Origin: Mizuhopecten yessoensis
Taxonomy: Eukaryota
Length of the DNA stretch: 64,000 bases
Direction of reading: 5' to 3'
NCBI RefSeq assembly: GCF_002113885.1
Contig: NW_018403984.1
Span: 1,903,409 to 1,967,408, forward strand
Shown: piece after piece, positions 1 through 64,000 of the stretch
Layout of the letters: every line of letters starts with the position of its first letter
Numbering within the stretch: position 1 is the first letter of the stretch
The notes under the pieces: generated by a model
The model's database searches: none
Told to the model about the DNA's origin: nothing
What the model saw: the letters and a program-made list of their open reading frames with translations, nothing else
Program-made: the position numbers and the translations under genes

Positions 1-43
<43 letters not shown>

Positions 44-50
44 GTGTGTG
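1..50. repeat. (TG)n microsatellite
   Basis: Directly visible TG run with two TA interruptions; runs off the window start. Confidence 0.97.
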
Positions 51-147
51 TATCATATTGTATGTTGTCTCTGTATTGTTTTGTATATATGTTATGACTG
101 ATAAGTCAACCGACTTAAAGTAATAAAGAACTTGAACTTGAACTTGA
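51..147 (+). mobile_element. 3' tail of a non-LTR retrotransposon (LINE), heavily 5'-truncated
   Basis: T-rich UTR, CTGAT, hairpin TAAGTC-aacc-GACTTA (102-117), AATAAA (122-127), then a (GAACTT)3 tail. Same layout as the tail of the ORF2-bearing LINE at 47290-47336. Confidence 0.65.
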
Positions 148-755
148 CACATATGTTACAGACCTATTGATATGAGTCACAGCACATATAACCGTCAGAC
201 ATTTGTAACAAACCCCTGTGCTCCGTCGCAAGACCACTCACTTCAAACGATATCAGTTTCACGCGTCTCGCAGCCACGTTTTCCCCAGTTTCTGATCAGG
301 ACATGTCAAATAACGAGGCTGGTATAGAATATACCGACTGTAGTCAGATTCCCATACAATCAACAAATAAATTCACGTCTGGATTCTTCACAAAATGAGC
401 AAAGAGAAACTTTCGAATAAACTTCCAAAAATAACTCCCTTGTGGAGATCAAGGTCGGATTCACGGTGGAAAAATCGGAACAATTTAAAATCTAACTTTC
501 AGCTCAGATTTCTATTGATAAACTTAAATCACCCTATAGACATTTCATACGCAATTGTATTGAAACTGAATTGTGGAATAAAATTGAAGTGTTTGTTAAA
601 ATTTCAAAGTACTACTTTGTTTGCCAATCAGCACGCGACAATACGCTGTTCAAATCATTGAACGAAATTGTGTGGACTGTCGATAAGGCGGGCATTTTTA
701 ATTTTAAAAATAAATTATAAGTTAAAAAAGAACGCAAGAGGAAGAGAAAACGTAA

Positions 756-876
756 ATATAAGTATTGAACTGTTATTGTATGGTATTTATGATCTATTTG
801 AATGACACAGCTTTGCAAGCTATGTCAGTCAAATAGATCATAAATACCATACAAAAACAGTTCAATGCTTAAATAT
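756..876. repeat. About 120-bp near-perfect palindrome (foldback or collapsed MITE)
   Basis: AAGTATTGAACTGTTATTGTATGGTATTTATGATCTATTTGAATGACACAGCTT is mirrored by AAGCTATGTCAGTCAAATAGATCATAAATACCATACAAAAACAGTTCAATGCTT, with a few mismatches and a loop of about 3 nt. Confidence 0.9.
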
Positions 877-2399
877 GCAGGATAAATAGACGTTCTACAA
901 TGAGTATTTATTGTTTATCATGTTGTCATAACTCGAGTTGGTTCATATTCGAAGAAAAAATAAACAGGCTATAAACAGCGCTATCAAGTACCATGACAAC
1001 GTGAACCAAACGAGACTTTGTAGGGACCATGTGCCGCAGCAGTTCCCAAACTCTGAATCTTTAACGTATTGGAGTTTTATTGTTCTATTTGTAACATAAT
1101 CAATGTGTGATGGCATTGTCAACTTCCGGTTATATCCGCCAGTATGGTTCAATATCCGGTTTTATATCACATTCAGTCATATTTAACATCCGTTTACCGC
1201 CAAGAAGTGAAACAAAATTATCTATTGCAGATTTGCAGAGCTCCAAAAGGTTATGCCTGCCACAGACAAAATCTTGTTATTTTATCTCGCCCACAGTCTG
1301 CGATGTTTTGATATGAAATAGAGCGATATGCTTCCCTGACAAATGACGGCGTTACAGACACAGCTGGGAGACACACGCAGACACACCTGAATATTTTATC
1401 ACCATCGTCTGCCCGTTTGTTTTCAAGCCGTACTGGGAAACTACAAATCATCAAATATTGATATTCAGGTTACTAAAAACTCATCGCTGTCGTCTTAAAA
1501 TACGTGGTATTGCATGCTCCCGTTCCTCAGGGAGAGCCAGAGTGCGTACGTACTAAAATGATTATTCGTCCGTGTAATGCGATGGGTATGCATGAATTAT
1601 TGTTGAAATAATAACAAAAATATGTATATGTACATTGTACTTGAACTTGATGCACTTTGTATGCGGCAAGTTTATAACAATTCGAGGAGGGATTTAGTTA
1701 GCAGTTTTAAAGCTCTTTCCATAAAAGACTCCTTGATGCTTTTTTTTTTTTTTTACAAAATCTGTTGCCAACATATGTGAATAGGAAACCAGGAACTTGT
1801 ACAACGCAACGGTCTAAGTAATCAAACCCGTTCAGGGTATAAATAACTAGGGCGAAAGGGGATCTTTCTGAGAAGTGTTAGCAACTATTATTTTATGTAC
1901 ATTATTAATACGAAATCTAAGATGTCCTGATGGTTATTTGGTTAACCTGAATCGATCAAATCCGAAGCAAGGATCCATTCGTTGTTCCTGAACAAAAGCA
2001 CCAACAACAACAACTTACGGGGAGTGTATAATGGACGCAAGACCACGGAGGAAAAGCGATTTAAACACCACAACATCTGATGGTGTTGGGCTACAAACCA
2101 AATGTCTTCCTCAGCTACATTACTTTAAGATCGGCCCGCTAAATCCAATCGAGGTGTGGATGATTGCAATTATCAAAGCCCCGAGACCCTGAGGAAATCC
2201 TAAAGTCATATGGTCACGCATGAGTGATTTAATACCATTTCCATTCTCTACCTTACGGTAACAGCTCTTTGTCCGCCTGGAACAGGACAGCATACAATAA
2301 CAGAACTGTAGTACTATTGTAAACAAACTACATAAAACGATAAATAAATAAAGCGTCTATTTACAAAATTAGAAAGTCGATGTAAAAAAGCAAAACCAT

Positions 2400-2450
2400 T
2401 TTCCTGCACCTTACCGGAATTCCGTCCATTTAGGGCTCATCAGTCGCAAT
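2400..2450 (-). ncRNA. Decayed minimal type I hammerhead ribozyme motif (Penelope-like pLTR remnant)
   Basis: Minus strand reads CTGATGA-GCCC-taaat-GGAC-GGAA-ttccg-GTA-aggtg: intact CUGAUGA, stem II with one mismatch, GAAA changed to GGAA, short palindromic stem III (CCGG) and a GUA triplet. Confidence 0.5.
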
Positions 2451-3699
2451 AAAAACCTTATCTAAAGCGTTCCGAAACATAGAAATAGAGTGTAAAGAGA
2501 ACGGTGCTTATAATACTCTTTATAGCATAATCACACACAGTTTTGGATATTTTTTTAATTCACGTATTTCATGTCAACTGTGCCAGAATAATTACCAGTT
2601 ACAAGGTAACGGCATTCTCATGGATACAGGGATCTGAGAAAATGCCACCTCCAATGAACACATATATCATCATTGGGGTGACAGTTTTTACCGAACGTTG
2701 ATTTAAACCCTTAAAACATGTAAAATGACTCTGAACACCTTACTTTAGGTCCGAATATAACTAACAAATGCTTTAATCCCTGTGCTAGGGGAAGGAAAAA
2801 TCACTATCTGGGTCATCTTCTTGGTTGCGTAAAATAATATGCGAAAATCTGAAGAAGGAATCACATTTTCAAACAGAAAACAATGTTGACGTTTATTTTG
2901 TTACGCTGTGATATGAGCAGTAACGAGTTAGATAATATAATTGCCAAATTGAAAAAACCCCACTTGTTTACCGATTATTAAAAGTGTTTGTCACAAAGCT
3001 CTTTCTGTAGAAAACAAATTAAAAATTATATTTTTACCTAGTGAACATTCCGTCGTCCCGTTTCTATGGGTGCATGGTTGAAATGCAAATTTTGAAACAT
3101 ATTTTCTTTCTCCTATACTCGGTGATAGGGAACAATCTCCACGTTTTAAAGAGTGCTATATAACTGTCACAGCAGAGCTTTATCAAACAGTCACTTATGA
3201 CAAGATTTAGATTTGGACTTATCATTTTAAAATTGTGTCATTAACAGTGCAGTTGATCGGTTCTTGACTGTTCTAGTTTTTGCATATTCACATGTCACAG
3301 ATTTTAATGCAGTGTTACAACATGACAAATTTCATTGAATTGCTCAGTTGGAACTTAACAGAAAAATGGAAATTTTGTTGGAAATGATGAAAAAAATATT
3401 CAAATTAATGTTACAAGCCTTCCGGGGTGATGTCAAAATCTGTCGGTCGTTGCTTTTTTGAAAACATTAAAAATCTTTTGTTTCGAGTTTAATAGCATTT
3501 TGGCATGTGTTTTCCCCCATATTTCTTTGTCAACTGAGCATGTATGTGTTGACGGGGAACATGGTCACGTGACTACATCTCTCATCTTTCCCTAGAGGTG
3601 CCAAAAACACACGAACGACAGCAGAGAGAACAGCCAAAGTAAATACGATTATTGCTCGGCAGATATGGAAACATACCAAGCACTCCTGTTTATTGATTT

Positions 3700-3790
3700 A
3701 CATTAGACGATAGAATTTTATTTTAAAAAAGAATTAAGATCTTAGTATCTCATCAGAAAACGTCATAATTTAATAACAAAAATCTAGACA
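3700..3790 (-). mobile_element. LINE-type 3' tail remnant
   Basis: Minus strand: T-rich lead-in, CTGAT, hairpin TGAGAT-actaag-ATCTTA, AATAAA, then a TTCTA-like tail. Confidence 0.4.
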
Positions 3791-4380
3791 GTTCAGTTGT
3801 TCGGCACGCGGCTTCGTTGTACCACTGAACGACGCTACAAACAGGGGAGATAACTGATGTCAGGTTTTTAATGGATGTGTGCTATTTTTGCAAGTCTTCC
3901 GACGAAATGTTCGCTAGAATTTCAGTTGCCAAGGTAACTAAAAATATACAAATGTCTCTTGTGTAAATAGCGTCTGAATAAATTTTTCGCGAGATATTTG
4001 GTTTAATCTAAAAAAGTAAAACGACAGTTAAATGACCATCGGTTAATTGTGTCATATACAAACATTAGCGAGACATTCAAATTCTTGATCGTCTTTCCTC
4101 ACGAAAAATGTCTCACGAAACATAAGACACGAATTACAAATTTAAACACAAATACCTATATTGTTACCTTCATTTCGTTTGTAACTTTGGTTCCATCCCG
4201 ACCACATCTCTAACTCGGGGCTCCATTTTAATATTGAACGTCATTTGTTTAGAAACTAAGGGTCCCCGTGGATCATGTTACGTTCGGTAAATGTTTGAAC
4301 CGTCAATCATAAACGGCTCTAGGAAAAGCTGGACACCAAAAGGGAAATAGTAACAATATGTGGTATCATGATTTCTAGAG

Positions 4381-5057
4381 GGCATATTTCTGCCATCCAC
4401 TTGCGACTTACGAGTTACGTATGTCGACATAATTATTGAAAGATGTCGACATAATCTGAGAAGATGTCGACATAACTTTTAAATTATGTCGACATATTAT
4501 CACATTTGCCGAGATAATTATCTCGTAAGTGGAAACTAGTCTTTTTATCGTGTTAATGCTCGCGTGTAACATCGACTTGCCACTTACGACTTATTTATGT
4601 AAAATCCCTCTTCGATTGATAAGCATCATAGTAACCTACTGTAATATCCATATCTTTGATTTCCCATATTTACATTGATTTTACCTAGTTACTCACCAGT
4701 ATAGTCACCACTGTCCAGTCAGCATCAGCCCACCTTCGCGGTCCTCGTGCACAAGCCTCGTTTTGGTAAGTCGGCAATAATCTACTAGGATGTCGACATA
4801 AATAAGTCGTAAGTGGCAAGTCGATGTCACACCCGAGCATTAACACGATAAAAAGCCGAGTTATCCACTTACGAGATAATTATCTCGGCAAAATTATTTC
4901 GGCAAATGTGATAATATGTCGACATAATTTAAAAGTTATGTCGACATCTTCTCAGATTATGTCCACATATTCTCAGATTATGTCGACATTTTTCAATAAT
5001 TATGTCGACATACGTAACTCGTAAGTCGCAAGTGGATGGCAGAAATATGCCACCATA
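4381..5057. mobile_element. MITE with long TIRs, IS3EU-like
   Basis: Left arm 4381-4600 is the reverse complement of right arm 4796-5051. Both carry repeated ATGTCGACAT palindromes. The right end is ...GCCACCATA (RTA terminus). A 6-bp direct repeat CTAGAG flanks it (4375-4380, 5058-5063). The left end lacks the terminal TATGGT. TAY..RTA ends with a 6-bp TSD fit IS3EU. Confidence 0.85.
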
Positions 5058-5906
5058 CTAGAGAGTGAATTATGTCTCGCGGTAGCGGAACACAACCTTT
5101 CACCAATTTCGTTGTCTCTGTAACTGTCTTTACTGAGTAAAGAGTCAGTGTCGTTCAAAACCAACATGATTTACAACAGAGTATAAAGTCATGTATACGG
5201 TGTACACCTATCATATACACTGTATTAACCGAAAGTCCACGCCATCTACACAGGAATCAGAATATATTGTGTTCTATCAATAACGTTAAGGATGTAATAC
5301 GACCCGATGGGTTCCCCAGGTATAACATAAATCTCGGTACATTATCAATAGCATTACGAATGTAATGAGAACCGATGTGTTCCGTATACAAAAGGAACAA
5401 TTCTGTCGCTACAGCGGACGCCCACACCGACAGAGGGAGGTCTCGTTATTTATGATGATATCTCAGTTGGTAGTCTTATTCATAAAACATCATAAACATG
5501 ATATCTTTTGCAGGGTGTCATAACAGACCCTCCCCGAGGAGAGTAGGGACAAGTACATACCAATTTGTGCACGTCGGTGTCAGTAGATACGCCGGCTATT
5601 AAACCATGGCCGTGTTTATACGTACATAATTCAACACACTGCAGACATTTATACGAATTAGACGTTTTTTACCTGCAAATTTGATTTTTTATTTTCAAAC
5701 ACCAATATACTGTAGTGTACAAGATTTTTTTTAAATCGATATAATGCCACGTTTTCCCCAGCGTTAAGGAGACAAAACAGGAATTGTTATTGGTGATATG
5801 TGACAAAGTTGTCGATATAGGAGAGGTGGCAAGCGAAGGAGAGTCATTATATCGAACTTTTACTGTAAATGATAACATGAAGAGCCCAATAACAGACAGT
5901 TTTAAC

Positions 5907-5933
5907 CACGGACTTAGATAACCTAATTCCGTG
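5907..5933. mobile_element. 27-bp hAT-like micro-insertion
   Basis: CACGGACTTAGA...CCTAATTCCGTG (10/12 inverted match), flanked by an exact 8-bp duplication GTTTTAAC (5899-5906, 5934-5941). Confidence 0.6.
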
Positions 5934-6379
5934 GTTTTAACATGTGCTATTTCACCAACAAGTAAAACGCGATGCTCAGGATTAATGTCTAGATGTATTT
6001 ATTTTACTGAGTTATACATACTAAAAATAATATACAAGTGTACTTTTATCTCTATGTGCTAACACCAACGGTACGTTTTGTGGAGTATAGAACATACCGC
6101 GTTACAGGACAATGAACCATCGTCTCGGCGATACGAACGTTCGTGAGAAAATCAATGATGGTCGTATCTTTCACACTTAATTACAGCATAATCGTTTTTG
6201 TTGGTGAAATCCTAATTCGTCTTGAGCTCTTTACACCACCAAACAAACTCGCAGACAGTGCAATTATTACGAGAACGATAAATAATATAATTTAATTACT
6301 AAAACACTCATAAATCGTCCATTTATTGAAACAGGTGTTTTTTCTTGAGTTATTGAATATCCATGATGCGGTCATAAGT

Positions 6380-7130
6380 CTTTCACGCCAAATTTAATCC
6401 TGGCGTTAATTAAGACTGGACCTGCAGGCGAATGGACTGCGCTTCACCTGGCTTCGAGAGGGTATCATCGACAATGATTCATTTGGAAAGCACATCGCCC
6501 GGGGAAAGCTGGCGCCAGGCACATGCGCGCTTTCATCATGAACATCCACGTGAATTATGATCGTGTTTAGCACGTGCCAATAACGTGTAGCGTAAATACA
6601 CATTGAAACATTATTCAATTTACCCGCAACCAATTTTGCACAGCAGGAGCGAGGCTTCAACGACAACAGCTCATAAATAACGTCCAAGTAATGGTAGGCA
6701 CATAATCCGAATTAATAAATCTTCCGGGCTTTATTTTTCATCCCGGTATAATAAAATGTCTACCTAAACTCAAACTATAAACGTTAACCCTAGGCGGTCA
6801 TAGACACGACTATTCATATCAAAATCTCTTACAGAAGGGGCCATAATGCCTCGATCCATACCTGGCCATTATTGCTGGCGCCAATTGTCCACTGCCCCAT
6901 TGTTTTCTCAGCAGATGGCCGATTCGCCGGAGTGTCCGACTCGGGCTCCGAAGATGTGAAGTTATAGGCACAAGTGGTGTTAGTGGAGACAGCCGTGGTA
7001 TAAGACGGGAGCCGAGAACAGTACTAATTATCCCCCGTGAAACCATCCCGCTCCTGCTGGGTTACGAACAAGGCGCCACGACTAAAATGGCCGCCTCAGT
7101 TCTTCTTTGTTCTAAATGAATCCTGGAGCC
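6380..7130. promoter_or_regulatory. Candidate developmental enhancer island
   Basis: Non-repetitive and GC-enriched. TAATCC (6395, 6703), TTAATTAA (6406), Sox-like CATTGT (6898), E-box CAGATG (6912), CTAATTA (7025), YY1-like AAAATGGCCGCC (7084). Motif evidence only. Confidence 0.3.
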
Positions 7131-7749
7131 TCATCAACTTATTTGAATGGCTCTGTATCTTTATTTTAATAAAGTTGATATCTCGATGTTCTTAGTATGC
7201 CAATGCGACCAGCTGTGTGAGTATATAGCTGTTCACTACTCGAGATGTAGAGAAACCTGATGTGTTCTCATAGCCTCAGACGACAGTAACAGGGGTGATG
7301 TGTTGCGTCAAGTTGACCAGACATTTGCATACGTCAAAAAGAATCGCTTCACAACAATGTTGCGATCTATATTTGTAAATTCTATAACAACCGTATCTTG
7401 TTTCGGTGGCTTTAATTTGGTATAATCAAAACATTCAGCTGACCACCGATGCCGATCAGTTACTAACGCCCAGTGGTGAGTGGGATAAATTGGCACGGTC
7501 AGTAATGGGCAGTCTGTCAGCACAAAATTATCTCGTCAACATATCATCGCTCTGCCGTAGTTTGCCTACTGACCGTTGATATACGGCGTGTATTGACCGG
7601 AAAGTCGTTCCGAGATTATCAGATCCAGAGTAGAGGCAGTGTGTCATCACTGTTTCATCGGTGCAATGTTTATGTCAGTCAGGGTCAGCGCGGTGCTTAC
7701 AGTCTAAGACCAACTCTAACACGTCGGTCTCATCATAATTGCAACTACT

Positions 7750-7930
7750 AGTACGGGTTCCACATGTGACACAAGACAAGCTTGTTCTTCTCCCTTCCGG
7801 TGCACGTGGTTCGGATTCCGATTTTTGTTGGGGGATGTTTTTGTGTATCCAAAGTTTCAGTTTTCGTTGTTTTGTTTTCTTTCTTTCTTTGAATCGACTA
7901 TTGAGTCCCGACTTTGTCCTTGTATAAGGC
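7750..7930 (+). mobile_element. Decayed 3' end of an abundant mollusc retroelement (Penelope-like/Naiad-type)
   Basis: CGGGTTCCACATGTG...CCCTTCCGGTGCACGTG...TTTTTGTTGGGG followed by a T-rich tract. Resembles the recalled bivalve repeat motif CTTACCCTTCCGGAGCACCTG..GGGTTCGTGTTGCTC. Confidence 0.5.
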
Positions 7931-8189
7931 ATATTTTCAATTCACGTTATTTAACAGTAAAAGGTTTTTGTTTATAAGCCGTCATTTGCATTGTTGATAA
8001 AAGTGTATTAATCTCGAAAACTCTAGGTTAAAGAAACACCGCTACTGACCCTTACTATACCACCTCCACTACTACTGCCGCTGTTGTTACTAACACTGCC
8101 GTAAGGTTGAGTTTACGTATCGCAACTGGATGAATCAAAGACTTTCAGTTATCCCTGAAAGTTATAAAATTATGATAAAGCATCACTGG

Positions 8190-8340
8190 CCTTAATTAGC
8201 ATTTTCACAAAGGTCCAGTATGGACTTTGTTTACTCGCCGAGACAAATTCAGCAGTTAATCCCTGAGAACGCCTGGCCCCTAGCTCACTGCTAATTATCA
8301 GTGCCACTAATCTGATATTGCATTTCATGCTCCCAGTGGG
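8190..8340. promoter_or_regulatory. Dense TF-motif cluster (homeodomain, HNF4-like, Fox)
   Basis: TTAATTAG 8192, inverted pair ACAAAGGTCCA-gta-TGGACTTTGT 8207-8230, TGTTTAC 8228, TAATCC 8257, CTAATTA 8291, TAATCT 8308. Confidence 0.3.
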
Positions 8341-11300
8341 TGTGCACCGGGCTAAGGAAACCAGACTGGAACATTGTACTAATAGAGATGGACAAGTATT
8401 CCTTAGTTGTATTCATAGCCCAGTCTCCTCTGTACACGCCATATTAACCAAATTATGGTCTCTCAAATAACAAACATTCCCCAGTGATTCTTAAATGCTG
8501 ACCCAAACTTAGATTGCTTAATTCAATTTTAACCGATGTCAGTATTATCATGTTTTCCCACAGAACCATCTTCATGTTTGGCATGTTCCTATTAGAACGA
8601 CACGTGTGACAGATGAAGTCCTGAGAATATAACATACTCAACTAATACCAACAGCAAGACTTAATGCCTACCACTGTGAGAATAGTACATCCTCAGTCAG
8701 AAATCTTCCCATTCCCACCAACCGCGCTACCTCTGATCAGTTCCAGAAACACGGTGCTGTTGGTACCGGAGACTTTTAGTCTCTTCCACCCATCCACCAT
8801 TGGAAGATTTCATCAAGGTCGTGTTGTTTATACTAAAAACTGATTGTTTTAAGAACATGAAGAGCTGAACTCAGTCCCAACCAGACTGTGATATAGCACT
8901 TCCTGTTTATTGCCTACAGTTTCACGAGGACTTTTTCCCTTGAGGAACCCGTACCGCTGCTAAACACTGTAACTAGTATTGGAAACTGTTATGTTTCGGC
9001 ATGTTTGTAGCTCTGATTAATCACGTATGAATAGAAAACAATACCTTGCGAGACTTGTATGAAAATCAATAAAGATGAAATAAACAAAATGTAAACAATA
9101 TTAGTATTCTTGTGAAAAAAACGACGTGGGGCCACACCCGGATTCGTTCCCTGAACTTTGGGCTGGTCTACCAGGTGGACGGACGTGTCCTGACTCATCT
9201 GTTAAGTTAAGGGGGGTTATTGCGTATAGGAAAATCAAAAATCACAGTGCAAGACAAAATACAAACTTGAGCTACGGAACGTTCACCTAGGTTCGCTGTC
9301 ATATAAAGAAAAGGGACATTAAATGAGAAAAATTAGCTCTGTATCCAAGTACCAATTTATTATTGTGTAAAACCTTCAACCAAATCCTCATAGAAAAGTG
9401 TCTAAAAATGTAACTCAATGCCTACCAAGTTGATGAGTTATTTACACATTGAAGTTACACTGGCATGAAGCTAATAGTTGTTGAAGGTACTGGATATTTT
9501 TTCATCAAATCACTCACCTCAAGTCCGTATTTGATTTAAACATCATTTGAAAAACATCAGAATTGCTATGGCACTTCTTGAAATCAGCCAATATGGCGTC
9601 AACTCTTGTAAGGCCACAAAGTGACGTCACATTGTTCAGCATTAAAAAATGGCGCCAAAATTTTGGGGGATACTTGAGACTTGGAAAGATTCTATTGCAA
9701 CTGCTTTGAACGAACATCGGTACAACCTGAGCATTTTGAGATTTACATATTCTTTTACAAAAAAAAGATAACTAGAAATCGGACAAATAGCTACAGACGT
9801 GTCGCAGGTTAATGTAATTTTGTCGTGCACTACACTGACCGTGGGAAGGTGTAGTGAAAAAATAGAAAAATAGAATTCCCCGTTACAACACTGAGGTCGT
9901 TGGTCGAAACGTTTTTATTTTTATTTTTATAGGATGTGAAACTGAACTTTTCAATCAGGAATATTGATATATCAATCAAAATATATTATAGAAAAACAAG
10001 TGACCATCCAAACCCAAATACTAGACAGCAACAACAATAGAACAAACGTAAATATACTTTCAGATGACTCAGCAAATATCCATATTTGGCCTTCAATGTG
10101 GTTCCTTTAAATTTTCAATATATTTAGTCAACATAGTTACCTATGTGCACAATAAACCTCCTTGTATAGCACCAGATGGCGAGAATTGAGTAGCAAAACA
10201 AGACAGATACGTGACACTTATAAACTATGTTTTAAAATCAATTTATTACTGTGTGTGGAGTATACGCTATTGTTATTTTTATACCAAGTGCATATTAATG
10301 CGCATTCATTCTGGTGTTTAAAATGCGAGTTGATGTAACACATGTTGTGCACAGCGAACATTTCTGGCTGGTGGGTTCTGTTCGTGCCGACACCTGAAAA
10401 TGAATAGTCAAATTCGGGGGTTAAAATGTCAAACAAAATATTACTATAGCTTACTTTATTTTTTATCTAAAGCTTTAATTCTATTTAAGCGTTTATTGTG
10501 TTTGGTCGTTGTTTTGATTGTCCGGAGAGGCTGCTTCCAACAATTATGATGAACTCGGACTTCGGCATTACTTTAGAAGCATTTGACCCCAGTCTTGTCT
10601 GATTAAAGTTTTCAAGTACACGGCTCAAACTATTTAAATTGGATCATGAGGCGGTAATCTGGTGCACTTTGATTGGGAGGGGTGGGGAGATACATGGTTC
10701 GTAGGGAGGGGTAGGGATGTACAAGGTTCAAGGGAGTGCTAGCACTTACCGCTAATACAACCTAATTCACTCAAAGCTGCGCGTGCAGATCACGACGTGG
10801 TTATGTAATGTTTTGAACAGATGAAATTGGTAAAGTGGGTAATTGACGGAGCAAGAAGTATCTCCGTTAGATGAGATTGTAGGATTTAAACGTCACGGAC
10901 ATTAAATATATATGGAATGCGCATGCGCTTCCCATACGGTTGATTATAATATTTTAATATTTGTTTCATCATTTTTAACAAGTGGTTTAAAATTATATTT
11001 ATATATATACAAACAAACAACACATATAAGGAGTTACCAACAGACATCCCATAGGGCAGCCAGACGGTACTAGTACACCATATATCTGAATTCTCTATAT
11101 AATCACAAGCCGATATTAACGAGGATCATTTTCAGATATAGTTTTCATGTCAAAGTCCCTTTTATTGCCGATTTGTCGAATGAAGATATTGCTATGTACG
11201 GAGATCCAGTCTCGCTATAACGAGATATTAAGACGATATAAGGAGATACTATCTCGTTATAACGAGGTAAACAAATATTTGGATGTTCTCAATAAGCCAT

Positions 11301-13319
11301 CGATGACTAGGAGTTGGATAATTTAACAAAAAGTTAACCTGAAGATTAGGAAAAAATGTTAAAAGGTAAATAAATCGCCCTGTCTTTAAATAAATGTACG
11401 ACCATATGATGTGGTCCGAGGCTTACCGAACAACTGTGTGGTGTCAGCAGCACCGTTGGGTAACGATTTACCAGTTAAATAGGTTATTGACAGGGCGCTC
11501 TATCTGATCAAACTAATTTTCCGTGTTTAGTTGTTCTTTACGAGAACTTGTTACGCTTTCTGTCGATAACGTTAAAACAATAAAACAAGATTTAGGTCAA
11601 CGATATTGGAAACATTGGATAAACAATCTACTTAAGTTTTATTTTCAAAACGGTTATCAAAATAATAACAACTGACAATGCATTACAGCTACATCAAAGG
11701 GTATTGCCTGATTTCTGAAACCTTTAACTTCACGCTTAATCTGTTGCTTCATCTTACTTGCAGACAACAAGGTGTAATTTAATCAAACTCGTCCACGCTA
11801 TCAGCAGAATTTATCAACACGAAAGAAGGCGACAGAGTTTCTGTGTATAAAATCCTCGGGACTCTAACCTCAAAATCAAATAGGTTTTGTGGTGTTGTTT
11901 CGTTATCATTATATATTCTTGGCAGAAGTGTTTCCGGATTTTTTTTTTATAACCGTTGAATTAATTACAAAGATGACAATTTTCTTGCCGACATCTCGGC
12001 TTCATCTACCAATTGATATGTCCAGTGATTGAATCCGTATTTTCCTCAGCCTTTTAATAACTTTAATCTATGCTACCTTGCATATTTTGTGACAAAGTTA
12101 ATTATTTTGGTGTTTACAGTGAAAAAACAAAGACCGTATGACAGCAGTCTATTGTTTGTTTACAAGCGAGGTCAACTTAATTTTGGAACAGAATTTAGAA
12201 ATGATAAAAGTCAAGATTACAATCTAAAATGCTGACATTAGTGTGATTTCACTAGATTAAAGGTAGACAAATGAAAAAAGACACGTGACCTTGTTGACCT
12301 TGACTGTAAGCGTACCAGTCTATTACAATAGCGCCACAATCGTTGTCCGGACAGGTGGCGACGTTTATAATCACAGACCACATGTTGTCCTGTCTCGCGT
12401 ACTTCGCGTGCGTCACGGGACTCTCTTTCGTCTGCCTGTCGTGCTTTACAATAAACACGCATGCGTAATATGAATCAATTTCAGGGCTTGTTCTATTGCA
12501 TATTTTTTAAACGGAGTTTTCGTTCGCCACTTGCTATCGTAGCCAAAATACACGAAATATATTTTGGTACTTGCTATGAAACATATACGGAACTTTCTCC
12601 CTGGATGGCTAAAATCCCATCGGTATTCCGCTGACTATTATTCAACATACGCATAATCAAATAAAAGTCAATCTTTAAGATAGAACTTAGTGGTGTTCCA
12701 GGTGAGAAACCCACACCAAAATGGATCTGATGGTATTTGAAATAAATAAATAAAGCTTACAGAAGTTTATTTGTTGTGATGTACTGTTTCAACAAATGAG
12801 TACACTTTCTCCAAACATCATCGACCAGGCTTATAATTCAAATCTACACGTTCAAAAGTCACAAAAAACAAAATGTCTTGGAAGCGTTCGATACAGCTTC
12901 CGATTCCTTCCATGATGGTTAAAAGATGAAATGATTTGGGAGCGTGACAGCCGAGGCATACCGGGAGACAACAAGAGGGGGACTGTAATTGCGATGGATG
13001 GTAATTAAAATACGATTTCTGTGATGTATGACACTCGGGGCAGCCATTTTATACAATTACACGTGCGCGTCTCGAGACCTCGAGATCGATTCCAGCCACG
13101 GAGACATTAGACGTGTGTACTTACTCCCGTCAGCTAACTGTAGATCAACCTCAGTCGGCATCATCCAGCTTTTTGTTCTTAACGAACAATCTTGTTTTAT
13201 TTTGATTCTTAGAGGGTAGAGGGTATATGGCATTATCTAGAAGCGTGTGATTTAGGTAAAAACTGACCAAATCAAAACGAGAGGAATTCTACCCTATATT
13301 TAAGCAATTGTGTGGTTCC

Positions 13320-13944
13320 AGCCTCACGTTTGGCAATAGTGTTAAGCGTTCGCCCGAGTGCGGTAGGCAATGGGTTCTTTCCCAAGGCCAGGACATACCA
13401 AAGTCCTTAAAAATGGCAGTTGTTATTCCCTACGAAAAGTTAAGCATCTAGAGTTATCGCAACAACGGGTTCACCTGTGGTCATTATAAAGTGACAGGGC
13501 GGAATGCTGTGCTGGGTACCTTCAGCATGGTATTTCAGCGAGGTAGCACTATAAAGACGGCATCAGATTTGCGCTACCACAAGGAGGTCGGGTGGTGCAG
13601 TGGATAGCGCACTTGCCTTTCACCAAGGCGGCCGGGGTTCGATTCCCCGATCGGACGTGAACAGATCGGGGTCAACTGCCGGACCAAGTGGATTTTCTCC
13701 GGGTACTCCAGTTTCATCCCACACTAAGACCCCCCCACGTGCTAACATCCGGGCCAACAAGAGTGATTAATATAGGTTGTAATAACTTGCAAAATAAATA
13801 AAGTTTATATTTATAAGGAGGCAAATACAACAACATACCCTACCTTCAGCACACATAAATACATGCACGCATGCATTACACACATTGTGGCACGTCCGTA
13901 AATCCCTAAGCTGTTGATATGACATTAAACAAAAACTACAAACC
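13320..13944 (+). mobile_element. tRNA-derived SINE with Meta/MESC-type core, interrupted by a second SINE
   Basis: Degenerate A/B boxes (13331, 13372), core CATACCAAAGTCCTTAAAAATGGCAGTTGTT (13394), and tail CTAAGCTGTTGATATGACATTAAAC..AAACC shared with the copy at 14155-14425. Confidence 0.75.
13588..13814 (+). mobile_element. V-core SINE with tRNA-Glu-like head, nested insertion
   Basis: A box TGGTGCAGTGG 13593, CTTTCAC loop, B box GGTTCGATTCC 13636, V core TTTTCTCCGGGTACTCCAGTTTCATCCCACA, AT-rich tail. TSD AAGGAGG at 13581-13587 and 13815-13821. Confidence 0.88.
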
Positions 13945-13999
13945 GTTTCAGTCGTTGACGATTGAAGATATTTCGAAGCTCCGTACAGATCTCTTCCGA

Positions 14000-14073
14000 C
14001 CCCCCCCCCCCCCCCCCCCNNNNNNNNNNNNNNNNNNNNNNNNNNNNNNNNCCCCCCCCCCCCCCCCCCCCCC
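14000..14073. other. Poly-C tract spanning an assembly gap (N 14020-14051)
   Basis: Directly visible. Confidence 0.97.
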
Positions 14074-14154
14074 TCCCAAATAGGTATTGGCCTTTGTGTT
14101 GAACTTTTTCCGAAATGAAAGAGGCAATGGACTCTGTCCACAGGCCGGTATTCA

Positions 14155-14425
14155 AGTTCTTGTTATTCCCTGCTTAATGTTCAGCATTTGGATTGGTTAA
14201 TCGGTGTCAAGGATAATGTGAACGGGTGGAATAGGGTTTAAGTGCCTTAGCTGTAAGGTAACACTTTAAAGTCGGCATCAGATCCTCGTTATCGCACAAT
14301 ACACCAACATACCATTACTCCAACACACATACACACATGTATGTATACATCAATCACACTGAGGCACGTCCTTACATTATCTTAGCTGTCAATTGGACGT
14401 CAAACAATATTAACCTAAAAACCAG
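14155..14425 (+). mobile_element. Second, headless Meta-type SINE copy
   Basis: Shares TTGTTATTCCCT, CACTTTAAAGTCGGCATCAGAT and GGCACGTCC..CTTAGCTGTCAATTGGACGTCAAAC with 13320-13944. Confidence 0.7.
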
Positions 14426-14671
14426 ACAAAACACAGACTAGCTTTGATGATGAGCGTTTTGAAGTTTTTAAATTTGTTTGTTGTTTTTTTGAGTGGTTCG
14501 CTTCAGTACCGAGTAGTTCCGTTTCGAAAAGACGATTTCAAGATTCCAAAGGAGTCTATTAACATTTTTTAAATATGTATGACGTGATTGACAAAGCGAA
14601 CCTGTATAAAAATTAGCTCTCCTAAACAATACAAGATAAAGCAAATACCCCGTTCTTTTCTGAATATATGC

Positions 14672-14852
14672 TATAAATATTTTACAATGATTATGAAAAA
14701 GGTTTTCTAACTTAAACTTATCTATCTTCTTGGACCGTTTGGAAGCACACAGAAGGTGTAACTGTGGGGGGAAACCGGAGTACCCGGAGAAAACCAAAGG
14801 AGATCGAACACCGGCTGCCTTTGTTAAAGGTGAGTGCGTTATCCACTGCGCC
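14672..14852 (-). mobile_element. Second V-core SINE copy (internally deleted)
   Basis: Minus strand GGCGCAGTGGATAACGCACTCACCTTTAACAAAGGCAGCCGGTGTTCGATCTCC, then GGTTTTCTCCGGGTACTCCGGTTTCCCCCCACA; homologous to 13588-13814. Confidence 0.82.
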
Positions 14853-15987
14853 TTTTATTTTTTCAATTTCCGTATCTTTTCTGTTGTCAGGTATGTTGGC
14901 AAAACATAAACATTATAACTAGACCACGGCCACAGAATATTAAACAGGGATTTAAAATAATTATGCAGATTTATTTCTGCTTGTCCACGTTAAGTTTGTG
15001 TTACATGTTTGTATTTGAAAATGAATTTTAAACTGCATTTCTGCTCTAAAACCACTTTGGCCTTGCTGATAAGTGCTTTAACTAACCAAATATACTCGAT
15101 AAAGTACATACTCTATATTTTCGGCAAACATCAATATACACAAACCTTCACCATATTTAATATCTCTTTTAATATAAACGATGATATATTTGCACTAGGA
15201 ATAATGAATATCCTTTGTTCACAAATTCCGATAAGTAATAATTTTATCATCATAACTGTTCATCAACGCCTCCACGCGGAGACATCCCCAGTTGACACGT
15301 GCAGTGACATTGATGCCGTACGACCTTGCACAGGTGTCGAAATATGCATGATCTAAAGATAAAATATCAAAATCATATATCATCATCGTGTATGGACGGA
15401 AATATTTCACTGCAAAATGTTTATAAATACAAGGAAGCAAGCTGTGACGTTTTAATCTGTAAGTGGACCCTGTTTTCCCGAATGCCTGCTGTCTTTGTAC
15501 TGGTAACAGGTGGTTGTTGTCTAGGTACGTTGATATTCACTAATTATAAACCTTGTCCGATTAATGCCGCTCGTTTTATAATTCTGACATCACTGATACA
15601 TCGGTTATCTGTAAGGCCAAACCTAGGAATATGTATTTTACACAGCTATTAAGGCGGGAAGAGGATTCGATAATGAACAGTTTACGACTCATTTGTTTGG
15701 AACACACTACAGGGGAGTAAATTAGGAATAAGGAAACAGAAAAATGTCTTAATACACTATAACAGTTCATTGATAGTCAATATACCTTTCTTTTATATGG
15801 TGCGTGTGAAAGAAGAAATTCCGTTCCAAATGTGCCAAAGAATTGACAAATTCTTAAAAATAAGGGCATGCAGATCTTTAATGACTAAGGGTTAAATTTT
15901 AGAATAGATTTAAAGGAAATACCGAATATTTTCTTCTGACAAAGGAAGACAAAAACGGCCGAGTTCCACAGACACATTACCTGGCTT

Positions 15988-16585
15988 ATACAGTAGTCCA
16001 CGGACCAATAACTAGGTCAAAACAGTAGTCCACGGACCAATAACTAGGTCAATACCGAAGTCCACGGACCAAAATCTAGGTCATTACAGAAGTTCACGGA
16101 TCAATAACTAGGTCACAACAGTAGTCCACGGACCAATAACTAGGTCAATACCGAAGTCCACTGACCAATAACTAGGTCAATACAGAAGTCCACGGACCAA
16201 TAACTGGGTCAATACAGAAGTTCACGGACCAATAATTAGGTCAAAAAGTAGTCCACGGACCAATAACTAGGTCGATACAGAAGTCCACGGACCAATAACT
16301 AGGTCAATACAGAAGTCCACGGACCAATAACTAGGTCAAAACAGAAGTCCACGGACCAATAACTAGGTCAATACAACAGTCCATGGACTAAAAACTAGGT
16401 TAATATCGTAGTCCAAGTAATTAGGTAAATATCGTAGCCCAAGGTCTAATAACTAGGTCAATATCGTAACCCAAGGACGTATAACTAGGCCAATATCGTA
16501 GCCCAAGGACTAATAACTAGGCCAATATCGTAGCCCAAAGATTAATAACTAGGCCAATATCGTAGCCCAAGGACTAATAACTATC
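15988..16585. repeat. 32-bp minisatellite, about 18 copies, two subtypes
   Basis: CAGWAGTCCACGGACCAATAACTAGGTCAAWA (period 32: 15991, 16023), shifting to TCGTAGCCCAAGGACTAATAACTAGGCCAATA after about 16400. Confidence 0.95.
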
Positions 16586-16618
16586 TTAATACATCAATCA
16601 ATATACTAACAATTAGGG

Positions 16619-16930
16619 CAATATAAAAGTCTGAAAGCTTCTAACTAGGTTAGTACTGTAGTCAATATAAAAGTCTGAAAGCTTCTAACTAGGTTAATAC
16701 TGTAGTCAATATAAAAGTCTGAAAGCTTCTAACCAGGTTAATACTGTAGTCAATATAAAAGTCTGAAAGCTTCTAACCAGGTTAGTACTGTAGTCAATAT
16801 AAAAGTCTGAAAGCTTCTAACTAGGTTAATACTGTAGTCAATATAAAAGTCTGAAAGTTTCTAACTAGGTTAATACTGTAGTCAATATAAAAGTCTGAAA
16901 GCTTCTAACCAGGTTAATACTGTAGTCAAT
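16619..16930. repeat. 44-bp minisatellite, about 7 copies
   Basis: CAATATAAAAGTCTGAAAGCTTCTAACTAGGTTAATACTGTAGT, period 44 (16621, 16665). Confidence 0.95.
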
Positions 16931-18550
16931 ACATTTAACACGATCAATGTAGGTAAGTAATGTAATACTGATAATATCTATGATGCAAACGTTTGTTTTG
17001 TGTTTTTGATCAAAAGGCTTATTGGCAATGATTTCATTTATATGTCGGCAAATGTAGACTGTTCATAGCAGCGAAATGCTTGGTTTTGAGTTTTACCTTA
17101 TGCTGTGTCCTTTTATTATTTTCTTAGCTAATAACATATTATCAAACATTTCACAGTGTTTAAACATTGCAATTCCTGCATACAAATTAAAGGGGACAAT
17201 AAACGGATGAAGTTGTTAAAAATATTTGCTACAGTCGGAATATGCAATTAACAAATTAATAAAATTAACAAAATTTACCTTTTCATGACGTAAATAGAAC
17301 AATAAGCGCATAGCACGGTGCATGAACCTATGTTTTCTACCATCTGCGTCATACGGTAATGAATGCCTGCATATTTCATTCATTTTAATTAATCATACAC
17401 AGTCAATTAATGCAGGTATATAATATACAACATCTGTTTATAATGGACTCCGTTTGATAGTGCTCGTTCAGCACAATATTATACTTCCCAAAATAAGTAA
17501 ATCATACGGAAACAAAGTAGAATAATATAAATAGTCCTGCACCTCCGGACAAGCTGTGGTATCAAAACAAACTCTGTATCTAGTGGGGGTTTAGATCTAA
17601 TTGTATTGCGCGAGACTCAGCCATCCACAAAGGTACTCAAATACAAAATCTGACATTTGAAGGTGAGAAAGTACATGATATATGATCTGGATAATCTGAC
17701 ACACGGAGCACAAAGGACCATAACTCTGTTAAAATTTGAGTCGTGCGACCTTGACACGTATTCATGAAACAAGAGTGCCTGTTTATCGAGTTTCGATTGT
17801 CGAGCGGAATTTCTAGTCAACCTTCTAGAAATAAATGTTTACTCGAAACGCGAAAAGTCTACCGTTATACTATGTACTACAACAATATGATACCAACGAC
17901 TTAATGAGCAATCTACACCCACATCTGTCTAATTACTGCACTTACTGGGCCAAACTAAAGAGAGGCTCTTTTCTGGGTACCAAAAGGGGTAGGGTAAATC
18001 ACAAGGAAAAGTCTGGTACATTTTGAGTTGAAATTTACAACTTTACTCATTTGAGTACATTTACATTAAATGCATATTCACTACACACTTTCCTTTTATT
18101 TTATACTGAGTTATGCCTTCTGGACACATCTCAAACTTGGCAATTTCAAATGTCTCTTAATCTTAAGTGAATTAAAAGGTGCAGGGCAACATTTATATAC
18201 TATATATATATATATTCTGTATGCTTGGACCCATTTACAAAAATGACATTCATTTTTGCATAACACAGGTGACGTCATCACTGCGTACTGATACACTACA
18301 AACGATTCACTTTGCTCACATTCGTCGTGAAACAGCCCTCCATGTTGTTTTGTTATGCTAATATGAATTAACATGTTAAGTATATGATAATAATTTACGA
18401 CTTATTTCTACAAATCCAATTTCGAAAATGGAACTTCATTTTGTTTGTTTTGTTGTTATACTGTTGCTAGGACCCCCTGGGCGAAAGTTTTGCATTTTTC
18501 CTTTATTTATGCCTGCATCGGAAAATTCAAAGCACCTGGGAATGCAAATA

Positions 18551-18694
18551 TAAGGAATGAAATTAATAATGTTTTTGGCATTCATGAGGTCATAACAACA
18601 TTGGCTTTTTGGATATATTAACCAGGAATCGCTAACGCGAAAGCCAATGTTGGTATGATCTCATGAATGTCAAAGATATTAATTTCATTCCTTA
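18551..18694. mobile_element. Palindromic MITE (possibly Crypton-type non-autonomous element)
   Basis: TAAGGAATGAAATTAATA..GGCATTCATGAGGTCATAACAACATTGGCTTT is mirrored by AAAGCCAATGTTGGTATGATCTCATGAATGTC..TATTAATTTCATTCCTTA. Family assignment is tentative. Confidence 0.7.
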
Positions 18695-18721
18695 GGTATA
18701 AGATATTAATAGTTAACATTG

Positions 18722-18790
18722 TATATTATATATAATATATATATTATATATATTATATATATTATATATATTATATAAATTATATCATAT
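18722..18790. repeat. AT-rich microsatellite (TATATATAT-type)
   Basis: Directly visible. Confidence 0.9.
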
Positions 18791-20062
18791 TTGCTCCACA
18801 CCTGTGGCTGAAGTGAGTTCAGGTCCTGATTTGTTTTCTTACTTATCAAAGCTAGCTTATATATAAAAATGACATTTGCTACCACAACTACTGTAAATTG
18901 ACTAATTTAATATATGAAGTTTGATTTGCTGGTAATTTTAAGTCTCCTAACCTCAAGGAAAGTATCTGTTTTAATCGTTATAGCTAACCCATTTCATTGA
19001 TTTATCAATTGTTCCGCCTATTTCCAATAATAAGGGCTGATTGTACATAAAAGGCATGCTGGGTAAGCATGCAACATAGAAATTAGTTCTAATTAATGAT
19101 ATTTATAATTTGTGACAGTTTCCCCATAATGCCCTTTTACTTCAAAAACACATTTTCTGGTGTTTTAGAGTACAAACTCAGGGCATCTCACTGCCTAACA
19201 CCAAATATGTCCTTACAATATCAGTCTATATGAAGGTATGTCGATAGTAGTAAGCGATACGTATGACATGCTAGGCTGACCAAAAGCCAGATATTTATGC
19301 TTTGAATACATCAAGAGAGACTAAGTCATATAAACATAAATACCTGTTTAATAACACATGTTTCCAAAAACAAAAATGGTATTATGTTGGTTATTTTAGT
19401 GTTTTTTTAAAACAGCAAATTATTTTGTAATTTACCCTACCCATTTATGTACCCCAAAAACCCACTTTTGGTCAAACTTTTTGTAATACAATAGGACATC
19501 TTTGAACAAATTAAGGAAGTGAAAATCCGGATATACCTGGGCCCAAAAAGGGCCTTATAGACACTCGCCCTTTGCTGCCTCTAATTTATTTACTTGGACT
19601 TTAGTAATTTTTCAAATAATTTGGAGTTGTCCTTGCTATTTGTAAAGCAACATGGACACAAAGCGGAGGCTGGTTTATCGGGTTGTCTGTTATAATATCA
19701 AGATCACCCTGTCAAAGGTCAAACGTGTTACAATTGTCAGAACTGTTCTCACAATCACGTGAGCTTTAAACGATGTTGTACCGGGGTATTTTGCGATAAA
19801 ATCGAATCATTAGAATTTGACTAAGGTGCTATTTTTCTCCCTAGCTATATTTTAACATTAAAATCTTATATTTCTCGTGGAACAAAAAATATAATTCCCT
19901 GAAGGAATGTGTAGAAGAGTGATATCTCAGTTGGAAAACCCTCACAAATAGTCATACGCCGTAAGCTTAAAGGCAAAAAAAAAAAAAAATGTTTTTTTTT
20001 TCGAACGACCGCAAATGAAAGCAATCTGCATTCTGTGTTGATATATGCACATCATCCAACAC

Positions 20063-20096
<34 letters not shown>

Positions 20097-20536
20097 GAGA
20101 ATCTTCTCTTCAAGAAGAAAACAGAAAGACGGTCTGTACATGTTTAGGTGACTGTGTGACGCTGTAAGATGGTATTTAAGAGGAAGAGCGTCAATAATTT
20201 GTAAAAAATGCGTAGTGGGAATGGTGTGGCTCTTTTCTTATACACGTTAAAAACGGTCTGCGCCAGCTAAAATGTGGAGAATGGTATGGAGGCAGTAAAT
20301 GAGAGACCAGCATTGTGTTTCATCATAAAGAAATACTAGATGTAATGTAGGGGAAATGCCACAACACCCAAGGATAATATCAAAACACTAACAGACGACG
20401 GTACGATCCGAGAAAATATCCGAAGGGAAGCTTGTTTACGATTTTGCGCCACTGCAACACGTAATGTCATATATACAGACGACGTATGAACATAATAAAG
20501 TCACTTAAGGGCAATTTTAACCTGGATATAATAGCG

Positions 20537-20650
20537 TGGTACTCAACCACGTCACGTTACTCTGACTACGGCCATGTTACTACACCACGTCACGTTATTC
20601 TGACTACGGCCATGGTACTACACCGCGTCACGTTACTCTAACTACGGCCA
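20537..20650. repeat. 38-bp tandem repeat x3
   Basis: ACCACGTCACGTTACTCTGACTACGGCCATGKTACTAC at 20546, 20584 and 20622. Confidence 0.92.
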
Positions 20651-22058
20651 ATCAGAGGTGAGTTGGAAAACACAGCCGAAAGGAAAGAGAAGGTAAATGT
20701 AGGAGATTAACTAAAATATATAGGTTCAAAGTGATGCAATTGGAATAATTAAGTCGCTTCATGCGATCTCTTTCCTCAAATCTTGCGCCGGTATCCAAAA
20801 GGAATCTGAACTATCATTGTAAAGAAGAGTTAGATTTCAATCTGAAAGCAAACAGTCATAGCCGATTATACAATGTGTTCACCGCTTCTATGTGATACAT
20901 TTAATTAATTAAATACAAATTCAGCTTTTATTTTGTGGTATTTTTGTAAGAAATGGGAGAGCAGCTGTATGCTTGATATGGCAAGGAGTAAGAATATTCT
21001 GGGGTCGGATAAAACACGTGTCACAGAACACACAAATTAAAAATCAAAGTGAACTACAGTTATTTAATATACTGTATACTTTTTAAAGAAATGGAAATAT
21101 TGCAATTCGGAAAGTAATTATATATTACAATGCAATTAATTACATGTAGCAACGAGTAGTCAACTACTATCTCTTTTCTAAACTGAGATAAGTTCATTGG
21201 TTTTAATGGATATACCGAGTGTTAAAGGGGAATATATACCCGAAATAAACCACAATATTCGCTGATTATTACTGTAACTTCCGGCTGATTGTAAGTATTT
21301 CCGGTCAAATAACTGTAGCAACGCATGCGCACTTCCAATACATCCCGCTTTGCCGCGACTATCGACCACCGTATTGCTAACGATATCATGTCTCTTACAC
21401 TGAAGAAGAAACTGCCTCAATGTCATCCTAACTCGGTGATATAATACTCATGTATTCCTCAAATGTGTTTTCTTATTGGAGAAGAACACGTGATAGAACG
21501 TGAGGAAATCGACAGATGACTGATACAAATCTATTTCGTTAGATCTTAGATAACCATTAATAGAGTGGTGGTTTTATATTGATTTACAAAGAAATAAAAA
21601 CGAAACAATAATTTGTGTTCTACAATGATAATGACAAATATATAACAGCGGGATGACATGCACTTCCCGACGTACCTATGTTAATAGAACACAATCTACA
21701 GTCGGAGGGAACGGCACAAATAAGCATCAACGCCTTGGGGGTATCAAGCTCCTACTTCAAAAACTATCGTTGAGTTGAAATATGTTTTCTAAAGTCGTAA
21801 ACATCTGTAAATCCGCTTTTTACCAGTCTAACATTGATGCTATCTTACATCGTTTACTGTAATGACTCATTGCACGAGAAAAGTACGTGCAGTGGACCTA
21901 CATTTAGCAATAAAAACTGTATGACGACTGTTTAACTCGGTGACGTCATACATCAGGACACGGTAGTTAAGAATATAATTATCGTAATGAGCCATTAACC
22001 AAAATTTCTAAGAAAATGAAACCCCGATTTTTTTAGATTTTTTTCCTCAAAAGTAACA

Positions 22059-22117
22059 CCCCCCCCCCCCCCCAAAAAAAAAAACCCCCCCCCCCCCCCC
22101 AAAAAAAAAAAACCCCC
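22059..22117. repeat. Alternating poly-C/poly-A tracts
   Basis: Long C, A, C, A runs ending in C5. Confidence 0.95.
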
Positions 22118-22390
22118 GTGCTTCTTGTCCTCTAGACTTGTCTGGAAATGACAAATTCAACAATAGTTGCAAGCTCAATAATGAATAGGAAAGTAGGATA
22201 TACGTTTTTGAAAGTTATATTCATAACACTTATCAGACCGTCATTTCACGTGGAATCAATTGCTTCAGTTTTGACATAACAAATCAAGGCATCGCAACAA
22301 CGTCACCGAATTCCAGTTCTAAACACATCGTGACGCGACAATAAAAGCTTGGGGTCGACAATATCGATATTTCAAATTTCATGTCGGCTT

Positions 22391-22480
22391 TTAACTCATT
22401 AATCCCTGAATTTTGTAATGAACTATTCCAACCTTTGAATTGGAGCAGTTCAAATTTATCTTTAGAGGTGAATGAGTTAA
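22391..22480. mobile_element. 90-bp TTAA-flanked MITE (piggyBac-like target)
   Basis: TTAACTCATTAATCCCT versus the reverse-complemented right end TTAACTCATTCACCTCT; TTAA at both ends. Confidence 0.75.
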
Positions 22481-23889
22481 AGATGTTGTTGTATTAAATC
22501 TTGGTTTTGTTAGAAACAAAATCTTACACAAGTTCTATTTCATACGAGATCTCTATTTATTTGACATAATTCATTTCCACGGGTTATTTAAACGTCGCGT
22601 TACTGTTCTATATTCTAATATATATACGTGGCAGCATAACGTAAACGTAAAACAGTTTGAATGAATTTAGCAAAGAAATCATATAAAAAATATATGTGCA
22701 AAAAGTAGACTTTGATTTACGTTAAATAGTTATACCAAAAATCGAACATGATGTATTTAGATCAAGAGACTGTATGGAATTGAGGTCATCGCTGTCAGAA
22801 CAATTCTTGTTTAAAAAACGCTGACCAATCACGCAACATTGATTCAAGAGCCGATGGTCAATTCGTTCCGGCGCCCTTGGTCTTAGAAACGGACGTTTTA
22901 CACGGAAATGGCGTCTGGGGACGTAAAAAGTAATTTTCGTTTGACCACTAACGAATAAAGGTTTACTAATGTGGCAGCACCATTACCTATCTAACATCGC
23001 CAATGACGCCATGGTGGTCGTCACATATTCTCGCTTATGCAAATCCGTTCGGATGTCGTCTACATCCGACCATACAATCAATGTAAAAGAGTAATTCATT
23101 TTATCGATGATTCATTCATTTCTAACGTTTCTAATTCTAGTTATTCTTACTGCAATATCGCCTCCTCTCGTCTCATGCGTCCTTCAGTTCACGTAATTAT
23201 TGCTACCAAGGCGCGCCATAGAATTTCAAACTCTCACGCGCGCACGAGACTCGCTGTCGTCTGCTCGGCCTGTTATGAGGTTATTTGACATTTCTGTCGT
23301 AGATCAGTTGCTACATAATTGTTATGAGCGGTTGTGATATAAAGTAGATAACCAAGATATGATCAAGTGAGATACGGTAAATACCCTCCGATAAAGGCCT
23401 ACTCATAATCGACCACCAGTGGGGACTGGTAAACATCTATAGTCATTGGAGACCTGAGACCCTCACTAGGAATGCCGACTCCATAGATATGCTTTTCCGC
23501 CTTAGATATACTAGAGAGATCAGATGATGAAGCCTTATTGTCCTGGCATAGATCCCTCCCGATCTGTTGGTGTTGTGAACCTTTTGTGTTTTGGTACCGG
23601 AAGTAGTTTTCTTGTGTTCTGTTGCAACTTCGCATGTAGTACATACAATGTACTAACTCAAAGTAAAGTATAACGGATGTTTGACAGCTATTGAACCCCT
23701 GTGCTGGGAGGCAGGGGTTGGACTCCCGGCGTAAAATTAAGAGTGTATTAAAGTTATTGTATGGAATTGTTTTGTGGCAGCACATTTTAAAAGTGTCAAT
23801 TATATGGAGTCAAATTTGGTTTTATTTGGTTGAGAAAAAGATATAAAGATATTTTCGGGAAGTCCTCATATTTTTTTCATAAAATTTAC

Positions 23890-25490
23890 AGCGGATATAC
23901 TGGATAGCATACCTGATGTTGTTGTCCAATATTTGAGATATTGTTGTATTGTATACCGGATATTGTTTAACTGTAACTAAAGACATTTTTTTTATATAAA
24001 ACAGATGTTGTATTACTGCATACCGGATGTTGTAGCAATGTATACTTGATGTTGTATTACTGTATACCGGACGTTGTAGTAATGTATACTTGATGTTGTA
24101 TGACTGTATACCGGATGTTGTAGTAATGTATACTTTATGTTGTATTACTGTACACCGGATGTTGTAGTAATGTATACTTGATCTTGTATTACTGTATACC
24201 GGATGTTGTAGCAATTTATACTTGATGTTGTATTACTGTATACCAGATGTTGTAGTAATGTATACTTGATGTTGTATGACTGTATACCGGATGTTGTAGT
24301 AATGTATACTTTATGTTGTATTACTGTATACCGGATGTTGTACTAATATATACTTGATGTTGTATTACTGTATACCGGACGTTGTAGTAATGTATACTTG
24401 ATGTTGTATGACTGTATACTGGATGTTGTAGCAATGTATACTTGATGTTCTATTACTGTATACCGGATGTTGTAGTAATATATACTTGATGTTGTATTAC
24501 TGTATACCGGATGTTGTAGGAATTTATACTTGATGTTGTATTACTGTATTCCGGATGTTGTAGTAATGTATACTTGATGTTGTATGACTGTATACCGGAT
24601 GTTGTAGTAATGTATTCTTGATGTTGTATTACTGTATACCGGATGTTGGAGTAATGTATACTTGATGTGGTATTACTGTATACCGGATGTTGTAGTAATT
24701 TATACTTGATGTTGTATCACTGTATACCGGATGTTGTAGTAATGTATTCTTGATGTTGTATTACTGTATACCGGATGTTGTAGGAATTTATACTTGATGT
24801 TGTATTACTGTATACCGGGTGTTGTAGCAATGTATACTTGATGTTGTATTGCTGTATACCGGATGTTGTAGCAATGTATACTTGATGTTGTTTTACTGTA
24901 TACCGGATGTTGTAGTAATGTTTACTTGATGTTGTATTACTGTATACCGGATGTTGTAGGAATTTATACTTGATGTTGTATTACTGTATACCAGATGTTG
25001 TAGTAATGTATACTTGATGTTGTACTACTGTATACCGGATGTTGTAGTAATGTATTCTTGATGTTGTATTACTGTATACCGGATGTTGTAGAAATTTATA
25101 CTTGATGTTGTATTACTGTATACCAGATGTTGTACGAATGTATACTTGATGTTGTATTACTGTATACCGGATGTTTTAGCAATGTATACTTGATGTTGTA
25201 TTACTGCATACCGGATGTTGTAGCAATGTATACTTGATGTTGTACTACTGTATACCGGATGTTGTAGTAATGTATTCTTGATGTTGTATTACTGTATACC
25301 GGATGTTGTAGTAATTTATACTTGATGTTGTATTACTGTATACCGGATGTTGTAGTAATGGAAACCGGAGGTTGTATACCTATACACCGGATGTTGTCAT
25401 ACTTTTTACCAGATGTTATATTATTGTATACCGGATGTTGTAATACTGTTGACCGGATGCTGTTTTACCGTATACCGGAGGTTGTTGTGC
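23890..25490. repeat. 44-bp satellite (dimer of 22-mers), about 31 core copies with decayed flanks
   Basis: TGTATACCGGATGTTGTAGTAA + TGTATACTTGATGTTGTATTAC, period 44 (24061, 24105). Confidence 0.97.
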
Positions 25491-26021
25491 TGCAATGAAT
25501 TTCATGTACACACTTACTCAACGCGAGGTTGGTTCTTAAATTGGGTTATGATACACTTGTCATATTAAACAAAATGGCTGTGAACTCAATCAGTGTACAT
25601 GAAGAAGATTCTAACTTCTCGACTTACTTTTACCATTTAGTCAGCAATGTTGGCACTTTAAATGTATTCGGCGATATATCGAAATACTTTGTTAAAAAAA
25701 GTTAAGCAAAAATATTCATGACATTCAGCTCGATCGTTTAGTCAGGAAAAGGAATTAGAAACCTGCCACAATGTTAAGTCAAACAAAGCATGTTTCTCCA
25801 AAGTAAAAGAATCAAAATCTAGGCCCTACTTTTGCTAAAATCTAACCAATATTTTTTTTAATAAATGGTGCAAAATAGAGAGGTTTAATACATCAATTCA
25901 TAAAAGGCCTTCAGTCTTCTGATTTTAGTGATAGTTTGGTTTATATCGATGGTCTCTCGATTTTATACACATGCTCGTGATGAGAAAATGGATCTCACGA
26001 CTAACCCTGAAGGTGTGACAA

Positions 26022-26276
26022 TCTGTAAACCTATAGCTACCAGACAATGCCCAATGACGATGTAATGTTACAGATCAGTAAGAATTCACTAGAAGTAAGA
26101 TGTCGCGTTAATTCGCGAGGAGGGACGATTGTGGATTTAAATTTCGCGAAAATTTATGCAGAAAGGTGAAATTGTGGTCGCTTTTTCCTTTTTGCGAATT
26201 CGCATAATCACGTGTGTGTTGTTAAAAAGAGCAACCTCGGAAATAAGTAACCGCGAAAATTCGGTAACTTACAGCA
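26022..26276. mobile_element. Decayed Tc1/mariner-type MITE (CTGTA..TACAG ends, TTCGCG-rich)
   Basis: Repeated TTCGCG/CGCGAAAATT motifs and a right end CGCGAAAATTCGGTAACTTACAG; left end uncertain. Confidence 0.4.
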
Positions 26277-28979
26277 TTTTCTGCGATGTAAATCGGCCTC
26301 TGAAAACAAGCGTCTGTAAACCGATTTCCCGCCAGATTATCGTGCTTTGATATATTACATGTATATCTATATGGTTCGGGGACCTTTGGAACACATTGTA
26401 CAATGGTTTGTGCCATGTCTGGTAAAGAAATAGCCGACACAAACACTAGTTGGACACTTTGATTATAAAATCTACTACGTTTGTTCTCATTGTACAAAGA
26501 CAAGGAGAGCCATACAAAAAATCCATACATATGAATGTTTTCCTGCAAAAACAGCAACAGTATTTATGAGTGTACTTTGAACTCGTCAGCAATTGTTTAT
26601 CACAGAGCAGCTTTCCCCTCCATGTGTGGTAGCAGAAATATGTACGCATTTATTAAGTGTAGTTATACAAACTACAGGCAGACAAAAGGAGAATTAAAAT
26701 AGAAGCCGAGCGGAGACCAGGCGAATTATAAAATATGATCTCAGTGGTACGTCTCAGCGACCGAACCACGGCGCAGCCTAGCGAGGCTAGACTTACTGGT
26801 TCCGGTCCTAATCATTCCGAATTAGCCAGGTAGGTCTGTAAACGAAGGTCAAAAGCATCGCATTCGACTAATAACGGAGCTTGCTTGTATATGTATCATA
26901 GATAATAGCTATATATAAAAGGTAGATATTGGACTAATTGAGAAACTTTTACGCCTAATGGCCCTGTAAAAACAAGATAGTTTAGGTATGGAAGCCCATT
27001 TAAAACTAATGTGTTCCTCTCGGTTTATTTTATTGTTCCTACTTCTCAAAATATGATAAATTCTGTTCAATACGCACAGATATCATAGCAACAGTAAAAC
27101 AGAGAAAACACAACCCACAAAACGGCTAACCTGAAGTTTCGACAATACGAAGAAAACACCAAAATAAAGAGAAAGGCACCATGAAACCTCACCAAAACCT
27201 TTAGGGAAACAATGTGATATGGAGGAGTAAAATACACATGATATGACGTAGGGACTTTAGGTACTAGTATCATACAAAAGACGATTTCACTCGGATAATT
27301 GTTGCCAAGATGTGACCATTAAATATCTTCAGCAGACATTGAAACGTTCCTGATAGAGAACGCTGTTAACTAGGAAAAGGTAGATTACAGGCCACAGGAC
27401 TTTTTCTTCTAATAAAACTGCCAAATAGACCAGGCTCTAAAGTAATGCATTGAAATGTGATTTGTAAACTCCATGAGCAGAGAAGGTTTGTTGATATGTT
27501 ACTGTCGTGGAAAGGAAATTTAGCGGTAATTAAACTGATGGAATCATGTTTTTCTTAGAGTGGGTCAATCACTGTTATACTGTAGGTAAATGTACAGATA
27601 TGACGCAGAGGAGAAACACTAAGAAAGGTATCTTTATAATCAATATCTAAATAAAAACCCAATCGAACACTGCGATAGATCGAACACCATGACAACTCGA
27701 ACCTTTTCTCCTGACCGGACAGGGTATATTAGGGTATATTGATGCAGGTCACGTGCTGCAACATAAATATTCCCCACAATTCTATCAGCCGGTTAAATGA
27801 AAAGATTTGCCATTGAAAGTTAAATTACTACACTGCCAGTCAGTTAAAATACACGAAAAACAGCGACTCCAGCAGACCAGCACATATTTACCAAACGCTG
27901 ACGTGGTCATTGGAACTAGGTCCCGGCTTGATAAACAGGCTAGTTAAAGACAGCGTTTATATCGATCGACCTAGGTAGTTCACAGTTGACCATGGTTATT
28001 TGATAGCATTAATCAAGGTTGACCGGTGTTATGAGACAGTAGTAAGCAAAGCCAATCTGGGAATGGAGTCGGTCAGAATCGACTAAGGTTGTCCTGGGAT
28101 ATGAATTGGTTTTGATCAAGGTTGAACTTTAGACCGACTACAATCCTACCTCCATGGGATAACCCAACAAGCCACATTGTTTGATTAACATAATACCAGC
28201 CGTTCCATGTTCCTCCCGTAAGCCGGCATCGTCAACTAACCTGTAATCTTAACAATCTCATTACTCCAAGAACGTTCTTCAAGTCGCCATATTCATTTAA
28301 CCTGATAATTAACTCGGTTACCTGTCCAGGATTATCCGACGAGACTAACCCTACTTGGTGGGAGCACTTGTGTACCAACATATGCATTTTTCATTTCGAC
28401 AGGGACTTTTCACCAACATGAATAAAACACATCTTTTCCGAAAAGTTGTCGACAAATCTATTCAAGTCACTGAACTCACCTTCAGCATACTTGCTTGTTC
28501 TTTTACGAACAAGGGTTCACTCATTTTAAAGTGTGATAACTACTGTGTGGCGATGACCATGTCGATGTCTTATCAAGCCCGTTCTACACTTTATAATATC
28601 GTAAGGAGCCCCACAGAAAGTCTGCCAAAAACAAACGTTCTATTTAATACGTGTTGGGACGTTAAAGTAAATTTCTTATATTAAGAATGTAAAAAGTGTG
28701 TACATCACATCATACGTCTGTGACATTCAATGTTGACGGCAACGCTGGGCTCTATAATACCATACTAATGCTGTATTATTGAAGTGCAAGTGCCGGATCG
28801 TGGATGAATATGCAATCGTGTTCGCAATCTCCAAGAACGTTTAGAGGTACGCCCATTAACTGTCGACCCTTCTAGCTCACATACCTGTCCGACAAGATCA
28901 TGTCGGAACATATCCAAATCAGTTAGATGATGGAATTTTTAAATGTAAAAATAAAGAAGAAAAAATACCATATCTATAT

Positions 28980-29135
28980 TATCACAGCGTCGAAACACAA
29001 GGGCACAACATTTCGTCAATACATAGAAGCAATTCATGAGGGCAAAAGTACCATAGCATCAACACCCAAGTAAAACTTCGACCATAGTGCGAACAGACAA
29101 GGGCGAAAGGAGAGCAACATGAACCGGAAGCACAA
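28980..29135 (-). mobile_element. Fragment of the Penelope-like 3' repeat seen at 7750-7930
   Basis: Minus strand GGTTCATGTTGCTC (29112-29125) followed by a T-rich tract. A weaker similar remnant lies at about 27100-27240 (minus). Confidence 0.35.
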
Positions 29136-29759
29136 TCAAAATATTACAATATCGAAACACGACAGTCTTCAAACATTGTTATTTACTGCCGTTATGTTTT
29201 CCGTAGCGAACAAGTAACAAGATGTTGCCTCCTGCGTTCCGTAGCCAGTGCCGGAGGTAGACTAATAACGCGCTGTTACAGATAATAGCTACACAATAGT
29301 CCCTTTACCGTGTTTTATCCTCCAACTAAGGAACGCTCATTTGTCTCTCTTCATAAACTGATGGTTTTGATTGTGATATGTAATGAATGAGTTCTTTGTT
29401 ATAATCACAAGTATTATTCACAAACAAATGGCTTTGATTGTACAAGAAAGAACAATTAAATGCATATACACTGTACCTGACTCCTGCTAAGTAATTACGG
29501 TACTTCAGGCCAAACAAGGGCTAATTATATCTCATTTATAACGGAGCATATATCTGTATTCATTGAACATGATATTTTCTAAGTATTAACAATCAATGTA
29601 GACCGATGCTACTGAGGTTTGGTCAATTTTAATGTGAAAAATCAGAGAAAAGGATACGCCCAACGAAACCGTGGCGTGACATAGGCGTTTCCTGAAAAGA
29701 TTACAGTTCCATTCCAACATATTCCAATGGAGAAACTTTAAGGGTCCTATACTGGCTTT

Positions 29760-29900
29760 CCCGCTGATTGGAGGTCAAGGGTTCGAATCCTGGTCAGGCC
29801 CAATCCCAGTTTTACGCCAAGAACACTGCTGTTGATTCTTTTTACCTCGTCTTTATAATTTTTTCCATGGCAGGGCTTAACGTAAATTTGTCAGTTACAG
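29760..29900 (+). mobile_element. Decayed tRNA-derived SINE head
   Basis: B box GGTTCGAATCC (29780-29790) in the context GGAGGTCAAGGGTTCGAATCCTGG; no complete cloverleaf. Confidence 0.5.
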
Positions 29901-30557
29901 CAATGAGTGATTAGGACCATAACAGTATTTGCTAAATTTGCTTTACTTTTACATTTTGATAGAGTAGTTACGCTTTGAACAGCAAAGTAAGTCTCGACAA
30001 CAATGAAATTGATGACGTCATAATAGCAAATGTTGTTATAGTCTCACAACAACATTTATCTTCTCAATGCATTGTAATGTTTAGATATGAATTAGTGATC
30101 AGTTGCAGTTTTGGCACTGGTACGAGGATCCTTAAGTTAATCAAGAGGTATGATGAACGATTTGTTAAAGTCACTTGATGGCGTTTGATAACCTCCACAA
30201 TCACCTACCATCGTCATAGGTCTTTGTCACAGCGGAGACGTCACATTCAAATAATACATAAACGTAGTGAACATAAACATTATTTGATGTTTCAATTGAT
30301 TTGATTAAGATTCTGGAAAAGGATTTACGATTTCCGAAATCTTTTCATAACTCTGATTGTAATAATTAAAAATAATATATTCAAACCTAACGCACTGAAT
30401 GAATATACGAAAATAAATCATAAATTTAAAAAACAGAAGCTATACACACATAGACATTTGTCAGTTCATTTGAAAGTAAAATTCACATCTGTATAGAGTA
30501 ACCCAGCAGTAGCTACAATAGAGAGCCCGGAATAACCCATGGAATAGCGGCTATATA

Positions 30558-32940
30558 TCATATAGATCCTATCAGCTTTACTGCCTAAATATGAAAATTA
30601 AATATTAATGTCACATACCTATAGAGGTTACACCTCGAATGTAAATCATCGTTACGCTAGCAATGTGTTTGTACACACGTGCAAGTATACACCCGTGTAT
30701 CGACACACACGTGCATACATGTTACATTAGTCATGAGTTTGTATGCCTGTACAGGTATACACTCGTGTATCGACACACACGTGATGTTCCATTAGTCATG
30801 TGTTTTTATGCCTGTACAGGTATACACACGTGGATCGACACACACGTGATGTTACATCAGTCATGTGTTTTTATGCCTGTACAGGTATACACCCGTGTAT
30901 CGACCCACACGTTATGTTACATTAGTCATGTGTTTGCATGCCTGTACAGGTATACACACGTGAATCGACACACACGTGATGTTACATCAGTCATGTGTTT
31001 TTATGCCTGTAAAGGTACACACACGTGTATCGATGCACTGCATACATGTTACATTAGTCATGAGTTTGTATGCCTGTACAGGTATACCCACGTGTATCGA
31101 CAGTCACGTGATGTTACATTAGTCATGGGTTTTTATGCATGTACAGGTATACACACGTGTATCGATGCACACGATCATATAGATCCTATCAGCTTTACTG
31201 CCTAAATATGAAAATTAAATATTAATGACACATACCTATAGAGGTTACACCTCGAATGTAAATCATCGTTACGCTAGCAATGTGTTTGTACACACGTGCA
31301 AGTATCCACCCGTGTATCGACACACACGTGATGTTACATCAGTCATGTGTTTTTATGCCTGTACAGGTATACACCCGTGTATCGAAACACACGTGCATAC
31401 ATGTTACATGAGTCATGTGTTTGTATGCCTGTAGAGGTATACACACGTGTATCGACACACTCGTGATGTTACATTAGTCATGTGGTTGTATGCCTGTACA
31501 GGTATACACCCGTGTATCGACAAACACGTGCATACATGTTACATTAGGCATGTGTTTGTATGCCTGTACAGTTATACACACGTGTATCGATGCACACGAT
31601 CATATAGATCCTATCAGCTTTACTGCCTAAATATGAAAATTAAATATTAATGTCACATACCTATAGAGGTTACACCTCGAATGTAAATCATCGTTACGCT
31701 AGCAATGTGTTTGTACACACGTGCAAGCATACACCCGTGTATCGGCACACACGTGCATACATGTTCCATTAGTCATGTGTTTTTATGCCGTCTCAGGTAT
31801 ACGCACGTGTATCGACACACACGTGATGTTCCATTAGTCATGTGTTTTTATGCATGTACAGTTATACACACGTGTATCGATGCACACGATCATATAGATC
31901 CTATCAGCTTTACTGCCTAAATATGAAAATTAAATATTAATGACACATACCTATAGAGGTTACACCTCGAATGTAAATCATCGTTACGCTAGCAATGTGT
32001 TTGTACACACGTGCAAGTATACACCCGTGTATAGACACACACGTGCATACATGTTACATGAGTCATGTGTTTGTATGCCTGTAAAGGTACACACACGTGT
32101 ATCTCATGTGTTTGTATGCCTGTACAAGTATACACACGTGTATCGACACACCCGTGATGTTACATTAGTCATGTGGTTGTATGCCTGTACAGGTATACAC
32201 CCGTGTATCGAAACACACGTGCATACATGTTACATTAGGCATGTGTTTGTATGCCTGTACAGTTATACACACGTGTATCGATGCACACGATCATATAGAT
32301 CCTATCAGCTTTACTGCCTAAATATGAAAATTAAATATTAATGTCACATACCTATAGAGGTTACACCTCGAATGTAAATCATCGTTACGCTAGCAATGTG
32401 TTTGTACACACGTGCAAGTATACACCCGTGTATAGACACACACGTGCATACATGTTACATGAGTCATGTGTTTGTATGCCTGTACAGGTAGACACACGTG
32501 TATCGACACACACGCGATGTTACATTAGTCATGTGTTTGGATGCCTGTACAGGTATACACACGTGTATCGACCCACACGTGATGTTACATTAGTCACGTG
32601 TTTTTATGCATGTACAGGTATACACACGTGTATCCACAAACACGTGATGTTACATTAGTCATGTGTTTTTATGCATGTACAGGTATACACACGTGTATCG
32701 ATGCACACGTGCATACATGTTACGTTAGTCATGTGTTTGTATGCCTGTAAAGGTACACACACGTGTATCGATGCACATGTGTATACATGTTACGTTAGCC
32801 ATTGGTCTGTATGTACGTGGAGGTAGACACACGTTCAGGTATACACACGTACATACATGTTAGGTTGGCCTAGTATTTGTACATATTTGCAATTATACAC
32901 ACGTGTATAGCGTCACACACGTTTATAGAAGTTACACAAG
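30558..32940. repeat. Modular satellite: about 155-bp head x5 with variable runs of 65/70-bp subunits
   Basis: Head TCATATAGATCCTATCAGCTTTACTGCCTAAAT... at 30558, 31175, 31600, 31890, 32291. Subunit TGTTACATTAGTCATGTGTTTTTATGCCTGTACAGGTATACACACGTGTATCGACACACACGTGA, period 65 (70 with a CATAC insert). Confidence 0.95.
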
Positions 32941-35900
32941 ATATTTGTCTATACCGCACGTGTAGGTAAACATAATAAACACACTCTCATACAAGCTACG
33001 CTAGCTACAGTATACCATGTGTCTACAAATGTATACATAGTATATATGCACATATATTTTAACACATGTGAATAAAACATCAGTATCCGTACACAAAGTA
33101 GAATCCACATGTACATGGTAAACCAATAAATGTGTAAAATATACACATGCATACACACATTAATACCTACGTATTTGTAACCTACGATTTTATGTGTAGA
33201 GGACACATGCTAATTAAAAACAGCGTCTGAAACTATCGTACCCCACAAAACGAAGAAGATAGGATACATAAAATTTCTTTTTCAGAAATTCGGAAGAAAT
33301 GGTCTTAGAACAGTTCTTGCACCCTTTTGGAATCTTATATGGAAAGCAACGTCTCTTAATGACTGATTTTAGGTGGGTTTTTTCCGAAGTATATACACAC
33401 ACATAACCCTCCTCTTCTAATAGAATGTATTTGATTTTGTCAACAAAATTGTGAAATGAATCTAAAACCAGCAGACTCGAATTTTAAAGAATTCACCAAA
33501 ACCGGAAACGCCGTGACAAAACTGTGAGACGATTCTAGTAAAACACCTATCTGTTAACAGGTATGCAGTTATGTTTGGATACCAATCGAGAAAATTAAAA
33601 ACAGTAGCTTTATACATGTACATGCACGTACTCATATTCAAATTTTAATGTTGTATTCAATACTGAATTTATTACCGGTCGGATTTCTAAGATTAAATTA
33701 GAATGAAATTCGGTGTATTAATTACAGTAAAAAAAGTTACCAAGAAAATAATCCCATGTCGTAAAAACGTGTCACACTGGTAATAAACCCCTTATCTGCC
33801 CCAGAACACGACCAGTTTCCGGCTGTGCACATTTCGGTCTCATAAAAACGCAGCATGCTGAAAGGCTTCCCGCTTGGTGGTTCAGACTGCAGTTAAGTTT
33901 TACGTATCTTGAATATTTGAATATATTGTGTCACTCATAAAGATAAATATCGAGAAAAACTAATGTTTTACAAGGATATACTCCAACGGGTGTGTTGATA
34001 CGTTATGACCTGGAGGAGAGAGGAAAGTCGAACTACCTAAGGCGATAGCGAACGGGTTTTAAATGAGCTATTTTGAAACGAGACAATACACATGCAGTTT
34101 TCAAGCATTAAGGCGGTTATAATAAGTACGTATTTTCACACAATACTAAGTTAATACTACAGGAACTCACATGCCAAAAGGTCCCAACGGAAATCTAAAA
34201 TGATTTCAGCCAATCGAAAGATCTATATTCGACATAATGTGTACTTTAAACTAAAATGAGAAAATATTAATTTAGTAAATGATGTCATAAATTATTTCCT
34301 TCCATAAAATGTGATATTTTTGGTTAAATAAGGTTATTGCTAGAGATATTGAGGAAGAGATTTGACACGAGTAATAACAGGTTATCAATCCTTTTACATA
34401 ATTACAACTAAACCACTCCTAATTTCGATGTCGTGTATACATACTGATATCATCATACAATTAGTATCTATTTCGGTATTCGATGAGTTGATGCATAAGT
34501 CTAAAAACTGAGCTAAATGAATGTCGTCATACTAAAAGAATGTAATTGAATTGAATAATACCCATTAGTATGGTGATCATTCTTATATAGAAGTCCAATC
34601 ACGGAACACAAAGAACCGGAACTTATCTTTGCGTAAGCAAAACATATTTCGAGTAAAGCCAACTATTTGTAGAGATAAATTTAGGGTCAAATTGAAGTGA
34701 ACCCTGTCTATTTCGAAACCCTGTGTCATCAAACAAAATACGGCATTCAAAAAGGATTTGGCAAGATATCGAGGGAAACATTTCATGGATAGCATGTTGT
34801 GAAAAAAGAGTATCTTGATGGATATTAAGAGCGAAGGAGCTCTTTACCGTTAACATGTACGTGTAAATAGATCTGATCCAAACAAACTGATTCCATCACT
34901 GAATCGTACAGCTACAGCCTAGAAACTCTTCGTACTTCCGGTGACCTCTTCCGGTTCATGGAGCCCGTAAATATGCCTAATCGAATAATAAAGCGACATG
35001 TAACGTCGCAGGAAAATTATTTATTTGAACCAACGAATTTAAAAAAAAAAAATATTAACCATATCCAATACACTGGGCGTGTTTATTTCCACGATTTCTT
35101 TCCTTTTGTATCAAAAAGAGAAATGATTGGCATGGTCATTAAAAAAAGCTCACATGAATGTCAAAAGCAAATGGCGTCGAAGAGTGCGTAAGAATGTGAT
35201 TACATGAATGTGACTATATTACCGTCGATTAAATTAGCTTAAATTTTGGGAAGAAATAGATCATACACATTTTCCATCTAAATATTGATAATCGATCGTT
35301 ACACACGAGGGTCATTCTCACTAGGACGGAAATACCCGAGTATGTACGAAGGAGGGTCAATGACGAGGTCGCTTGGTTCATTGACGAGGTCAAAGTTCAC
35401 GGGTCGTCTGCTCCACTTAACAGAATTGTCACTGACAGCTTTCCAAAGGAAAACGTAGAGTGTTTCAAATGGTCGATTCGCGAATTTTTCTGTATAACTA
35501 CTCTTGGCTTTTTTCTGCGTTTATTGTAGAATGCAACTTTATATTCAGTTCTCCAAAATTCTTCCAGTAACAGATTCAAGTTTATTATAAAAAAACACCA
35601 ATTACAGGTACATTTTGTATGTATTAAAATGGGTAATGTTATGATTAAAAAAATATACTATACTATTGAAACAAATGTACGAGCTTCGCTCTCTCCAGGC
35701 CAGGTCTGAGTCATATTACCGTAAGCAAGGTGGCAAATATAAAGAGGGAGGTTTTCCTGTATCAAAATCTTGGACAAAATTATAATGTATGTTTAGACTA
35801 AACCCAAGGCAGGTGTTGTTGTCTAGGAAACGCTTGAGCTGTACTTTGTAAGGTGGCCATCTTTTAATTATTGCATCCAATACAACTAAAAACAAAAACC

Positions 35901-38900
35901 GAATCCGGCACGACTAAAACCCGGAATCAAGTAAAAACAATTTGGCACAATTCATATATCCGGAGAATTACCAATGTATTTCTCACGACTAGTATACCAA
36001 TACAGAACGCAGGTCCTCCATACATGTCGACTCATTTTTTTACGTTTACGTATGAGATGTCAGATACACATATACGTCATATGTCGTTATGACATGTCAG
36101 TAGGATGTTCATGAAATAATCCACAGTAATGTCACTAAGTATGACATGTTGACAACAGGGATAATAAGTCTCAACCGTCCTGTAGCTTATGTTCAAGGAC
36201 GGATGTGGCTAGAAGTAATTGTGATAGTTTCGGCATTACATTTACATATAATTTACCGGCTTATTTAAAAAAACCTTTATGAGCTTCATGATTATCATAC
36301 AACAAGAAGCACAATTTTTATTAGTTTAATCCATTGAGTGAATAATTTTATAATGATACGCTACTGATAGTTACTCTTGTCTCTAACGTTTTCAGACATG
36401 TGCATCATTTCATCAAATCCAGCAATAGATTTTAAACGGTGTTTATTGTGTTGTGTATTGTGTCTGTGTAAATATTATATGTATCTACATCATTTTATGC
36501 CTATCGTCTTCGTTGTCATATACATGTAAATGAATGACAGGAGAAGGCTGGGATAACTTTATATAACTCGTGCCCAATTTCTTGTTAAAATTAGTTGGAA
36601 ATAAAATTTGTTTAAATAAGTCACTTTGTGTAAATTTGCGTAGAGTAGTGACACCGAAGTTTCATCCAAAAGTGGGTTTTTTTCAATATTTTGCGGAAAA
36701 CAGACTTTCTGAGTGAGTAATATCAAGAAATGATTTGACTTTATGACGTCATTAGATATATGCCCCCATGACGTCATGACTGTTCGTGACATCCATGACA
36801 TAACGGGAGTAGATCTAATGACGTGATAACCGGGGCACATCAGCCTGGCCAATCAGGTCGTCATGGGTTGGTGGTAGATAAATAACGTAACCATTTTTAT
36901 TGGATTAATAAAACGATTATGGATGCTTTCATTTTAGCGAACTTCTGACGAGTTAAAACAGAACCAATACCATCTCCACAATGTGACCATCTTGTCGTTG
37001 TGTCAAAATTGAGAAAGGGTAATGTCATCAAACCAGAATCTCGATAGAAAATTATACTGAAACAATTTAGTAAGGAAAAATGACCTTGATTATAAAATAA
37101 TGAAAAAAATGTATTAAATAAAACCCGCGTAGGGTGAATTCGAATCTGCTATCCGGAATAGGTTATTGTCTGCTCAAGTACAGAACATTACGAACGCGCC
37201 AAGATGGCGTTTCTAGCACCTGTTGTGGGTGTTCACGTCACAGTTTAACGTCAAGTGACCGAACAAGACAGCGACGAAAATATCGACGATTTATATACAG
37301 CGGCACAATGCCAATTCATTAAGTGCTGTTACAAATACAGACATCAGTCAAAAGATTATTGCACTATTTGGGTATTTATCTGTCAAATTTTCTTTCTGTT
37401 TGTCACGTTAAAATCTTAAGCCTTTTCTCGCACTGGGTGGTTTTGCTCGTCAAAGTATTTTAATGAACAATTATTTGATGTAAAATTAATTTAATTTAAA
37501 AATTCATAATAAAGGCGAAGTAATGGTGGCACCTTATAATATATTCACATACATGTATACTAATAAACTTGATTCAGTATTTTATGAACACTGCTATTAA
37601 GAACAAACTAATATATTAGTGATGGTATTTCAGTATTAACGCATATGAGTGGCGAGTAGTGGATGTTGTTTAAACGTATTTAAACAAGTCATCAGAATAT
37701 TAAACATGAGCTTAGACATGTATATAAGATAACACAAATTATTATAACTTATCAACGCCATCCGCATCTTATAACAACATTTACATTCTACAAACGGAGA
37801 CTTGCAGTATAATGAGGCATAGTTGAATTAATTTTGAAGTGACGTGCATGTCTGAAAACATTGAGGTTGAGATACAGATTACCAAACAAATCTAACTCTT
37901 AAATAGATTACTTATCAAAACAATTTCTTAGGTAAAAAGGGCTAACGCTCACTCTCACACGTCGCACGTGACATTTTAGCTTTCTGAAGAGGCCATATCA
38001 TGCACTGTGTCTTGTTTGAAACCCGATAAGTCGACGGGAATAAGGGAAACTGTTTCCCTTCTACAAGAACAATTAAATATTGTATCGAAATAGAACAATA
38101 ACACAACAATAGAAATGATTAGGTTAACACCTCAGTGTTGTTTGATTAATAATGCCCTGGTGTGAAGCTCCGATTGAGGAAAATAGTGATCAATAGTATC
38201 AAATCAGATACGCATTTGCATAGATGAGGTTTTATAATAAAGGAAGTGTACTGATGTTTATGTATTTTACAACACTTATGAAACATGTTTTTAAAACTGT
38301 TATCGAATTATCCTCTACGTTTAGTTACGTATCTTGAACACATTGATCGCCTGGATAAACTTTATCGAAATGACGACAAGGGAGTGACGTCACGTTAAAG
38401 ACAGTGAGCAGATATAGAGGTTGATACGCCTGAGTTTGGAGTAAAGTAATGAACGAAAATTAAAAATAATGTTACAACCCAATTGGGATTTTGATTTCTA
38501 GTGTTTTAGATAAACCCATTTAACTTGTTTTTGTCACTTCCGGTTCGGTAGCAGTTGTATTTTGTAATAAACTCGTCCATCATTTTAAACAAAGGAAAAC
38601 AAGGCAATTAAAAATTGCAGTCACGATTTCCAAGTCAACAGGACATTTCTACACGGCAGATAATGGCGGAGGCGTCCACATCCGGTTGTTTACAATGATC
38701 ACGTGACTCTATCGTGATGTCATAAATGTTTAGCACGAGCGTGGCGGTCGTTACTTACCGGTACGGACATGTGGCTGTCTAGGATGACAAGGGGAGGTGA
38801 ACATGTGTGTGTATTTATGGCAGAGATAATGTGCTACCGATGTAATCCTGATTGGGGACATGTTATGTCAAGAAGTTTACGACCAAAAAACTCTCCTAAC

Positions 38901-40298
38901 TTGTATTTAAATAGTGTTTCCCGATGAATATGTCAATATATTTCATAACAGATAAATGATCTTTTTTGTTTTTATTTCATTGACAACCCTGAAGAAATAT
39001 GCCTTCTCCTGAATATCACTGTAGTGGTGTAGATTTTATATGTTAACAAATACAATAAAAAAGTAAGATTGATAGAATTTTATCTGTATTTCGACATTTC
39101 TGTCAGTCAAGGGAAAACACGGTGTTATCTTTTAACAACCTTGGTAAATCATGTTAGGTTGTTTTGAAGCTCTAACAAATAACCTTGTTTCATCTTGGTA
39201 TCAAGCAATTATGATATACGTGAACAGTTTATAAAATCCTTGACAAGTCAGATTTGGTTGCGGTTAGTTGACATGATAGGGAATTTAGATTCCTAAAGTT
39301 TAATCTAGCATCATATATTAGGAAAATATAATAACAAAACACATACAAAGCTGACTTTATACAATATTGATATTTTAAAATCAGGCAACCGACCTGTTTA
39401 ATTCAGAATATTTGGATGGTAATTTTATTGTTGAAGTTAATTAAAACAAAAGCAATACATTTTCCTTGACAATTTTCTCAAATAGGGATCATTTCGTTTC
39501 TTAGATCTTACATTTCTGAGTTTATACGAGTCTGACAAAAATATCTCTGTGTCTCTTTGCCAGTCCTATTCACCCGATAAAAAATCATAATTAAGAAAGA
39601 TATCATATTTAGCGTTATCATGTATCAAACATTTTTACAAGTACTCCTTTTTACAATTTTTTGATATTTCTCCCGCAGAACATCGCCAAACCTCTATAAA
39701 ACGGCACATAGCATAACTCTGTGTGTATTTCGAAAAGTGGAGCTTTTGTCGGGATTTGAACGGACGTATGGATGAGGTTGTACAAAAATCGTTTTAGATA
39801 TGTACATGCATGTGTTTCTTAGTACTTACGCAACGTTATTTGCGTTTCTGAATGTTACATAACGATTATTGGTGACTAGGGGATCGCGTGCTCTCGTGAC
39901 ATGAGTTGGTTTGCAGGTTGCTCTGATCTACATTCCGACGGCCGACTTTTACAGGGCTGCCCTGGGTCTTGCATGTGAATGACAGATATTGAGACAAAAC
40001 TCAAACGGGAGTGTATTTGATTGGCTTTTCAGACACCCTAGTGTATTATTCTTAATTCAAAAGCTTGTAGATTTTGTAGGTCAAAGCTATTTCGATAATT
40101 GTTGCAAATTATCTTTTCTCCATACATATAATAACCATTGATTGTCATGTCATAATCCACCAATGGCGCTTTTTCATAAACAGGCAGAAGTAATTCATAT
40201 TATAGACAGCTTAAAATGGCATTATTTGATTTACACGGATCACCGTATACAAAAGGCTTCCAAGGATGAAGAATTCAGATTTGTTGGTCGACCTAATT

Positions 40299-40497
40299 CT
40301 GCAGGTAAATAGTTAAAGGCTATGTATTTTAAGCAAATTTGTATTTGAGGCTAACCAATTAAGAACCCCTTATCTAATTATCATGTACTTTAATGTACAT
40401 ATTCTCTGTACATTCTTCACACAACTGTATTCTGTATCAGGTTCCGATGGGCCTATGGCCTAAAGTTTTAATAAATCTTGAATTTTGAAAAAAAAAA
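40299..40497 (+). mobile_element. About 200-bp 3' stub related to the LINE at 47290-47805
   Basis: 40320 onward translates LCILSKFVFEANQLR, versus LCTLGKFIYEANKLR in the 47-kb copy. Shares ATTCTCTGTACATT and GATGGGCCTATGGCCTAAA..AATAAATCTTGAA. Confidence 0.8.
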
Positions 40498-41526
40498 CCT
40501 TCACAGTGTTATTTGCATTGTAAATGAGTGACATATAAATACATCGCTCATTCAGATATGGAAATGATAATAATGTATGTATCTCGCTCGCCACATTCCT
40601 CTGCCTTCAATCCAGTGAGTAACAGTAAATGTCAATAGTTGATTGACTGACCAGTTGCAGACGATTTACTTGGATTTCACAAACAAAAATCTACACGTAG
40701 AATATAATGCATCTCTGAAGGGCAATACATGTACTTCCTTAATTTCAACCCCGGAGCACCAGTACAACCTCAGGTAAACTTACAATGTATATTATACCAT
40801 TTACATATATAAAAAGTGCTGACAACACCGTTACATTGGTATACCTACGACACACTCTTTATCCTTCCACGCTCATCATCTGTATAAATAAATTAACAAA
40901 ATGACAAATCGGCGTTTAAAACAAGTCGCTTTGATCTCACCGTAACCGACTCAATCTCACACGACTAATGTAGTTCTGATACAATAAAATGAAACGGTCG
41001 ACATCCATTAAGATGGCTAGTGGAAGATGGCGGCAATCTTAAGAATGTATACTACCAGCATGCTTTCATAATTTCCTGCAATAAAATTCTCATTAAATTG
41101 AATATTTTCTGGTATTAGCATGTATAATGACAGTCGATATGTCCTGGGGTAAAGTCATTTAGGAGTGTAATGTCAACCGAAAAAGGGAAACTTTCACAGA
41201 TCAGTTCGGCGATAGCGGCTAGGAGTTGAAGTCAAAGCTATAGAAATGATCTCAATATGAACGACCGGGCCCCAAAGATATATCTAGTCGTTTGAGAATT
41301 TAATACGTTTTCATAATTCATGTATTTGTTCATTACACTCACTTGTCACATGGAGTTTAGTAAATACAGTTTTATCATTGCGTGTTTGATTGATAGGCTG
41401 TCAATTCCGTGTCTGAGGAAGGCTTACTTTCTAAATCCAGAGGATATTCTGACCTTTTATAGGTTTGTTCTTTTAAAAAATGCCTAGCACACCTGTTCAG
41501 ATATATACACAAACATACATGGGCCT

Positions 41527-41681
41527 GGTCCCAGGATCCTGAAACGATCTTAAGTCTACATTTGACTTCAGTTTGGACTTAGCCAATCACAAATAACGTC
41601 ATGAAAAGTGACGCCATACGCGATTGGCTAAGCAAAAACTTAAGTCTTACATGATGTAGATTGTTTCATGATCCCGGGGCC
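41527..41681. mobile_element. Palindromic MITE, PIF/Harbinger-like ends
   Basis: GGTCCCAGGATCCTGAAACGATCT versus the reverse-complemented right end GGCCCCGGGATCATGAAACAATCT (20/24). Inner arms CTTAGCCAATC/GATTGGCTAAG. Confidence 0.75.
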
Positions 41682-43344
41682 GGGAGATTATGGTAAGAAG
41701 CCAACACTAACATGACGTTATGTTGCTGTTTCAGCATTGTCGTTTGTGCTAAAAGAACAGAAACTTTCATACGCCGTTACCATGGTATCATTAACGACTC
41801 TAAATTTAGAATACATTTATATGATTTAAACGGAGTTTTGTTGACATTCATGCCAGTATGAACGCAAATCAGTCATATCCATATGTAGCCCCGGCGGGCG
41901 TCATACACCCCAATTTGCGTTTATTCCGTCGTGAATGTTAAACACGTATCTGTTTATGGTAATATGAATACATACACGTATCTCGACACCCTTCTATCTA
42001 TTTAGTACTCATTTGGGAAAACATATAAATTTTAGACAGAAAATATAAAATCAAAGGCATTACGTTGTAATGAAAAATGATTGAAAAATGATTGTCCAGG
42101 CTGATGTATTTCCATGGAGAGTTGTGTACATTTAATCAGATATTGTAAATTAATGTGAACAGTTAGTGATGATAGTTTTAACTGAATAAGTTTGTGAATA
42201 TCATTTTAAAAAACCCAACATGATTCAGCAAGTTTCATTAATATCACGTGGAGTGTGAACATGTTACAGATTATGTATTTCCACATGCGTCTCAAAATGA
42301 TTTATCATTTAATCAAAATTATCTAGAAATTGCAAGCAATAACATGTTATGCATTGCTGCATATGTAACGTCAACAAGTGATGTACATGGTATGACACAT
42401 GTAGGGAGATGTATATGGTAGTTTTAATTGATATACATTACAGATAAAGCAATTGTTGTAAATGTGTTAGTATTATACAACAATACTCAGGATTTCTGAA
42501 GTTTGCTATTTTTTAGGTTTTATTTTTGGTGTTTGAGGTTTACGTGCTATGTTTCGTTATATAGATATATATGTCCTGTGTCTGTTTTCATAAAAAAACG
42601 TCCTCATGCTCAAATTAAGATTATACGCTCAAGCCAATTGTTTTGTTTTGGTGATGAGTTATTCGAATTTCACATTCTGTCAATGATTCGGGGAAGTTTG
42701 AAGAGACTTGAAACAAATCACGAAACTTGATTTGAGCACAGATTCCGTGTTTGAGCATCAGGACAGTTTCGTTCAATTGGAATCACAATAAACTTAAAAC
42801 ATTTGCGTCCTCTTAGAGCACACAGCGAAATCTTTGCTGAAGTTTGTCTTAAAATATGTTTACTAGTTCTTCTTTCGAGAATCCTCCCTTACGTGTGGAT
42901 GGCGTCATCTGTAAATCACGAGGGGTTCTGAGGAGCACGCCTATAACCCGAAAAAGTAATGTAGGTCTGACGTAAGCCTGTCGTGAATACGGAAAGTGCA
43001 ACAATGTCAGAGGAAAACTTCGACAAATCGAAAAGACCTGTGTTTTCTGAGGATATATTTTACGTGGAGATTGTTATTGATTGTTGTTGAAAGAAAACAG
43101 TATCCATATTTCCCAGCTTTCTCTTACACGTCCATCAGAAATGTGAAATTTTGCTACGGCTAAGTTAGGTGAGGTTGTTTTTTTTGACATCGAAAGCGCC
43201 CGACTTTTTTCGTACGAGTGTAGGGCGGGGACTATTTTACCGAATGATGATCTACACACTAAGCACGTCTAATATTGCTCTCTATATGTCCAAACCTACA
43301 TACTGAAACAAATGCTTAGGTCCATATGGAATCAAGTCGTAATC

Positions 43345-43455
43345 AAACACGTGTACACTCAACCGCACGTGTGGCCTTAAACATGTGTACACTCAACCAC
43401 ACGTGTGGCCTTAAACATGTGTACACTCAACCACACGTGTGGCTTTAAACATGTG
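43345..43455. repeat. 34-bp tandem repeat x3
   Basis: AAACATGTGTACACTCAACCACACGTGTGGCCTT at 43345, 43379 and 43413; a decayed relative lies at about 44082-44130. Confidence 0.92.
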
Positions 43456-43559
43456 CGTGGCTATTTTTCCGTCTATAACTAAGTCATTTAATAGATCCTA
43501 TTTTTTGCATATATTATTAGGAGGCGTAATTTAACATACATTAAACAGTTGTTGTCAGT

Positions 43560-43655
43560 CGGGGAGGGGGCAGATGTGGGTGAGGGTTGGGTATGGAGGG
43601 GATGGAGGTGGTGGATGTGGAGTGGGGTGGAGCGGGGTTGCATGAGGTGTTGGGT
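43560..43655 (+). other. G-rich tract, potential G-quadruplex
   Basis: GGGGAGGGGGCAGATGTGGGTGAGGGTTGGG...: more than four G3+ runs with loops of 7 nt or less. Confidence 0.6.
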
Positions 43656-45135
43656 TCTGTTTATCTGTTTAGAAAATAAAATTGCTTTCTCTGAGGAATG
43701 TGTAAATACACAATATCGCCATATGCAAGCTTTGAAGTGACATAGAAACATGCTAACGATCGATTACAAGACTTTATATGGAATGTATTTAAATTGACAA
43801 AAAAACCTTTAAATTGTTCATTACCTTTGTTTTTCGACATGATTGAATTGGCAAGTGTTTTCTCTAATCACGACCGATAATTAGCCATGCAGTAAATATG
43901 AGTCACTACGGGATCATTTATAATTCAACATCCACTACACCCTGTACCTGGATACAATCGATATCTAAATAATTTGGTTTCCAGTGGCCTTTGATAAATT
44001 TCTGATGTAGAAGGATATCTGAAAACCAAAAAAACATAAAAATGTTTCATTATGTGGTTATTTATAGATCCAATCCGTCATTAAACGTGTGCGCACGCAA
44101 CCACACGTGTGCTTCTACACACGTACATGGCCGTATAAGTCCGTCCATACTAAACTGCTTACCAATCACCGACTGACGCGTTGCGTATTTTGATTATCAA
44201 ACAACTTAATCTCAAACGCTATAAAATAGTTCGCGTGTTAAATTAGGTCAATTGATGAAAAGTAGGTCACGGGAAATGATTTATATATCAACTACTTGAA
44301 AAACAAGAAATCGGTTAAATCCCTTCAGGCTTGGACCCTTTTTTACACCCCCACAAAAGTACGAATCGGCCGATGAAATTAGACGCTAAAACTTGTTTGC
44401 TTCATGATCAAAGGTTGTTCATGAGAGCAGCCATTAATTAAAGTAAAAAAATAATGATAAAAAAATAATAAAACATCGAAACGAAACGATTTTGTATAGG
44501 AATCAATATACACTTGTATAGGAGATGAACAAAATCTATCAAACTTCAAGCAATCCTACACTGTCTCTGCAGAATACAGTTTGATGTCTTCAGTTATCGA
44601 TGAAAACTCTCAATATTTTTTTTTTACAAACGGACACCGTGACGCTCCAGAGGTTGCAGTAAGCCCTTGATCACAGTGCCTATTAACGAGTAGAATCCTA
44701 CTGTGTAAAATAACGACCAGAAATACTGTTACAAAGAGTTTGTTTGACTACAATGGAAACAGAAAGAAAGGCCAGGGATCAAGAAAGCATGGATATATTT
44801 CATTACGAGGTGTATTGAAGACGTTGACAGGTTTTAAAAAAGTATGCAGCGTTTTGGCCAACATATAAAATAGTATTAATGTTAATTCTTATTTGTATTA
44901 ATCTATTTCATAAACACTGGAAAATTCTCTTTTTTAAACGTCACACAGAATGTTACATTATGAACCTGTAGGTCGGATCCTCTCTTGCTGTGCCAGGGGT
45001 TTTGTGGTTAAGAAAATAATACGTATGCCGTTACCAAATGCATGATGTAAGAGATGAGGTGAGGAATCCTCTGCAGAAGTGAGTTTATTTGTGTGTCCTC
45101 TTCTCGGGAGGAGGGGTAGATGGGTTGGTACGAAA

Positions 45136-45176
45136 GTGTGTGTGTGTGTGTNNNNNNNNNNNNNNNNNGGGGGGGG
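45136..45176. other. (GT)n / assembly gap (N 45152-45168) / poly-G
   Basis: Directly visible. Confidence 0.95.
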
Positions 45177-45289
45177 ACCATACATAGATTTTCTGAACTG
45201 TTTGCAACATTTACGATCCCTTCGTTTTCTCATATTTCGAAGTACTTTGTTTTTATTTCCCGGCGTCTTACTTGGCAAGATCTCGCTTT

Positions 45290-45607
45290 TGGCCTTGTTG
45301 TTGAGGACTCACCCATGCGAGGGAGGTTACATTGTACTGGTTCTGTCCCTTGAGTGAGAATAACGAAAATCTAAGCATTGGTACTTACTGGTCTGCTTAA
45401 CGTTCTGCCTTGATTGGGTGGCGTTATGGACTCGTTAGCCCGTTGTCAGTATGGTATGACGGGATGGAGTGTAATAATGCTACAGTATGACACTACCCAG
45501 GTTATGACAGTTAAATAGTACATTGTAGTAGCCCCACCATCCGTGGACACCGTCTTCATATCACCTTAGATGTTGCGCGGACGTAGAACCTCAAAAATTA
45601 CCAAACC
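45290..45607 (+). mobile_element. Old Meta-type SINE copy
   Basis: Degenerate head, ATTGGTACTTACTG..CTGCTTAACGTTC core, GCCCGTTGTCAGTAT, and tail CACCTTAGATGTTGCGCGGACGTAGAACC..CCAAACC. Confidence 0.55.
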
Positions 45608-47289
45608 GTGTGAGGTGATGGTAGACGTTTCAGAGGTTTATATCAAGATCTGGTAAAATTGTCATCCCTTAGTGGTGGAACAGTGGAGTTTATAGAGAAG
45701 GTAACAGGATCACAAAGTATAAAACTGAACCTCCGCTATTTCTCGCAGTTTTAATCATATTCTCGTATGTATTAAAAATGCTTTGCATCCTTTGAAAAAA
45801 TTGCATTGTTTTCTTTCATTAACTTTCTTTATCCACGCAACACCTCTGGTCTTACTGTCTGCTGGTTGGATAAGGTGCGCTTTTCGGGACAGCTCGTGGT
45901 TGGCTGTCGACGTCATCCAAAGAACTCATGCATTTATATATTTTTTGCTGGTCGCTAGAAATCATGAATATGCAAATAATAGTTGCTGTATTAACCATTA
46001 AAATCTGAAAAAAAATCAGCTTGCATGAGTTTTGAGAGGAAACGGATATCAAGCATCCGCACATCCGCCAGAATTATGATATTTGCAGAAAAAAGTAGAG
46101 TTCATTTTAAGACTCTTTCTAAATATCCCCGGGCGTTATTAGGGGATGCCATTTTAAAGGAGTGTTGATATAATCTCTTAAAACGTCTGATAATACTCTC
46201 TGTGCATTAAGGGAGGTCCCAACATACATATCGAGTCTTAATTATCATGCCTCCGAACGTAAAGACTCAATTTTGGCATGCATATCCGTTCGGCTAGGAT
46301 TGTCTATCCCTGGCGGACTGATCCAATTAAATCCTATTAAATATTCAGCCAGGTTTTTCTAGTGATAAACATTACCTGTCAATCTCTTGTAAGTCCGCCT
46401 ACCACCACCTAGTATTCATGTTTTATTCACGTGTAAAACAAAATATGTATCTCTTTAGTTTTAACCTTTTTATCGTACTTTCTCTCGTCCCCTTTATTCT
46501 GCCTTTTCGACAAAAGTATGACCCTTTTCATGACTGTTGAAAATCTGGAGCATTGTGGTTGCCTTTTTATTTTCCGTTTCTCTTCGTTACTCTCGCCCTC
46601 CTGTTCTGTCTTTTCGTCAATATACAGTATACCTTCCACACTTTCCCATTTCCTCGCAGTTTTGTGACGGTCTACTATACATCTTGCGCAATTTTGTTAC
46701 GCCTGATGTCACGTGTTTGGTTATGCGGTGCTTTTAGTGCCGAGTGCAGCAATCGTAACAAACTCCGTAGGGAGGAAAGAGCGTGCGAAACATTCGAACA
46801 TTTCTGAAATTGTTGTGACTGATGAAATAAAAAGATAAAAGTATCGATAATTTGGCCGTATCGTTGAAATTGCATTAGCCCCAAGACAGTGTTGACATCC
46901 TCTTGTCATTTCACGTATTTAAATCTGTGATGATGGAGTTAATAGTTTGACACGTGCATACTGAAGATCTCTATCTCGCCTCAGAGCATTACTGCCACGC
47001 GAAATCTTCAGACCACAAAATAGATTTTTTTCTATTGAATTGATAAATGCGGATATTTTTAAACCCTTGGGGATAAATAGTTTTTGCGTCTTGTATAGTG
47101 AGCTTCAGCGAAATATATTCCGTTTATTTATGTTGTACACACGCACTGACTCGAGTGACAACTAGTTAAGGTACTTTTTTTTTTATTTCAATATAAATCG
47201 TTTGGAAGCTGATTGGAAGCACAAAGTTGTGTCCCTGCCGGTTTTTGATATTTTAAAGCATCACTCTCATTGTGAACATGTTATCAATA

Positions 47290-47805
47290 TCAAGTTTTTC
47301 AAGTTTTATTCGAAATTTAGGCCATTGGCCCATCAGTATACAATACATATTATACACAAATCATGGACAATGTACAGAGAATGAAGACAATCATATTCAA
47401 TTTTAATACCCTTAATTTGTTTGCCTCATAGATGAATTTTCCTAGTGTACACAATTCTTTAATATTATGGACACTCAATAACTGAACGGCTTTAAACACA
47501 GATGGTTTTTACAATAATAGCTTTTGATAAAACGTGATCTGAGATTTTGGAATTTAGAACAGACCAATAAAAAATGAAATTCGTCCTCTACTTCAGACGG
47601 GGAGTTACACTGTTTACAATATCTACGTTCTCTAGGTATATTATTATACCTTCCAACTTCTACAACCAACGAATGTGTAGATGTAAGGATTCGAGTTAAA
47701 CATATGCGATATTTCATTGGTATATATTTTGTGAGGTAAAATTGTAATGATTCTCCAAAATCAATGATATTTTCATACAATAAACATTTTGGAGAGTTTT
47801 CCACT
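47290..47805 (-). pseudogene. 5'-truncated non-LTR retrotransposon: ORF2 C-terminal Cys/His domain plus 3' UTR (RTE-X/CR1-group-like)
   Basis: SPKCLLY..LQFYL..HSLVVEVGRYNNIPRERRYCKQC..EDEFHFLLVCSKFQNLR is a typical LINE ORF2 C-terminal motif. Restoring one base in the run at 47506-47510 continues KPSVFKAVQLLSVHNIKELCTLGKFIYEANKLR. Ends with AATAAA and CTTGAA-like repeats. Clade not verified. Confidence 0.88.
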
Positions 47806-47991
47806 GGGGCCCTACGTAACAATGTATGAGAAATACTAACTGGTTTTTTGTTATGCTTGAAAACGTCATCTCGATGAGTTATAAGCTGTACCTGGGCCAT
47901 GCGATTTCTATGCGTAGATACATAACGAATTTAGTCCATAACAACGGCAGCCAGGATTTCCCGGGACCTCAACGCTTACAAGTAAACTGTA

Positions 47992-49735
47992 ATGTACGAC
48001 TGGTTCTCTCTAGGTAAACGTGATCATTACAACTCCTTACATGTACGACTGGTTCTCTCTAGGTAAACGTGATCATTACCACTCCTTACATGTAGAACTG
48101 GTTATCTCTAGGTAAAACGTGATCATTACAACTCCTTACATTTACGACTGGTTCTCTCTAGGTAAACGTGATCATTACCAATCCTTACATGTAGAACTGG
48201 TTATCTCTAGGTAAAACGTGAGGTTCTCTCTAGGTAAACGTGATCATTACCAATCCTTACATGTAGAACTGGTTATCTCTAGGTAAAACGTGATCATTAC
48301 CACTCCTTACATGTACGGCTGGTTCTCTCTAGGTAAACGTGATCATTACAACTCCTTACATGTACGACTGGTTCTTTCTAGGTAAACGTGATCATTACAA
48401 CTTCTTACATGTACGACTGATTCTCGCTAGTGAAACGTGATCATTACAACTCCTTACATGTACGACTGGTTCTCTCTAGGTAAAACGTGATCATTACCAC
48501 TCTTTACATGTACGACTGGTTCTCTCTAGGTAAAACGTGATCATTACAACTCCTTACATGTACGACTGGTTCTCTCTAGGTAAAACGTGATCATTACAAC
48601 TCCTTACATGTACGACTGGTTCTCTCTAGGTAAAACGTGATCATTACAACTCCTTACATGTACGACTGGTTCTCTCTAGGTAAAACGTGATCATTACAAC
48701 TCCTTACATGTACGACTGGTTCTCTCTAGGTAAAACGTGATCATTACAACTCCTTACATGTACGACTGGTTCTCTCTAGGTAAAACGTGATCATTACAAC
48801 TCCTTACATGTACGACTGGTTCTCTCTAGGTAAAACGTGATCATTACAACTCCTTACATGTACGACTGGTTCTCTCTAGGTAAAACGTGATCATTACAAC
48901 TCCTTACATGTACGACTGGTTCTCTCTAGGTAAAACGTGATCATTACAACTCCTTACATGTACGACTGGTTCTCTCTAGGTAAAACGTGATCATTACAAC
49001 TCCTTACATGTACGACTGGTTCTCTCTAGGTAAAACGTGATCATTACAACTCCTTACATGTACGACTGGTTCTCTCTAGGTAAAACGTGATCATTACAAC
49101 TCCTTACATGTACGACTGGTTCTCTCTAGGTAAAACGTGATCATTACAACTCCTTACATGTACGACTGGTTCTCTCTAGGTAAAACGTGATCATTACAAC
49201 TCCTTACATGTACGACTGGTTCTCTCTAGGTAAAACGTGATCATTACAACTCCTTACATGTACGACTGGTTCTCTCTAGGTAAAACGTGATCATTACAAC
49301 TCCTTACATGTACGACTGGTTCTCTCTAGGTAAAACGTGATCATTACAACTCCTTACATGTACGACTGGTTCTCTCTAGGTAAAACGTGATCATTACAAC
49401 TCCTTACATGTACGACTGGTTCTCTCTAGGTAAAACGTGATCATTACAACTCCTTACATGTACGACTGGTTCTCTCTAGGTAAAACGTGATCATTACAAC
49501 TCCTTACATGTACGACTGGTTCTCTCTAGGTAAAACGTGATCATTACAACTCCTTACATGTACGACTGGTTCTCTCTAGGTAAAACGTGATCATTACAAC
49601 TCCTTACATGTACGACTGGTTCTCTCTAGGTAAAACGTGATCATTACAACTCCTTACATGTACGACTGGTTCTCTCTAGGTAAAACGTGATCATTACAAC
49701 TCCTTACATGTACGACTGGTTCTCTCTAGGTAAAA
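47992..49735. repeat. 50-bp satellite, about 35 copies
   Basis: TACGACTGGTTCTCTCTAGGTAAAACGTGATCATTACAACTCCTTACATG. Variant units at 47992-48503, identical units at 48504-49735. Confidence 0.98.
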
Positions 49736-50629
49736 ACTTGTTTTGTTTTATGTTTACTATTCTCTCCCTCACGTGTTGATTGCATTTCACGAAATCTAAA
49801 TGGTTCATGATTAATTTTATTCTAGAAAATTCAATTAATCATGTCTTTCTTATTGTGTATAATATTGCTGAAATCAGTGTTAACTCATCGTAAATATCCC
49901 CGCTACAACCATGCTTTTTTCCTCATTTTGATTTTTCTTCTGTCCTCCACATTTCTTTCCTTCCTCTCCATCTCTCTCTTTAGCTATTCTCTAACCCCAC
50001 TTCAGCCTCTTTTCCTTCTCTCCTTTCATACCTTTTTATTTCATGGAGTTTAATTTTATTTATTAATGGAATAAAGACAAGAAAGCTTTTTGAAGCAAGC
50101 TCCCTGGTAAGGTGAGGATTGGAACATGGGTGGTTGTAGCTTGATCGTCCCCATCTGTTTTCTAGCTCATTATTGTATTTGAGGGTGTGCTTCTTTTTTT
50201 TCCTCCGGAGAATTTGCGATTAAACGGCCCTCACATTCAACACAGAGGCATGGAATCCATTACGTAAGCGGGGACTCGGTGTTAGAATGAAGAAAGATAG
50301 CTGTTATGGCTTTCCCTGACAATAATTACTGCTACGTGACAAAGGATGGGAATTAAAAGCAGCATGCTGAAAATAGGTGCCAATATTTCAAGAATTTTGA
50401 AATAGAAATTTGATTGTTGAATGTGTCTGGGACTGTGACAGCGTCATTCATCTTCCTTGCAATTTCTTTCTCGCCTCAGGATCAATTTAATATTTGATGC
50501 ACATGATAAAGTTGTTTCCAGGAGAAATATAGTCAGAACAGAGCTGGTATTCCTGGAAGTCTTAGAATCACACGACAGGCCAGCTGTATAGAGAAAGCGA
50601 ACATGAAGGAGTAGAAAAAACAGAAGTTA

Positions 50630-53600
50630 TTGAAAGAATAGGCGAATGTAGAGAAAAGGGAAAGGGAAGATGGGGATAGAGAAAGGAAGGTAACCAGAGA
50701 GGGAAAGGGAGGGGATGATAGAGAGAGGAAGGAAACCAGAGAGGGAAAGGGAGGGGATGATAGAGAGAGGAAGGTAACAATAGAGGGAAAGGGAGGGGAT
50801 GATAGAAAGGGGAAAGTAACCAGAGAGGGAAAGGGAGGGGAATGATAGAGAGAGAAAGGTTACCAGAGAGGGAAAGAGAGGGGAATGATAGAGCGATGAA
50901 GGTAACAATAGAGGGAAAGGGAGGGGATGATAAAGAGGAAGGTAACCAGAGAGGGAAATGGAGGGGATGATAGAGAGAGGAAGGTAACCAGAGAGGGAAA
51001 GGGAGGGGATGATAGCGCGATGAAGGTAACAATAGAGGGAAAGGGAAGGAATGACAGAGCGAGGAAGGTAACAATAGAGGGAAATGGAGGGGATGATAGA
51101 GAGAGGAAGGTAACCAGAGAGGGAAAGGGAGGGGATGATAGAGTGGGGAAGGTAAACAGAGAGGAAAAGGGAGGGGATGATAGAGCGATGAAGGTAACAG
51201 TAGGATGATAGAGCGATGAAGGTAACAATAGAGGGAAAGGGAGGGGATAATAGAGAGGAAGGTAACCAGAGAGGGAAATGGAGGGGATGATAGAGAGAGG
51301 AAGGTAACCAGAGAGGGAAAGGGAGGGGATGATAGCGCGATGAAGGTAACAATAGAGGGAAAGGGAAGGAATGATAGAGCGGGGAAGGTAACAATAGAGG
51401 GAAATGGAGGGGATGATAGAGAGAGGAAGGTAACCAAAGAGGGAAAAGGAGGGGATGATAGAGAGAGGAAGGTAACAATAGAGGGAAAGGGAGGGGAATG
51501 ATAGAGAAGGGAAGGTAGCAATAGAGGGAAAGGGAGGGAATGATAGAGAGGAGAAGGTAACAATAGAGGGAAAGGGAGGGAATGATAGAGCAATGAAGGT
51601 AACCAGAGAGGGAAAGGGAGGGGATGATAAAGAGGGGAAGGTAGCAATAGAGGAAAAGGGAGGAGATGATAGAGAGGGGAAGGTAGCAATAGAGGGAAAG
51701 GGAGGGGATGATAGAGAGAGAAAGGTAGCAATAGAGGAAAAGGGAGGAGATGATAGAGAGGGGAAGGTAGCAATAGAGGGAAAGGGAGGGGATGATAGAG
51801 AGAGAAAGGTAACCAGAGAGGGAAAGGGAGGGGAATGATAGAGAGGGGAAGGTAACCAGAGAGGGAAAGGGAGGGGAATGATAGAGAGGGGAAGGTAACC
51901 AGAGAGGGAAAGGGAGGGGATGATAGAAAGAGGAAGGTAGCAATAGAGGGAAAGGGAGGGGATGATAGAGAGGGGAAGGTAACCAGAGAGGGAAAGGGAG
52001 GGGAATAATAGAGAGGGGAAGGTAGCAATATAGGGAAAGGGAGGTGATGATAGAGAGGGGAAGGTAACCAGAGAGGGAAAGGGAGGGGATTAATAGAGAG
52101 GGGAAGGTAGCAATATAGGGAAAGGGAGGTGATGATAGAGAGGGGAAGGTAACCAGAGAGGGAAAGGGAGGGGAATAATAGAGAGGGGAAGGTAGCAATA
52201 TAGGGAAAGGGAGGTGATGATAGAGAAGGGAAGGTAACCAGAGAGGGAAAGGGAGGGGATGATAGAGCGATGAAGGTAACAATAGAGGGAAAGGGAGGGG
52301 AATGATAAAAAGGGGAAGGTAGCAATATAGGGAAAGGGAGGGGATGATAGAGAGAGGAAGGTAACCAGAGACGGAAAGGGAGGGAATGATAGAGCGATGA
52401 AGGTAACAGTAGAGGGAAAGGGAGGGGAATGATAAAGAGGGGAAGGTAGCAATATAGGGAAAGGGAGGGGATGATAGAGAGGGGAAGGTAACCAGAGACG
52501 GAAAGGGAGGGAATGATAGAGCGATGAAGGTAACAGTAGAGGGAAAGGGAGGGGAATGATAAAGAGGGGAAGGTAGCAATATAGGGAAAGGGAGGGGATG
52601 ATAGAGAGGGGAAGGTAGCAATAGAGGGAAAGGGAGGGAATGATAGAGAGGGGAAGGTAACAATAGAGGGAAAGGGAGGGGAATGATAAAGAGGGGAAGG
52701 TAGCAATATAGGGAAAGGGAGGGGATGATAGAGAGAGGAAGGTAACCAGAGACGGAAAGGGAGGGAATGATAGAGCGATGAAGGTAACAGTAGAGGGAAA
52801 GGGAGGGGAATGATAAAGAGGGGAAGGTAGCAATATAGGGAAAGGGAGGGGATGATAGAGAGGGGAAGGTAGCAATAGAGGGAAAGGGAGGGAATGATAG
52901 AGAGGGGAAGGTAACAATAGAGGGAAAGGGAGGGGAATGATAAAGAGGGGAAGGTAGCAATATAGGGAAAGGGAGGGGATGATAGAGAGAGGAAGGTAAC
53001 CAGAGACGGAAAGGGAGGGAATGATAGAGCGATGAAGGTAACAGTAGAGGGAAAGGGAGGGGAATGATAAAGAGGGGAAGGTAGCAATATAGGGAAAGGG
53101 AGGGGATGATAGAGAGAGGAAGGTAACCAGAGACGGAAAGGGAGGGAATGATAGAGCGATGAAGGTAACAGTAGAGGGAAAGGGAGGGGAATGATAAAGA
53201 GGGGAAGGTAGCAATATAGGGAAAGGGAGGGGATGATAGAGAGGGGAAGGTAACCAGAGACGGAAAGGGAGGGAATGATAGAGCGATGAAGGTAACAGTA
53301 GAGGGAAAGGGAGGGGAATGATAAAGAGGGGAAGGTAGCAATATAGGGAAAGGGAGGGGATGATAGAGAGGGGAAGGTAGCAATAGAGGGAAAGGGAGGG
53401 AATGATAGAGAGGGGAAGGTAACAATAGAGGGAAAGGGAGGGGAATGATAAAGAGGGGAAGGTAGCAATATAGGGAAAGGGAGGGGATGATAGAGAGAGG
53501 AAGGTAACCAGAGACGGAAAGGGAGGAAATGATAGAGCGATGAAGGTAACAGTAGAGGGAAAGGGAGGGGAATGATAAAGAGGGGAAGGTAGCAATATAG

Positions 53601-56594
53601 GGAAAGGGAGGGGATGATAGAGAGAGGAAGGTAACCAGAGACGGAAAGGGAGGAAATGATAGAGCGATGAAGGTAACAGTAGAGGGAAAGGGAGGGGAAT
53701 GATAAAGAGGGGAAGGTAGCAATATAGGGAAAGGGAGGGGATGATAGAGAGAGGAAGGTAACCAGAGACGGAAAGGGAGGAAATGATAGAGCGATGAAGG
53801 TAACAGTAGAGGGAAAGGGAGGGGAATGATAAAGAGGGGAAGGTAGCAATAGAGGGAAAGGGAGGGGATGATAGAGAGGGGAAGGTAACCAGAGAGGGAA
53901 AGGGAGGGGATGATAGAGAGAGGAAGGTAGCCAGACAGGGAAAGGAAGGGAATGATAGAGCGATGAAGGTAACAGTAGAGGGAAAAGGAGAGGATGATAG
54001 AGAGGGGAAGGTAACCAGAGAGGGAAAGGGAGGAAATGATAGAGAGGGGAAGGTAACCAGAGAGGGAAAGGGAGGGAATGATAGAGCGATGAAGGTAACA
54101 GTAGAGGGAAAGGGAGGGGATGATAGAGAGGGGAAGGTAACCAGAGAGGGGAATGGAGGGGATGATAGAGAGAAGAAGGTAGCCAGACAGGGGCGATGAA
54201 GGTAACAGTAGACGATGAAGGTAACAGTAGAGGGAAAGGGAGGGGATGCTAGAGAGGGGAAGGTAACCAGAGAGGGAAAGGGAGGGGAATGATAGAGAGA
54301 GAAAGGTTACCAGAGAGGGAAAGGGAGGTGATGATAGAGAGAGAAAGGTTACCAGAGAGGTAAAGGGAGGGGAATGATAGAGAGAGGATGGTAACAATAG
54401 AGGGAAAGGGAGGGGATGATAAAGAGGGGAAGGTAACCAGAGAGGGAAAGGGAGGGGATGATAAAGAGGGGAAGGTAACCAGAGAGTGATAGGGAGGGGA
54501 TGATAAAGAGGGGAAGGTAGCAATAGAGGAAAAGGGAGGGGATGATAGAGAGGGGAAGGTAACAAGAGAGGGAAAGGGAGGGGATGATAGAGCGAGGAAG
54601 GTAACCAGAGAGGGAAAGGGAGGGGATAATAGGGAAAGGGAGGGGATGATAGAGAGAGGAAGGTAGCCAGACAGGGAAAGGAAGGGAATGATAGAGCGAT
54701 GAAGGTAACAGTAGAGGGAAAGGGAGGGGATGAAAGAGAGGGGAAGGTAACCAGAGAGGGAAAAGGAGGGGATGATAGAGCGATGAAGGTAACCAGGGAA
54801 AGGGAGGAAATGATAGAGAGGGGAAGGTAACCAGAGAGGACAAGGGAGAGGATGATAAAGAGAGGAAGGTAACAATAGAGGGGAAGGGAGGGGAATGATA
54901 GAGCGATGAAGGTAACAGTAGAGGGAAAGGGAGGGGATGAAAGAGAGGGGAAGGTAACCAGAGAGGGAAAAGGAGGGGATGATAGAGCGATGAAGGTAAC
55001 AGTAGAGGGAAAGGGAGGGGATGAAAGAGAGGGGAAGGTAACCAGAGAGGGAAAAGGAGGGGATGATAGAGCGATGAAGGTAACAGTAGAGGGAAAGGGA
55101 GGGGATGAAAGAGAGGGGAAGGTAACCAGAGAGGGAAAAGGAGGGGATGATAGAGCGATGAAGGTAACAGTAGAGGGAAAGGGAGGGGATGAAAGAGAGG
55201 GGAAGGTAACCAGAGAGGGAAAAGGAGGGGATGATAGAGCGATGAAGGTAACAGTAGAGGGAAAGGGAGGGGATGAAAGAGAGGGGAAGGTAACCAGAGA
55301 GGGAAAAGGAGGGGATGATAGAGCGATGAAGGTAACAGTAGAGGGAAAGGGAGGGGATGATAAAGAGGGGAAAGTAGCAATAGAGGAAAAGGGAGGAGAT
55401 GATAGAGAGGTGAAGGTAGCAATAGAGGGAAAGGGAGGGGATGATAGAGAGAGAAAGGTAACCAGAGAGGGAAAGGGAGGGGAATGATAGAGAGGGAATG
55501 ATAGAGCGATGAAGGTAACAGTAGAGGGAAAGGGAGGGGATGAAAGAGAGGGGAAGGTAACCAGAGAGGGAAAAGGAGGGGATGATAGAGCGATGAAGGT
55601 AACAGTAGAGGGAAAGGGAGGGGATGAAAGAGAGGGGAAGGTAACCAGAGAGGGAAAAGGAGGGGATGATAGAGCGATGAAGGTAACAGTAGAGGGAAAG
55701 GGAGGGGATGAAAGAGAGGGGAAGGTAACCAGAGAGGGAAAAGGAGGGGATGATAGAGCGATGAAGGTAACCAGGGAGGGAAAGGGAGGGGATAATAGAG
55801 CGATGAAGGTAACAATAGAGTGAAAGGGAGGGGATGATAGAGAGAGAAAGGTAACCAGAGAGGGAAAGGGAGGGGATGATAGAGCGATGAAGGTAACCAG
55901 AGAGGGAAAGGGAGGGGATAATAGAGCGATGAAGGTAACAATAGAGGGAAAGGGAGGGGATGATAGAGAGGGGAAGGTAACCAGAGAGGGAAAGGGAGGG
56001 GAATGATAGAGAGAGAAAGGTTACCAGAGAGGGAAAGAGAGGGGAATGATAGAGAGAGGAAGGTAACAATAGAGGGAAAGGGAGGGAATGATAAAGAGGG
56101 GAAGGTAGCAATATAGGGAAAGGGAGGGGATGATAGAGAGGGGAAGGTAACCAGAGAGGGAAAGGGAGGGGAATGATAGAGAGAGAAAGGTTACCAGAGA
56201 GGGAGAGAGAGGGGAATGATAGAGAGAGGAAGGAAACAATAGGGGGAAAGGGAGGGAATGATAAAGAGGGGAAGGTAGCAATATACGGAAAGGGAGGGGA
56301 TGATAGAGAGAGGAAGGTTACCAGAGCGGGAAAGAGAGGGGAATGATAGAGAGAGGAATGTAACAATAGAGGGAAAGGGAGGGGATGATAGAGAGGGGAA
56401 GGTAGCAATATAGGGAAAGGGAGGGAATGATAGAGAGGGGAAGGTTACCAGAGAGGTAAAGAGAGGGGATGATAGAGAGAGGAAGGTAACAATAGAGGGA
56501 AAGGGAGTGAATGATAGAGAGGGGAAGGTAATCAGAGAGGGAAAGGGAGGGGAATGATAGAGAGAGAAAGGTAACAATAGAGGGAAAGGGAGGG
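50630..56594 (+). repeat. About 6-kb purine-rich 42/43-bp satellite with higher-order repeats
   Basis: GAAGGTAACCAGAGAGGGAAAGGGAGGGGATGATAGAGAGAG (37/42 purines). 127-bp trimers at 52321-53845; 84-bp dimers at 54906-55325 and 55509-55760. Confidence 0.98.
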
Positions 56595-59452
56595 TGTTTT
56601 GTTTTTACTCATACATATATCTGAAAATAGAAAGATGCATCAACACGGAGGAAAACAAATAACGCCGATGGGATGAAACGACACGGAAAACGACAGGAAA
56701 ATGTGAGGAAGGTGTTGAAAAAGAGAGAAATAGCGGAGGGAAGCGAAGAAAAAAGCAGAAGAAAAGTGAGCGATGTTGTACTTTTAGCATTATCTTGAGG
56801 TTATGATTTGACGAATACTCTCTTGTATATTGATGTTTCCTCGTCTCATCAGCCATCCTTGGAATACATTGATTTATAAATAGTCAACCTTTGTCATGAA
56901 AGACATTATTTCATTTTGATAATATAATAGTTGAAATTTTTAAAATATTTTTTTACACATTTGTGGAAGGATGTACCTCTTCTATCACAATCATACTGGC
57001 AGCAACGAATTCAACACGGTAATAATGTTTGGGAATTTATCACACATCGTAACCACGTTGTCACGGCAGCCTAAACACTGGAGTAGCGTGAATGTAGAAC
57101 CCAAGTGCGCTGTGTTGTATCTCCAACGAAAAAGAGTTCCAATTGGTTTGTTCAATGTCTGTCTTAAATGGTAAAGATGTAGGACTATATACCTTATTTC
57201 ATATCAAAGTTTCTATTTTAAAAGGCGGATAGTAACGAAAGAGCGAGTAGGCTGACATACATACATTCATACATACATAAATATAAAATTCCATTAAGTT
57301 TTTGAACTAAATCTAATACATAATATAGAATCGTACTCTTTATTACGACAGTAACAACGTATTTCCTTAAAAAAGATTATTCTGAGAATATCTTTTTAAG
57401 TTTTATTTCTCCTATTCACAAAAACATTGCATGACAATTCGCTCAAATACTTGAAATATTTCTAGTTATAAAAAAATCACCATATAGACAGCCAAATCTT
57501 GTTTCCAAAATCACTATATACTAACAATATTCAACGCCTACTTATATTATACCTGTTTATTCACAGTAAGTTTCTATAGTGAATTTACAGACCACTGTTT
57601 AACCTGTTTTTACATGTTCATGTACTAAGAGTTAATCCTGTCAGCGCAGATATTGCAAAAATAAAGTTTAAATTGCATTTACATTCGTCGATGCATTAAG
57701 TCTTACTGATTCGTGCGATTGACGAGTGAGGCATTTCCACGGCTCTGACGTTAGAACTGATATTTTTATGCATTCTCGACGTTCATCTGATGTCATTATT
57801 TACAGAAACAGACAGTTGCGGGCAAGCCGCAGGCAAAACTAGGCGATAATTGATCATAAAATCACGACAAATTTGCATATTTTAAGAAATAAAATAGAAA
57901 TTTTAAACTATTTTGCTTTCCAATCAATACCCTGCCCAGCGCTAATGGATTGCTGTAGATAACTATCAGAGTTAAGTAAGGGCTCATGTAGACCGGCATC
58001 GGCCCATGAAATCGACACACACTATAAATTTTCAATTTAAGTTTAAAACGAAAAAGGATTTTACTAGAGTCTAATTTCAGAAAAATATATAAATTAAAAT
58101 AAATGGCGTCACATCTATAAGGAAGATGACACCCCTGGTTTGCAAATTCAATATAAGACTTATCACACAATCTTATCGTATAAACATATGCAGCCAATAC
58201 ATAAAATTCGGCAAAGAAAATCTCTCTAGCGCGTCACCATTAAAATGCGTGCAATAATATAGACACCACTTAATGCCGAGATAGCTGTCCCTCAAATGAA
58301 CAAACAGACCACAAAGCTTTTCTTTCATGAGAAAAGGAAGACATTTTATTCAATAGAAGATTTAACAGACTAGCATCTCACTTGTCATACCCAGTGTGAG
58401 AAAGATCGTATACGTATATTTGTGACGGTGAAGAATTTTCGTGACAGGCTAATGATCAAACAAAGATGTGACGTAAATGGATATTTTCTTCCAAATGTTT
58501 GTGAATTACATGTACACATATATGTATATGTTTTAGATGTGGGGGTGGATATCTTGACATATCGTTAATATGAGAGAATAATATACAATTTTCTTTCAGT
58601 TTTTGTGTGTGTTAATTACATACAGTGTATACACATATACTTTACAAGTGCGGGTTGATATTTTGAAATATTTCACGAGTGCATATCAAGCTAGCAAAAC
58701 TGTACGATATGTTTAACCCGAGTTCGAATTATAACTCTTTTATTCAGGAAGAAAGCAAGACTATTCTGTTTATTACGTTTTCCTTGATTTTCTTCATTGG
58801 CTTTTGTGTATAGATAGTCTACCTCCTGCCGAACAACGTTGAGCGAGTAATGCTGTATGATTTTGTTATGTCACAACAGAAAACGCCTGATGTATAGTTG
58901 ACGAGATTTATAATTTGATATTTTCCGTACTTAACTCTGCTATCTCTGTAGTGAAAATAAATGTTATTTATCACAGTGGAAACTATATTTCTTACCGTAA
59001 AACCTTACATCTAGCCGAAAAATATATAAGAAGTGAATATATATCATGTTTCCTATTAAACAATTTATAACAATTTTGCCATTGTTTTCCACTACCTTTT
59101 ACAGATAAACACGAATATCCAAGAACAATGTAATGAAAGGATCTGCATCACATTGTTCTCTAGGGTTTTGTTTTCATGTAAAATTTAACAGAACGAGAAT
59201 TGTTAAATATCTTCATGTAGAAGATTGTGCAACAGTGAAAATCTTATTTGATGGTCTTGACTAATTGAGACGGTCTTATAGCGAACTTAGAACGGCAGTA
59301 AATTGTGTTAATTACATCCGCAAATAAATCTATTACAAATATATCTGTAAAAATTCATACTATATTGAACTTAGAGTTTTACAGGACAAAACGTATTGTG
59401 ACTTGTCATTGGCACACAAATTATCATGTAATTAAGTACAGAGTTATGATCT

Positions 59453-59948
59453 TTTATTACATACTTACTAATAAATACGGGCTTTTTGTATATGCGATAC
59501 GACACAATTGCTCTTACCCATATCAGCCCTCGCCGTATCACACCCTAAAAGCCGTATCAGCCCCCGCCGTATCACACCCCAAAACCCGTATCACACCCCT
59601 TTTGGATTTTTTTTCGTTTTTCAATATTTCAAAAGAAAAAAATATCGTAAGATAAAAAAAATATATTCATAAGTATGTAATAAACAGAATAAATCATGAC
59701 TTTTTCCACACCCCTTTTTGATTTTATTTTCGTTTTTCAAAATTTCAAAAGAAAAATGTATCATAAGATAGTAGCTTTTATTAGTAAGTATGTAATAAAC
59801 AGAATAAAACATCACTTTTTTCATATCACACCCAGTATCAACCCTCGACCAATAACAGCCCTGGGGCCTTCGGCCCTTGGGCTGATATTGCAGTCTCGGG
59901 TTGATACTGGGTGTGATATGGAAAAAGGCATGTATGATTCTCTATATA
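59453..59948. mobile_element. Non-autonomous element with inverted repeats and a long terminal hairpin (Crypton-like)
   Basis: Perfect 23-bp inverted pair (59453-59475 / 59777-59799), CCGTATCACACCC subrepeats, a duplication of period about 114 bp, and a hairpin at 59800-59948 with apex GGCC-TTC-GGCC. Confidence 0.65.
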
Positions 59949-60689
59949 AAGTATAAGGATACAAATGTAATGACTCGTGTTAAACGCTGCGTCGAACGGG
60001 GAAGGGAAATACAGATTTAATTCAGTACAACTATACATGCACCACAATGCGCAGACACTTGTGGCTCCCTCCGCAAACAGTATGACGCTACACGCTAAAT
60101 TGCGTATTGTCGGCAATTCCGGAAACATATCGTCAGTTCGGCTCGTTTACAAGTAGAGCCATTTATTTTTCACATTATTTTCGAATAAAGTATGGGAACA
60201 GCGAAGTGTCTACAGTGACCAGGCGAGCTCAGCTACAACTGAACACCGCCTCAAAGCTTTTTCGTACTATATTGGGGCCAACCTAACGCAGCTTCACGTC
60301 TATAGAATATTATATTATATTGCGTAATTACTTTGTATTTGTAGAAAAGGTCTATGTCTCTCTCTGTTTGTCTGTATCACTGTGAAGTCCCGGTTTTATT
60401 CACGTTCGTTCCTTTGCCTGTATCGCCATTCTGACTCGCCCCGTCTGCGCGTGGTGGCCGGTAAAATCCTGAAACAGCAGAACCGTGTCTACCTAGGAAC
60501 CAAAAATACAAGATCAGTCGAGATAAAAACGTCACAGATACAAGTTTTAGGAGTGCTTTAATACCGCCCTAGACAATTATCTGAGAGGTTTTGCTTGTAA
60601 TTGTTCGTATAGATGTAATACAGTTAATATATACGTAGACGCTCCATGGGTTCTGTTACGTCAGTTTGGCAAAGACCCCAATCGGGCAC

Positions 60690-61210
60690 CGTACACAGGG
60701 GGCGCCACTGGACTGACCGGATCCCACAACAGGTGGCGCCATCAGAATGGTCGGATCACAGGAACGGAGTCACCGGACTGGCCGGATCACGTGGTAAGGT
60801 CGCCACTAGACTGAGGGAATTCTACGACAGGTGGTGCCACCTCTGAAATACACAAATACAGGTTCTGTCGGGCGGTCTGATCACATATCATCACATGTTG
60901 AACTCTGTCACTACTTGTCGAGTGATCGTGCGTCAACCGACAGGGGCGATACCGAAGTGGGCTGATCACTTGACACAGAGGGAGCCACCGGACTAGCCGG
61001 GTCGCACAAACAAATGCACTACATGTACCGGATATATTGGGCCAACCACGATAAGAGGTTTTACTGGACTTCGGGAATCATAATACAACAAGTGGAAATG
61101 GGGGAGAAGCATGGGAGAGGTCGCAACACCTGGCGGATGGAACCGCACGACAAGGAGCATCACTCGACTGGCCGGATCACGCAACAGGTGGCGCTGCAGG
61201 ACTGGTATCC
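60690..61210 (+). repeat. Old GC-rich minisatellite, period about 33 bp
   Basis: Consensus ACAGGKGGCGCCACYGGACTGGCCGGATCAC. CACNGGACTG-like anchors at 60706, 60740, 60771 and 60804, with further units near 60980 and 61160-61200. Confidence 0.7.
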
Positions 61211-61644
61211 AGTATCGCCTGGCTCACCAAAAGACGAGAGACATCTGACAATATGTCACCACCCTTTACACTGAAAACGGTGTCTATGATACACACACAT
61301 GGGGTTCTATGAGCTCCAATTCAGATTCGAAATGTTGCGTAAAGGTAAAACACAACCATTCTCATTTTTCTTTTCTTTTCCCGTTGTTAAAGTAAACTGT
61401 AAGTAGAAATTAGTTATATCGGCGAAGAGAAAATGAGTCTATGAATTTTTTATTCTAAATTAACTGCTTTTGAACTAAAATCTGCGAAAAATGCAAAATA
61501 AAACATCAAATGATTATAATGGAAAAAAAAAAAATCTCACATGAACTCAAACGGTAAAATGTGAAAGAAGTGCATACAGCGCGTGATACTTATCAGATCA
61601 GAAAACCCATACATTGATTGTAATGAATTTTAAGGTCAGGTAGA

Positions 61645-61820
61645 TTTCAAGTTCAACTTCTTTATCAAGCCTTCGGCATTTAACTCATCAGCGATTCAAT
61701 TCAATACTAAAATATGCAATAACATAAAATTCATAAATATTCATAATAATGACAATATTATGACTACTCAATAAAGTCATATTGATCTCTTCTGAACGCA
61801 TTAGAAATTAAATTACATCA
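61645..61820 (-). mobile_element. LINE-type 3' tail remnant
   Basis: Minus strand: T-rich UTR, then CTGATGAGttaaatGCCGAAGGCTTGATAAAGAAGTTGAACTTGAAA; same GAACTT-type tail as 51-147. Confidence 0.55.
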
Positions 61821-62761
61821 ATTATATATTTATTTATTATTTTGTACATGATCCGCGTTAACTTTAAGATCGACGGCGCACAACAATAGAACTCGTTCAA
61901 TAATTACTTCTTAATGTACGTCGCTACTCATCTCAGAGTGTATACATGTAAGACAATCATCAATTGTTTTATATTTAATACAGTGCTTACAAGACATTCA
62001 TGTAAGGTAATCTCATCGACTGGAATGGTGAATGAATACTCTGCCTGTGGTATGTTACAATTCTAATTCCGATGTAAAAAACATAGAAAGACCGGTCTGA
62101 TACACGTAGGTAGCGAGGTAAAGCTTGTAAATTATACAGCGTAGGTAGTCTGCACACGACTCCAAACTAATACTAATGGCTTTTAACAATTAAATATGGT
62201 GGGAACCATAAGTCTACACATTTCAATCGACAACAAAATTCGACATAAAAAATGTAGAAATGATTGGCTGGTTTGGAGTAAGCTAGCTAGACAGTCTTGT
62301 CACTTGTATTTAACACGATAAAACTCGGGTGCCCGCTCTCCGACCAGAGCGACGCCGTACGTAGTTATAGAGAAATTCCTCTGACAGAGTCTACGAGCCT
62401 TTCTGGTACCGCCTAATCTCATCTGAATCAGGCACAGTCTAATTTTCGATCCGACAGCCGGTCCCGGGATCCGGAGTAATACCTTAAAACTGCAACCCGC
62501 CGCGCGGAACACGGGAGCAACGTGGGGAACAGCATTGGCAGATTCTTTGTATAATGTACTGACTTCAGCACAAAGTCGTCTTTTATCTACACACAAACAG
62601 TCCAATCTTGTCACGGTCGTAAGGAACTAAGTCCTAATGATAAAGTTAACATATCAAGAAATATATCTATGGGAATCAACCATGGGTAAGTTTGAATGAT
62701 TGGAAACATAACATATATTGGGAAATAAGATGAAGTATTTTCGGGAAACTTTGAATATGGT

Positions 62762-62903
62762 TACACAGAAACCTGTCCAACCCGACCCATGGTTAATAAT
62801 GACACCCCGTCTCTAAATCTAACAAATGAAACCTGTGTATTTTAACACCCTGCCCAGGCCAATTTTGTTTGATACCATAGAATGTCGGGTTAGATAGGTT
62901 TTC
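62762..62903. mobile_element. Tc1/mariner (pogo/Tigger-like) MITE remnant
   Basis: AAACCTGTCCAACCCGAC is mirrored by GTCGGGTTAGATAGGTTT, with an internal repeat GAAACCTGTG. Confidence 0.55.
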
Positions 62904-63494
62904 CTTTGGAAATAATACTCGAAAATCTATTTGGAACATAGCGTAGCGGTGTCAAGGTAAAACAGAAGTAATTCCGCATAATACACGATAAACTCTGAGA
63001 GTAAGTATAAAAAAAAACTACACTTAAATTGGAGCTTATGTCAGAACTCTTAAAGCCGTAAAGAAATAATACTTATTAAACATCAGATTGATATGGGCGA
63101 ATAAGAAAACTCGGAAAAAAATGAAAGCATTTCAGGACAGCATTCTTTGAATGAAACCATTTATTGCTAAATAAAGACGTATTTCATTTAAATCAAAATA
63201 CAGTTATAAAGCTTACATGAGAATTGTAGTATGGATTGTGTCTATACAAACGAACTGAACAGACACTAAAATCTTAGGTTGTATTAAATATCTTCCCTTT
63301 TCAATACTTACAACGTATTTCCCCTTTGGAAATAATACTCGTAAATCTATTTGAAACATAGCGTTGCGGTGACATAAGCTCCGATTTCAGTATAGTTTAT
63401 TTTTATACTTTCTCTCAGAGTTTATCGTGTATTATGCGGAATTACTTCTGTTTTACCTTGACACCGCAACGCTATGTTTCAAATAGATTTACGA
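62903..63494. mobile_element. Foldback structure: about 125-bp inverted arms plus an internal direct copy of the left end
   Basis: 62919-63043 is the reverse complement of 63370-63494. 62903-62951 is repeated directly at 63323-63371. Perfect 33-bp inverted pair 63339-63371 / 63462-63494. Confidence 0.85.
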
Positions 63495-63528
63495 TGTTTT
63501 TAGATGGTATTTATTTGAATGATAATTC

Positions 63529-63727
63529 TTAAAGGTCCATCAGCATAATTAGATTACTCTTTGATAAACGGTAGAAACTGGGCAAGCGACAAGTGTGTGC
63601 CTGGATAATTACTGTAGACATCAGTAAAGATTTCAGTTATTTCAATTGACGTAGTAGATCTCTCATGGTCTCATGTAATACGTTGACTTCATTATCCAAA
63701 ATGCTCCCTCAGTTCTGGTCCCTTTAA
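63529..63727. mobile_element. Possible TTAA-flanked (Kolobok-like) MITE remnant
   Basis: TTAAAGGTCCA ... TGGTCCCTTTAA; short imperfect TIR only. Confidence 0.3.
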
Positions 63728-64000
63728 TGACGCTACAGGCGGTTTATCCTTGGATTCATTTACGATGTTTATGATACGGATGCTGACCGGAACATTTTTG
63801 AAGTGGACTCCCTGTTCCATGGTCATCCTTCAATATCTTCCCCGATGACCGAGTGACTTTTATTTTTTTTATCAAATGTGTAAAAAACAATAACGCTAAA
63901 AAAGGTGGAAATTGTTTCAAAGTCAAAACACGGATATAATCCGGGCAAAAAGTCAATACTTTAAAACGCAATCCGAATAATTGGTCAATAGGGACGCAAG

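What the first reader, a model, noticed from the sequence alone, without database searches (positions are those of the whole stretch)
47290..47336. Shared, co-varying CUGAU-hairpin-AAUAAA module at five LINE 3' ends, resembling a hammerhead core
Seen in sequence, five copies: 98-147(+) CTGA-TAAGTC-aacc-GACTTA..AATAAA-(GAACTT)n; 3700-3756(-) CTGA-TGAGAT-actaag-ATCTTA..AATAAA; 40444-40497(+) CCGA-TGGGCC-tat-GGCCTA..AATAAA-TCTTGAA; 47290-47336(-) CTGA-TGGGCC-aat-GGCCTA..AATAAA-ACTTGAA; 61645-61691(-) CTGA-TGAG[ttaaatg]CC-gaa-GGCTTG-ATAAA-GAAGTTGAACTTGAA. Four different stem sequences keep a roughly 6-bp helix at the same position. Two copies are attached to recognisable ORF2 ends. Established: L2/CR1-type LINEs use 3' stem-loops plus microsatellite tails for RT recognition, and hammerheads have CUGANGA-stem II-GAAA. 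Inference: this is a structure-conserved cis element across divergent bivalve LINE families. It could be the RT-recognition signal or a hammerhead-derived or variant self-cleaving motif. The canonical GAAA is missing (CTAAA/TTAAA), so catalysis is doubtful.
Basis: partly seen in the sequence, partly recalled or inferred. Interest (0 to 1): 0.72.

Follow-up and report, generated by a model that had tools for sequence, protein, structure and literature searches.

The report
LINE 3' tail hairpin, not ribozyme
The repeated CUGAU-hairpin-AAUAAA motif is the conserved 3' end signal of a group of mollusc jumping genes (LINEs) and their hitch-hikers. It is most likely the handle that their reverse transcriptase recognises, and it is not a hammerhead ribozyme.

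Summary
Four of the five listed copies are real and one (3700-3756) is a chance look-alike.

**What it is.** The real copies are the extreme 3' ends of retroposons. The flank-only pattern CYGAT..AATAAA..CTTGAA occurs 618 times in this 988-Mb genome, against 33 for the reversed control.

**Anatomy.** The module has these parts:
- a 3-bp lower helix (A-C-Y with R-G-U);
- a 2x1 internal loop (GA/A);
- a 6-bp upper helix;
- a free 3-5 nt loop;
- an invariant AAUAAA;
- a microsatellite, (GAACTT)n or a variant.

**Covariation.** It is strong: 96% of cells are paired and 5-7 of 9 pairs show compensatory changes. Slid and shuffled controls are far lower, and RNAalifold finds the same fold.

**Context.** The module lies about 100-130 nt after the ORF2 stop of RT-bearing LINEs, and it also ends a very young ORF-less element. 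The same architecture follows ORF2 homologues in Pecten, Argopecten, Crassostrea and the limpet Patella.

**Hammerhead reading fails.**
- The C-Y of "CUGA" is base-paired and covaries.
- GAAA is never present.
- GA becomes UA, AA or CA in other lineages.
- Rfam gives no hammerhead hit at E<=10.

**Verdict.** This is the mollusc version of the stem-loop-plus-microsatellite tail of stringent (L2/CR1-type) LINEs. It is a new member of a known kind and of modest interest. The scan's earlier notes held only this same stretch.

The parts
1..147 (+). 3' part of one copy of family F1, a very young ORF-less retroposon of about 0.55 kb. The copy is cut by the window start and an assembly gap.
   Evidence: At least 530 candidates at 99-100% identity. 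The 5' boundary is shared among copies; no ORF and no tRNA head were found.
97..121 (+). Hairpin of copy 1. Lower helix ACU/AGU, internal loop GA/A, upper helix UAAGUC/GACUUA, loop AACC.
   Evidence: Model hit 91-136 at 62.9 bits, E 1.4e-14. The MFE fold is the same.
122..147 (+). AAUAAA (122-127) followed by the (GAACTT)3.3 microsatellite (128-147), which is the true 3' end of the element.
   Evidence: TRF. The repeat number varies from 3 to 5 among copies, and the flanks after it are unrelated.
47290..47813 (-). 5'-truncated copy of LINE family F4.
   Evidence: Aligns with other copies, which have variable 5' ends. At least 328 candidates at 94-97% identity.
47478..47900 (-). ORF2 C-terminal remnant with a Cys/His motif, ending about 140 nt before the hairpin.
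   Evidence: ORF listing. tblastn with ORF2 ends of families C and E covers 47508-47750, E 8e-17.
47314..47337 (-). Hairpin of copy 4 (the flagged stretch). Upper helix UGGGCC/GGCCUA, loop AAU. In this copy the lower helix is damaged by a private G-to-U change at 47315.
   Evidence: Model hit 47298-47343 at 22.2 bits, E 0.0016, although the model was built without this family. The family's modal sequence has AAAGU here.
47290..47310 (-). AAUAAA (47305-47310) and the A-rich ACTTGA repeats that end the element.
40307..40489 (+). Short copy (3' UTR only) of the older family F3, which is related to F4.
   Evidence: 46 candidates at about 70-80% identity; the last ~90 nt cross-match F4.
40443..40466 (+). 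Hairpin of copy 3. It has the same upper helix as F4 with loop UAU. A private U-to-C change makes CCGA here, where other family members have CUGA.
   Evidence: 11.9 bits, E 1.1.
61646..61691 (-). Old tail remnant. The AUAAAG+repeat tail (61646-61665) is intact except for 1 mismatch. The hairpin region (61666-61691) is disrupted by a roughly 7-nt insertion.
3700..3756 (-). Not a member. This is a chance CUGAU plus hairpin with no tail.
   Evidence: (z +0.85).
14151..14211 (-). Weak extra candidate: ACCGA, then 29 nt, then AGGG-AAUAAcaAGAACUUGAA. It may be a decayed copy.
   Evidence: Model hit at 17.7 bits, E 0.028. Not followed up.

Best explanation
The motif is the 3'-terminal cis module of a clade of endonuclease+RT LINEs and of the non-autonomous elements that ride on them. 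No RNase H domain was detected in these LINEs, so they look CR1/L2-like.

**The RNA module.**
- A bipartite hairpin: lower helix A-C-Y/R-G-U, a 2x1 internal loop, a 6-bp upper helix that opens with an invariant U-A, and a loop of free sequence.
- Then 0-4 nt of spacer and an invariant AAUAAA.
- Then a family-specific microsatellite.

**Proposed mechanism (inferred by analogy with UnaL2/ZfL2).** ORF2 protein binds the hairpin of its own RNA, or of a rider RNA. Target-primed reverse transcription starts inside the microsatellite, where slippage changes the repeat number. The AAUAAA may also set the transcript's 3' end just downstream, inside or after the repeats.

**Shown here.**
- Position at the extreme 3' end of the elements.
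- High copy number.
- Covariation of the helices.
- Conservation of the architecture across mollusc species.
- Neutral decay of inserted copies.

**Inferred.** Protein binding, the priming site and poly(A)-signal use.
For: - **Frequency:** the flank-only pattern gives 618 genome matches against 33 for the control, and about 95% of the listed matches contain the hairpin.
- **End of the element:** copies end in a microsatellite of variable length followed by unrelated DNA.
- **LINE context:** tails lie about 100-130 nt after ORF2 C-termini in families C, E, B-like and F4. RVT_1 lies upstream in family E.
- **Covariation on the MAFFT alignment of 11 family representatives:** 95.9% of cells paired, 5 of 9 pairs with double changes, and score 0.39 against 0.21 shuffled (0/500). 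Slid partners give 15-46% paired. RNAalifold predicts the same fold de novo.
- **Covariation with more families and 5 species:** 96.1% paired, 7 of 9 pairs compensatory, score 0.49 against 0.26.
- **Further stems:** UGAGCA/UGCUCA and UGAGCC/GGCUCA appear.
- **Decay of inserted copies:** within 28 F4 copies, stem and non-stem columns mutate equally (0.61 against 0.68 per column) and 7 of 10 altered pairs are broken. Selection therefore acts on the active lineages, not on dead copies.
- **Other species:** the model hits one site per locus, 60-170 nt after the ORF2 homologue, in Pecten maximus, Patella caerulea, Crassostrea virginica and Argopecten irradians.
- **Published precedent:** stringent LINEs need their 3' stem-loop, which ORF2 binds (PMC4176376). 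CR1 has a conserved hairpin plus an octamer microsatellite (PMC4316615).
Against: - No experiment shows binding or a requirement for the hairpin.
- A subfamily with an A.C mismatch at upper pair 3 still reached at least 14 identical copies among the 100 listed, so perfect pairing is not essential.
- The loop sequence is free here, whereas loop identity matters in UnaL2/ZfL2.
- The invariant AAUAAA is unusual for tails thought to work without poly(A), and it could mean that the module's main job is 3'-end processing.
- The alignments were fitted to the model's structure.
- The family sample is about 15-20 related sequences, and no R-scape test was run.
Confidence: 0.8

Rival explanations
1. The module is mainly a transcript 3'-end processing unit. 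AAUAAA is a true poly(A) signal and the upstream hairpin is an auxiliary or protective structure. Reverse transcriptase recognises only the microsatellite.
For: AAUAAA is invariant in every family and species examined, while the spacer and the repeat unit vary. Putative polyadenylation signals in mollusc SINE tails are noted in PMC4758252.
Against: Genomic copies end in the microsatellite and not in poly(A). The helices covary and the internal-loop geometry is conserved, which fits a protein-binding site as in L2-type tails (PMC4176376). The two roles do not exclude each other.
Confidence: 0.1
2. The module is a hammerhead-derived or otherwise self-cleaving RNA that processes the LINE transcript.
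For: Some variants read CUGAUGAG followed by a short helix with a GNRA-like loop. This resembles the 5' half of a hammerhead core.
Against: The C-Y of CUGA pairs and covaries with R-G on the 3' side. The 3' side is always A-A-R-G and never GAAA. GA is UA, AA or CA in Crassostrea, Argopecten and the ENA relatives. No third helix or cleavage-site partner is conserved. No Rfam hammerhead hit appears at E<=10, even for the most similar variants.
Confidence: 0.02
3. The hairpin has no function. The families simply inherited a palindromic stretch from a common ancestor.
For: Upstream 3' UTR blocks are also loosely similar among families, so the tails are homologous. CYGAT plus a hairpin alone is as frequent as chance.
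Against: Differences between families are compensatory at 5-7 of 9 pairs and 96% of cells are paired, whereas mutations within a family break pairs. The architecture survives between bivalves and a gastropod although the stem sequence changes.
Confidence: 0.05

Closest known systems
3' tails of stringent L2-clade LINEs (eel UnaL2, zebrafish ZfL2-1/ZfL2-2) and their partner SINEs
   Same: A short stem-loop sits near the extreme 3' end and is followed by short tandem repeats. The tail is shared with non-autonomous riders. In these known systems the stem-loop is bound by ORF2 and is needed for retrotransposition (PMC4176376).
   Different: Here the hairpin has two helices separated by a conserved 2x1 internal loop. 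The loop sequence is free. An invariant AAUAAA lies between the hairpin and the repeats. The repeat unit is a hexamer or another family-specific unit. Function is untested, and membership of these LINEs in the L2 clade was not established.
Amniote CR1 3' UTR hairpin plus octamer microsatellite
   Same: A hairpin plus microsatellite is conserved across many subfamilies and is proposed as the RT recognition site (PMC4316615).
   Different: The sequence, repeat unit and host phylum all differ. No sequence homology was tested.
Mammalian L2/MIR tail (from memory, not tested here)
   Same: As I recall it, the order is a small hairpin, then AATAAA, then a TGAA-type repeat, which is the same order of parts as here.
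   Different: This is recalled and was not checked with a tool. Treat it as a lead only.
Hammerhead ribozyme (Rfam hammerhead families)
   Same: In some variants the letters CUGAUGAG precede a short helix.
   Different: The core nucleotides are paired here, GAAA is absent, there is no three-way junction, and there is no covariance-model match.

Membership tests
Stringent-type LINE 3' tail (stem-loop plus terminal tandem repeat) | Lies at the extreme 3' end of the element, downstream of the ORF2 stop. | tested here: met
   ORF2 C-termini and RVT_1 lie upstream of the tails. The same placement is seen in four other species.
Stringent-type LINE 3' tail (stem-loop plus terminal tandem repeat) | A stem-loop conserved as structure, with compensatory changes between families. 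| tested here: met
   and for the contrast with dead copies.
Stringent-type LINE 3' tail (stem-loop plus terminal tandem repeat) | The element ends in short tandem repeats whose number varies between copies. | tested here: met
   (GAACTT)3-5 in F1 copies. Other repeat units occur in other families and species.
Stringent-type LINE 3' tail (stem-loop plus terminal tandem repeat) | The tail is shared with non-autonomous partner elements. | tested here: met
   F1 is an ORF-less element of about 0.55 kb with a fixed 5' end. It has the same upper stem as LINE-type family B but a different loop. No tRNA-derived head was found, so it is not a classical SINE.
Stringent-type LINE 3' tail (stem-loop plus terminal tandem repeat) | The stem-loop is bound by the cognate ORF2 protein and is required for retrotransposition. 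| not testable with these tools
   Needs binding and retrotransposition assays.
Hammerhead ribozyme | An unpaired CUGANGA core segment. | tested here: not met
   C and Y pair with G and R on the 3' side. The Y-R pair covaries (UA 9, CG 9, UG 1), and RNAalifold predicts the same pairing. GA is not conserved outside the scallop families and Patella.
Hammerhead ribozyme | GAAA immediately 3' of helix II. | tested here: not met
   The hairpin-bearing matches among the roughly 300 strings listed have A-A-R-G after the stem.
Hammerhead ribozyme | A match to the Rfam hammerhead covariance models (three-helix junction). | tested here: not met
   No hit at the gathering threshold in the window. No hit at E<=10 with lax filters on six loci holding tail variants A, C, D, F3 and K and the Pecten tail.
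Hammerhead ribozyme | Site-specific self-cleavage. | not testable with these tools
   Needs a transcription and cleavage assay.
CR1/L2-type LINE rather than I/Nimb-type | APE endonuclease plus RT, with no RNase H domain after the RT. | tested here: inconclusive
   Exo_endo_phos and RVT_1 are present in relatives. No RNase H hit appears at E<=0.1 in five relatives or in the 377-aa ORF2 end of family C. No RT phylogeny with reference clades was made.
Canonical poly(A) signal | AAUAAA followed by cleavage and a poly(A) tail. | tested here: inconclusive
   AAUAAA is invariant, but genomic copies end in repeats and not in poly(A).

The most novel reading that the evidence does not exclude
The conserved internal loop and hairpin might form a new, non-hammerhead self-processing RNA. 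It would trim the LINE transcript next to the microsatellite and so create the exact 3' end used for target-primed reverse transcription.
Probability: 0.02. Interest if true: 0.8.

Novelty: new member of a known kind. Interest (0 to 1): 0.3.

Why it matters
- **Annotation.** The work gives a concrete, testable RNA element (covariance model R1) for a LINE lineage that is abundant and still active in scallops. One rider family is 99-100% identical across hundreds of copies.
- **Age.** The architecture is shared with oysters and a limpet. By the accepted bivalve-gastropod split that makes it very old (general knowledge, not tested here).
- **Practical uses.**
  - Annotating retroposon 3' ends in mollusc genomes.
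  - Pairing orphan SINE tails with their LINE partners; PMC4758252 and PMC11481361 list tails of unknown origin.
  - Providing natural compensatory series for binding studies.
- **False lead removed.** It shows that the resemblance to a ribozyme is misleading.

Tried and rejected
- **Random genome sampling was dropped.** I had planned about 4 Mb of random sample. Variants J, L and N are therefore known only from the matched strings and could not enter the alignments.
- **Literature searches for the tail sequence found nothing relevant**. The supplements of PMC11481361 are not held.
- **Earlier scan notes** held only this same stretch.
- **MAFFT shifted the F4/F3 rows** because of their 3-nt loop. 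Those families were added through model-based alignment instead.
- **More distant ORF2 relatives (37-47% identity)** gave only a weak model hit (L093) or none (L094, L095). By eye they show the same layout with other repeat units. I treat this as suggestive only.
- **A K-turn or C/D-box reading of UGAUGA was rejected.** The internal loop is 2x1 and has no tandem G.A pairs.
- **LINE clade assignment** (L2, CR1 or CR1-Zenon) was left open.

Full report
**The five copies in the window.**
- The copy at 98-147(+) belongs to a very young family, with at least 530 candidates at 99-100% identity.
- The flagged copy at 47290-47336(-) belongs to a LINE family with at least 328 candidates at 94-97% and variable 5' truncation.
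- The copy at 40444(+) belongs to an older family (46 candidates at about 70-80%) whose last ~90 nt cross-match the previous family. These two copies therefore share a stem by descent.
- The copies at 61645(-) and 3700(-) are single copy by blastn.
- The 61645 copy keeps a 20-nt AUAAAG-plus-repeat tail with one mismatch, where 0.02 matches are expected by chance. It is an old remnant.
- The 3700 copy has no tail and no model hit.
- CYGAT followed by a 6-bp hairpin is as common as chance in the window: 5 observed against 3.65 +/- 2.0 simulated. Only the full module is informative.

**Genome-wide frequency.** The flank-only pattern CYGAT, 18-30 nt, AATAAA, 0-3 nt, CTTGAA occurs 618 times against 33 for the reversed control. 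The listed matches, with two sub-searches, show about a dozen sequence variants. Nearly all of them keep a hairpin between the anchors. In family copies the similarity ends in a microsatellite of variable length, and the DNA beyond it is unrelated. This is how retroposon 3' ends look.

**Anatomy and covariation.** A MAFFT alignment of 11 family representatives supports a bipartite hairpin:
- a lower helix A-C-Y with R-G-U;
- an internal loop GA opposite A;
- a 6-bp upper helix that opens with an invariant U-A and has an invariant G-C at position 4;
- a loop of 3-5 nt with no conserved sequence.

AAUAAAG and the repeat follow. On that alignment 95.9% of cells pair and 5 of 9 pairs have changes on both sides. 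The covariation score is 0.39 against 0.21 in shuffles (0 of 500 reach it), and sliding the partners gives 15-46% pairing. RNAalifold finds the same structure without being told it. I built a covariance model, R1, from this alignment.

Adding the F4/F3 families and an internal tail copy gives 95.5% pairing and a score of 0.467 against 0.264. Adding four other species gives 96.1%, 7 of 9 compensatory pairs and 0.49 against 0.26. These two larger alignments are fitted to the model, which favours the structure. The first alignment is not fitted.

Within 28 inserted F4 copies, stem and non-stem columns have mutated at the same rate, and most altered pairs are simply broken. The pairing is therefore maintained in the lineages that keep transposing, not in dead copies. 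One amplified subfamily carries an A.C mismatch at upper pair 3, so the requirement is not absolute.

**What carries the module.**
- ORF2 C-terminal ends with the usual Cys/His motif stop about 100-130 nt before the hairpin in families C, E, a B-like copy and F4. An RVT_1 domain lies further upstream in family E.
- In the window only the 47290 copy has such a remnant.
- The very young family at 98-147 is different. It is about 0.55 kb long with a fixed 5' end, no ORF and no tRNA-like head, so it is a non-autonomous rider.
- That rider also contains an older, partly deleted second tail module upstream of an internal (TG)n.

**Other species.** A word-based protein search with the 377-aa ORF2 end of family C found relatives named from Pecten maximus, Patella caerulea, Crassostrea virginica, Argopecten irradians and others. 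In each of the four loci fetched, R1 hit exactly one site. That site was on the coding strand, 60-170 nt after the gene end, and scored 59.4, 28.1, 25.9 and 21.8 bits. It was followed by a short repeat: GAACTT in Pecten, GAACT in Patella and ATTGA in Crassostrea, with only a degenerate, non-repeated tail in Argopecten. More distant relatives from unnamed ENA assemblies show the same layout by eye, with ACAA, TAT or TATC repeats, but only one weak model hit. Relatives carry Exo_endo_phos and RVT_1 and no detectable RNase H. That fits CR1/L2-type elements, but the clade was not resolved.

**The hammerhead idea fails on each point that could be tested.**
- The C-Y of CUGA is paired, and the Y covaries with its partner (UA 9, CG 9, UG 1).
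- The 3' side of the stem is always A-A-R-G and never GAAA.
- The GA is UA, AA or CA in oyster, bay scallop and other relatives.
- Rfam gives nothing at the gathering threshold in the window. It gives no hammerhead at E<=10 on six loci that hold the most similar variants.

**Most likely mechanism (inference).** This is the recognition tail of a stringent-type LINE. ORF2 protein binds the hairpin, reverse transcription is primed in the repeats, and slippage explains the variable repeat number. This is the mechanism shown for UnaL2 and ZfL2 (PMC4176376) and proposed for the CR1 hairpin plus octamer repeat (PMC4316615). The invariant AAUAAA suggests an added role in forming the RNA 3' end.

**Limits.**
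- No R-scape test was run and no RNA data were obtained.

**Verdict.** The feature is real, and it is the mollusc member of a known kind of element. I found no published description of this tail.

Noticed in passing
L065:1633-1675(-), and the matching part of other F1 copies; in the window this part lies upstream of position 1, in an assembly gap: The very young F1 element is composite. An older tail module (lower helix CC/GG, loop AA/A, a 6-bp stem, AAUAAA, AGUUGAA) lies upstream of an internal (TG)n and is partly deleted in most copies. About 90 nt carrying the active tail follow it. This looks like one tail built on top of another.
   Followed up: partly
G000 places listed (for example C981:1505836-1505874): A subfamily with upper stem UGAGUC/GACCCA has an A.C mismatch at pair 3, yet it accounts for at least 14 identical copies among the 100 listed. 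It could be the intermediate of a G-C to A-U switch, and it shows that a mismatch is tolerated.
   Followed up: no
window 14151-14211(-): A weak model hit (17.7 bits, E 0.028) with the lower helix and tail present and 29 nt in place of the upper hairpin. It may be a decayed copy.
   Followed up: no
window 24004-25485, 30685-32862, 48222-49735, 50675-56594: Four large tandem arrays: 44 bp x34; 65-70 bp units with higher-order periods; 50 bp x30; and a 42-bp purine-rich unit x140 spanning about 5.9 kb that creates long spurious ORFs. The 50-bp array abuts the truncated F4 LINE copy.
   Followed up: no
L084 (G000:C981:728300-738299): Three identical tail copies lie 3.2-3.7 kb apart with shared flanks. 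This is a tandem segmental repeat containing one retroposon end, not three insertions.
   Followed up: no
window 40483-40499: The 40444 copy ends with A10 right after its repeats. The other copies examined showed no A-run at this position. It could be flank sequence or a trace of polyadenylation.
   Followed up: no
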